Source of the DNA: Octopus vulgaris
Taxonomy: Eukaryota
NCBI GenBank assembly: GCA_951406725.2
Contig: OX597824.1
Coordinates: 66,836,001-66,900,000, forward strand
Direction: 5' to 3'
DNA length: 64,000 nucleotides
This document shows positions 1-64,000 of this stretch, piece by piece. Each line of letters starts with the position of its first letter. The stretch's first letter is position 1. The position numbers and the translations under genes were made by a program. Below the pieces are notes generated by a model that saw only the letters and a program-made list of their open reading frames with translations, had not been told where the DNA came from and ran no database searches.

Positions 1-307
1 AAGCACTCAGAGAGCGCAAACTTCCACCAATGCAACACCAACATCCTCTTATTGATTAACCGGAGATGATTTTTAAAATGAGAATATCTGAAATAAAATC
101 CTTCAATGAATATCATGAGAACTTTTGGTTTTCTCTTCTCTTCAATTTCAGTTTTTCTTTAGTAATCCTGTTGTATTAGATCGATGTATAGAATTATATA
201 TATACATAAGTATACTGTAAAGTGTTAAAATGTATGTAATAATCTCCTAATAAAATAATGAGCATTGTCTTTTTATATATGTGTGTGTGTGTATATACAT
301 ACATATA

Positions 308-370
<63 letters not shown>

Positions 371-866
371 GAGCCAGAGTGAGAGGTGAAGGTAGAGGAG
401 ATAAATGGCAAAGAGAGCATTGTATGAATGAGAAAGGAAGGGGTGACAGATGAATAACAAGGGAAGGAGTGAAAAAGCCGATAAATGGTGTCTGAAGTGT
501 GAGTATATGTGTGTGTAAAAGAGAGATATGCATGTATGTGTGTATGTGTGTGTGTGTGTGTGTGTGTGTACAATAGAAATGGGATGGTAATGTTCAACAC
601 TGAAAATGTGTGAGTATATGTGTGCGTGTACATGAAAAGTATGTGAAACTTTACATGTAAAGTAAAGACAATATAAAAAAATAACCCCAAATCCTTGTCT
701 GGAACTGGATTGATCCCAAAATTTAACTGTTCATGCCAGACACGAGGCCAAACATCCCTGAAAGTTTCTTCCGAAATCATCCAGTGGTTCATGAGATATC
801 ATGTCCATGGACAAACAAATAAACACAACTGAAAATAATACCTCCACCTTTGCTACGGTGGAGTTA
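1..866 (-). mobile_element. Helentron-associated (HINE/DINE-1-like) non-autonomous element, copy 1, interrupted by microsatellite-rich sequence
   Basis: Shares blocks with 878-1461 (AAGCACTCAGAGAGCGCAAAC...; CCAAACATCCCTGAAAGTTTC...). Sub-terminal ACCTCC(A/G)CC-type inverted repeats; the short hairpin GCACTC-AGA-GAGCGC marks the minus-strand 3' end. Confidence 0.55.
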
Positions 867-877
867 ACAGCAATAAT

Positions 878-1461
878 AACAAGAACACTAAGCGAGTGCA
901 AACCTCCCCCAAGGAAACACCAACATCCTCTCAACAATTAGCCAGAGATGATTTTTAAAATGAGAATATCGGAAATAAACTCAATTGCTCTCACAAACAA
1001 GAATACTAAAAATGAAACTGACTGCTCACAAGAATTAAGTAAAAAAAATGCAAAAATAATCCAGAATCCTTGTCTGGTACCTGATCGATCCCAATAGTAG
1101 TCATGGAATGTGAAGGTACTGTAGAAAATTTAGTAACAGTAATAAATAGTTTATCTTTATCTAATACAAGCCAAAGTTAACAAATTCACCATTCAAAATA
1201 GTTACAAGCTAAAGGGAGATAACCGAGAAAGACTTGAAAGTTAACGTAAAATCGTAATCATGTAAAGTAAATATAACAAACAATTCAGAATTTTTGTCTG
1301 GTACCAGATCGATCCCAAAATTTAATCAGTTCGTACGAGTCACGAGGCCAAACATCCCTGAAAGTTTCATCCGAATCCATCCAGTGGTTCTTGAGATATC
1401 TTGTCCAAACAAACAAATATGACTGAAAACAATACCTCCGCCTTCGCTAAGGCAGAGGTAA
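878..1461 (-). mobile_element. Helentron-associated (HINE/DINE-1-like) non-autonomous element, copy 2
   Basis: Terminal palindrome ACCTCCGCCTT-CGCT-AAGGCAGAGGT at about 1433-1459 and partner repeat ACCTCCCCCAAGG at about 902. No TSD seen; AT-rich insertion context. Confidence 0.6.
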
Positions 1462-1471
1462 TAATAACGGT

Positions 1472-1680
1472 TTTAAATTTTGGCACAAGGTCAGTAAATG
1501 TTGGGAGAAGGGGTAAGTCGATTACATTGACCTCAGTGTTCAACAGGTACCTATTTTATTGATCCCAAAAGGATGAAAGGTAAAGTTGACCTTGGCGGAA
1601 TTTGAACTCAATGTAAAAATGGATAAAATCCTGCAAAGCATTTTTCCTAGCAGGTTAACGATTCTGCCAGCTCCCTCCTT
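1472..1680 (-). mobile_element. tRNA-derived SINE, family A (MetaSINE/MESC-like core)
   Basis: Reverse complement matches 63796-64000 (GAGCTGGCAGAATCGTT...GAGTTCAAATTCCGCC...CTTTCATCCTTT). Confidence 0.75.
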
Positions 1681-1694
1681 AATAACGATAGTAA

Positions 1695-3390
1695 TCTTAT
1701 GCTATAATAAGAGCCTCGTCTGTCCGAAGCCATCAGTAATTAGATAGAGGAGAAGTAGAGTTAGAAAGAGAGGGGGAGGTAGAGAAGTAGAGTTGAGAAG
1801 GGGAAGGAGAAAAAGAAAGAGATAGATAGATAGATAGACAGAGATTTATGATACTGGTAATGCACACATACACACATGTATATATATGAGCAGAGATGAA
1901 AATTAACAGGTCATTTTATTCCCACCAGTCAGTTTGTGAATTCAGCAAAAAGGTAAGATAAAACTTCCATCATTGATACAAAGGCTTTTGCATCTGAGAA
2001 GATTTGGTGACTCAGTGATGTACCTGTGTTTTATCCTTCTGGTCTAGATGGGTGGCACCTTGGATTAATGAATGAAAATGGCAACCGTCAAATTTCAATA
2101 GTTCAATTTTATTGTTATCGCATCATGAAAAGAACAGGATCTACAAATATATTGCAATTAGATCAGCGTTTGTTTCAGCAATGCTGTGTAGATCAAATTG
2201 CTAAAGTACAATCCACCCATCTACACTATGCTTGTAACAATCAAGCAACCTTAAGAGCTGATTTATATAATGGCTTACAAGATGCTATACTTGCAGGTGA
2301 TACTGATCGTACAGGTCATAGATATATATATTGCCAAGTTCATTTACAGGAAGTCCACGATATATGTCTAAGCACTACCAGGATGCAATGGCCATAGAAA
2401 GTTTGGCAAACCTACTTTTATTTCTGACTTTTACATGCAACCCAAAATGGCATGAAATAGTTAACGAGCTTTGTGGGCCAGACAGCAGCTGATTGACCAG
2501 ATATCACTGCAAGAGTATTCAGATTAAAGCAACAGCAACTATTGCACAATATCAAATCAGGAGTCCCTGAGAAACTTATTTCTCATGTGAACACAGTGGA
2601 ATTTCAAAAAAGATGATTACCTCATTGCTATTTCTTATTCATAATACAAAATCATCACCACACATGGCAAGAAATTAATAAAATTATTGCAGCTGTACTT
2701 TCCAATCCCCAAAACCCATTTAATACTTGGTGAAGAAACACATGATACATGGACCCTGCAGAAAAGATAATTCAAATTCTCCCTGCATGGTGAATGGTGT
2801 TTGCAGTAAAAGATATCCAAAAGATTACAGATCACAAACCTTAATTGGAAATGATTCTTATCCACAATATCGTTTCCAAAACCCTTGAGATGGTGGCTTC
2901 AGAGCTTCAATACGTATTGAAAATAGAGAAATTGTTGTTGATAAACAATATGTTCAACGAATGATTTATAAAATTTGTTTGTTAGTATTCTTCAGTTTTG
3001 CTCTCCATCCAGACCACTAGAATTATACAACATGTTTTGCGAAGATCTTTGCCAAATGAGACAACACAATTTTCCTCATGAAACAGCTATGGATATTGCT
3101 CTGAATGAAATGCTGTGTGAACTGGATCATTACATGGGTCAGCATGACCATAGTATAATATCTTTTGGATTGCCTGCTGCTATTCATGGTCTCTGAATGA
3201 ATAATGTTCTACTTCATGAAGATGAGATGGATCCAAATGCAGGAGAATTGTTCAATGCTAACATCTATATGCTAAATAATGACCAGAGAATCATTTTTGA
3301 AAATATTCAACAGAAAATTGATAGAAATAAAGGTGGTTTGATATTTATTGATGTACCCGGGGGTACAGGCAAAACTTTTCTTCTTTATAG
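1695..3390 (+). mobile_element. Degenerate, internally deleted Helitron (Rep/helicase pseudogene)
   Basis: Broken ORFs carry Helitron motifs: RLFQQCCVDQIAKV...QATLRADLYNGLQDAI (Helitron N region), FLTFTCNPKWHEI (Rep motif 1, about 2420), VEFQKR*LPH (Rep motif 2, about 2595) and IFIDVPGGTGKTFL (PIF1-like Walker A, about 3340). Candidate 5' terminus A|TCTTATGCTATAATAAGAG at 1695. Confidence 0.85.
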
Positions 3391-3394
3391 AGTA

Positions 3395-3697
3395 CAGTGC
3401 CACATAAAAAGCCTGTGTGGTGTCATGTAAAAGCGTTCTTGCAGTGTCACATAAAAGTGCCCATGCAGTGCCACATAAAAGCTTTCGTGTGGCACCACGT
3501 AAAGGCGCTCGTACTGTGCCAATAAAAGCACCCAGTACACTCTGTAAAATGGTCAGTGTTAGGAAGGGCATCCAGCCGTAGAAACCATGCCAAATCAGAC
3601 TGGAGTCTGGTGTAGCTCCCCAGCTTGCCAGCTCTGGTCGTACCGTCCAACCCATGCCAGCATGGACAACGGACGCTAAATGATGATGATGATGATT
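3395..3697 (+). mobile_element. RTE 3'-tail fragment with (GAT)n tail
   Basis: GTTAGGAAGGGCATCCAGCCGTAGAAAC...CCGTCCAACCCATGCCAGCATGG...(TGA)n, matching the 3' end of the RTE at 15716-18379. Confidence 0.8.
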
Positions 3698-3915
3698 TCG
3701 TCAGGATATAAACAGAAGGAGAAATGAGTCGGAACAATTACTGCGAAACTTTCTGTTCGGCACTCTAATGACTCTGCCAGTTGACTACGATCGCCAATGT
3801 TGTTACTTTTTTTCAAAAGGTACAATCTGATTAAAAGGATATTTAACTGCTATTTCGAGCAGATCAAGGGACCATTTGGGAATTTCTTTATTGGTTCTTA
3901 TAGGAAAGAGTGATA

Positions 3916-3953
<38 letters not shown>

Positions 3954-3960
3954 CTACCTA

Positions 3961-4031
<71 letters not shown>

Positions 4032-4145
4032 TATCGAGAGAGAGAAGGAAGAGAGAAAGAGAGAATTTTGAGTACTTTCTATTGACTAAATAGCTGCAAT
4101 GGTGATCAATTAATACAAGAGAGACTAAACTGGAGCGACACCGGA

Positions 4146-4154
4146 TCATGTGAC
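4146..4154 (+). promoter_or_regulatory. M-box/CLEAR-like element (candidate MiT/TFE site) upstream of ATP6V1D
   Basis: TCATGTGAC about 120 bp upstream of the ATG. It matches the M-box TCATGTG and is one base from the CLEAR core TCACGTGAC. Confidence 0.5.
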
Positions 4155-4271
4155 AAAGTAAAGCCAACATCAGGTGGTTGTTTTCTTCAAAGACTTCATT
4201 TCGTAGACTCCCAGTGTTCTTGTATCTATCTCCTCTGTTGAATAACATCAAAGTATAACAGTCCTGCCAAA

Positions 4272-4306
4272 ATGAGTGACCGCCTTAACGTATTTCCATC
4301 TAGAAT
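4272..4306 (+). CDS. ATP6V1D: V-type proton ATPase subunit D, coding exon 1
   Basis: AAA ATG AGT... = MSDRLNVFPSR(M), like the conserved N-terminus DRIxIFPSRM. Donor AT|GTAAGT, phase 2, 35 nt. Confidence 0.92.
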
Positions 4307-5139
4307 GTAAGTGTTTCTTTACGTCTTGTCTTCACAGATTCCAACGATTATGTGTATATCTATATAAACACACCCACTCAAATAATGCGACATTCTTACA
4401 GATATCTATCTTGTCTTAGACACACACACATATTTGTATAATTGAGTCAACGTCGTTGGTGTGGCAATGGATTGAAGCATTTATGCGAATGTATGCATCC
4501 GTGTATGGATTCATTTGTTTCTCTTTCACGTACCTGTGTATACATCATATGCAGATATAAAAAAGGTGAAATATTGTTTTGCTAAACACGAAATTCGAGT
4601 AAATGAGTAAATAACTGTTGAAAACCTAGTTCCTTAACTGTAGATATAATTAATTCAATGTTGTTTTAATAACTATTTCCATTCTTTTGTATTGACAAGG
4701 ATATATGTTTCTCATAGCCTGCCTTTGCTGTGTATTATCATCTGTTTTTGTCATTGAATACTCATTGAAAGAGAGTTAACTATATAGTGTAGATATAAAA
4801 CAAGCTCTTTAACTTCTTCATGCTAAGGTATTCCAGTGTGTATTTATACACAGTTAAGGTGAATATCTTACAGTGCTATAGTTTCCGGCCGATTGATATG
4901 TAAGATGTGCTTGTGTGGCGGTCATTGTTTCAGTAAGTGAATTTTAGAAGTTGCTCAAGTCGATTAGTCTGCTGTGAAGTTTATAGAAAACGCCAGCCAG
5001 CGAGCGCTTGCACTTGTACGGATACACACTGAAATATATACATGCCCATTATAAAGTTGCGAAGATATTTAATAGTCACGGAAGGAAATTGGAAGCGACA
5101 TTGATCTGTAAAAATCCAGATTGTCTAATCTCTCTTTCT

Positions 5140-5199
<60 letters not shown>

Positions 5200-8012
5200 C
5201 TAAAGTCATGCACTTGAGATAAAGGTGTGACAACAATTTGTACCGTTTATATATTATAAACAGCAGAATCTATTAAGGTTAAATCGAATGAATTTTCGTT
5301 TCGTATTTTTTTTTCTTCTAATGATTTGATGTTACGTTTCAGTCATAGCAGAGTCTTTTTCTCTTAAATACAAAGCTTTATTTTTTAATCTATAAACATT
5401 GCTTTTTGCCTTTCTCTTCATAATTTGTCTAAAGTATGTAAGGTCATAGTGCGTCCATCAATCTAGTTCTTATGTCAAATGCCGCCGAGGTCGACTTTGC
5501 CTTTCATCCTTTCGGGTTCGGTGAAACACTGGAGACGATGTAATCGACTATTCCCCTCCCACAAAATTTCAGGTCTTGTGCCTATAGTAGAAAGGATTAT
5601 TTAGTCTTAGGTCAATCTGATTCTACAGACTTACGATCTAAATCGTTCCACCGGTCATCACCCCGTCCTGTTTTCAGAGATTATCTAGGGCACCCAATGT
5701 ATCCTGCTTTGTTTTTGACGGTAGCAATTGATTTGACGTAGTTTTGGCTAATGTTTTTAGCTGAGCGAAAGACAACGTAGAAGCTTATTTTTTTATTGTT
5801 TAGTGCAAACTCAGCACTGATTCAGTAGTCCTATGATCAAAGCATTCCAACAATGACCATCGTAGCTTTTACTTTCAGGTATTATGTATCAAATACTACC
5901 CTATCCAATGTATCCTCTTTTTAGGTAGTAGGTAGGAATTAAGGGAAATCTGTCTGCTATTTCTAGCAAGTCAAGGTTTCTTGGTTCTCCCTTGAGAATT
6001 TTTAGTTTTGTTTAGTCAGGAGAAAGGTCTATGACCATAGCCCTTTACAGATCGTCTGAGGCAGGTAAGATCTATGTGGTTGTTGTTTCCTTTTGAACAA
6101 CTGCAAACCAATGACTATTGGAAAAAAAACATCCAAGGTGGAGATTCTAAGGCTGGATGATGTTCTGAGAGGGAAGAACTTAAAATAATAGTAGTTATTG
6201 CAGGCCATTGGTTATGAGAGGAGGCGGACAGGCAATTGAGTTATGTGGATCTGTGAGGGAACTCACAAGACCAGCTGGCTTGCATAAATAAAGATTATAG
6301 TAGGAAAAAGCAGAGCCAAAAGAAAAAAAAATGTCTGCAGGCCAAAGATTGGAGTGTGTTGATCAACTCAATGAGACAGCTGAGTGGCCATTTTCTGGAT
6401 GCCCAAGAGCAGTATCATTGCCCCAGATGTGAAAGCAACATTCTTTTGTGGATTTTGTTTGATCCTAGTCAAGAGTTAGCAGTGGTTAGGAGTTGAAGTA
6501 TTTTCTAGCTCTAAAGGAGACAGTCTTTAGATTGAAGCTTTTTGCTACGCTGTGATCATTAGTGATTGGGAGTGATCTAACATATAACAAGATTGAAGGT
6601 TTTTGTGTGTATGTCTGTGTACACTTGTATATTAACTGGTGTTAGATTAATGTGTATATAAACGACAACAGTAATAGGTGGCTGCAAATTTGTTGTGGAT
6701 GAGGTGTTGTCTTTATTTTTTATCTTGTTTCAATCGTTTGACTACAGCCATACTGGTGCACCACTTATTTTTAAGTGTGTTCTTATTCTATTGGTCTTTT
6801 TTATTTTTTACCAAACTGCTGAGTTATGGGGATATAAAGAAACCACCACAGGCTGGGGAACAAACACAGACATATATGCGTATATATATATATCATTATC
6901 ATTATCTAACATCCTTCGTTCTATGCTGGCTTGGGTTGGATGATTTGACATAAACACTCCAGAGGGCTGCACCAAGTTCTAATGTCTGTTGTGCCATGAT
7001 TTCTACTACTGGATCCTCTTTCTAACATCAACCACTTCACAGAGTGTACTTGGTGCTTTTTACATGGCACCAGCACTGGTGAGATCACCAAACATTTACA
7101 AGACAAGATATCTCAACTGAGTAGAGTACAGTATTGAGGAATAAAGAACTAAGGTAGCAGGACAAGAGCAGGTGTCTTGCTGAAGGGGTGAATACAAGGC
7201 TCCCTTGTCTGGAAAGTGAGAGAGAGAGAGAGGGAGATGTGAGATCAAGGTTCTACACAGTTTCTGTCTACCAGATTAATTCACAAGGCTATGTTTGAGC
7301 CAGGGCTATAATAGAAGACACTTGCCCAATGTGCTACATAGTGTGATGGAACCTGAAGCCACATGGTTGCAAAGTGAGCTTCTTAATCACATAACCATGC
7401 TTATGCCTATTTTACTCAATTCTAGTACGTGACAAGTGCTTTATTATAGGAATAAACATAATAAAAAAGAAAACAAAATTAATTATAAAAAACTAACATA
7501 ACTATAGATATAGGCACTTGTTTCTGTTACTATAAAGGTATGTTTTGCAGAAGTTAAGATGAGTTTATGCTTTCGCAGTCAACCACAAAACTAATATATC
7601 ATCAACATGTACATCCTTGTGACAATGTAACCTTTAATTTAATCTAGATATCTTTGGCTTGAAGAGTAGTCAGCAGTATATCCTTGCTTGGATTTTTACC
7701 ACTTCTGAGGTTTCGTCTGCTATGAAACATATGTAATCAGGATCTTACCTTCTCTATTCTGTAACTCTTGTATTCTTATTTGCACATCCAGCAACCCTGT
7801 TCACCTACCGTCGAATATAAAAAGAACTTTTTTCCAACTTACTGTTCTTCAATATGAAAAGAATCCACAACCTTGTCTCAGTAAACCACTATTGTTTCTG
7901 AAAGTTGATTTTTTTAATATTTACTACAAATTGCTTGAAGCTAACTTTCTTCCTACACCTCGGTCCCTAGATCTTACGTGTTTTTATATATGTGTATATA
8001 TATATATATATA

Positions 8013-9001
8013 TATCATCATCATTGTTTATCATCCGTTTTCCATTGGCAAGCCAGGAGGCCACACCAGGCTCCAATCTGATCTGGCAATGTTTCTACAA
8101 CTGGATGCCCTTCCAAATGCCAACCACTCTGAGAGTGTAGTGGGTGCTTTTTACATGGTACGGGCATTGGCCACGTTTGGATAGTACTTTTTACACACTA
8201 CTGGTACAGGGGCCAGTCGGGGGTGGAGTGCTGGCATGGACCATGTTTAGATGGTGCTTTTTACGTGCAGCTGGCATGGGAAACCAGTCAGGTGGCACTT
8301 GGCAGTGATCCACACATGAATGGTGCTTATTGCGTGCTACCAGCATGAGAGCCAGTCATGGCATCGGCCACAACTACACTTTCCATTTTTGATTGTGATT
8401 TTGATTTTGGATTTTACTTGACTCAATAGGTCTCCTCAAGCATGGTGTGTCACCTGACGATTCAAAGGTACCTTTTAAATGGGCTGGTTATGTGATACTG
8501 GTATACGCTATGGCTGTGATCTCACTTTACTTGCTGAGTCTTTTCAATCACAGCATATCTCCAGAGGTCTTGGTCTTATGCCATTGTCTCTGTGAGGACC
8601 AACGTTCGAAGGTCATGCTTCATCACCTCATCCCATGTCTCCCTCTTCTACGGGTTCCTTCCACTATTAAGGAGTGACGCTTATTCACACAGCTTTCCTC
8701 ATTCTTATGCAGCACATGACCATACCAGTGCAGTCGTCTCTCTTGCACACCACATCTGATGATTTTTATGTCCAGCATTTCTCTCAGGGCACTTTCTCTG
8801 TTGTGTGTGCACACTGACATTACACATCCAGCAGATCATACTAGCTTCATTTCTTTCAAGCCTACGCATGTCTTCAGCAGTCATGGCCCATATTTCACTG
8901 TTGTGTAGCATGGCAGTTCACACACATGCATCCTACAGTCTACCTTTCACTCTGAGAAAGAGGCCCTTTGTCACCAGTAGACGTAGGGGCTTTCTGAACT
9001 T
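8013..9001 (-). mobile_element. 5'-truncated RTE LINE, antisense in ATP6V1D intron 1
   Basis: Minus-strand ORFs MLHNSEIWAMTAEDMRRLERNEASMICWMCNVS and RCGVQERRLHWYGHV match the RTE C-terminus; same 3' UTR and (TCA)n tail. Confidence 0.9.
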
Positions 9002-9024
9002 TATATATATGTATATATATATAT

Positions 9025-9250
9025 ATATCATCATCATTTAGTGTCTGCTTTTCAAGCTGGCATGGGTTAGATAGTTTGACTGAAACTGGTAAGATGGAGA
9101 GCTGCACCAGGTTCAAATATGATTTGGCATAGTTTCTACAACTGGATGCTCTTCCTAACACCAACCACTCCAAGACTGCTCTTTATGTGCCACCGGCACA
9201 AATGCCGGTTATGTGACACCAGCATTGGCTGTAACTACGATTTCACTCTG
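9025..9250 (-). mobile_element. RTE 3'-tail fragment
   Basis: TTTCTACAACTGGATGCTCTTCCTAAC plus (TCA)n. Further copies at about 6895-7100(-), 9670-9850(+), 10930-11195(+), 11630-11830(+), 13285-13490(+), 20040-20200(+), 53823-53940(-) and 63327-63530(-). Confidence 0.75.
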
Positions 9251-10175
9251 CTTGTGTGTCTGTGTGTATACATATATTCCTATTGATAGATCTGTTTACT
9301 CTGTCTCTACATCTGCATATACCCTCAGTTTACACATCTTAAAATTGATCCTATCCTAATTATGGGAGGAGCCCTGGATTTCATCTCCCACACATCTGCT
9401 TTCTCATTGGTGATGCTTTCCTATGTATATGCATAAATGTAATTGTTTCCTCAAATGAATTACACTTCATGTTTCAGGCTCTGATCAAGCTATAAGGTGT
9501 TACTCAGGCACTCAACTATGAGCCCATTGCATCTCATAGTGGAAATAGCTGGAAGCTAAAGATGTTCATAAGATAATTGTTTATTCTTTTGTTATCTCTT
9601 ATATATATATGTTTGTGTGTGTGTGCACATACACCTATATACCCCACTCAGTTAAGCAGTCTTGTTAGCATTTTGGCAACCTCACTAGTGTTTGTGCCAC
9701 AAAAAAATGCACCCAGTACACTATAAAGTGGGTGGCATTATGAAGATCATCCAGCTGTAGAAATAATGCCAAAGCAGATATTAGAGCTTGGCACAGCCCT
9801 CTAGTACGTTGGTTCCTACTGAGCATGGAAATAGGAACATTCAATGATGATGGTGACAAACCACCACCACCCCTACACACACACACACACACAAACACAT
9901 GAAGGAAATTTATTTTACACAGAATATACTAATGATTTGCAAAATAAATTTAAGTGTACACAGACACACTCGCACCTTAGCTGGCAAGTTGCCTCTCCTG
10001 TGATTTCTCAGCTTTCTGCATGTTAAAATCTATTTGCCACTTTAATGAGTTCTCTCTCTCTCTCCACGTCAAAATGCTTCTGTTTCCATAAGAGTTTTCT
10101 ATCAATTACAATAGTGCTAATACTGAGATATGTACGTGTATGCTTGCATATGGATACTGCAATAGTATTGTCTTG

Positions 10176-10217
<42 letters not shown>

Positions 10218-10504
10218 AACATAACTGTGTGTGTCTTATGAAATAGTATTTGTCTAACATTCAATTATTTGAGTAATTAGCTGTTGTGTTACCATCATAG
10301 CCAACTGACATCTGTGAACACTATGTGTTCTTCCCAGTCTCTTAGCATGGAGTCTTTGAAACAATTTCACTTTCCTTCTGTAGATCTGCTGTGCCTTTTC
10401 ATTGTCTGTTTTTATGTTGATAATCTCAATATTCATTAGATGACAGATGTTGTAGTTGAAGGTCATTGAAGGTTATGTGATTATATAATAATAATAATAA
10501 TAAT

Positions 10505-10905
10505 GAGCATGTACCAAGCAAAGTTATGCAGGAGGGTAGAAAAGTAATGATATTCTGTGACTATGATTTTCAAATGGATTGTGTAATCAGACACTGTTGG
10601 CCGGATATCATCATATTAAATAAGAGAGACAAATACTGTCAGATCATTGATGTAGCCATACAAAATGACATGTGGTAGTAAAGAGGGTGAAAAAATCACC
10701 AAGTACTCTGAATTGAAAGTGGAAATGGCAATGCGAGAGTGGCAAGACTATGGAATGCAAGAATGGGCTCAATCCCATTGAAACTTCAAGGCAACTGGAA
10801 ATCCCATGCAAGACTAATGTCTTGCAAAAAGCAGCCTTATTGGGCACAGTGCACATCTTAAGGGAAAGTATTATCTGTCTGAGGTCCTTCTTGTGACTTG
10901 ACAGA
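10505..10905 (+). mobile_element. 3' fragment of an R4/Dong-type non-LTR element (restriction-like endonuclease domain)
   Basis: Translation EHVPSKV...IFCDYDFQMDCVIRHCWPDIIILNKRDKYCQIIDVAIQND...EKITKYSEL...LQKAALLGTVHILRKVL follows the RLE pattern WDF.IQTD...RPD...IIDV...EK..KY. Adjoins a (TAA)n tract. Confidence 0.75.
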
Positions 10906-12277
10906 TGACTAAAGACTCTGGTGCATTTTTACCTTGGCACGCCGTGCTGGTGGCACGTAAAAAGCAACTGCCAATCGTGGCTGTTGCCAGCCTCCCCTGG
11001 CACCTATGCTGGTGGCACGTTAAAAGCACCCACTACACTCATGGAGCAGTTGGTGTTAGGAAGAGCATCCAGCTGTAGAAACACTGTCAGATCAGACTGG
11101 AGCCTGGTGCAGCCTCCTGGCTTCCCAGATCCCAGTCGAACTGTCCAACCCATGCTAGCACGGAAAATGGACGTTAAACAATGATGATAATGATGACTAT
11201 TACAGAGGAATAATAATAACAACCAAGATTCATCTCTTTCCTGACATTCTGATCAATTCCTCTCATGCTTGCTAGGTCTACTACACGATATTGTTTGATG
11301 TATCACAATCTTCATGTTTACCCTAGCTATTGCCTACTTTAAAATGCACCCCTTCTGCATCATCTATTACATGACATGTCAATACCAATATAATTTCATT
11401 CATATATCTCCCAATTCCATTTGTTACCTATCTGTTCCCTCCTGAAACTATCTGCTCTATCTTTTGTGTTCCTTGGTTATTCCTATTAATTCTTCTTTAA
11501 TGCAAGTAGCCATATAGCTCCTCTGCAGCAAGAAACCGGTTTTAGTCCCTTCTTTTATACTTTAATCTTTTATCTTTTGGCATAAAGGCACCTTCCTCTT
11601 TATTGTAACCTCACTCAGTGGAAGTGTTTGGTGACTTTAGTAAGCAGGTGCCATGAAAAAACCACTCAGTACACTTTGTAAATTGGTTGATCTTAGGAAG
11701 TGCATCCAGCCATAGAAACCATGCCAAAACAGACACTGGAGCATGGTGAAGAGTCCTCAGTCCCATTGGATCCTGTGAAATGCTCCAACTCCAACCAGCA
11801 TTGAAGATGAACATTAAATAATGCTGTGACGGACTTCTCTATCAGCATGTGCGCGTGCACACATACACACACGCGCACACACACACGCACACACACACAC
11901 ACACACACACATTCTCTATGAGATTCCATTGATCTCATTCCTGTTTAGGTACTGAAGATCCATTCTGTACTGTTTCCTTATTCTTGCTCTTCAGATAGTC
12001 TAAATTTAACTACTAAAGGAGGAAGAATGCTAGCTTCTAATATAAAATAAATTTCATTTTTTAATTTTATATCTGTTTTTAAATATTATATTGAATATGT
12101 TTATCAATATAAACAACATTTATGTATGTATGTGTTAGCCACAGGTCAAAATTTTATCTTCTCAGTGCCCCAGCATGGCCACCACCTTAGGGCTGAAACA
12201 TATAAAAGAATAAAATGATTTTGTTTATTTTTTTCTTTTTCTCTCCACTTATTTTATACTTACTCATCATTTTGCAG

Positions 12278-12395
12278 GGCCCTGACCTTGATGAAGGGCA
12301 GGTTGAAGGGAGCACAGAAAGGCCACAGTTTATTGAAGAAGAAAGCTGATGCTTTGACGTTAAGGTTCCGATCCATTCTTAAACGGATCATTGAG
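12278..12395 (+). CDS. ATP6V1D: V-type proton ATPase subunit D, coding exon 2
   Basis: TTTGCAG| ALTLMKGRLKGAQKGHSLLKKKADALTLRFRSILKRIIE |GTAAT; 118 nt; frame continues from exon 1. Confidence 0.97.
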
Positions 12396-12775
12396 GTAAT
12401 ATCAATGAAGCCAATATATATTTTTACTTAAAATAATTATTTGACTTCCTATTGTTTGTTGGGTTGCTTCCAACAGACTTCCATACTGTCTTTCTCTATT
12501 TGCTAGATTCTTTCTCTCTCTCTAAAAAAAAAAGAAAAGGCAATGTAAAACATGTACAGACTACAATGCTGCACAACACAGTAAATGTGGAAGATCTATA
12601 GATCTTCCACATTTCATTCATAAAAATTTGGTTGACCCTTATTGTGGATTTGAACTTAAAACCACATAGTTGTAGAGTGAACTACATAACTACACAACCA
12701 TGCTTATACATTTTACATACTTTGTTTTCAGTTTTTTTTAAAAATTATTATTTTCTTTTTCTTTTATACATCCAG

Positions 12776-12923
12776 ACCAAGATGTTAATGGGAGATATAA
12801 TGAAAGAAGCAACATTTTCCTTAGCTGAAGCCAAGTTTACCACTGGTGATTTCAATCATATTGTCCTACAGAATGTTAACAAGGCCCAGATCAAGGTGCG
12901 GTCTAAAAAAGAGAATGTTGCTG
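12776..12923 (+). CDS. ATP6V1D: V-type proton ATPase subunit D, coding exon 3
   Basis: TCCAG| TKMLMGDIMKEATFSLAEAKFTTGDFNHIVLQNVNKAQIKVRSKKENVA |GTGAGT; 148 nt. Confidence 0.97.
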
Positions 12924-14870
12924 GTGAGTATGTATAAGTCTTGAACTACATTGGTGGTGGTGGGTGGGCTGACAGGGAGATTGGTGGATAGTTGTTCACT
13001 TTCAATGGCTTGCCAGGTGATGATTGTTAGTTGAGAAGCAATCTGGAAATTGGCATCATCATCATCATCATCATCATAGCAGAATTATTAGCAACCCTCA
13101 CAAAATGCTGAGTGACATTTTTCCAGCTTTATGTTCTGAGTTCAAATTTTGTTGAGATCAACTTTGCTTTTTGCTCTTTCAGGGTTGATTAAATAAATAC
13201 CAGTTAAGCCCTGGGGTTGATGTAATCAACTTCCCCACTCCCTCAAAATTGCTGGCCCTGTGCCAAAAATCAGAAAGAATTATTAACCACATAAAAAGCA
13301 CTCATGCCAGGCCATGCATAAAGCACTTGTGCTGGTGCCACATAAACAATACTCAGCACATCTGTTGATGTTAGGAAGGGCATTCAGCTGTTGAGACCAA
13401 GCCAATGCAGACTGGAACCTGGTCCAACTCTCCAGCTTGTCAGATCTGGTCACACCAACCAGCATGGAAAGCAGATGTTAAATTATTATTATTGTGTTTA
13501 AGGCAGTGGATTGGCAAAAATGAGAGCATTTGGTAGAATACCTTACAGTATTTTGTAATGTGACTATATTTTCTAAGTTTGAATCTTATCAGAATCAACT
13601 TTACCTTTTGTCTTTCTGCAAGGCAATGGAAGTTGATGGAATAAAAACCAGTCAACAACTGGTATTTATTCCATCAACTTCCACTGATTTAATAGACTGC
13701 TTACACCATCAAAAATTAGAAACGCTCATTGTTGTTGTAACCTGTTTAGTTTTTATGATGTTGCTGTGTGGGTGGGGGTGAGGAATGTTTTGTTTTATTA
13801 TCATTGCCTTAATGTTTAAATTGTAAAAGAAAAAAGAAAGAACCTAATGGTGTCATTATCGTCTTCTGTGACATCATTATTATCATTTTAATGAAGTACA
13901 TATATCCACATAGGCCTGTGGTGGTTGTGAATTGATTTCATCCTGGATTCTGTGGTGTAAGAGTGAAGAGACAAATCTTACCACCAAATAAGATGCTCTT
14001 CATTATCATCATCATTAACCTCTGCTCATTCCAAACTGGCATGGATTGGATGAAACTTCTTGAGGTTGTATTCTATGGCTGAATGCCCAATCTTTAACAT
14101 GTGAAACCACTGAGCTGCAGGCCATAACTAAATATCACTGCTGCTCAAGTGGTGTCAATGCAACACAGTCAAAATAGCAGCTAAATCACCTTCAAATACA
14201 CCCTATTGGTTTAAGAAGAATATATTAGATAATGTGTTCTTTTAGCTTTCATTACCACCACCACCATCGTCACAACTATCATCATCATCACCATTATCAT
14301 TACAATCATCATTACCATCACAACCACAATTGTCATCACCATCCATTATCAGTTCTGTCATTATCACTAGCTGCATCCAAAGTCTTAACTTCTATCTCCA
14401 CTGTTTATGTCCAGAGTTTCTGGCTGCCGATTTTTATTGGCCAAAGGCATTCTAGATGTGATTCTCAATGATCTTTTTAGAGATATTTCTAGGGCTTCAT
14501 TATCCTGTGTGTTTTCTTTAAGACTGTAGGGTGTGATTTGAAGGGTGTTTGACTGCTACTTTTTAACTGGTCAAATGGCCACATAGAGGTTTCTTCATCA
14601 ACAGGTATTGCATTTGCATTTGTTGTGAGGCATGCCTTTGTTGAAATCTGTTACCAGAAAAGATCTAACCATCAGTGGATATAGGTATTTTATTGATGTT
14701 GTTGGGGATGGCAAGGTGTCAATATTTGGTTGACTGTCTTTGTAATTGCCTTGTTAACGTCATCATCATTACCATAGTAGCCTCTGTATGTGCCACTAAT
14801 CATCATGATCATGATACTGTCCACCAAATTTTATTGACCCTTTCAATAATTAAGTAAATTTCCATTACAG

Positions 14871-14915
14871 GTGTGACATTACCAATCTTTGAGCATTATC
14901 AAGATGGAACTGACA
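14871..14915 (+). CDS. ATP6V1D: V-type proton ATPase subunit D, coding exon 4
   Basis: TTACAG| GVTLPIFEHYQDGTD |GTAAGT; 45 nt. Confidence 0.96.
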
Positions 14916-15715
14916 GTAAGTATACTTTTTACTTCGCCCTCATCATCATTACATATCACACAAAAATTTTTTTTTTGCCACTTACCAGGTACCCACCTAT
15001 TGTTCTCACTTCCAATGTATCAAAGGTGATGAAGATAGTTGTCAACGACTACATCTTTTAGCTTTTTGAGCCTCTCTTTTTTTTTTCTTTTTTTTTCAGT
15101 AACCATCATTACTGTTTTTGTAACCAAATCCTCACCCTATCCCTGCTTTATCATACACCTGTAATCTCTATAGTAATATAGTTTCCTTAAACCTATTTAA
15201 CATGAGAACTTGTTAGCTAAATTGACCAGATATGGGCTCCATGTACATCTCATCACTTGAGCCAAAAATTTCTTTTAACACTACTCTGTTGCAATATGTA
15301 TTGACAAAGCTCTCTCTATCCTACATTCTATAAACCTTACATTCTGGGTTCAGTTCTGTATATCACACTTTTCCTTCTATACATTAAGGACCCTTCCACT
15401 GTAACTTCTAAGAATTATTCTTATTCACATTCACCTTCCACTCGCGTGCAATTTAAATAGTCCATGTCAGAGTTACACTGCTTTCATATACAAAGACATT
15501 GGATTTATTTTCAGTTGACACATCATGAGGATCTTACTTTCAAGAGCACCAAAACTTAATTCTTACTTCACATAACAAGGGAACTGTTTTGGAACATTGC
15601 ATCATCCTTACATATGATCAGTACCCTATTAAATAAAAAACAAACCCTTAGTCACTATAATTGTTAGTTTCAGTCTCAGCTGAGCTTTCATGGTGAACCA
15701 TACAATATCATAAAT

Positions 15716-18379
15716 CAACTGGAGGTTTCTAAGGGACAACCTGCTGAGAGCCACTGACCAGATCTGTGGTTGGTGCAAAGTCCCCTCTAGACCCAAAATA
15801 ACGTGGTGGTGGAACAATGTTGTTGACAGGGCTATTAGACAAAAGAAACAGGCTTGGAAGGACTGGAAGAACAGTGGTAGCAGGGAAGTGTATCAGACTG
15901 CCAGAAGGGAAGCTAGGAGGCAGGTGTATTTAGCCAGAGGAGAAGCAGATAAGAAAAAATGTGCCAATGTTCTGCGCTGTGAGGATGAAAGACTTGAGGT
16001 ATTTCATGTTGCAAGACAGTGTGTGAGAGAGAATCGTGATGTGGTAGGAGAGAAATGTGTTCGCATGGATGATGGTTCATTTGCGCTAAATGAGGATGCA
16101 AAGAGAGAGCTTTGGAGACGCCACTATGAAAGGTTGCTGAATAAAGAAAATGAATTGGATAAAGAGAGTCTGCTGAATGTCGACCCAACAGAGGGGCCAG
16201 CTATCTGAGTTGACAGTTCCTTGGTAGATAAGGCAATTAGAAGCATGAAGACAGGGAAAGCCCCAGGCCCATCAGGAACTACTGCAGAGATGCTCAAAAT
16301 ATCTGGTAGTGTCGGCTATAGCCTAGTCACCCATATAGTTAACCAGGTGATACACGAAGGAGTCATTCCCAATGACTGGTGTAGCAGCATAATAGTCAAC
16401 TGCTACAAAGGTAAAGGTGACGCCCTAGATACAAATAACTACAGGGGTATCAAGCTGCTGGATCAGGTAATGAAGGTTACGGAGAGGGTCATAGCCCAAC
16501 TAATTAGAGAGAAAGTCAGTTTAGATGAGATGCAGTTTGGGTTCATGCCAGGGAAAAGTACTACTGATGCTATATTCCTGGTAAGACAGCTGCAGGAGAA
16601 ATACCTAACCAAAGATAAGCCCCTGTACCTGGCTTTTGTTGACGTGGAGAAAGCCTTCAACAGGGTCCCCCAATCCCTTATCTGGTGGTCAATGAGGAAA
16701 CTAGGGATAGGTGAATGGTTAGTGAGAGCTGTGCGAGCCATGTACAGGGACACTGCTAGTAAGGTGAGGGTTGGCAACGAGTACAGTGAAGAATTCCGGG
16801 TAGAGGTTGGGGTCCACCAAGGTTCAGTCCTCAGTCCCCTCCTATTTATCATAGTCCTCCAGGCAATAACGGAGGAATTCAAGACAGGATGCTCCTCTAT
16901 GCTGATGACCTTGCTCTAATTGCTGAGTCACTATCAGAACTGGAGAAGTTTCAGGTGTGGAAGCAAGGATTAGAATCGAAGGGCCTTAGAGTCAACCTAG
17001 CTAAAACCAAAGTCCTAATAAGTAGGAAGGTAGACAAATCACAAACGCCTTCAAGTAGATGGCCCTGCTTGATCTGTAGAAAAGGCGTAGGTAGAAACTC
17101 TATAAGATGCACCAAGTGTAAGCTATGGACAAATAAGAGGTGCAGCAATGTCAAAGGAAGGCTAGCTAGGAAAATAGTTTTTGTATGTGGCAGATGCTCA
17201 GGAGCAATAAACACTGAAAATGTGAAGAGACCAACTTCCACCACATTCCAAGGAGAAAAACTAGAAATAGTTGATAGCTTCCGTTACCTAGGTGACCAAG
17301 TCAGTAGCGGGGGTGGGTGTGCTGAAAGTGTAACTGCTAGAGTAAGAATAGCCTGGGCAAAGTTCAGAGAGCTCTTACCCCTGCTGGTGACAAAAGGCCT
17401 CTCGCTCAGAGTAAAAGGCAGACTGTATGATGCATGTGTACGAACAGCCATGCTACATGGTAGTGAAACATGGGCCGTGACTGCTGAGGATATGCGTAAG
17501 CTCGCAAGGAATGAAGCCAGTATGCTCCGATGGATGTGTAATGTCAGTGTTCATACTCGACAGAGTGTAAGTACCTTGAGAGAAAAGTTGGACCTAAGAA
17601 GCATCAGTTGTGGTGTGCAAGAGAGACATTTGCGCTGGTATGGTCATGTGACGAGAATGGCTGAAGATAGTTGTGTGAAAAAGTGCCACACCCTAGCGGT
17701 TGAGGGAACCTGTGGAAGAGGTAGACCCCGGAAAACCTGGGACGAGGTGGTGAAGCACGACCTCTGAACTTTAGGTCTCACCGAGGAAATGACTAGAGAC
17801 CGAAACCTGTGGAAGTATGCTGTGCGTGAGAAGACCCGGCAGGACAAGTGAGACCATAACCCATGGCCTCTACCTGGGATGTAGCCAGTCCACTTATGCA
17901 TACCTTTCCTTCTTGAGACACAAAACTCTACTTGTGAAGACCTGTTGAGGCAAGTGGAAATCGAAATCAAAATCGAAATCGATCAACATCAATGGAAATT
18001 GCAGCTGTGATACCAGTGCCGGTGGCAAGTAAGCGGACCATCCGAACGTGGCCGTTGCCAGCGCAACCCCGATGGGCCTCCGTGCCGGTGGCATGTAAAA
18101 AGCACCATCCGATCGTGGCCATTGCCAGCCTCACCTGGCCCCCGTGCCGGTGGCACGTAAAAAGCACCATCCAACCGTGGCCGTTTGCCAGCCCCGTCTG
18201 GCACGTAAAAAGCACCCACTACACTCACGGAGTGGTTGGCGTTAGGAAGGGCATCCAGCTGTAGAAACATTGCCAGATCAGACTGGGCCTGGTGCAGCCT
18301 TCTGGCTTCCCAGACCCCAGTTGAACCGTCCAACCCATGCTAGCATGGAAAGCGGACACTAAATGATGATGATGATGAT
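15716..18379 (+). mobile_element. 5'-truncated RTE-clade LINE in ATP6V1D intron 4 (RT pseudogene)
   Basis: TWWWN, GKAPGPSG, NYRGIKLL, QFGFMPGKSTTDAIF, FVDVEKAFN, GVHQGSVLSPLLF, LYADDL, FRYLG, LRWYGHV, RGRPRKTW. Stops at 16206 and 17765 and a frameshift near 16890. 3' UTR has tandem repeats and a (GAT)n tail. Confidence 0.96.
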
Positions 18380-19272
18380 AATATGGTCATGGTATTCTCA
18401 GCATTGTAGTGGTGGGAGAGTACTTAATCTGTCATCCAGTTTAACACCATCTTCTGAGCCTTGTAATAACTTTAGAGGAGCTCACTCTGTTGCTAACATT
18501 CAAACTGGGTTTACAGTCTGTGGATAATTTTCCCCTTTCCTCTAACAACGCCTGTAAAAAGTCATCATGTGCACTGGCCTTCATTGTCTGTTGAGGCCAT
18601 AAAAAAAAAAGAAAGAAAGAAAGCTTATTAGAGTAAGAAAACATTTCAGCCTTGATGAGAGACTGATATTAAAATAATGCTTAAATCACTGGCTGGGATG
18701 ATGCTACATTCTTATGCATATTTATCATCACCCCACTCCGCTAAAGGCCATGTTACTGATTGGTAAAGATATTTCATCAACTAGCTACAAACATGAATTA
18801 GATCACACATACACACAGGTTTCCTGGCTTTGTATCTTTAGCTTCTCCAACTAACGAGCTACATACTACTTGTATCTCCTAAGAGCTCTAGATGCCCCCC
18901 TTCTTTCCTCCACTTGTCATCATGTGTGTGTGTATGTACGTACATACGTGTGTGTACCCAATGCTTCTTTCCTGGAGCCACAGTCCTTGCAAGTTCACTT
19001 TTGGCCCATATTTTTGCTTCAGCTATCAACAACCTACAGAATTACCAACTGAACTACTGCCACATTAGTCCCACTAGCTTGAAAACATGTGCAAAGATCA
19101 TGGAAGTTATGCAACATATCTTTCCACCACCCCACACTCTTTTACTTGTATCTGTATGTATGCAAGCATACATAGAAGCATTTGTACATATACACATCTT
19201 TACATGTTTACACCTACACAACTTCTGGTCATATGTTTCCTTTGTGTGACCCATGATCTTTTCTCTTTCCAG

Positions 19273-19443
19273 CCAATGAACTGACTGGACTGTCACGTGG
19301 TGGCCAGCAGATTGACAAACTGAAGAAAAATTATGCCAAAGCTGTACAGCATCTTGTTGAGTTGGCTTCATTGCAGACGTCCTTTGTTACATTGGATGAA
19401 GTCATCAAACTGACCAACAGAAGAGTCAATGCCATCGAACATG
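19273..19443 (+). CDS. ATP6V1D: V-type proton ATPase subunit D, coding exon 5
   Basis: TTTCCAG| TNELTGLSRGGQQIDKLKKNYAKAVQHLVELASLQTSFVTLDEVIKLTNRRVNAIEH |GTGAGC; 171 nt; contains the family signature TNRRVNAIEH. Confidence 0.98.
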
Positions 19444-19570
19444 GTGAGCTGAAATTTTGTTGTTGTCAATGCTGAGTTATTGTCATGTTGTTTATATGTT
19501 CTTCTTATTTCAGTTGTTGAGTTGTTCTTGCAGTTGTTTTCTTTATTACTACTGCTGTTATTGTTGTTGT

Positions 19571-19765
19571 TAAGCAACAAGATGGGTAAGGGGGATTAGG
19601 TGATGGTCTAGGACTTAGGAGCGGGAGACCCCAGACCTTGGGAAAAAAAAAACCTTTGGTCATCTTGTTGTAGTCGAGGGCTCTTCGTTGACGCTCGACA
19701 CCATTGGGAGGTGGCTTTCAAAGTCGCTGGAAATGGAGATCTCCAGGTCCAAATTCTTGAACGGC
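19571..19765 (-). mobile_element. Short unclassified retroposon with (AAC)n tail, copy 1
   Basis: End-to-end similarity with 55553-55747; adjoins a (TTG)n tract. Confidence 0.7.
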
Positions 19766-20204
19766 TATTGCTGCTGCTGTTCTCACTGCAATTATTGTTG
19801 TTTTTATTGCTGTTGTTCTTTTTGCTGGTATTATATTATTCTGGCTGCCATTGTTCCTCTTTGTGCTGTTGTGTTGTTCTTACTGCTACAATTGTTGCCA
19901 CTCACACCACTTTTTCTCTTGCTTCTTTTCTCAATACTTTTGCGATGTTCTGGTTATTGTCAATAGCCTGGTGATGGATGGATTCTTCCAAGGCTTATTC
20001 TTGAAACACATTTTTATTTTAATAAGTTAATTTTGGTGCTGATGCCACATAAAAAGAACGCAATCCAATCTGTAAATTCGTTGACATTAGGAAAGGCATC
20101 CAGCTGTAGAAACCATGCCAAAGCAGATAGTACAGCTTTGCATAGTCCTCAGGTATGCCAGCTTCTGTTAAACCGTCCTACCCATGGTACACATTAAATG
20201 ATGG

Positions 20205-21353
20205 TAACAACAGGGACAATAGACACCACAGATACTCAGAAAACAGATTCCATCACACTCCAGGGGAAGAAACTAGAAGTAGTTGATAGTTTCCGCTACC
20301 TGGGTGACCAAGTTAGTAGTGGGGGTGGATGCTCAGAGAGTGTCACCACTAGAATACGAATAGCCTGGGCAAAGTTCAGAAAGCTCCTACCCCTACTGGC
20401 GACAAAGGGTCTCTCACTCGAAGTGAAAGGTAGATTGTATGACGCATGTGTGGGAACTGCCATGCTTCACGGTAGTGAAACATGGGCTGTGACTGCAGAG
20501 GACATGCGTAGACTTGAAAGGAATGAAGCTAGCATGATCCGCTGGATGTGTAATGTCAGTGTGCGTGCACGACAGAGGGTAAGCACCCTGAGAGAAGTGC
20601 TGGACATAAGAAGCATCAGATGTGGTGTGCAAGAGCGACGCTTGCGATGGTATGGTCATGTACTGCGGATGGATGAGGAGAGATGTGTGAAGAAGTGCCA
20701 CTCCCAAACAGTTGAAGGTATGGGATAAGGTAGTCAAGCATGACCTCAGAGTGTTGGGCCTCACTGAGGCAATGACGAAGGACCGAGATCTCTGGAGATA
20801 TGCTGTGACTGCAAAGACCCGGGCTGCTTCCTGCACCAGTTCCGCAAAGCCCCTGCCCATTCAAAGTACCTTGGATTCCAGAACATCTCGCTGTGCTTGA
20901 GGAGACCTGTTGAGTCAAGTACATGAACATCGAAATAAATATCAATGAAAATAGTAGTTGTGATACCTGTGCCGGTGGCACACAAAAAGTACCATCCGAA
21001 CTTGGCCGATGCCAGCACCGCCTCAACTTGCTTCTGTGCCGGTGGCACATAAAAAGCACCATCTGGACGTGGCTGATGCCAGCGCCGCCTTGGCTGGCTT
21101 CTGTGCCGGTGGCACGCTAAAAGCACCAACCGATCATGGCCAATGCCAGACTCCCCTGGCACCTGTGCAGGTGGCACATAAAAAGCACCCACTACACTCG
21201 CGGAATGGTTGACGTTAGGAAGAGCATCCAGCTGTAGAAACACTGCCAGATCAGACTGGAGCCTGGTGCAGCCCCTGGCTTCCCAGACCCCAGTCGAACC
21301 GTTCAACCCGTGCTAGCGCGGAAAACGGACGTTAAACGATGATGATGATGATG
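20205..21353 (+). mobile_element. 5'-truncated RTE LINE in ATP6V1D intron 5
   Basis: ORF 20198-20728 (LEVVDSFRYLGDQVSSGGG...LRWYGHV) closely resembles 16889-17767; same 3' UTR repeats and (GAT)n tail. Confidence 0.93.
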
Positions 21354-21566
21354 AACATGGTCTGTTCAGGCATTCTTTGGTAACTCAAAATATAAAAGGC
21401 TGGAACTAAATACTGCAAGACATTTTGTCTGATGCTTTAGTAAATCTGTCAATCTGCCAACTCTTAGAAATAGCAATAATTATAAATTCAAATTATGATG
21501 AATGTAAACAAACAAACGAAGTTTGCTTTAGTAGCGTTCAGATGTCTTAGAAAGTTAAAGAAGTGA

Positions 21567-21835
21567 TATTAAATTCTCAAACGCAGGATAATGCTAATAA
21601 TATAGCCTGAACAGGATAAGCTACCCCTATTCTGCAGGAAAAAGTGTAGCAGCCGGCTATGAGACTCGAACTCACACCTCTGTGATTACACGTAGTGGAG
21701 CACCGTGATGTGTAATCACGGAGGTGTGAGTTCAAGTCTCATAACCGGCCACCAACACTTTTTTCTGCAAAATAGTGGTAGCTTATCCTGTTCAGGCTAT
21801 ATTATTAGCATTATTCTGCATTTGAGAATTTAATA
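21567..21835. repeat. Long inverted repeat (arms about 125 bp, 18-nt loop) containing a tRNA-like sequence
   Basis: 21567-21691 is the near-perfect reverse complement of 21710-21835. Confidence 0.9.
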
Positions 21836-23060
21836 ATTATAAGTAAAATAAATGATAGGTAATAGGGATATATGGGTGGGAAGCAAACAGGAGGTGAGGG
21901 GGTTTTTTTTCAGTATTTTCCAGTGGAAAGAAATTTTCTACAGCCAAGGATCAGGTGACTGTGGTAAACTGGGAAGTGCATTAGGGGCCCATCACCTAAA
22001 TGACAGATTAAATAAGCACAGGCACAGCTTTGTGGTTAGAAGTTTGCTTCTCAGTTGCATATTTCCAGATTTAGTCTTACAGCACAGCTCCTTGGGCAAG
22101 TGTTACTATAGCCCCAGGCCAATCAAAACCGTGTGAGTGGATTTGATAGGCAGCAACTGAAAAAAACCCATTGTATATGTGTGTGATTGTATTTGCGTCT
22201 CCTTGTCTTGATATCACATGATAGTTGTAAATGATTGTCAGTGTTATTTGTTTCCAATATTCTGTGAGAACATGTCAGGCTATGGACAAATATCACCTTG
22301 CTTGGAAACAAGTGAGTGTTGGCAACAAGAAGGGCATCTGGCCATAGAGAATTTGCAAGTACAAGTCACGTACTGGGGTTGATTTAGTTGAATAATCCTC
22401 TCCCCTAAAATTCTGGTCCATTTTTTGTGAAGTTTCCATCTTCCCAATTTCACAAGGTTATTGTACAAATCATGCAATAGGATCGAAAACTGTGTCATGA
22501 TCACAAAGCAAACTTCTTAACTATTCAATCATGCCTGTATTCTTATCAGGCTAAATTCTGTACAATATTTGTTGTTGAACTCTAGGTTCTTCTCTGATTG
22601 AGCAAGACCTATGATCAAATGTGTTCTAGTCATGACATTTTCATTTTTTGTATATATGACCTCTTGTAACAAAATCTAAAAACCTTGGCCATGTACTAGG
22701 GTTAGTTATATCAACTAAACCCCTTTCTAGCAAATGTGAGGCTTTGTGCTAGTGAAAGTTGTTATGGATATTAATGAAATGGATGAGTACTGGACCAAAT
22801 TCTTTTAGTTTTGTTCTTTTACTTTTCTAGATCCAAATTCAATCCAGGTAAACTATGTATTCCATTTACCCACTCAAGGGTTCACTATGTGCCAGACTTA
22901 TTCTGGGATTGGTTCAATTAGCTATAGCGGTGGTTTTGTGCAAATGCAAGAACTTCTCATCATTGCTTTGTCATTGTAGGAAATCCTTGTCATTGTGAGA
23001 GCTCCTCGTCACTGTTTTAACATTATAAGAACCCCTCTTCAATGTTTTGCTATTTTTCAG

Positions 23061-23139
23061 TGATCATTCCCCGTATTGAACGTACATTAAGTTATATCTC
23101 TGGAGAACTGGATGAACGTGAGAGGGAGGAGTTCTATAG
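23061..23139 (+). CDS. ATP6V1D: V-type proton ATPase subunit D, coding exon 6
   Basis: TTTTCAG| [26 protein letters not shown](R) |GTGAGT; 79 nt. Confidence 0.98.
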
Positions 23140-23985
23140 GTGAGTTCTTTAAACTTTTATCCTTCTTAACATCTCTCATTCTGTTGTCTCACACTGTTCT
23201 CTCTTCCACTTTCCCCGGTCATTATTGCCAGATTCATTGTTAATGTTTTTGCTGATGTGCAGCACTTCAATAATTTTGTTAGATTATAGGTAGAACATAC
23301 CACTATTTTGCTCTGAACTCTCTTTCACAATCTTTCTCATCTTCACACTGTTAGCTACAGTCTCTCTCATCTCCACTTTGCCTCACTCCTAATCTTCTGC
23401 CTTCACCCCTGCACAAAATTTCTGTCACTTTCACATGTTCATATTCACAATCTCTATTTTCTATCCCCATTAGCTATCTTTTGCACCCCATCATCATTTG
23501 TAGTGTTCCTTCATTTTCTGCTTGTGGTCCCTCTTTCCACTCATGTTCATTGTCTTGCTTTTTTCTTCCTCTCATTCATGGTCTCTCTCTTCTCCCACCT
23601 GTTTGTAATCTCTCTTTCTTCCCCTGTTGTTTGTAGTCTTCCTTTCTCTCTTACCTTGTCATTTGTGATCTCACCTCTTGTTTATAAACTTCCTTTTACT
23701 TTCCCTTCCATTCATTTGTAGTTTTTCTTCTCCCCTTTCAGTGTTCATAGTCTTTCTTTCCATCTATCCCTTATTCACATCTCTTAGTTTAGTTCCCTTT
23801 CTGATATTTGTTCTCACTTTTGCTCCCTTTTCACACTCTCCCTTCTGACTCATTCATTCATTCCTCATATCTCTTTAATGCTCTCTTACACTCTCTCTCT
23901 CTTTCTCACATTCTATCATTACCTTTATTTCTACATAAATGCATATTAACTTTCATTCTTCTCATTCTACCATCATCACTGGCAG

Positions 23986-24133
23986 GTTGAAGAAAATCCA
24001 GGAGAAAAAGAAAAAGATATATGCTGAGAAAGAAAAACTTAGAGAAGCAAGGAAGAAACTAGGAATTGAAATGCAGGTAGCTGCTAACCTCTTGGATGAT
24101 GAACATGATGAAGACTTGTTGTTTACTGACTGA
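23986..24133 (+). CDS. ATP6V1D: V-type proton ATPase subunit D, coding exon 7 (stop)
   Basis: GGCAG| LKKIQEKKKKIYAEKEKLREARKKLGIEMQVAANLLDDEHDEDLLFTD*; 148 nt. Total CDS 744 nt = 247 aa plus stop. Confidence 0.96.
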
Positions 24134-25893
24134 GTTGGTGTGGGCTCTGTTAAAAAAGATGGTACATGCCACTGCCTCATCTTTCAGTTTCCTCTCTCTG
24201 TGTTTTTGTCTATCTTCAGCTGGGTTGTGGTGGCAAGGAATGAATAAAGGACAAGAGAGAGTGGAGTTCACATTCCAGTTTTGATTTCAGTAGATGTCGG
24301 TTGGCATTGTCTTCTACTGCACCTCTCTTTCCAGTGTGTGTGTGTGTGTGTATGTGTGAGAGAGAGAGAGAAACAGACAGAGAAATTTCTAGCTGCTGGG
24401 TGTGTGTGTGTTACATGTATTGTGTGTCTGCATTGGGATTTATTGTGTGAGTATTTGGTTTCAGGCTCTTATCTACAATATATGTCTTAGTATAAGAGTT
24501 TGATTTCTCTTTCTTGTGTCTGTGTGTCTAGATGAAATTTACTGGTGTGTATATCAATGTATTTAGGTGTGTATGTGTGTACACATATCTGGTTTATGTG
24601 TATATAATTAAATGATTAATTTGAATCCAGAAAAAAAATCTTTACATTCTGATCAAAAGAGTCTAGTTTTAACCTTGGCATATGTAGAAAATCATGAGTT
24701 TTTAATTTTGATCTTCCTCCTCCTCTTCCAAACCCAACAACTAGTATACTTTACCATTGTAATGGTTGAGTGGTATGGCATGAAATGGCATGGCAATTGT
24801 AGTTTCACTAGTGGTGAGTGGTTGATGGTCTTGGCTATTTATTTTCATGTGTTTGTTAATCAAAAAGCTGACCTACACAACCACTGTAATAATCACCTCC
24901 ATTGTTGTACTTGTTGCTCCTGACAAGTAAGTCACTGTTTAGATTTTTTTATTCCTCTGGTTGCAAATTCTGTATAGTACAACCATTATTTTCTTTCTCT
25001 TAAATGATTTACTTATCTTAGTGGATATGGCTGGCTTTGACCATCTCAGTGTAGATGCAAATACAAAAATAAAAAAAAGGGTTAATTAGCTTACAGAGAC
25101 AGTAGAGACCTTTGCTACTGAGACTGGAATTTAAGATATAACAATGAGAATCTTTAGCTCTTAAGATCTTCTTTTGGGATTTTAAATCTCACCTTAAGGG
25201 CTAAAAAAGAAAGTTAGATTATTAATCTATTAAGTTTAGAGTTTACAAAAAGAAGATATGTTGAGTTTTCTAGTCATGCTGCACTGAAAGTATGGTTTTG
25301 TTCCTTATACTACTTGTTTCTAAGTCATCTCTGAACTGACATTTCACATTACTCACACATTTTGGATGGTGTCAGCTTTAAAACTAAAGTTTCAAAAATT
25401 TGAAAAGTGCTTTAGAAATATATATGCTCATGTTGCATGCATTTTGTATTTCGTAGATCCTCCAAGAGAGCGAATTCTTTGTTCATGATAATCTGACTAG
25501 ATATTGTTCACAAGTGTTAGCTTACGTCTCAGTTTTAAAGCCATTTTTCTGTTCCTGTTCTCAGTACAGCATAACTCAACAAGTATATTATTATATTTCT
25601 AAACAGACACCTTTTATACACTTCCAGTTTCATTATCCTATGCTATATTTTGAAGTCCAGTTGCATTAGGAATCAACCAGTCTAGTGTTTATCCCTGCCC
25701 CGTCACTGTCTCTCGAGAATCAACTCAACTTGCAGTGATTGTTAACTTGTTATAGTTTTAAATACTTAACTCACCAGAAATTTTTGATAAGTTAATTTTC
25801 AGAAAAGGTTTGGTTTGTTTGTATTTTTAAATTGTTATAATGTTGTTCATTGTTCTTTTTTAATTCATAAGTGAAAGAAAATTTCTTTATTGC

Positions 25894-25905
25894 AATAAAA
25901 ATAAA
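25894..25905 (+). promoter_or_regulatory. Candidate polyadenylation signal of ATP6V1D (would imply a 3' UTR of about 1.8 kb)
   Basis: Two adjacent AATAAA hexamers followed by a T-rich tract. The stretch from 24134 to here is nearly free of interspersed repeats. A proximal AATAAA also exists at about 24243. Confidence 0.45.
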
Positions 25906-27099
25906 ATTCAAAAATGCTTATTTTTTTTATCTTTCTTTCTTGCAAGACTTTTGCAGAATCATCAGTTACTATATTCATAATCTTAGTGCATCCTCACTTC
26001 AATTGTGTCTATCTTATGTCTTGGGTGATGCTGGAAAGCTTAAGTCTGTAGATTAACTATTCTGTTTTCTTTGTAACACTTGTGTAAGTAGTTATGTCTT
26101 ATATTGTTATTTTTATATAGCTACTTATTTAGCTATGATGACAATTTTCGTAAGGGAAGTGCATTGTCATTTGATTTGACCTTGAATATTACTGGTATCT
26201 GATATAACTAATAGGTTGAGTCATTAGAGCATAGGACAGAATACCTTATAGTATTTGTTCCTATTCTCTGGGGTCTGAGTTCAAATTCTGCTTAGGTTAG
26301 CTTTGCCTTTCATCTTTCCCATCTTAACAAAAAAAAATGTATTAATCTTGATGATGGAATTGGACATGTTGCTTTGTGGTTTCTCTTTTGCCTCTTTGCA
26401 TTCTGAAAGCAATGCCTGCTTCAGCACTGGTCCCAGTAAGATGAGTAGACAGTAGCATTCCCATCAAGAATGTGTTTTGCACCTGTTAGTTCCTGGCACT
26501 AAGGGAGCTGGACCCACCTAGGTCACGACTCTTAGATGTCCTCTTGCTATTCTTGAAATGTCACTTTTTGTGGAGATTAAACTTAGAACATTCGGGTAAT
26601 CTTATTTCCCTGAACTGTAGTGTATGTTACTCACCCATGAAGACCATTGCCAAATTGTATCAATGTAAAAGTAACAATTTTTCTTTTGGATAACAGTGCT
26701 AGTATGGAGAGGGGAATCTTGTATGTATGAGCACTTTCTAGTTGCTCAGAAAAAGGACCTTATCCATGCCTGTGCATTAGGTCATCCTGACCAATATCAA
26801 CATCCCAAAACCATAAAAGGCAGAGTTAATCATCATCTTTGTCATCATCTTAATGTCACATTTTCATGCTCACATCAGTTGGATAAAATTTGCTGAGGCG
26901 GATTTTCTATGACTAGATGACCTTCCTGTTGCCAACCCTCGCCTGTATCCAAACAAGGTAATATTTCCCCATGACCAGACATGTCTTTGAAGATTGGAAA
27001 CAAAGGACATAGATTGCATTGTTTACAACCATGATGCAACATCAAGGCAAGGAGACAGTAACACATGCTCTCATGCATATCTGTATATATATATATATA

Positions 27100-28000
27100 T
27101 CTATATATATAAAAGTGAAGTTGTGTGAGTGTCTGTCTCCTACGATTTAGATTCCTAACTACTCCCACATTTTGCGGTGCAGTTTAACCAAATTCAGGTA
27201 TCTTATAGTCGTGATTCATATCGAGCCCGTCTGGGTATTAGCGCGCGTCTACGATGAGTCTACAATTTAAAAAATAATTTACCATAATTTTTTTTCATTT
27301 TAACGCATATTTTTTCGTGTGTCGATGGCGGTGGAGTTGGCGTCCATGCTCACACCTGCACCTGTGTTGCTTCTCCCCCTTCTTCCCTCCCTCGTGAAGC
27401 TGTGGGGAAGGGAGTGTAAAGAAATCAACGTCGTAAAGCGTTGTCAAGGAGACCAGTGTTCTTTTAGAACAACGACTTCATGGCTTGAAGTCGCCAAAAC
27501 AGAAATCGCTAAAAAAGCTGAAACAGATCCACAAAAATGGCAAAAACCGCCACACAGGGCAGGTTTCCTGTGCAAACAATTTGCACAACTGAATGTTTTA
27601 GTTGTTGCACAAATCTTTATATATAAAAGTGAAGTTGTGTGTCTGTCTCCTACGATTTAGATTCCTAACTACTCCCACATTTTGCGGTGCAGTTTAACCA
27701 AAACCGGGTATCTTATAGTTGTGATTCATTTCGAGCCCTTCTGGATATTAGCGCGCGTCTACGATGAGTCTACGATTTTTAAAATAATTTACCATAATTT
27801 TTTTCCATTTTAGTGCATTTTTTTTACTATAATATAAGGGAAGTAACTCTCTAAAAATGTCTACGATGAGTCAACGATTTAAAAAAAATTTACTATAATT
27901 TTTTTTCCATTTTTTTTGCTATTTTTTGGCTATAACTCTCTAAAAATGCTTTATAGTTATTTCCCTTAGAAACCCGAGCAACGCCGGGCGATACTGCTAG
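27100..28000 (+). mobile_element. Composite non-autonomous Helitron (two 5' heads, one 3' end)
   Basis: 5' A|TC at 27100 and again at 27614, each followed by the same roughly 200-bp block. 3' hairpin CCCG-AGCAACGC-CGGG and CTAG|T at 28000. Confidence 0.85.
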
Positions 28001-28011
28001 TATATATATAT

Positions 28012-28490
28012 ATATAAATTAAATTAGAGATAAAACCACTATTAGGCAAATCAAACAATGAAAAACATAAACCAAAGCATAAAAATAAACAATATGATAT
28101 ACAAAATATATAAAAAATACAAAATTTAAAATTATTTAAATTTAAAAGTTTTAATTTATATTTATAAATTTTATATCCCTTAAACATTTTTTTATTAAAT
28201 TTATTTTAAAATTTAAAAAATTTTTTAATTTATTAATTTAAAATTTAAAAAATGTTTAAGGAATGTAACATTTATAAATATAAATTAAAACTTTTAAATT
28301 TAAATAATTTAAATTTTATATATTTTGTATATTATATTATGTTTATTTTTATGTTTTTCATTGTTTGATTTGCCTAATAGTGGTTTTATCTCTAATTTAA
28401 TTTATATTTATACTGTGAAATTGGATTTAATCCTAAATCTAATTTTTCCCTGTAAGTTTGGATTTACTCCCTAATGTTATTATTATTATT
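28012..28490. repeat. AT-rich fold-back (arms about 180 bp) plus unique tail between (TA)n tracts; probable Penelope-like remnant
   Basis: AATTAAATTAGAGATAAAACCACTATTAGGCAAATCAAACAATG at about 28017 is mirrored at about 28359-28402. Confidence 0.7.
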
Positions 28491-28497
28491 ATATATA

Positions 28498-28796
28498 TAT
28501 ATAAGAATTTTTTGCATAATAAAATAAAAAACCAAGGCTGTATAGATATTGGAGCATTTATAGATAGAAGTGCTATTAATGCTCTAATATCTATACAGCC
28601 TTAGTTTTTTTTTTATCTTATTACGCAAAAAATTCTTATATACACACGCTGACATAGAACCAACGTTGAACCCTTTATTTGCAATATTACTGAATCTGGA
28701 ACTTAACTATGGTCTGTCTATAGCACTTATTCAGCATTACCTAACACCTTTGGGTCTCAATGACACCATTATCTCTTATAACCTCAACTTCTCACT
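28498..28796. repeat. Second fold-back (arms about 60 bp) plus tail between (TA)n tracts; probable Penelope-like remnant
   Basis: AAGAATTTTTTGC...GGCTGTATAGATATT is mirrored by AATATCTATACAGCC...GCAAAAAATTCTT. The tail translates to LTPLGLN, like the PxGLN end of Penelope GIY-YIG domains. Confidence 0.6.
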
Positions 28797-29519
28797 ATAT
28801 ATATATATATATATATGACGGGCTTCTAATTTCCATTTGACAAATCAACTCACAAGGCTTTGGTTGGTTGAGGGATATGAGAAAAGACATTTGCCCAAGG
28901 TGAGACTGAATCTAAAACGGTGTAGTTGGGAAGCAAACTTCTTACAACACATCCAGATGTGACAGATTAACTTGGACCACTGTTGTTTCAGACGACATTA
29001 TTTTTCTCTCTCTTGAAATATAATATCATTCTAAATATAAATGTCTTTATAATTTACAATTTGTTGCTTAAAAAAGATGAAGGCTGTTCGTTCATTGGTA
29101 AACAAGGGAGATAACACTTAAAAGTAACACGGAAAATTCAAAGTGCAATTAAGCTCTAAAACAGCACTGATTAAGCAAAAGCAATTAAACTATAGTCATC
29201 CATTTTTCTCTGGAGTCTTTTTGTATGAGAATAGTATACTCTGGACGATGTAATCTAATGTGCCTTTTCTTTAAAGATTAGAGTGTGATTTGAGGGAAAT
29301 GTGGATTCTATTTCTAACTGTTGGAAGGTCTCTGTAGAGGCTCCAATGAAAATAAAGTTGGTTATATAGGTAACTAATTTCATAAGAAAATCGAATTGAC
29401 TTATTCCAGCTAGAAAAGAATGAAAGGTGAGTCAGTCTTAACTGGCTTTGAACTTCTCAGTGCATAGAGAATCTGAAATAAATTCGCTTTGTTTATATAT
29501 TAAGAAATATGATTACATA

Positions 29520-31800
29520 TTGATTACGGTTATCAATTGCACTACGGAGGAACCTCTAGGTGACTCTGATCATGCTATGATCATCGCCAATCTGGCTCTT
29601 GCGGGCAACAAAAACCTGAACCATCTCCAATCTGCTTCCTTCGATTGGAAGAGAGCAGATTGGAACCTGTACCACACTGAACTACAGCACCCAAACTGGC
29701 GTGAATTCTACAACTCTGGAGATGTGAATACTATACTCCAGAGTATCCTGGACTCAATATGGGCAGCATGTGCAGCATCAGTGCCACGTAAACAAAAAAA
29801 GAAGAACCGCCCCAAAAGGGCAATTTGGGAAACTTCAGCGGTCCGACTTGCCAGGAGGGAACGTCGGACTGCTGAACAGGAATACAGGTTGCATAAATCA
29901 GACACCAACAGGAAGAAGCGGAATAAATCCTCCAACCATCTCAAGCAAGTAACAAAAAAAGCAGTGCTTGAATTTGAACAGTGCATAGCAGCCAATCCTG
30001 ACAGTAAGGTTTTCTGGAAATATGTGCACTCAAAGCAGAGACCTCACTCTCCAGTGGGCCCTCTTCGCAACCCTCACACAAACCAGATCACTGACGACCC
30101 CAAGGAATGCGCAGAACTCATTGCCGAGTGCTATGCAAACATATTCACTGTTGAAAGTCAAGATGTACCATCTTCACCATCACTAACAGCAAACTCCATA
30201 ACAACTATGGAATTTACACCTGCAATGCTGCGACGTCACCTTCAAAATAAGCGCAACTATGCCTCCCCTGGTCTCGATGGAGTTACATACCTGCTTCTCA
30301 AACGTGGCAGGCACTTCCTTTTACACCAGCTTTCTATTTTCTTCCAGTACTGTCTCAACAATGGTGCTACTCCGGAGCAGTGGAAAACTGCTAGTGTCAT
30401 TCCTCTGTTCAAAAAGGGCGACCGCACATCACCTGTCAACTATCGCCCAGTCAGTCTCACTAGCTGTATTGCAAAACTGATGGAATCGTGTGTCAGAGAA
30501 ACACTCTGGAACTTCTGGAGCTCTCACAGTCTCATCCGACCCTCACAATATGGATTTGTCCCTAACTCCAGCTGCAGTGACCAGCTTGTCGAGTTCCTTG
30601 AGGACATTACTCAGATTACTGACAGTGGCTCATGGGTGGATGTTGTCTACCTTGACTTTGCTAAGGCTTTCAACTCTGTGCCACACAAAAGGCTTATGGT
30701 GAAACTCTCTGCAATGGGTGTGGGGGATGACCTTTTTAACTGGTTGAAATCCTTCATCCTCAGCCGAAAGGAGGTTGTCACAGTTCTAGGACAGCACTCT
30801 ACACCATATGAGATGTCATCGGGTGTACCACAGGGATCTGTCCTTGGTCCCCTCTTGTTTGTGGCATACATTAACGACATAGATGCCAATTTAAAGAATG
30901 CCACAGTATTGAAATATGCAGACGACATCAAGCTGTACCTTGAAATCAAGAGGACAGATCCTGATGTCTACAACTCTTTCCTGCAATCAGACCTAGACAC
31001 AATGCAGCAATGGATCACAGACTGGCAACTGAAACTGGCTGTGGACAAGTGTACCACCATGCATTTTGGGAGAAAAAACCCTGCGTTCACATACTCCCTC
31101 CACAACACTGATATCAAGAAATCCTCTTGCGAGCGTGACCTAGGCATCACTGTCAGCAGTGATTTGCGTTGGACAAAGCATATCTCTAAGATTGTCAGGA
31201 AGGCCGAGGGTGTCTTGGCATCACTCAGCAGGTCTTTTGTTAGCCGCTCTCCAGCCATCTATTTAAAACTGTATACAGCTATGGTACGACCACACTTGGA
31301 ATTTGCATCATCAGTTTGGAACCCCTATCTTGCACAGAACATTGACCTCCTGGAATCTGTCCAGAGACGTGCAACCAAACGCATACCCTCCATCAGACAC
31401 CTACCATATTCTGAGCGCCTTGTTTCCCTGGGCATGGATTCACTGAAGCTCCGGCGTCTGGCGACGGACTTGGTAAACACCCACAAAGTTATCAACCACC
31501 TCACCAACAACAACACTGAACACCTTTTTGATCTCCATATGTCTAACACACGTGGACATGCCTACAAAGTCAGAAAACAATACAGCTCTCATGACTTTCG
31601 GAAACATTTTTTCACGCTCAGAGTTGCTGAAGCATGGAATAAACTGCCTGCGTCAGTTGTTGACTGCCATGACACTGCATCTTTTAAGGCCCTCATGCTT
31701 TCCGAAATCCGCCGAAACTACACCTGATTATATATACACTTTAGATGAGTTGTAGTGCACCTGAGCACTGTACACAATTATTATTATTATTATTATTATA
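29520..31800 (+). mobile_element. 5'-truncated CR1-clade LINE with an uninterrupted ORF2 remainder (end of APE, RT, C-terminus)
   Basis: LGDSDH (APE end), SPGLDG, NYRPVSLTS, YLDFAKAFNSVPH, SGVPQGSVLGPLLF, YADDIK, ERDLG, VRPHLEF, TRGH, FFTLRVAEAWNKLP. Stop at 31727, short 3' UTR, (ATT)n tail. Confidence 0.96.
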
Positions 31801-32034
31801 TTTCTAAATAATTTGAAATTACTGGAAAGTATTTTACGTCAAAATTAAAATTTTACATTTGTAAAAGTTCCCATTCCTGCTGGAAAATTAGAAAAATTGA
31901 AGAAAAACTATGGGCTACACGTTATGCTGTTAGTAAAACCGTTCAACTTTCTCCTTTCGTGCATATGTGTGTGTGTGTATATACATATATATATTGATAA
32001 AAACGGTAAGACGGGTCATAGCATTTTTCCGATG

Positions 32035-32104
32035 GCCGGATAACTGAAGAGATAGCGGCGTGGAATTCCACCTCGGCATCCGAAACTCGGAGTTTTATCA
32101 TGGC
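32035..32104 (+). ncRNA. Putative type I hammerhead ribozyme 1
   Basis: Stem I GCC-G-GATAA / TTATC-AT-GGC; core CTGAAGA (32044-50); long imperfect stem II capped by GTGG-AATT-CCAC; GAAA (32082-85); near-palindromic stem III ACTC-G-GAGT; triplet GUU at 32092-94. Confidence 0.7.
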
Positions 32105-32179
32105 TACCGAATTGTCACATATTACATTTACAGATATATATATATATAAAATATATATGTTCATAGCCACTTCTCTAGC

Positions 32180-32243
32180 AGACGGGGTGCCCAGTACTGA
32201 AGAGAGGCAGAAATAGCCTGAAACCAAGCTGGTCTGTCCGTCT
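32180..32243 (+). ncRNA. Putative type I hammerhead ribozyme 2
   Basis: Core CTGAAGA (32197-203); stem II AGGC-AGAAATA-GCCT; GAAA (32220-23); stem III ACCA-AGC-TGGT; triplet GUC at 32232-34; bulged stem I closed by AGACGG/CCGTCT. Confidence 0.7.
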
Positions 32244-35122
32244 CGTCGCAATATCTCGCAAGCAGCTGTGCATCGTTAACCGCCATGTTAAAGTGACTAC
32301 GAATATTACTTGTTAGTACAACTACTACGTTGATCTCTTAGAGAGATTTTAGAACTAGTATTTTTGCTTGTAATATATATGTGTGTGTGTGTGTAGATCT
32401 CGAAGTTACTCAACATATTTGATTTTATGAAATGGGCTTGATAAGTTACCTCCCTTTAATCCAATTTTTCTATCTGCTACAATTCCAATTTCATTTTTTA
32501 ATATATATATTCTGTGATGTCAAGTCTTTTCTTGATTAATAACCCCACAAATTTCTCCTAGAACCACAATCTATACGTTAACATTAGGGATTTAAATAAC
32601 TGTTGAAAGAAAAAAAAGTATATTGCTACCCCAATACTTAAATTATTCACGTTTTCTTCTATCCAAAGAAGGTTTATACTAAGTTAGTAAAGAAATTAAT
32701 ATCAGGAGATATGTGAAGTTTTAGAGTTGGAGAGAAAAGGAGAGATGGATGTTAAAGGCACACAGAGGTGATTATGGAGTGTAAGGAAAGAGACTGTCAA
32801 TGGCAGGTATGAGAGTGTGATGAGAATGATAGTAGATAAGAAGCAGTGTTAAAGATGAGATATAGCAGTCCTAAGATGTAGTTCAGAGGAGAGGGAGAAA
32901 TAACTGAAAAAACAGAAAAGGGTGATTGGTGTGGAAAATTAAGTGGGATGGGATGATATTGAGAATGAGGGATGGATTGACAAATCATAAAAGGAAGTAG
33001 TTCCAAAGAGATGGGTGGGGTAAATGCAAGCTCTAGGTTTTAGTTTTCTTTCTCTAAATAAAAGGGAAAATTGGAAGATGTCATTCAGTACATCACCACC
33101 TACTCGAATCATTTAGTCAAGCCAGTAGTCCAGACGAGTTATTTCCCTTAACACAGTTTTCCTAATGATCTGATTGCATGCTCACACCAAATTGCTGGTA
33201 TCGATGCTAATGTTTGAAATAAATAATTTCTATTATTAGCAGAATTGGAAGAACGTCCGACAAATAGCTTCGCAGAATCTAGTTACATCTCTCTATGCCC
33301 TGAGTTCAAATTCCGTCTAAGTCAAATTTGGCTTTCATTCTTCAGATATCAATTAAATCTATACCAAATATTTGACAGCTATCAATTTAATCGATTATTC
33401 CCTTCTGCCCTAAGGTGCTTGATCTTGTGTTAGAGATTTTGATAATTATAATGTTGTCTGTCATGGAAGCAAGAGAAACATTTCAGAGGGGTTAAATCCG
33501 GTACTTTGTTTAATAGATCCTCAAGTACGAAAAACAAAGTCGATCCTTGTGATATTTGAACTTTGAACGACGAAATACAATATTTAAAGGTGGGATTGTT
33601 TAATTAACGATATTTCCTCATCTATTATCCCACGATCTTTAATTAAAATAATTATTTCTAATATACACACAAGACCAGAAATTTGGGGGCGAGATTTGAA
33701 CTTAGAGCGTAATAAAACTATTTCTAATTAGGATAATGATAAAAGATGAATAATGCGTGACACATTTATCAGCCAGGTCACATTAAAAATGATCTGCTAC
33801 CATCAATTAAGCAAACCAGTCCTTTTTGTTTTTATAGTTGAACTGTCAACGACTAAACCGGTGACACTCCTCCAGGCTCTCGCCCAAGCAGGTGGAAGAA
33901 CAACCTGACAGGACAAAAGAATAGTACCTATCTAAACATCCATCCATCAAACCTACAAAGAAAACTGTTATAGCAGACGCTTGTCTTTGATGCTGCGCAG
34001 TAAAATTGAACTCCGAACGACATGATAACAAGCTGAACTTCTTAACCGCATTTTAATTTTTTTCCTTGTTGTCAAAATATCTTATATATTGTCTAATAAG
34101 GATAAAGCCTTTTGTTGACAATTGATTCATTTCATGTTTCCTGCCTACCCGCGTGCGTGTGTTTATATATCTATGTATATATAATGTAAAGTGAGTAAAA
34201 AAACTGTCAAACAATGGTTAGATGGTGAGATTCAGGTCAAAACTTTAAATTCTATAAATGACTCACAGTAAATATTTTTCTCAACAAACTCTCAGATTTC
34301 CTCAGAGATTTCTTCGCTATCTGCGCGTCTACGTCACTGAAATAAACACGTTCTTTCATTCTCAAGAAACAGGAAACTTTGTACATACATGTGACAAAAA
34401 CATGCGGTTTGTTTACTGTTTTTGACCTGACAGCCTCCAGATCGAAACACTATCACTATACAAAGTAATGTGAACTCTATAATCATAGTTCGTGTGAATT
34501 TTAAACTTTTCTCATAACGAATTAAAATAACATATTTGATTTATTTCTTATCGAATATTTATTTACTGAAGTTGAAGAGAAAAAAAAGGAGTTTAAAAAA
34601 AAACAGAGAGGTAAGATGATTTATTATAATTGTTGTTAAAAACAAAATACTTTCTAATATTTCTCCAGGTGACAGCAGGGGCAGTGAAAATTAATCAACA
34701 TTCTCATTATACTAATTTCTAATCAACGACAATATCTCTAAGTGGTCACACCACCTGTTAGAAATAGCAACCAAATCTGGCCCCCACCCAAATCACAGCA
34801 GCCCAGCGTTTTTAGATAGATACATTGGAAAAGAGAGACGGGGAAAAGACTAGATGCTCACGGCTGGAATGTCTAACCGCATCTTTACTTGTTTAGGCCC
34901 AATCTTGACTATTGTGCTTTTACATTTTCACTATAGCTATTGTTCAGTTTTTGTAATTTTCTGATTTTAAGCAGTTGTTTTAATTTTATGAGTGTGTTAT
35001 TTTATTCATCCATAACTCTTATCCATCTATCCCGAAAGATTTATATACTTTCTACTGTAGACATAAGGCCTAATTTTTGCAGGAGCGGCTAATCGATAAC
35101 ATCGGCCTGAGTACTCGACTTG

Positions 35123-35855
35123 TGTACTACTTAGGAAGAGTGGTCCCGGTGCGCGCACTCGCGTACTCGCGCATCCGCGCTAGCTAGTCGTGACTAGTCG
35201 ATCCTACGACTACCTAGCGAAGTAAATAATACACAAAATAAATAATTTTTTTACACAAAGTAAATAATTTTTTGGCGATCTTTCGTCTCTAGTAGACCTT
35301 TCCGTCGATTTCCGTAAAAAATTTTTTTTTTTACATATGGGTTTGCGGGAACTTTTGAAGTAATATACATACATATACACATACACCGAGTAAAAAATTT
35401 CAGTTATCTCTTTCTTTCACACATTACTCTGTCTCTTCACACACACTAACAGAAGCACTTCACTTACACAACATACTGTCTGTCTCCCACACCCCATCAA
35501 ACACACACACACACACACACACACATGTCCATCAATGCTCCCATGCACGGTAACTTCAAAAGAACTTCCCTCGTCATACAATCGCTTTCTCTTAGTCTCT
35601 TTCGCTCTCATTACTTCAAAAGTTCCCGCAAGCCCATATGTAAAAAAAAAATTTTTTACGGAAATCGACGGAAAGGTCTACTAGAGACGAAAGATCGCCA
35701 GTTTTTTTAAAACAAAGTAAATAAAACACAAAGTAAATAATTTTTTTATAACAAAATAAATAAAACACAAACACAAAGTAAGGATCGACTAGTCACGACT
35801 AGCTAGCGCGGATGCGGGAGTGCGCGCACCGGGACCGCTCTTCGTAAGTAGTACC
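35123..35855. mobile_element. Outer MITE with TIRs of about 70-80 bp and a 9-bp TSD (Merlin-like; MULE not excluded)
   Basis: TIR GTACTACTTA(G/C)GAAGAG(T/C)GGTCCCGGTGCGCGCACTC...CTAGTCGATCCT at both ends. TSD CTCGACTTG at 35114-22 and 35856-64. Interrupts a minus-strand family A SINE. Confidence 0.85.
35274..35699. mobile_element. Inner MITE with TIRs of about 90 bp (Merlin-like)
   Basis: GGCGATCTTTCGTCTCTAGTAGACCTTTCCGTCGATTTCCGT...GAAGTAAT is mirrored at about 35610-35699. Flanks AATTTTTT / AGTTTTTT (8 bp, one mismatch). Confidence 0.8.
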
Positions 35856-36847
35856 CTCGACTTGTACTTATTTCCTCGATTCCGGATGGATGAAAGGCAA
35901 AGTCGATCTCAGTGGAATTTCTAGATATATCTATATATGATCGTGACTGTCTGTTTCTCCTATCTGTTCAATCAACGTCAGTCGGCGAACTTTCAGAATA
36001 ACTGATACATATAAATCGGAGTTCCATTTTTTTTGTTTTTGTTTTTCCGAAATTTTTCCAGATTTTATAGTTCACACATTTCAAAACAGTTGGGCGAGAA
36101 CTTGGAAAAACTTCAGCCTCACCCTCATTTTCTCCCAAATTTGTTTACTTTTAAAGTTTTTTTTTTTGGAGGTTCCGGAAATTGTCAAAAATCGGCATTG
36201 TTAAATTCCCCACCACCCCAATTCTTCAATTTTGACTTTTTTCCCCCCCAACCCTAAATACAGAAATGTTCTGAAATTTTTGTCCGAATCATAATGCCCG
36301 TATTTTTCCACAAATTTTGAAGAAAAAAAATTCTGAAAAATGTTTAAAATTAAGAAAATGGGGGTGTAATTTTAAAATGCCGATTTTTGCCAATTTTTTT
36401 TACAGATTCGTATATCCGTAGCTGAAAGTAGGGGGAGGGGAAGGACGTCGAAAAAAATTTTTTTAAGGGTGGTTTGGGGGTGGAGACGGAAGTCTTGCCG
36501 AGAAGGAAAGACTTCCAACGGGTGGAAGTCTTGCCGAGAACTTGGAAAAGAAGTAAATAAATCCGTGTTTTGCAAAAGTCTGTCCTACCGCCACGCCACT
36601 TCCGAACAGCAGCCACCACTAAAATTATTTATTTTCATCTTCTTATAGTACACCATATTTTGAAACATTTGTAATCCGCATTTTTTGGAGAAAACATTTC
36701 GTACCCCCGCTCCCACCCACCACTCCCCTTTCTATCGTACTTACCACGATTAAAATGAAATTATTTTATTTTTTTCTTCGTATTCTTCCACCTGAAACAC
36801 TTCTGATTGCCTTGTAATCCTCATCGCTGTCACTATCATCATCAAAA

Positions 36848-37058
36848 CAGCGAGCTTGGCAGAATCGTTAGCACTCCGGGTAAAATGCTTGGCGGCATTT
36901 CGTCCGTCTTTACGTTCTGAGTTCAAATGCCGCCGAGGCTGACTTCGTCGTTCACCCTTTCGGGGTCGATAAAAATAAATACCAGTCGAACACCGGAGTC
37001 AATGAAACCGACTTACCCACTCCCCAGAAATTGCTGGCCTTATGCCAAAATTTTAAGT
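36848..37058 (+). mobile_element. tRNA-derived SINE, family A
   Basis: A-box-like TGGCAGAATCG, B box GAGTTCAAATGCC and core CCTTTCGGGGTCGATAAAA. Other copies at about 13080, 52325(-), 57105, 58155, 58390 and 58612. Confidence 0.8.
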
Positions 37059-37869
37059 CATGTCATCACAAATATTAACACCATGAGACTCTGACAAGAC
37101 AGTATATAAAGTGGTTGTTCGACTTGGTAGAAACAGCAGCAAAATCTCCCTTTAACTATTTTAAATGAAATAAAAGAATAGTACATTGACTCCTTGTACG
37201 GATCTTTTCTTTTTGAAGGCCAGATTTTCCTAGTTAACTAAAAAATTTGAAACTTCGTATACTGGTAAGATCCCACATGTACTGATACACTTACGTCAAC
37301 AACATACCAAATAGAGACCAAAACCATCTGACTGGAATCAATGAGGGAGCTTGAACGTGATCTAAAAACCAGCTAAAAATAGTGACCAAATGTCTCTGAA
37401 ACTGCACCTTGCCATCCTAGAAAAAAAATCAATGGATAATATGACTGAGTTACTTGTACATAGGGTTACAGCTGGAATGCCTTTAATATTATTGCTCTCA
37501 AATCAGCCCTAACATTTGAGAAAAGACAGAGAGGAGTACAAGGGGTTGATCACTTTTGGAGCACCTTTTCATCATAGGCGTGCTCGATGAAAGACTGTCC
37601 TGAGTCTAAACAACGACAGCAACATGACAACATTAACAGCAATACCATGAGCCAACGATGAAGCTTCTACATATAAAATTAATATATGAGAGTGAGGGGG
37701 GGGGGAGACATTTGGGAAACCTGAATTTAAAAAAATAATGTCCGCTCCCAACTGTTTTGAAATGTGGGATGCTATAAAACGTGAGAAAATACTTTAAAAA
37801 AATTCGAAGAAATTCGGATTTATATGTGACAACTATTCCGCCCATTAGTTTCATCACTCTTATAGATGA

Positions 37870-38252
37870 CTAGCAGTATCGCCCGGCGTTGCTCGGGTTT
37901 GTAAGGGAAATAACTATAAAGCATTTTTAGAGAGTTATAGCCAAAAAATAGCAAAAAAATGGGGAAAAAATGATGGTAAATTTTTTTGAGAGTTAAAAAG
38001 GTCGAGTTGCGTCCCCTAGACAGTCTGTGGTTTGTGTTTCTGATTGTCGACCCCATGTCGAATTTATCGATTTTTTTCAGAACTGGGGGAACTTTTCAAA
38101 ATTTTCGCTGCGTTAGTTTTGAATTATGACATTGGGCTACATGTGTGTCAAGTTTCATCAGAATCGGTTGAAAGCCGTGGTCAGGGTGAGGGTACAACCT
38201 AACAGACACACAGACACGCAGACAGACAAACTGCCGTTTATATAGAGAGAGA
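37870..38252 (-). mobile_element. Non-autonomous Helitron
   Basis: Minus-strand 3' end CCCGAGCAACGCCGGGCGATACTGCTAG|T is identical to 27973-28000; 5' TC terminus at 38252. Confidence 0.85.
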
Positions 38253-38507
38253 TGATAGCAAACGTTCTGCTCGGAGAAATATAGAATATTGTTATCAAAT
38301 AAAAATACAAAGCCACAAATTTCCAAAGAGAAAATTATATAGATACCAGTACTTGACTGACACTTGTTTTTACGACTTCAGAAAGAGAGAATCATAAACT
38401 GAGATCGACAGGAATTGAACTCAGAATATTAAAAAGCACAACGTAACATTTTTATCTATCGTTCTGCAGATGTTTGCCAAACGCAGTTCATGTAACAATC
38501 CATACAA

Positions 38508-38808
38508 TGTGGCACTCCATCGGTTACGACGAAGCGGGGCTCCAGTTGTTCCTATCAACGGAACTGCTTGCTCGTGGCATTAACGTGCATGTGGCTGAGC
38601 ACTCCACAAACACGTGAACCCCTTAACGTAGAGTGTGACAAGTCTGGCCCTTTGAAATGCAGGTACTATTCATTTTTGCTAACCGAGTGGACAAAAGCAA
38701 CGTGTAATAAAGTGTCTTGCTCAAGGACACAACGCATCGCCGGGAATTGAACTCACGACCTCGTCATCGTGAGCCAAAACCCTAACCACTGAGACACACG
38801 CCTTCATA
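38508..38808 (-). mobile_element. tRNA-derived SINE, family C
   Basis: Reverse complement aligns along its length with 62280-62605; related heads at about 41250-41573(-) and 41590-41835(-). Confidence 0.8.
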
Positions 38809-38871
38809 ATTCATACAATATACCATATCTATTCATTCTTAAAACGTTCAGACAAATTCAAATGTGATTAA

Positions 38872-40490
38872 TTTTATTATTACCCATACAGGGCCAACAA
38901 AGAGGGACATACATCACATTGGGGACATACAAAAATTGCAATAAAAAAAAAAAATGTATGATATAATGAAAGATGGAAACATGTAAAATGAAAATGGTGT
39001 TACTTGCCCCTTCAAGTAACATCACTTGCTTCCTTTCCTCTATTCTCCATTATGTTTATCCCATACCTTTTTTTGAAGTTTTTAAAATTCTATATCCTGT
39101 GGAAGTTTTTCTTTGTTAAAGTCAACTTTCCACAGTCAATATTCCCCTTTGCATCTCTCTATTTCCATCCTTTGCTGTTCCGTTATTAATAGCACTATAC
39201 CTTCCACTCTGTCCTCAGCCTCTACATCAACATGGACTGTGTTTTTCCATTCAATTGTCTTTTCAAACAGTTCATCATCATATATTAATTACACACTCAC
39301 AACAGCCAATGGGAGGGTAAGTTTGTGGGTCATTGTGTAAATGTGATCTTTTCTTTTGTTTTTGTGATGGAGGGGGAATGGGAAGGCTTAGTGTCTGCAG
39401 GGCGAAGGTGGGACAAAGAGGGTATGAGAGGGCCTTGTGTAGTTGATGGGTGAAGTTCTGTGTGTGTCGGACTTGTCTTTTTCCCCCTTTTATTTCCGGT
39501 ATTTTCCCATTCTTCCTCTTTTACTTTTTCTGAAACCATTTCTTCCTCCTCTTGTCCTTCCTGGGGCTTCTCTTGTGGCTTCTCCACTTTTTTATCCGGT
39601 GGAGGGCATTTCGCTCTTATGTGGCCCTTCTGGCCACATTTAAAATGCCGAGGGATTCTGCCCTCTACCCTAACATTCAATATGGTTCCGCTCACAGTCA
39701 CCGTTTCCACCATTTCTTCTATTGTTTCTTTTGAACCTTGAATTATCATGTTCGAACCTTGGCCTTTCCAATTCACGCTTTTCGTTTCTGTGGCCTGGAT
39801 CACCGCTATTTTGTCCTCAGTATCAACCAAGACGGGAGCTGCTATCTAGGCCACATCTGTCTCTGGTGGAATTCCTTCTACCCTTACCCGTGACGCTCTC
39901 TGTCCCGGGTACGTGGGTAGAAGTACTAGTGGTGTTGCTGAGTGTTTTCATTTTTGAACCTGACTTCAACTTCTCCGAATATCAATCCTCTGGTATGATA
40001 TGTTATTTCTTGCCAGATTGGCCGCAGCGCCTTCTCTACTTGCTCAATTGTCACGTGGTCAATTATTTTCCTTCTAAATCGAGTAGGTTTTGTACGTCAC
40101 TGTTCTTCCTTTCATTATTTTTGTCGTATCATGCGGGGGGTTACTTGCACGTTGTAACCGTCCCGACTTAATAACTTCTTGAATTTTTCCACTTCAATCT
40201 CCACATTGTCATCCGATTCTCGGGCGACGCCTGCGAACTTCTTCTTTCTTCCTTCCAATTCCCTATCCATAACTCCAATAGTCCTTAACAGTTCATCTTC
40301 AGATGTTGACAGTTCCGATCCGCTAAGGTTGAGTAGAACATTTTTTTTACTTGTCATGCTTCCCTCAAAACGCTGAAGGTCAGCACAAGCATACACAACG
40401 CTGCAATGCAGCACAGAACACTCAAACACCACAGAAAACCACCAGCACAAAAACAAACAAAAAGCAAACTTCAGAACTGGGTTGCGTGAT
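38872..40490 (-). mobile_element. Tx1/L1-like non-LTR element with a disrupted gag-like ORF1 and no visible ORF2
   Basis: ORF from ATG 40357 (MTSKKNV...), continuing in a broken frame with RVEGRIPRHFKCGQKGHIRAKC (CCHC knuckle, first Cys replaced by His). The 3' end GTCCCTCTTTGTTGGCCCTGTATGGGTAATAATAAAA resembles the tail at 40500-40560. Confidence 0.6.
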
Positions 40491-41989
40491 GCAAATTCAA
40501 TTTCTTTATTAGGCATAAAGCCCCAAACACAGAAAGGGACACCACAAGGACAGACAAGACCACAGTGGGGACAAAAAGAATAAAACGAATGTAAATGAGA
40601 TGAAAAATTATTTAAAAATGAAAATGGTCGCATGGATGGTCACTGTTGGAATCAAGGCTGCCTTAGAGAATTAATTCAGCTTATAGCTATGTATTATTAA
40701 CACACTCGTTCGTTCTGTCTAGTAATGTTGGCGTATCCCTTGTGAAAAGTATAGTGTAAAATGAATGGATACTATGGAACAAGCAATACACGTCTCATTT
40801 ATCAGTTATTTCATTACATTCAATGTTAAATTTCCAATAAGAATGATTAGCATGGCTCTTTCTGCGCACCAGCTCAATTCTAGGCATAATTTCAGGGACA
40901 TAACCACATATCATTCTCAGTTGACAATCTGGCAACGAAGTTTGTTTTTAGTGGTTGAAACCTTTTATTCACAGCGGGAACAGTTACCGGTGCTTCACAC
41001 ATTTCTTTTTTACAGATGTAAAAGAGATCACCGTGGGACACCAGAATGATGTTTGGGAAGGGGTTACAGAAAGTGCTTTCATTGCGGTATCATTAATACA
41101 TTTCACAAATCTATCTTGGGAATTGTTTGGAAACTGATCTGAAATTAATTTTAAAGAGGTATGAAATGAATTGATGATTCAATCCACTAATAATAGGAAA
41201 ATAGTACACTATTTCATTATGTCACTATAAAGGGGTAAAAAACCCCATTGGTCATGAATGTTAATGGAATTGCACCTAGAAAGTTCCTCTCTAAAGCACA
41301 CAAGTCCGGGCAAGGTTGTTTTTATGGAAGACCAGCAGTCGCCCTTGCATACCGGCCTCCCCTCTCCACGCCACCAGTGTTCCAAAAGAAAGGCAGAGTC
41401 CGATGCAGCTTGGCATCAGTGACGTCGCAACTAATTTCTACAGTTGAATGAAAAATAAAGTGTAAAATAAAGTGTCTTGCTCAAGAACACAACACACAGT
41501 CCGGTCTGGGAATCGGACTCACTACCTCATGATTGTGAATCCGACACTATAACCACTCAGCCATGCGCCTTCACTATATCACTGTATCGACCAGATTATC
41601 GGATGTCGTTGCTTCCTCGCATTGCTGTTGCTTCTGAATGATGCCATCCCGTTGGTTAAGCGAACAGGCCAACATTCCTCTTGAAAGAGGGTAATGCCCG
41701 TCACAGGGTTACTCATTTACACTTGAGTGGATTAGAGTAACGTGAAGTGAGGGGTTTTACTCAAGAACACAACTGGTCTGAGAATCGAAACCACGATCTT
41801 GAGTGCAACGCCCTAACCACTTAGCCACGTGCTTTTTACATATCAAAACGAAGTAGGCCCGGTCCAACATACTGACGTTATTTTATGTCCTCCACTTGTA
41901 GTAGTGTAGAAATTTGACTCATATTCTCTAAAACATTGTCATGACCCATTTCCAGCTTATCGTTCTACAGCTCAAGTTTCATCCAAAAT

Positions 41990-43330
41990 GCTCTTAATTT
42001 GTTGACTAAGAAGTCTGTATAACGGTAACTAGATGCCTTGAAGTATCTTGTTAACTGCATTGAGTAATAAGAAAAAAATCGTTTAGGAAGGTTAGCTTTG
42101 CAATCCGTTTATGAGAAGTGAACTTGATCACTTTATTCTGTTTTCTCGAACGAAAAGAATTATTTAGATTAATCTTTCATCATTGCAACGACTACGACTA
42201 TTGAAAACCATCTCAGTTTTGCGTGAAACAAAAGCACATCTTCCTCAGCATTTTATTCTTTACACAACAGAAGCAGTATACTTGTGTTCAGAAGACTAGA
42301 TATGACGAAGTTCATCGTTCGTACGTTATAGAAAACAGATCTGAGAAATGGAGGCAGTATCTTCATACACAATGCATACCTATTAACCATACAGTTCATG
42401 TTTTTTTACATCACTCTTTACATTAGACACTGTTAAGAAAACCCAGTATTGTAGGAACTGCATCGGTTATGCAGCAACCGACTATCATTTACCAAGAAAG
42501 ACCTTTTTTCACACAGAAACTATGTACAACTTCATATATGTCTTCTTTTGTTGTGCTCACCAAGGCTTGACAAAACAAATTGTTTTAAAAATTCGAATCC
42601 TTCATTTATATCTTGTATGTACCAGTTGATAGATATGAAGTGATATATCTGTGAGAGATATATAATAGTTTTCGTAACCAAGGATCGAAACTTGAATCTT
42701 TACGTGTGTCTCCTTTGTTCTCTAAATGTACACGTAAAATCCTTTCGTTTAACCTGCTCGAAATTCGCCATTATCTTACACGAAGCAAAGGTTAACTTAG
42801 ATAAACTTGACTTAATTTTCAATCGCGGTGACACAGTTAAGCTTTGAGATAGGTATATATATATTGGCAATCCCCGAGAAAAAATAAACAGGTGGTTTCT
42901 TTGTCAGTTCCAGGGAGCACTTCATCATTTCACTTATACATTAACAAGTTTCATCCGCATGAGTCTTTGCTTTCCGCCTTTCACTTGCTTATTGGTAGTC
43001 AACTTTAAGGATATAGATAAGAAGTCGCGGTGTAAACAGTTGTATAAATTCCGCAACAACTTCATTTTCTTGCTTCATTTAATACACCCATCAGTTATTC
43101 GGTTATCTCTGCACGCATTTTTTTTTCTCTCCTTCTTTCTGTGTTTTTTCTCTGTGTATCTTTCTGTTGAAGAGCGTAGGCTCGAAACGTTAAAGACTTG
43201 TTTTATTTATATTTCCTGAGCGCCATACTAATACAATTGTTTGTTTGTATTCCACCTGCCTTCGTCTTTTGTTTATTTCCGTAAACCTGCCTTCGTCTTT
43301 TGTCTATTTTCATAAAGCTTCCCGTTATAT
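41990..43330 (+). mobile_element. Highly degenerate Penelope-like element
   Basis: Residual YIG (IYIGNPR, about 42860) and FIFLLHLIHP (like IFxLxTLxPxG), followed by a hammerhead-like motif. The 5' boundary is uncertain. Confidence 0.4.
43159..43196 (+). ncRNA. Minimal hammerhead-like motif with variant core
   Basis: TCTTT-CTGTTGA-A-GAGC-GTAG-GCTC-GAAA-CG-TT-AAAGA: stem I TCTTT/AAAGA, stem II GAGC/GCTC, palindromic stem III AACGTT. Core position A6 is T. Confidence 0.6.
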
Positions 43331-44026
43331 ACTTCTTACATGTGTATAAACTCAAGTAAAGATTTCTAGCGTAGCCTCTTATATTTTTGAACTACCGTGT
43401 ATATCGTTTATAAATATAAGGTATCTTTCAACAAACGTTATCATTTCACATTGGCTGATTAAGCAGTTCCTTTGCTTGTCATATATTATGAATATTTCAG
43501 CAACCATATGTGGGTATATTAGTTCTTGTAGTTTTTAGGAGCTATCTTGTTGGTAGTAAAGTAAATTAGTTTCATTTTGTCTTTATAACTACCCACTCTG
43601 ATTAAGCCGAATATGTTTCATTTATTTTCTGTTTGGAATGCAATTGATGTTTGTCAGTTTGATGAGGATCATCTAGTTACAGAAATGTCGTTTCAGAAAG
43701 CTTGGCTTCAATCTCTGAACTTAAATGAAACTTTGGCAAACAATACATTGTAGGGAGAACTTTTTTCATTTTACCCTCCACTGATATTAAATTTGATGTA
43801 TGCTTCTTTATAATTTTTTTTACCACTGGGTGCCATAGTTACCTAGAATGTAAAAGTAAATGTTTTAGTTGTTAGTTTGCTAAATACGTACACTCTAAAA
43901 CCACAAGGTATTTTAAAACATTTACACACACACACACGGATGCAGGTAACACCAAGTGATTAAGAAGTTTTCGCAATAATGTGGACCCAGGTATTGGTTT
44001 CGCTGCGAAGAATGTGGTGCTAGTGT

Positions 44027-44127
44027 GACAATCTTTCGGAATTAGTATACGTCATTCATCCACACAACATTCCCTCGTGATATAGATAAGGGTGAAAGAC
44101 GTCGTCTACTAATTCCGAAAGATCGCC
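44027..44127. mobile_element. 101-bp MITE with 25-bp TIRs and an 8-bp TSD (Merlin-like)
   Basis: GACAATCTTTCGGAATTAGTATACG ... CGTCTACTAATTCCGAAAGATCGCC; TSD GCTAGTGT / GCCAGTGT. Confidence 0.8.
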
Positions 44128-45213
44128 GCCAGTGTTCTTATAACTGAAAATACGGCAAACGAAAACGGGGTTTGTAAGCTTGTCGGTTGGATTGTACTGG
44201 TAAATTCAAAGTTCTAGTCTTATCACACACTGTATCATGCTGATTCTCCCTGGAAATTAAGTCAATGGTTCGTCACTGTAGAATGTTCGGACACATACAC
44301 GCTCATACAATGAGTAAGTTGTTTCGTTGATCGAACAATTACTCATCATAGAAATCGACGGGAATCCCTTTGCATTTTATATACATTTGTGTGTGTGCTT
44401 TATACATACACACACAAATATAACATTATATTTGCATGTACATTCGCACACATTTCTAAACACAGATGTATGCGTGCGTGTTTGAGCACGCACAATAACT
44501 CTTGTGTATATTATATTTCATCACATACGCTTATATTATGTGTGTGCTGCGTGTCTTATTTGCTGTTTTACCCCCATTTCTTAATGTGGGCCGCTTATAT
44601 AATATCAAGGACCTTGACATTATTGCTGTTAACCAAATTCCTGCAAACTTCAGCACTGAGTTTGTCAAGAGAATTTCACGTGACGCGCAATTGCCAAACT
44701 AATACGTACATGAAAACTGTTCTTTATACTACTACTACTACCACTACCACTACTACTACCACTACCACTACTACTGCTGCTGCTAATAGTAATAATAATA
44801 ATAATAATCATAATAATAATGTGTCACAAATTTGTGGGTTGGAAATGTACGGTGATTAAATCAGCCCCAGTATTTGAGTGGTTCTTTAACGAATGGCAAA
44901 GTTGACTCCGGAGGGACAGAATAATTACTGTAAAATATTTTTTTCCGGCACTTTTACGGTTTTGCCAACCCATCTTCCTCTAACATAGATAAAAGGCGTG
45001 AAATATAGTGGGAAGGGAGGAAATTAGTCGATGAGTATATGTATGTGTTTGTGTGTCCGTCTGTCTGTCTATCTGCCTGTCTGAGAAGGAGAGAAAGAAA
45101 GAGAGAAAGAGATATATGGATATAGATATGTGTATATAAAATACATACACGTTTACACAAACATAGTAGCACACGTGTATGTGTGTGTATATATACGTAC
45201 GTGTGTGTGTGTG

Positions 45214-45249
<36 letters not shown>

Positions 45250-45250
<1 letters not shown>

Positions 45251-45720
45251 TAGTCTAGGTATCCTGCGTTGCTCGGAAGTTTAAGGAATGTTAAAGGAAA
45301 TAAATATATTCATTCTGATAAAAAAAATACATATATTTCTGAAAAATTCTATGAGATGACATAAATATAAACGAAGTTATTAAAAGAAATCCTGAAATCA
45401 ATCGCGGTTCAATTTTGTAGAACTTCTAAATATGCAATGTTTTCAGGGTGTCCTTTAACTGGCGTACAAATAAAGAGTTTTGGGCTTTCCAACTCACGAA
45501 CATCCTACATATAACTACCCATGAGAGAAGCAAGGTTAAGTCCACCAACCTTGATAGATTGTCCATGAGATTTGTTTATCGACATAGCAAAAGTTAGTCT
45601 CACTGGGAACTGGAGCCGTTTAAATTCAAAGGGAGGTCAGATTGCATTAACGAGATACGTGGAATGAAGACATCCTCACCCTTATATTTCCTAGTGATAA
45701 TCGCTGCCTCTAGAACATGG
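45250..45720 (-). mobile_element. 3' end of an autonomous-type Helitron (helicase C-terminus)
   Basis: Minus strand encodes GEDVFIPRI...EFKRLQFPVRLTFAMSINKSHGQS...LYVGCS and ends CCGAGCAACGCAGG...CTAG|T. Confidence 0.9.
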
Positions 45721-45759
45721 GATTGTATTGCTTTCATTGAACAGGCAAGGTGGATCCAG

Positions 45760-47398
45760 AGTGAAGAAGGGTCTGGTGGGGCAGATCAGGACTAAATAGG
45801 AAGATCTTCAACTCCCAGGTGTTCTGTCTATACACTGTATTGTACATCAGCAAGCACTCTGTAGGAAAGACTTAAATATTTCTTGCATACTGAAACCAGT
45901 CGTTTCTGTGGTGAACTGCATTCAAGTTCAAGCACTTAATCAACACCGGTTCCAGGTTTTTCTTGAAGAAATTGATTCTGAATTCTGTGACTTGCCGTAT
46001 CACGTAGCATTGAGGTGGTTCAGCTGTGGTAAAGTCCTGTGTCATTTTTATAAGCTCTGAAGAGAAATAGATGTTTTTCTCATCAAAAAGGATAGAGCTG
46101 ATCCACTTCTGTCAGATCCTATTGGGCTGTTAAAGTTGTCGTTTTTGGTTGATATCACATTCCACATGAATGAATTGAAATTGAAACTTCAGGGAAAGGA
46201 TAACCTTATCTGTGATCTCTGCAGAATCATCAAAGTATTTTGGGGAAAGCTATCATTGTTTGAAACACAAGTGGAAAGAGGAAACTTCTCTCATTTTCAG
46301 TGTTTCAAAGTTTCATGCTGGAATCACAGAAGATATCAACCTCCAGTTTCTGAAGAAGATTATTCTTGACTTAAATAAGTAATTTTTTGAAAGATTTTCA
46401 GATCTTGACAGAATTGAGTGAAATTCTTCTGTTCCAGAATCCATTTGTTTGTAACCTTGATGATGTGCCATTTGAACTACAGTTGGTGTCCATTGATTTG
46501 CAAGCAAGTGACTTGTTGAAAGAGAAACACAGAGAAGGAAAACTTGTTGAACTTTGTCGCTGCTTACCTGATGATGAGTTTTCAAAGTTGAAGAAATTCG
46601 CCTCTAGTATGGCGTGAGTGTTAGGAACAACTAATGTTTGTGAGCAAGCATTTTCAAAAATGAAGTATGCAAAGTCAGCACATCAAACGAGGTTGACTGA
46701 TGAACATTTAAAAGCAATTCTCTTGGTTGAATGCAGCAATTCCAAAGCAAGTATTGATGATATCTCAAAAGCTAAACACCAGTTTCACAAATCTCACTAA
46801 CCTTTTTTGCTATTTAGTTTGTGAGATTTGGATATGTGTGCATTGTGTATGATATAACTATCTTAATGCTAACGTTGCCTTCTTTGATAAATTTTGCTGT
46901 GTGGTAAGTAGCTTGCTTACCAACCACATAGTTCCAGGTTCAGTTCCATTGCATGGCACTTTAGGCGAGTGTCTTCTACTATAGCCTTGGGCCGACCAAA
47001 GCCTTGTGAGTGGATTTGGTAGACGGAAACTGAAAGAAGCCCGTCGTATATATGTATAGTGTGAGTGTTTGTGTGTCTGTGTTTGTCCCCCTAACATCAC
47101 TTGACAACCAATGCTGGTGTGTTTATGCTCCCATAACTTAGTGGTTCAGCAAAAAAGACCGATAGAATAAGTACTAGGCTTACAAAGAATAAATCCTGGG
47201 GTCGATTCACTCGACTAAAGGCGGTGCTCCAGCATGGCAGCAGTCAAATGACTGAAACAAGTAAAAGACAGAGAAATATGTTGGTTGTCTTTATTTTTTT
47301 GTGTATTCACTGTATTGTTTTGAACAAAAGGGTTATGCAGCCTGCGTTCATCATTCTCCGTTATCTGACCCACTGTGAAAAAAGTTTGGTGACCCCTG
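45760..47398 (+). mobile_element. 5'-truncated hAT (Charlie/Buster/SPIN-type) transposase relic with right TIR
   Basis: HCIVHQQALC, LPYHVALRWFSCGKVL, SFLVDITFHMNELKLKLQGK, GTTNVCEQAFSKMK...RLTDEHL (hAT dimerisation domain). TIR AGTTTGGTGACCCCTG is followed by GTCTAGCC (nnnTAnnn-type target). Confidence 0.9.
46895..47272 (+). mobile_element. tRNA-derived SINE, family B, inserted in the hAT relic
   Basis: Matches 61907-62270. Confidence 0.85.
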
Positions 47399-49137
47399 GT
47401 CTAGCCTATGTGAACATGACAAGTGTTAAAATGACAATATACACACTCATACAAATATTATTTAAAATAATATATTGACTACATAAGTGTAATTCTACTG
47501 TCAATTTTGGACCATTTATGTCGCTTCCATTGCAGTAGCTCATTACAATCTTTGACTTTAAGCAATTATAAACATTTGGGACTAGGAAGGTCTGCGTACT
47601 TCTATTAAAGAGAATATATGCAAGGAATTAAAAAAAACGTCTTATAAAATTAGTTATAATACATATGGCAGAAGAAATACTACTCTGAGTTCACAAGCTA
47701 AGCAATCTCTGATGGTCCTGCAAAAATAGTGTATTCTCTTCCCACATACCCATTTGCACTCACACACTTAAGCATAACTGTAAACATATGTATGTATACA
47801 CAAAAGAAAGACAAATGAAGGAGAGAGAAAGAGGGGAGGAGGGACATGTTTAAACATTTGATAAAAGGCAATCTATGATTGACTCACTCTTGGATTTTAT
47901 GGTGTGTGTGCCCAGTTGGGGAAGATAAATTTCTTTCTGTACTTTGCAGAGACTGAAATTCTCTGATTTGATGTTTGGTATAATCATCTGAGTTTAGAGT
48001 TCTTGTTGATTAATCTCTTTTTGGCAGTGCAAAGCCTACATTTTTTGCTAGCATTCATGTAGGGCTTACATTTTACTGCAGTTTTCCAACTGATATCATA
48101 TGCTGTGCTTTTTTCCTTACAACAGCCTGGCATAGCTTACAGCCTTTGTAATGCTTTGTCTTTCAATATTTCGTGAGCTTCTCCTCCAACATATTGATGT
48201 GACACTTCAGGTTGGCATTGCAGCTTGTGCTTGTAAATTTGATCTCTGTGCCTCATATGTGATAGTCTCAATGTTACAGAAGCCAACACAGTTGACATGT
48301 AGTAATGTCTCTGCATTAGTAACCAGCCTCAGCTGGTGGATTGAGCCTGTGTGATATAATCAACTTTATGTTTGGAGTACACTGGGATTGAACCAGATTA
48401 TTTACAAACATCATATGAACAACAAGCACCAAGTGTCAACATCAGCTCTTAAAACAAAAATTATATGACTGAGTATAATCCTTTAAATGAAACAGCTGTA
48501 GGCAGCAGGCAACATAAAATGAGGGATGAATTACTATCAATAAACACGATATGGTTAACTTAGCAGTATTCTATGTTGTTATTATTGTTTATCACCATGT
48601 TTGCTCTGAGGGAATGGACATATGATTTTCTCAGGCATTGTGTATCTGGGACTATATTAACCAAAATGTTTCTCCTATTTTCTAGTAGGTCAAATGACTG
48701 GCAAGAAACTCCTTTGTTTAATTGTAACATTCCTGGCTTCTTCCGTCAGACGTTTCAGCCACTTAACAACACCCGGTATGGCTTCATGTTTATTTTGAAG
48801 CACATTAAAATTCCTGAAGGCACCAAACTGGAAACAAACTGCTCAACAGAGTGTTAAATTAGATGACCCCTCATTTAATTAGACACTGAAATATTTATTT
48901 AGAATTTCCTTTCTCCAGAAATATTCTTGATGGTATTTTAATATAGAATTTTTATATAAAACAATAGAAAATTCCAGATGAAAATATTACTTACAAAATT
49001 CATTCTAAATGTTGCATTTCCAGAATAAAAATCCCAGCTCCTGCTTCTGTCTATCCCCACTTCCTCATACAAAATTTATTCTTATGTATGTATACACACA
49101 AATACACCCCACATACATGCATATATATATGTGTGTA

Positions 49138-49189
<52 letters not shown>

Positions 49190-49575
49190 GTGTTTGTATG
49201 TATATGTACTAGGGTAAGTCAAAAATTGTACACGCTCTTGTTTCTGTAACTTATGAAAACAAAAGCAGGGGTTGAAAAATTACATCATTTTCCAACAATG
49301 TTTCCTTGCTTTAGAAGCTTGCTTATTTCATTAGAGAAGGGTTTTGGCTGGCCATGCAGCCATTGATGCACTGCTTCTTGTGCTTCATTGTCCGTAGCAA
49401 ATTGACAGCCTGGTAAAGGATGTGTGAGTGGTCTGTAGCATACCTTAGTGAAATCCTCTCTGACATATATAATACAAATATGAACACAGTCTGCACGTAT
49501 CTTCAGACTTAGTTCCAGTTGTTAAGCGGTAATGGGAGACAAGCATAAACACACACACATGCACACACACGCACG

Positions 49576-49618
<43 letters not shown>

Positions 49619-52600
49619 GATGGGTTTTTTTTTGGTTTCTGTCAGCCAAATCCATTCACAAGACATTTGGTCAGCCCAAGGCTATAGCAGAAGACACTTA
49701 CTTAAGGTGTCACACAGTGGGACTGAACCTGGAACCATGTGGTTGGGAAGCAAGCTTCTTACCACATAGCCACACTTGCACCTAAGCTTTCCCTTCATTG
49801 AAGTTACTCTGGTAGTTGAAGGAAATCGGGAATGTGCATCACATATAATGGATGGGCTCCAGGGAAATATGTCCTGTCTTTCACAAGTGATTCACAGGAC
49901 AGACAAAGAGTTAACCATTTTGTTAGTATATTTCTGTTGAAATACACTGCCTTTCTTTCAGATAGTTTTGAAAATAATGGAGAAGTTAGTAAAATAGCTT
50001 TACCATTATTAACCTTTTGTAGACAGAGCCTCATTTGGAGTTTCAATACCAAGAAGACAGAGTCCTTTCTACAAGCCCTACAGAGGGCATGCACTTACTT
50101 TAATTTCTATAATTTTTTTGTAAACTAATTACTTTACATATATAAAACTATATATATATTTCGTTTTTGGATTTGGTTTGCAATATTCTTTATATGAGTT
50201 CATGTGTTGAAGCATATTCTGTTGTGTCTGGGGAGAGTCATTTTCTTTTTGTGCCTTATAATGTAACACACTCACCAGTAAAATTTCCACTTATTTTTTA
50301 TTTTCATTTTCCTAAAATTTTCATTGCGTCTTGCAACCTTTTCAATAGACTTGACTCTGTCCATTATTTACACTGCGTTCCTTTTTGTTTGTTTGTGTGC
50401 ATGTGTGTGGGCTGACAGATCAGCTCTATGGTGTTTGAAACAAATTAACATGAAATTATGATGACAGGTTTTAATTTAGATCACTTTAAAACAGGAAGTT
50501 TATACCATCGAACAAGGGGCAGTTTCAGGAAGGTTAGTATCAAAAGGGTTAGAATTAACAAGTCTTCAGTCTAATTCCAGTATTGCACACTGGTGCACCA
50601 GTCTTTCTTATTATTTTTGTGGTACATCATTTCATTTTTCTATTTGTGAAATATGAACACTACCTTCTGTTTCATCTCAACCTCAAAACTTCTTTACTAA
50701 ACAATTGATTCAAAATCATCTTTGGGATACATTTGATTGCATTTCTGTTCATCCTCATCAGAACATTCTATTTCCTGTAATATTTCTCCTGTTGTAAACA
50801 TGCTATGCTTATGCCGTTTCTTTCTAGACATGACTGCTTGTATGGTCAAAATAAATCAGAAATATTATTCTAAAGAATACCTTAACACCGAGAAGACATT
50901 CATAAACAAATACTACAATGATGACAAATCTTTATACTAACTAGATTGATTTACCTGGTTTTAACATGGGGTTTCCCTATTCTTACGATATTGCTTTTCA
51001 ACAGAGTGTCAAGTCTGAAATTTCTGGTACGCCAGGAACAGCCTGACAGGTTTAATATCTAAATATGTTATTAAATTCTTCATTTAAAAATTATGTAAGA
51101 TTGTTTATAAGATATTTAGTTGAACTATATTATGTATTTTATATGCTTCATTAACATAGTGATTATTGCTTGTAATATGCAAATAATATTTCATGTTAAA
51201 TCATCAGAAACATGTAAGTGTTACAGGTTGAAAGGGTAACAGTATTCACAGTTATGAAGATGGTTATATTTTTGAAAAGTTAGTGGTTTCAGTTACCATG
51301 GAAAATAGAAAATAATTTATCCTTTTATTGTTTGGTGTCTAAATTTATTGATATATCAATATCAGTGTATACTTAAAATGATGTTACCAGAATCTGTAAT
51401 AAGTGTTGGGAGACTTTCACATAGAATATATCCTTTTATCTATATATTAAAAATATTCTATATTTCACATAGAATATATCCTCTTTATCTGATAGGGCAG
51501 CTTGCTTGGACCAGTAAGTCATATTGGTCTTTTCACAGCTAAATGACATGTCTGTGTAAGCCATGACTATAGATGATAGCAGTTGTTTGCTAACTGAATT
51601 TGTTGATCCTGGTCATTGACAGTTTGTTGAAAGTTCATCTACTCAGCATCTAGTGATATTTGCCACTGATTCAATAAGTTCATCTGATGTATGAATGCTG
51701 TTGCTATTAAAAATCTCATTCAAAAATCATGTCTCTGAGAAGTTTGTACAGAGTTTCAAATACAGAAAATAGAAAATAATTATTATTTTGCATCAAAATT
51801 TATAAATTTAGAAATATGCCGGTATTATACTTTATGAATTTGGTTTATTTTCATGAAATAAAGATAAACTTTATTTTAATGGCTCCAACAAAGCTATAAG
51901 ATGTTGTATGAGCAGTCAGCTCTGGACGTACACTTACCTACAGCAGAAACAGCTGTAAGCCAATGGATTGCTTTTCTTGTATTATTTTATTTCTCTGTTA
52001 ATGAATACACTCATACACATGTATCATTGAGCATAATACCTAATTTTTTTAGAAATGGAAACAAATTTACGAACTAAACTATGACAAAATTATTTTTTAC
52101 CCTCTGTGTTATTTGAAACTGCATATTAATTTTTCAAAATATAATTTTGAAATAAGACAGCATTTAAATATATGCTTTCTCCTTCTTTCCCTCTCTTCTT
52201 CTGTTTGTCTCTTTTCGCCGGTCTCTTTCTCTCTCTCTCGCTGCCCTTCACTCTATGTGTGTGTATGCATTTGTGTGTGTAGTGTATATATGTGCATGTA
52301 TGTATACACACACACATATATTCCTTTCTACTAAAGGCACAAGGCCTGAAATTTTGGGGGCTTGTCAATTATATCGATCTCAGTATGTAACTAGTACTTA
52401 TTTCATCAGCCCTGAAAGGATGAAAGGCAAAGTTGATCTTGGTGGAATTTGAACTCAGAATGTAAAGATGGCCAAAATGCCTCTAAGCATTTTGCCTGGT
52501 GTGCTAATGGTTCTGCCAGATCACCTTACATATCTCTCGCGCATGTGTGTGTGTGTGTGCACATTGTATCTGAGAGAGATAAGAGTATGAGAGGGAGAGA

Positions 52601-52619
52601 AAAAAGATTAAAGAGAAAC

Positions 52620-53256
52620 CTGGGTCCATCAATATGATCCTGAGAAAGTCCAGTCAAAGCAATGGAAGCATGATAACTCACCACCCCCAAAGAAGGTTTG
52701 TATACAACCCTCAGCAGGCAAGGTGAAACTCACAGTCTTTTGAGACCAATGCGGAATAGTGATGATGGATTTGCTAGCAAAGGGCACCACAATTAATGGG
52801 GCATATTATGCTTCTCTGCTGCAGAAATTGCGGGACATAATCAAAGATGAGAGGCATGTCATGCTGACCAAAGGAGTCTGCCTCCTCCAAGACAATGCCC
52901 CAATTCACAATGTGCATGTTACCCAGATGAAAGCACACTCCTGTGGCTATGTAATCCTTCCTCATCTTCCTTACTCTACTGACCTTGCACCATCTGACTT
53001 CCACCTCTTTCCAACCATGAAGTCCTTTTTGAAAAGGAAACACATTTCAGATGCTGAACTTCCGAGGTAAGGTCTTGGCTCCCGATGCAACCTACTGACT
53101 TCTATAGATGAGGTCTTCATAGCTGCATAAAACGATGGGAGAAGTGTGTCACCATTGGTGGCGGCTATGTAGAGTAGGACTCATAATTATTCCCAGTTTT
53201 GTTTATCCCAGTCTTTGGGAAGTGGGTCAGGGGAAATCTTTAATGAACACCCCTCA
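52620..53256 (+). mobile_element. mariner (DD34D) transposase 3' fragment with right TIR
   Basis: SAGKV, TINGAYY, LLQDNAPIH...HLPYSTDLAPSDFHLF, with 34 residues counted between the last two catalytic Asp. Ends AATGAACACCCCTCA|TA. Confidence 0.92.
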
Positions 53257-53495
53257 TAGATAAGTCTGTTCCATGAATAAGATACATATTATCTTTGTGC
53301 AGTTTATCTGTTTTTGTCTATTCATAATGGAAGTCTAAAGAGTAAAATTCATTATTTCCTTATGCAGGAAATCTCTTTACTATGAATATTTTTAGAGTTT
53401 ACAGCTCATAAACTAAACAATTAAAACAAGGATAATTTAGTATTAATTATCTGTAGATGTTAGATAGTATGAAATGAATTACACACACACACACA

Positions 53496-53533
<38 letters not shown>

Positions 53534-53774
53534 GAGTTAAGTGGTTTTGGTCGGTGACGCGAAGAGCTTTCAACCATAGAAAATCTGTCTCAATGAAGAT
53601 TGACCCATGCAAGCATGGAAGAAGTAGATGTTATAATGATGATGATGATGATGTTGAGAGTAATTATAGAAATAAACACATTGCAATTATGACAAAAATA
53701 TTTGTTCTCTGCAAAGCATTTAGTATGAAATCTTGATGAAAGTGCAAAATTTAGTCTCATTTAAAGTTATAATA

Positions 53775-53810
<36 letters not shown>

Positions 53811-54419
53811 CTGTATGTGTGTGTCATCATCATCATTGTTTAACATCTGCCTTTCATACTGACATGGGTTGGACGGTTTGATAGGAACTGGCCAGGCAGG
53901 AACCTGCACCAGACTTCTGTGTCTGTTTTGCCATGATTTTGTGTATGTGTGCGTGTATATAAGTGTGTGTGTATGTGTGTGCAAATGTGTGTACGTGTGT
54001 ATCTGTGTATATGTATGTGTATATATGTATGTATTTAGATACATTTATAGCTAAAATGAGGGGCACTTGAAAATATAATTAAGTTATTTATTGTATGTTA
54101 TTGCCACCGCCTCAGATGCTGCCCAATAATAGCAGTACCTTATAGTCTTTCTAAAGGAAGAACACATTGGGTACACAGTACTCGGGAGAATGGCAGGATG
54201 TTCATGGTTAGAATGTTTTTAACCAAGGTCTGGTTAATCAGACCTGAGCAGGAACCACCATCATCTTCACTACCAATGACAATACTGAAACAGCCATTTC
54301 TACAATCCACCACCACCACCACCACTACCACTGTTGTAATCACAGGCGCCACCTCTACCACTGTCACAACTTCTGACACAATTATCACCACTGTCGTTGC
54401 CACTAACACAATCACACCA

Positions 54420-54700
54420 TCAGCACTATATCACCACTACAACAACCACAACAGTCACCACCGCCACCACCACAAGTCACCACCGCCACCACCACAAGTC
54501 ACCACCGCCACCACCACAAGTCACCACCGCCATCATCACAACAGTCACCACCACCACCACAACAGTCACCACCGCCACCACCACAAGTCACCACCGCCAC
54601 CACAACAATCACTACCATCACCACAAAAATCACCATCATCATCACAATCACCACCACAACTATCATCATTGTCACAATCACAACCACCAACACTGCCACA
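54420..54700. repeat. CAC-rich minisatellite / low-complexity tract
   Basis: Unit resembling CACAAGTCACCACCGCCACCAC repeated several times. Confidence 0.85.
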
Positions 54701-55518
54701 TATACCATATCTAAATCAAATGTATGTTTCACATATTTCAGAAACTGTCAATGTTCAGCACCTGATGTCAACAAGTCAGTGTTTGACAGGTTAATTCAAC
54801 TTAGGTAAGTTACCTTATTTGTCCTCATCCATACTTTATGTGTTGTGGGGTTGGGCGATTGTTGCATTCTTGTACCTTTGTTTACATGTCTCTCTCTCTC
54901 TCAGTATGTATGTATGTATTTGTGCATGTGTATGTATACATGTGTGTATGCATGTGTATGTATGTGTATGTATCAGCTGTGTGTGTGTGACCCTTGTTAT
55001 GTGTGTGCGAGTGTTTTTGTATTAAGTATATGTACATGTCTGTGTTTATGTATGATGGTGTGCTGTGCATGTGTGCATGTTTGTATATGTGTATGATAGA
55101 AAGCTGTGTGTATTTATCACCATTTAACATCTATTTACCGTGCTGACATGGTTGTACGTGTATGTGTGTATATGTGTTGAGAGTAGGTTGTGTGTATCTC
55201 TCTGCAATTGCATGTGTTTCTCTGTGTTTCACATGCTGTGTATGTATATGTGTGTGTCATTCTGTCGAGTTCATTTTTACCATTTTTACCTGTGGAACCC
55301 CCTTTGATTCCTATTTTACTCAGATGGACTCTCCTAGTCATTTGATGCTTAAAAAATAATTACATAACAAGGAATTGTAATAAAAGAAAAAAAATTATTA
55401 AAGTATTTTGTGTATTGTAAAAGTATAACCAATTTATTGCAGATAAATTTTAACAACAAAATCTTATATGGACCTCCAAGGGCCATTTGGACACTGGTTG
55501 AGAGCCACTAGTCTACAT

Positions 55519-55925
55519 CACTGCTCCACAACAGGTATGCTGTTGTTGTTGTTAAGTAACAAGATGGGTAAGGGTGATTAAGTGATGGTCTAGGGCTTAG
55601 GGACAGGAGACCCCAGACCTTGGAAAAAAAACAACTTTGGTCGTCTTGTTGTAGTCGAGGGCTCTTTGTTGATGCCCGACACCACTGGGAGGTGGCCCTC
55701 AAAGTCGCTGGAAATGGAGATCTCCAGGTCCAAATTCTTGGACGGCCAACCTGTATGCTGTAGCACACTGGTGTGCTGTGCCACGAGACAATGCTAAGTG
55801 TGCCACAGTGTAACCTGAATATAATCTTTTCCCAATACTTTGTTATATTTTTAGTTCAGATGTGCCACCAAATTTTGAAAAGAATATAAGTGTATTGCAA
55901 GTTGAAAAAGGTTGTGGGGCACTGG
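55519..55925. mobile_element. hAT-type MITE hosting the (AAC)n retroposon
   Basis: CACTGCTCCACAAC ... GTTGTGGGGCACTG imperfect TIRs; flanks GTCTACAT / GTCTAGAC. Confidence 0.55.
55553..55747 (-). mobile_element. Short unclassified retroposon with (AAC)n tail, copy 2
   Basis: Matches 19571-19765; TSD-like CAACAGGTATGCTGT / CAACCTGTATGCTGT. Confidence 0.75.
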
Positions 55926-58684
55926 TCTAGACTGATGGTAGGTTGTGTGCATTTGCATGTGTCTGTGTTTTCGGTTTCTGGGCTTTGTCTGAAAGAACAA
56001 GCTGGATTGTGTTGTGCTCTTATGGCATTCACATGCAACATAAAAAAACTAACACTAATAAGATTGTTGACATTAATACCTTTCTCGAATACATTCACAT
56101 TGAAGTATTTGTCTTGGGTAAAAATTCCTGAGGTTCTATGTTCTGAGTGAAAGGATTGGGGACAGGAGCTTTTGTTGAGTATAGATGGACACAACATAGG
56201 CAATGAGAGTGGACAAATGTGTGAGTCATGAATACCTGAATGGAAATGATACAAGACTGGTTTGCTACAAAGAGCAGAGACCATTATAGTAGCAGTAGAA
56301 TTGACGAAGAGTGGATACAGCATATCTATGGATTACATATTGGATGGAATTGGTGAATGTCTACATATCAATCAGTGGAATGGTTTTTCCTTTAAATGCT
56401 GTTTCAGATGTCTGTGTGTTGGCTGCAGTACTGTCATAGATCTCGGCGTAGCACTCCATTTTGGGTGCAACTCTGAGCTTTGTAGACTGTTGGCAATTGT
56501 TGGGAGCTGAAATATTTTCTGGTTTGGAGAAGAAAGGGTCAGTTTTTGTAGAGCAGAATTTGCTTTGAGAGTTACAATATGCGATAACTTAACATATTAA
56601 GAGTGTTAGCATCTCCCTACTTCCCTCTCTTTACTGTGAAGCACTAATGTCAGGTGGGTCAAAAATATTTATAGGTTTTAAACATTTAACCTTGAAGCAA
56701 TACATCTCGGCTGAAAAAAATTTTATTAATCAAAATAATTGTTTCTGATATAATGGCACAAGGCCTGAATTAATCAAAATATTCATTAGGGTCTACATAT
56801 TCTATGAACAAGAAATAATTCTATTCTGGAAACATTTTGGAGTCTTGGAAATGAAGAATTCTTTGATGGTATTTTGAGCTGTAGCTTGATTGTTGTAAAG
56901 CTTTTTTTCAGGAAGCTATCAAGCTGGTTGGAGGAATGATAAATGTGTGCAGGGATGTCTTGTCAAGTAAGCTGGTTGTAGTGGTTTCATAACCAGTTGA
57001 ATTTCTCTTTTGTCATTAGCAGGACATAGTTTTGTCATACTGAAGGCCAATGCTGGACATAAATTTTGCAGATTTTGGTGCATTTTGCTTATTTCCTGTG
57101 TAAGGTGGTGAGCTGGCTGAATCATTAGTATGCTGGACAAAATGCTTAGCAGCATTTCATCTGTCTTCACTTTCTGAGTTCAAATTCCACCTGCCAAGGT
57201 CAACTTGCCTTTCAGCACTGGGGTTAATATAAACAACTTATCCCCTGCCCTGAAATTGCTGGTGTTGTGCCAAAATTTGAAACTAATATTTCTCTGCTGT
57301 TTTGGTTTCTATAAGATTTGAGACATAGTAGTGGACACTTCCACTTGCCAACCACCAAACAGTGACCATCACCTCATAACCTTCTTTAAATGCAATATCA
57401 GTCTGAGAAATTGATTTGGTGTTTCTGACAATGATGCAGTCACAATTTATTGGGGAGGATATAGTCCCTAAAATCAACCTTGATTCATAACAATATTTTA
57501 TCTACTTCAGAAGGATGGGGAAAAGAAAATTAAGTTTGGTGAGAACTGAACTTGGAATGTAAACAACCAGAACAAAATACCACAGCATTTTGCTCAACCC
57601 ATTGCCTGTCCAATGCATTTTCATAAGTTTGTTCCAAATGCCCATACTTGTTTTCAGATATTTATTTAACCATTGATTCATTCATTCTGAGTGATATAAA
57701 GCTGTCTTTTCATAAGTTCCAAGTTGCTCTGGTGGCTGGAAAGAAATTGGTAATATGTATCATATATGATGGATAAATCTCAGGGAAATATATTAACAGG
57801 ACAGGTTAAGGGTTAAACCAATTTTCTTTGGAGGAAATCCTGGAACTCATAATTTCCCATTTCTCCTCCTGTAATATGTTTGAACGTTTTTTATTCTCCA
57901 AATAAAATATTTTATAAATGACACAAATAATTACTTTGATTGCCGACTCATCCTATTATGACACACTACTATGAATATTAGAAGAGTGTCAATGTTAGTG
58001 ACATTCTTTAAGATTATGTAATGTCTATTTTTATTGGAAAGGTCAGAGAATGAATTTAACCATTCAGTTCATGGATTTTGGCACATTGAAAGGATGGGTT
58101 TCCCTTTGTCAGTCAGGATGATAATGATAATAATATTATTATTATGATTATTATGGTGGTAAACTGGCTGAAGCATTAGCACACTGGAGAAAAAGCTTAG
58201 AAATGTTTCTATCTTTACATTCTGAGTTCAAATTCCACCAAGATCGACTTTGCCTTTCACCCTTTTAAGGTCAATAAACAAAGTACCAATTGAACCAATT
58301 GAACATTAGGGTTGACGTAATCAACTATACCCCTCCTTTGAACTTGCTGGCCTTGTGCCAAGAATTTGAAATCATTATTATTATTATCATGGTAGTGAGC
58401 TGGCAGAATCATTAGCACATCACGCCAAATTTTTCTGTTTTTTTTACATTCTGAGTTCAAATTCTGCCAAAGTTGATTTTGCTCTTTTCCTTTTGGATCA
58501 GTAAAATAAGTACCAGTCAAGTACTGGCATAATGTAATCTACTAGACCCCGCTGCTTAAAAATGTCAGGCCTTGTGCTTATAGAAGAAAGGATTGATGTT
58601 GTTATTATTAAAGCACTGAGCTGGCAAAATCGTTAGAATGCTTAGCGACATTCCATCTGTCCTTATGTATCGAGTTCAAATTCC

Positions 58685-58952
58685 GCTTTTGTTGAGTATA
58701 GATGGACACAACATAGGCAATGAGAGTGGACAAATGTGTGAGTCATGAATACCTGAATGGAAATGATACAAGACTGGTTTGCTACAAAGAGCAGAGACCA
58801 TTATAGTAGCAGTAGAATTGACGAAGAGTGGATACAGCATATCTATGGATTACATATTGGATGGAATTGGTGAATGTCTACATATCAATCAGTGGAATGG
58901 TTTTTCCTTTAAATGCTGTTTCAGATGTCTGTGTGTTGGCTGCAGTACTGTC
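58685..58952 (+). repeat. 268-bp direct duplicate of 56168-56435 inserted in a SINE
   Basis: The sequence appears identical by eye, and ORFs 56262 and 58779 translate identically over the shared span. Confidence 0.95.
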
Positions 58953-59599
58953 TTGATAGCTTCCTGAAAAAAACATTGCCTTTCAACCTTTTGGAGTCAA
59001 AAAAATAAGTACCTGTTGAGTACTGAAGCTGATATAATTGACTTATTCCTTCCTCTGAAATTACTGGCCTTGTACCAAAATTTGAAATTATTATTATTCA
59101 GTGAGAGAGCAATACATGCCATTGAAGTGACACTCAGATATAAATACAGGAAGCCCAATATATTCATCGTGACTACATGTCTAAGAGTACACCAGGTACA
59201 TGCATCACAACCATATGTGTGCAACTTGGTGACCTTATATCAAGATAAACAGTGCATGACCTTGCAGGTGGGGCTCATTTAGAATTTTCTTTGGGTTGAG
59301 TAGCCCATGACGCTACACGCTGGGGCCTATATTGATTCCATAAACAGAGAATTCAAGAGCATCCTCAAAGGAGGCAATTCCAACTTGTTTGACAGCATTA
59401 AAAGAAAAATGGTATGGCTAAGTGTTGCATAGCTATGTGATAAGAAACTTGCTTTCCAACAACTGGAACTTCCAAATTGTCCCACTGTGTGGTACCTTGG
59501 GCAAGGGTCTTCTACTATAAGCCTTCAGCTGATCAAAGCCTTTTGAGTGGATTTGGTAGACAGAAACTGAAGGAAGCCTGTCATGTGTGTATGTGTGTG

Positions 59600-59728
59600 T
59601 TACATACATACATACATACACACATACACACACACATACATACATACATACATACATACATACACACATACACACATACATACACACACACATACATACA
59701 TACATACATACATACATACATACATACA

Positions 59729-59760
<32 letters not shown>
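59600..59760. repeat. (TACA)n microsatellite within a family B SINE
   Basis: Direct observation. Similar (TA)n, (CA)n and (TACA)n tracts occur throughout the window. Confidence 0.95.
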
Positions 59761-60099
59761 GTAGAATAAGAAATAGAAAGTCCTCAGTATGGCCACAATC
59801 TAATGACTGAAACAAGTAAAAAAAATAATTTCCAATCCTTCTTCTCCAGAACATTGACCCTCTGGAATCTCCTCTCAGTTCAAGCCTTTCCTGTGGATGC
59901 TGACTTGCAGCAGTTTAAACAGAACATTCACATCGTCAGTCTCACTAGTTGTGGAGGGATTGCAAGGGTTAGGGGATCTATCCCCTCTCTCCAGACACAA
60001 TAAGTAAAAAAAAGAAAAGTGGGAGCGGTCATTTCTGCAACTGGTTTATTTTATGTTTATGTAGAACTATATTAGGTAATGTGACTTGCACTTATTGAA

Positions 60100-60170
60100 G
60101 GGTGTGATTTGAGGAGTACTTGGTTGTTATTTCTAGCAGGTCGTGCAACCACTTAGAAATTCTTTCTTTG
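60100..60170 (+). repeat. Unclassified interspersed repeat (GGTGTGATTTGAGG...GCTATTTCTAGCAGGTCG)
   Basis: Diverged copies at about 3830, 5730, 5930, 14530 and 29280 (+), and 14170, 34740 and 37110 (-). Confidence 0.6.
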
Positions 60171-60625
60171 GCTCAGGGTGTTTTGGTGGTTAATGAATGT
60201 GAAGGTGAATGATATGGAGTGTATATAACATGACACATCCAGATATGGTGGTGGTGGTGGTGGTGGTGATGAGAGGAACTGAACTGTGGAACTTGACTTA
60301 TTGTTTCAAAGCTGCAGGTTGTATGTGGATAATGACATGTGTGTGTGTGAATATGTATGTGTATTTGTATTGTACATGTGTATGTATATCTACATCTGTA
60401 TGTGTGTGCTTGTGTATATGTGTTTGTTTTTAAGTATGTATGTCTATTTGTGTACTTGTTTGAATGTATGTGTATGTGTATATATGTCTGTATTTCTGTG
60501 TGTTTGTGTATGCATGTGTGTGTGTGTTTGTGTATGCATGTGTGTGTGTGTGTATTTGTGTATGCATGTATGTATGTTTGTTTTTACGTACGTATATTTG
60601 TATGTGTGTGTTTAGATGGATGAAC

Positions 60626-60662
<37 letters not shown>

Positions 60663-61255
60663 CATATGTGGGTGGGTAATGATTGCCCTTCCCATATGAC
60701 AGTACATTTAATGTTAGTTTTGTCTGACTTAATTGTCACTGATTACATAATTATCTCATTCCTTGTTGGTAAATCTTTTGTAATTAATAAGCAAAAGGTG
60801 AAAGGGCAAGGCCTAGCTACTGAAATTGGCAGGGGAAGTAATATTATTGTGATTGAGATCCAATCTGTATCTCTGAAAGAAAATTCTAGAAGGATTTTAG
60901 AAATATTTTTTTTTTTTTAAGAAATAGCTTTTAAGTGATATCCCTCCCACTACATGTTCCAGTCCTTGTTTTGATGTGGTTACTTATGTGCCTCACTAAC
61001 TCTAACGGCAGTACCACAGGGTGCAAGCTCTTGGTAGAGAATCCCATGCTAAACAGATCAAAAGACAACATTAGAAAATCACCAACGACAATTTAAAACC
61101 AACAAGACTTAGGAGAGACAGGCCTCCTCTCAGAAAAATATGACATGGTACAGCAAAATCTGAAAGAAAATTGCAAGTAACACAAACATTTTATGTAGCC
61201 CAAATTTCATCAAATTAATTTTTACACCAGATTGTGCCGAAATATTTGTTCCAAA

Positions 61256-61644
61256 TCTCTATATATAAAGCTGAAGTTGTCTGTGTGTGGCAGTTTGGTA
61301 GCCTTCAACTAACACTATCTCCTCTGAGACCCTGTGGCGCAAGTTGACCAAAATTGAGAGTATGATAGAAGAAGGCTTGCTCTTCATTCCGTAGAAAATA
61401 AAATTCAAATCGGACCATGTTAAGATCAAAAGTTATTTACATCAAAAAGGTGCTTTTTTTCTATGAAAATCCCTATTTTTTACAATATTTTGACTGCTGT
61501 GTTGCCATTTTTCAGTGTATTTCAGCCAGAAAAATGTTCACTTAAAGAGAATAACAAGCTACATAATGCAAAATTTTTACTTTTCAAAAATTCCAATTCT
61601 AAAGGGTTGAAACAAACCTGAGCAACACCGGGCGATACTGCTAG
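61256..61644 (+). mobile_element. Non-autonomous Helitron
   Basis: A|TCTCTATATATAAAGCTGAAGTTG ... GAGCAACACCGGGCGATACTGCTAG|T; no TSD. Confidence 0.85.
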
Positions 61645-61906
61645 TATAGGCATAAAGTCAAAAATATTTTGGTAAAAGAAAGAGGAAGATAGCAACAGTC
61701 AATTATATTGACTCCAGTATTTGACTTATACTTTATTTTATTGAGCCCAGAGCAATGGAAGATAAACTTGACCTAAGCAGGATGTGTATATTGAAAAGAA
61801 AATGAGCTGCAGCAAATATTGCAAGGTATTTTAGTCTGATACTCTCATAATTCTTCCAATAACTCTCCCTGCTTCCCTTGTAGACTAAAATAAAATATAT
61901 TGATCT

Positions 61907-62270
61907 AGGCGTAGGAGTGGCTGTGTGCTAAGTAGCTTGCTTACGAACCACATGATTCCGGGTTCAGTCCCACTGCGTGGCACCTTGGGTAAGTGTCTTC
62001 TGCTATAGCCTCGGGCCGACCAAACCCTTGTGAGTGGATTTGGTAGGCAGAAACTGTAAGAAGCCTGTCGTATATTTGTGTGTGTATATATATATGTATG
62101 TGCGTGTCTGTGTTTACATCCCCATAACTTAGCGGTTCGGCAAAAGAGACAGATAAAATAAGTACTAGGCTTACAAAGAATAAGTCCTGGGGTCAATTTG
62201 ATCAACTAAAGGCAGTGCTCCAGCATGGCCACAGTCACATGACTGAAACAAGTAAAAGAGTAAAAGAGTA
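61907..62270 (+). mobile_element. tRNA-derived SINE, family B, near full length
   Basis: A box TGGCTGTGTG, B box GGTTCAGTCCC, internal (TG)n and (AGTAAAAG)n tail. Other copies at about 7245(-), 22015, 28815(-), 49615(-) and 59430. Confidence 0.85.
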
Positions 62271-62279
62271 TTACTTATT

Positions 62280-62605
62280 GTGAAGGTATGTGGCTTAGCG
62301 GTTAGGGTATTCAGCTCATGATTGCAAGATCATGAGTTCAATTCCTGGCAATGCATTGCATCCTTGAACAAGACACTTTATTTCCCATTGCTCCAGTCCA
62401 CTCAGCTGGCAAAAGTGAGTAGTACCTGTATTTCAAAGGGCTAGCTTTGTCACACTCTGTGTCACGCTGAACCTCCCTGAGAACTATGTTAAGGGTACAT
62501 GTGTCTGTGGAGTACTCAGCCACTTGTACATTAATTTCACAAGCAGGCTGTTCCATTAATCGGATCAACTGGAACCCTTGTCATTATAACTAACGAAGTG
62601 CCAGT
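62280..62605 (+). mobile_element. tRNA-derived SINE, family C
   Basis: A box TGGCTTAGCGG, B box GAGTTCAATTCC, followed by TCCTTGAACAAGACACTT. Confidence 0.85.
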
Positions 62606-63291
62606 TCAGTATATACATTGCTTATTTGTCATAACCAGGTCAAATTCTGGGCATCATCAAGATTACTGAGTTACACCCTAGTTATATAGCTTTTTTTAAT
62701 TTCCAGGCTATTAACTTTGAGTGGTTTCTGTATAGTGTGAGAAAAGGTGTGTTGTTATTTTTGTTTAGTCCCAAATTATATTTGATTAATCAAACCTACA
62801 TAAAAAAGTAGTCCCATCTATGACAATTCCAATTATTTTTTCCAGATATAGTTTATTAGGCCTACATTATTTATTGTCTCTTTCCTAATTTATAATTTGA
62901 GGGTGACTTAGTTTCTATTTCTTGCAGGTCTGGTATTGGAGGTTCTTTCATAGTATGGATAATAGTGCAGTATGGCACTGGGATGAAGTATGGGTGTCAT
63001 AGAGTGTAGTATATGAAGCACTGTACTGTGTTGTGGCATGATGTAATGTGTAGAATAATGACGTAAAAGGTATAGTGTGTAGGCGATTCTGTAGTGGTTT
63101 AATGTAGAAACAGACTTGGCTGAAAGGTTAACAAGTTCATTTTTCAATCGTAAGGTCTTGGGTTTGTTTAATCACACTACTTGACACCTTGGACGAGTAT
63201 CTTCTACCACAGACCCTCATATCAACACAAGACTTGTGAATGAAATTTGGTAGGCAAAAACTGTGTGAATTCCTGTTAGGCTGTACCTGTA

Positions 63292-63327
<36 letters not shown>

Positions 63328-63795
63328 CATCATCATTATCATCACTTAATGTCTCCTTTGCATGCTGGTATGGGTTGGGCAATTCAACATGTACTGATGA
63401 ACCAGTGGGTTGTGCTGTGTTCCAGTTTCTGCCTTGGCATGGTTTCAACAGTCGGATGCTCTTTCTAGCACCAACCATTTCACAGAATGTATTGGGTGCT
63501 TTTTTCATGGCACCAGCACTGGTCAAGAAGATAACATGCTGTATCTAGACACATGTTAGCTTCTTAGCCATTCAATCACAAGGTCTTGGGCTCACTCCCA
63601 CTGTGGCCTCTTGGTCAAGTGCCTTTTACAGTAGCTCCAAATTGACTCCAAACTTGTCAGTGAATTTTGGTAAACAGAAACTATAGAGAAGTTCGCTGGA
63701 TGGATTGTACATGTAGTTCAAAAGTTCAATCTTATTTCAAACTTTCTCATGTTATCTTTGCCTGAGTATTATGTTATAGGTACATATGTCTATGG

Positions 63796-64000
63796 AAAGG
63801 TGGCGAGCTGGCAGAAACGTTAGCACACTAGGCGAAGTGCTTAGCGGTATTTCGTTTGCCGTTATGTTCTGAGTTCAAATTCCGCCGAGGTTGACTTTGC
63901 CTTTCATCCTTTCGGGGTCGATAAATTAAGTACCAGTTACGCACTGGAGTCGATATAATCAACTTAATCCGTTTGTCTGTCCTTGTTTGTCCTTGTGGGT
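63796..64000 (+). mobile_element. tRNA-derived SINE, family A (runs off the window end)
   Basis: Well-preserved copy with core GACTTTGCCTTTCATCCTTTCGGGGTCGATAAA. The MetaSINE/MESC assignment is from memory of the core motif. Confidence 0.85.

Follow-up and report, generated by a model that had tools for sequence, protein, structure and literature searches.

The closest described systems to the locus reported here are the type I hammerhead ribozymes of metazoan Penelope-like elements (PLEs) and of retrozymes. PLE hammerheads combine a long helix II with a 4–5-bp helix I and a helix III that is palindromic; most of them are single, dispersed motifs, and they cleave slowly, as dimers. Canonical metazoan hammerheads have a 6-bp helix I and a 4-bp helix II, and the 5' side of helix I is where the intron of the Drosophila virilis Penelope element ends (all described in PMC4209133). 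In an anole Poseidon element, the open reading frame (ORF) starts where stem II begins and the ribozyme depends on the protein, its cleavage being dispensable for insertion in vitro (PMC11167929). Inserted PLE copies frequently show 5' truncation and are sometimes inverted, have a preference for (TA)n, and in several clades favor microsatellites (PMC8557442); PLEs also tend to integrate beside earlier PLE copies (PMC6765202).

Retrozymes are units of 150–450 nt that carry canonical type I hammerheads and form circles (PMC7229834); they are frequently monomeric, and descent from PLE pseudo-LTRs has been proposed for them (10.64898/2026.07.22.740005). The consequences of insertions in natural hammerhead cores range from tolerated to damaging (PMC3088659). 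Among cephalopods, the annotation of Octopus vulgaris lists 31 recently active Penelope-like families, in a paper whose main text is silent on ribozymes (PMC13282606), and the giant squid genome has 235 Rfam Hammerhead_1 matches (PMC6962438).

Results

Two hammerhead cores lie on one strand of a repeat-rich window

We analyzed a 64-kb stretch of Octopus vulgaris DNA (the window), in which an earlier note had pointed to two hammerhead folds in adjacent modules (hereafter modules 1 and 2, carrying HHR1 and HHR2; Table 1). The window is repeat-rich animal DNA (GC 31–46%, 53 tandem-repeat rows, numerous dispersed repeats) with LINE, Helitron and DDE-transposase remnants, including Pfam RVT_1 at 16209-17764 and 29442-31724. 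The second of these belongs to a 5'-truncated LINE ORF (29442-31727) with an (ATT)n tail, which ends ~200 nt upstream of the two-module unit on the same strand.

A descriptor scan of both strands, with 100 block-wise dinucleotide shuffles as control, recovered both cores on the + strand and in type I order: CUGAAGA at 32044 and 32197, GAAA at 32082 and 32220, and NUH sites GUU and GUC with cuts after 32094 and 32234, i.e., 140 nt apart. In the shuffles such cores arose at 0.11 per 64 kb, and none of the 100 contained a pair less than 300 nt apart; the claim of two same-strand type I cores in the right order therefore stands, and the cut positions predicted at that time are those of the scan. 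Both motifs contain the CUGANGA, GAAA and NUH elements of a type I core. All three core-closing helices are present in HHR1; in HHR2, helix I is broken in the present copy and 6 bp long in the consensus of the family's loose contig ends. A third descriptor match, at 46350, is AT-rich and probably due to chance.

Rfam did not echo the descriptor scan: its hammerhead models gave no match at gathering score in the window, nor at E ≤ 10 on 31900-32450, a miss that the variant geometry described below may explain. Cephalopod hammerheads have been counted by Rfam in the giant squid paper, in the parts relevant here without description of families (PMC6962438), whereas the present two motifs are ones that Rfam misses. 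The minimum-energy fold is neither motif, and folding z-scores range from −1.4 to +0.3.

Table 1. Features of the two-module unit and its edges (window coordinates).
Feature	Position	Strand	Basis or remark
ATAT(GT)6A, left copy of a candidate 17–19-bp target-site duplication around both modules	31963-31979	+	Low complexity, uncertain
TA-rich tract on the left of module 1, probably targeted by insertion	31980-31994	+	Sequence; target role inferred
21 nt unlike the main family's upstream sequence; subfamily or private 5' junction	31995-32015	+	No listed piece begins before 32016; other loose ends there
Module 1, terminal part of a highly abundant repeat family, likely pseudo-LTR end of a Penelope-like element	32016-32128	+	Depth ratios; PLE identity inferred
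HHR1, type I	32033-32106	+	Descriptor scan, pair-by-pair reading, family variants
TA tract between modules	32134-32157	+	Sequence
Module 2, copy of the other family with internal deletions, non-coding, hairpin-rich, retrozyme-like	32158-32372	+	Contig tables
HHR2, type I	32181-32247	+	Descriptor scan, pair-by-pair reading; family majority differs at 32219, 32227, 32239
First internal-deletion junction in module 2, about 34 nt relative to other copies	32249-32251	+	X1 and X5 contigs with 34 extra letters
Second internal-deletion junction in module 2	32281-32282	+	One X5 contig has 35 nt; an overlap of the two recurring loose ends would make it about 55 nt
Short TA tract (four units), then (GT)7	32373-32380	+	Sequence
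ATAT(GT)7A, right-hand counterpart in the candidate duplication	32377-32395	+	Sequence

The modules had been described as each bounded by (TA)n, which is accurate for the left and central tracts; the third has just four units before it gives way to (GT)7. Window self-comparison revealed no further copies of either module above chance.

The modules belong to families of unlike abundance

Sequencing-run contigs that contain part of the stretch are found in 20 run rows from 11 studies with 6 organism labels, no row being recorded as RNA. Four of 24 listed runs were used (X1, X5, X7 and X12; DNA or unlabelled contigs, bearing organism labels A, B, C and E). The threshold was 80% likeness, and the tool skipped repeats such as the TA tracts. 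Run X1 may be the source sample. Its flank depth is 39–55, and both the sequence from the LINE ORF to the unit and that to the right of the unit lie at this flank level in X1, so no other high-copy element adjoins the two-module unit.

Against this flank level, depth reaches 5e5–1.5e6 over module 1 and 3.6e3–4e4 over module 2; the modules lie at 4,475–32,469 and 39–889 times the flank, respectively, in the three of four runs that have flank cover; the ratio of peak depths (module 1/module 2) is 24–38 in all four. Summed contig depth is not copy number, although its orders of magnitude agree between runs, and rough copy numbers are about 10^4 for the module 1 family and hundreds for that of module 2. 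The two modules are thus shown to be members of two separate high-copy families, in keeping with the earlier view that they are unrelated, and the 24–38-fold abundance gap means that most module 1 copies stand without module 2. The same data bear out half of the proposal that these are two non-coding, TA-targeting hammerhead retroelements: the two families are observed as depth, and TA targeting is suggested by this locus together with the PLE literature. Depth increases toward the 3' end in both modules, the pattern that 5' truncation would give.

Among the listed contig pieces none spans both modules, which is weak evidence given that the TA tract is skipped, and none of the joints crosses the whole unit (X5 and X7 are covered on the right flank only, X12 on neither). 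Contig variants are unphased, many fall at CpG, and the variant table apparently covers only positions that lie at least some 31 nt inside the aligned ends.

Module 1 resembles the hammerhead ends of Penelope-like elements

Listed pieces of the first family span 32016, or slightly later, to about 32112, and a family loose end in X5 keeps matching to about 32121 at the 3' boundary. Upstream of 32016, other copies have a T-rich run that ends in AG at 32020-21, a putative arrangement resembling a splice acceptor. Opposite-strand joints within module 1 occur in 1–2 contigs per run in three runs.

Helix I of HHR1 consists of 5 bp, a 1x2 loop and a further 5 bp, and is followed by the core heptamer (32044-50). 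In the present copy, helix II (32051-32080) is long and interrupted, with 15 positions and three mismatches, and a spare C at 32080/81 precedes GAAA (32082-85); helix III (32085-93) is a 9-nt palindrome with a central G, which leads into GUU. The palindromic, loopless tip of stem II depends on A32065, where T accounts for 82–99.9% of the depth of other copies, making this tip private to the present copy; we therefore rejected it as a family feature, and the family's helix II has 13 positions with two standing mismatches. The extra nucleotide at the stem II junction, raised in the earlier note as a reason to doubt activity, is in HHR1 the spare C, which is a family trait, C32081 varying in only about 5% of depth.

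The bin 32077-32103 (GAAA, helix III and cut site) is 1.8–6.5 times deeper than the helix II bin, identifying it as the most widely shared part, common to subfamilies that differ in helix II. The core heptamer is preserved in the family's loose ends, which have either A or C at position 7, the free position of the core. Seven listed variants fall at paired places of helix II, five of which keep or restore pairing and two of which break it; both breaking variants and two of the five pair-keepers are CpG transitions. Being unphased and often at CpG, these variants do not establish stem covariation. The silence of the variant table over the HHR1 core was rejected as proof of conservation, being a filter effect near aligned ends.

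The exact module 1 core pattern had no match in the metagenome, prokaryote-genome and viral collections. Looser patterns returned 5 + 27 + 1 loci, none of which, by eye, extends into matching helices; these 33 loci were dropped as chance, with no BLASTN similarity to either module at E < 0.01. The 40-residue frame that runs through HHR1 (32022-32141) matched no PLE protein and nothing among longer proteins, and against 1.84 billion proteins it gave a single repetitive, unrelated match.

In its type I order, 5-bp helix I, long helix II, G10.1-C11.1 pair and palindromic helix III, and in being present as thousands of dispersed single copies in subfamilies, module 1 matches the metazoan PLE pseudo-LTR hammerheads as these are profiled in PMC4209133. 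Where stem II begins, the G that most of the family has at 32054 creates an ATG, akin to the ORF start of the anole Poseidon element (PMC11167929). Three features depart from the PLE hammerheads of PMC4209133: helix II has 13 positions with two mismatches rather than 7–8 bp, helix III has 3–4 bp rather than none or 1–2, and the unpaired base between positions 9 and 10.1 is absent, the spare base (C32080/81) lying instead on the 3' side of helix II.

Module 2 resembles a retrozyme unit

Module 2 is present as a single copy in the window. Its hammerhead is framed by an outer helix of six pairs (32181-86/32242-47), a 4x1 internal loop and helix I (32191-96/32235-40); the core (32197-203) continues into a short helix II (32204-19), GAAA (32220-23), a 4-bp helix III (32223-33) and GUC. 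Reading along helix I in the present copy, the six positions are A-U, U.G, G.U, A x C, C x C and C-G, i.e., two Watson–Crick and two G.U pairs. Stem I of HHR2 had been regarded as bulged in a way that could permit docking with loop II, a description that is too mild for this copy, in which the A x C and C x C mismatches leave the helix broken.

Other copies provide what is missing here. Majority letters of the family are C at 32219 (60–71%), G at 32227 (86–91%) and G at 32239 (56–84%), which restore, respectively, the G10.1-C11.1 pair, a fifth pair in helix III and one of the pairs in helix I; the supposed extra junction nucleotide of HHR2 accordingly becomes, in the family, a G10.1-C11.1 pair with a bulged A. 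In all four runs, the consensus of the loose ends that follow the cut site can form 6 bp with 32191-32196, and it runs on into sequence able to pair with the 5' end of module 2. X12 contigs have 31–39 extra letters at 32237-32248. The present copy is set apart by three substituted positions on helix I's 3' strand, together with the two internal deletions, and damage to HHR2 is shown to be private to it.

Loose ends recur at 32281 in three of the four listed runs and at 32282 in all four, and the extra segments at 32249/51 and 32281/82 each contain hairpin-like inverted repeats. Adding the about 70–90 nt deleted to the 215 nt here suggests a complete unit of about 300 nt, which, as predicted from its letters, has canonical type I geometry. 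The 3' part of module 2 is 1.9–4.8 times deeper than the undeleted 32185-32211. No head-to-tail (end-to-start) joint was found among 15 of 55 contig joints.

With a canonical hammerhead, a length within 150–450 nt, no coding capacity and less than 50% GC, the module 2 family has the profile of a retrozyme unit. As in the animal non-LTR retrozymes of PMC7229834 and 10.64898/2026.07.22.740005, the family has a 6-bp helix I, an internal loop, a short helix II capped by a purine-rich loop; the about 300-nt, non-coding, low-GC unit with several hairpins is also shared with retrozymes as those sources portray them, among which solo monomers are common. Unlike in those elements, helix III is a 4–5-bp near-palindrome and, in the family majority, G10.1 is followed by a bulged A. 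Active retrozymes are defined there by head-to-tail arrays and circular RNA, whereas module 2 is known here from DNA sequence, as a doubly deleted monomer.

Discussion

We favor, at a probability of roughly 0.7, the reading that the locus holds one worn copy each of two abundant hammerhead families, likely PLE derivatives within one TA microsatellite, with release of a 140-nt RNA predicted to be absent. Module 1 would be the 5'-truncated pseudo-LTR end of a PLE, whose hammerhead would be slow in cleaving PLE transcripts and would probably do so as a homodimer via the palindromic helix III or aided by the PLE protein. Module 2 would be one monomer of a retrozyme-like RNA that is non-autonomous, ~300 nt long and equipped with a canonical hammerhead. 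A PLE would have supplied both the reverse transcriptase that turned this RNA into DNA and, in the same enzyme, the GIY-YIG endonuclease that would nick AT-rich DNA. Both modules would have been delivered to TA tracts, most simply with module 1 entering the tract at the 5' edge of module 2; because every insertion would leave TA tracts at its edges, newer insertions can end up next to older ones. If both families pick (TA)4+ tracts randomly, about 2–19 same-strand neighbours are expected per genome, as against 0.05–0.5 without targeting (assuming a 2.8-Gb genome (PMC13282606) and the window's 32 tracts per 64 kb).

Several observations form a counterpoint to this account. Neither module is linked to a PLE ORF, the flanks are single-copy and the peptide searches were negative; HHR1 also departs from PLE hammerheads at 9/10.1, as described above. 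The 17–19-bp candidate duplication that brackets the unit would fit a single joint insertion as well as sequential ones.

Such a joint insertion, in which both modules arrived inside one target-site duplication, either because a PLE reverse transcriptase jumped templates and made a chimeric cDNA or because the two form a small composite subfamily, we consider distinctly unlikely. It would account for the shared orientation of the modules and for the placement of ATAT(GT)6A at 31963 and ATAT(GT)7A at 32377, two of only four such motifs on the + strand of the 64 kb and both abutting the unit, and PLEs are reported to produce complex tandem insertions (PMC8557442). The bracketing motif, however, is a low-complexity compound microsatellite whose copies differ by one GT unit, and insertion of module 2, with module 1 later entering its TA edge, gives the same duplication; the missing two-module contig piece points the same way, weakly, with the TA tract skipped. 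A bolder form of the family reading would see two undescribed, Rfam-invisible families in the lineage, a ~ten-thousand-copy variant with a 13-bp helix II and a bulge next to G10.1-C11.1, and a dispersed, multi-hairpin ~300-nt retrozyme, found with four organism labels, whose intact copies would still yield circular RNA, at a locus that may record a template jump of reverse transcriptase; this we regard as unlikely, if worth stating. That one or both families instead owe their mobility to an ordinary LINE (RTE or CR1-like), as SINE-like elements with a hammerhead, appears quite improbable: LINE reverse transcriptase remnants (RVT_1) do occur in the window and SINE-like elements with hammerheads are described from Schistosoma (PMC6765202), but window self-comparison lists no similarity of the modules to LINE ends, and a PLE is the better fit to a TA-tract context combined with a palindromic helix III.

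The earlier note had also entertained a functional unit in which both cuts together release a 140-nt RNA. Two same-strand cores 140 nt apart, with no such pair in shuffles, invite this idea, and hammerhead cleavage leaves the ends that ligases join in retrozymes (PMC7229834). The families nevertheless differ 24–38-fold in abundance, and HHR2 has lost, in the present copy only, the helix I pairs that its family retains. The helix III palindromes favor self-pairing (−9.7 and −10.1 kcal/mol) over cross-pairing at merely −2.5 kcal/mol, on which ground we rejected an HHR1–HHR2 heterodimer; with so weak a cross-pairing the two would give each other no help, making 140-nt excision unlikely. Forcing the hammerhead fold costs 13.5–19 kcal/mol of ensemble energy for HHR2 and 6–12 for HHR1, values meaningful for ranking only, with no active-ribozyme control. 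The excised piece would include a TA tract, its folding does not surpass that of shuffled sequence (z −1.4), and the two internal deletions in module 2 suggest neutral decay. On these points, the excision unit is highly improbable. HHR1 could still adopt a monomeric fold of 3 bp plus a triloop, which may allow some cleavage there.

Returning to two worn copies of two abundant families, the locus itself would be ordinary repeat debris and its tandem arrangement likely incidental. Our search of the cephalopod hammerhead and retrozyme literature, partly swamped by general cephalopod papers and with supplements that could contain some, found no description of such families. Shared target preference alone can yield "tandem hammerheads" in repeat-rich animal genomes, which calls for caution when such pairs are met. 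The families add two hammerhead types overlooked by Rfam, and both retain G10.1-C11.1 beside a one-base bulge, a small structural variation. With a PLE-type and a retrozyme-type family in one TA target, the proposed partnership between PLEs and retrozymes becomes testable within a single genome.

Sequence words shared by the two hammerhead modules

Module 1 (the end of an abundant repeat family, carrying the hammerhead HHR1) and module 2 (from a second, rarer family, carrying HHR2) both start with the hexamer TCATAG, which in other copies of module 1 is preceded by a T-rich run, giving it a splice-acceptor-like appearance, and which in module 2 may form part of a long closing helix. The 5' piece of module 1 that is unlike the main family's upstream sequence has a 7-nt word in common with module 2, and over its first 10 nt it is an almost complete complement of the sequence around the HHR1 cut site; both features may reflect chance or a junction scar.

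A third match to the hammerhead descriptor, AT-rich and with weak helices, is probably fortuitous.

Transposon-derived sequence and other features in the window

On the same strand as the hammerheads, and ending ~200 nt upstream of them, lies a 5'-truncated LINE that looks CR1/L2-like. Its RT frame (Pfam RVT_1) stays open over 761 codons, and its tail is (ATT)n. The RTE-like LINE remnants display local tandem units of 62-67 bp and end in a SINE-like tail that recurs many times within the window. Self-comparison of the window revealed a 268-bp direct repeat (100% identity, copies 2.5 kb apart). It may be an LTR-like pair of recent origin, or the product of a duplication or of faulty assembly. 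On the minus strand, two frames stay open for 171-174 codons, and one of them contains a CCHC-like motif. They had no match in a Pfam search and may be a LINE ORF1 remnant.

Positions of the features in the window
Feature	Position	Strand
Helitron helicase-like fragment	2011-2397	
RTE-like LINE remnants	8046-9002, 15714-18388, 20198-21362	
5'-truncated LINE	29442-31801	+
TCATAG, modules 1 and 2	32016-32021, 32161-32166	
7-nt word, 5' piece of module 1 and module 2	32009-32015, 32180-32186	
Open frames	39330-40639	-
Third descriptor match	46350-46399	
DDE transposase fragment, partial	52744-53070	
Direct repeat	56168-56435, 58685-58952
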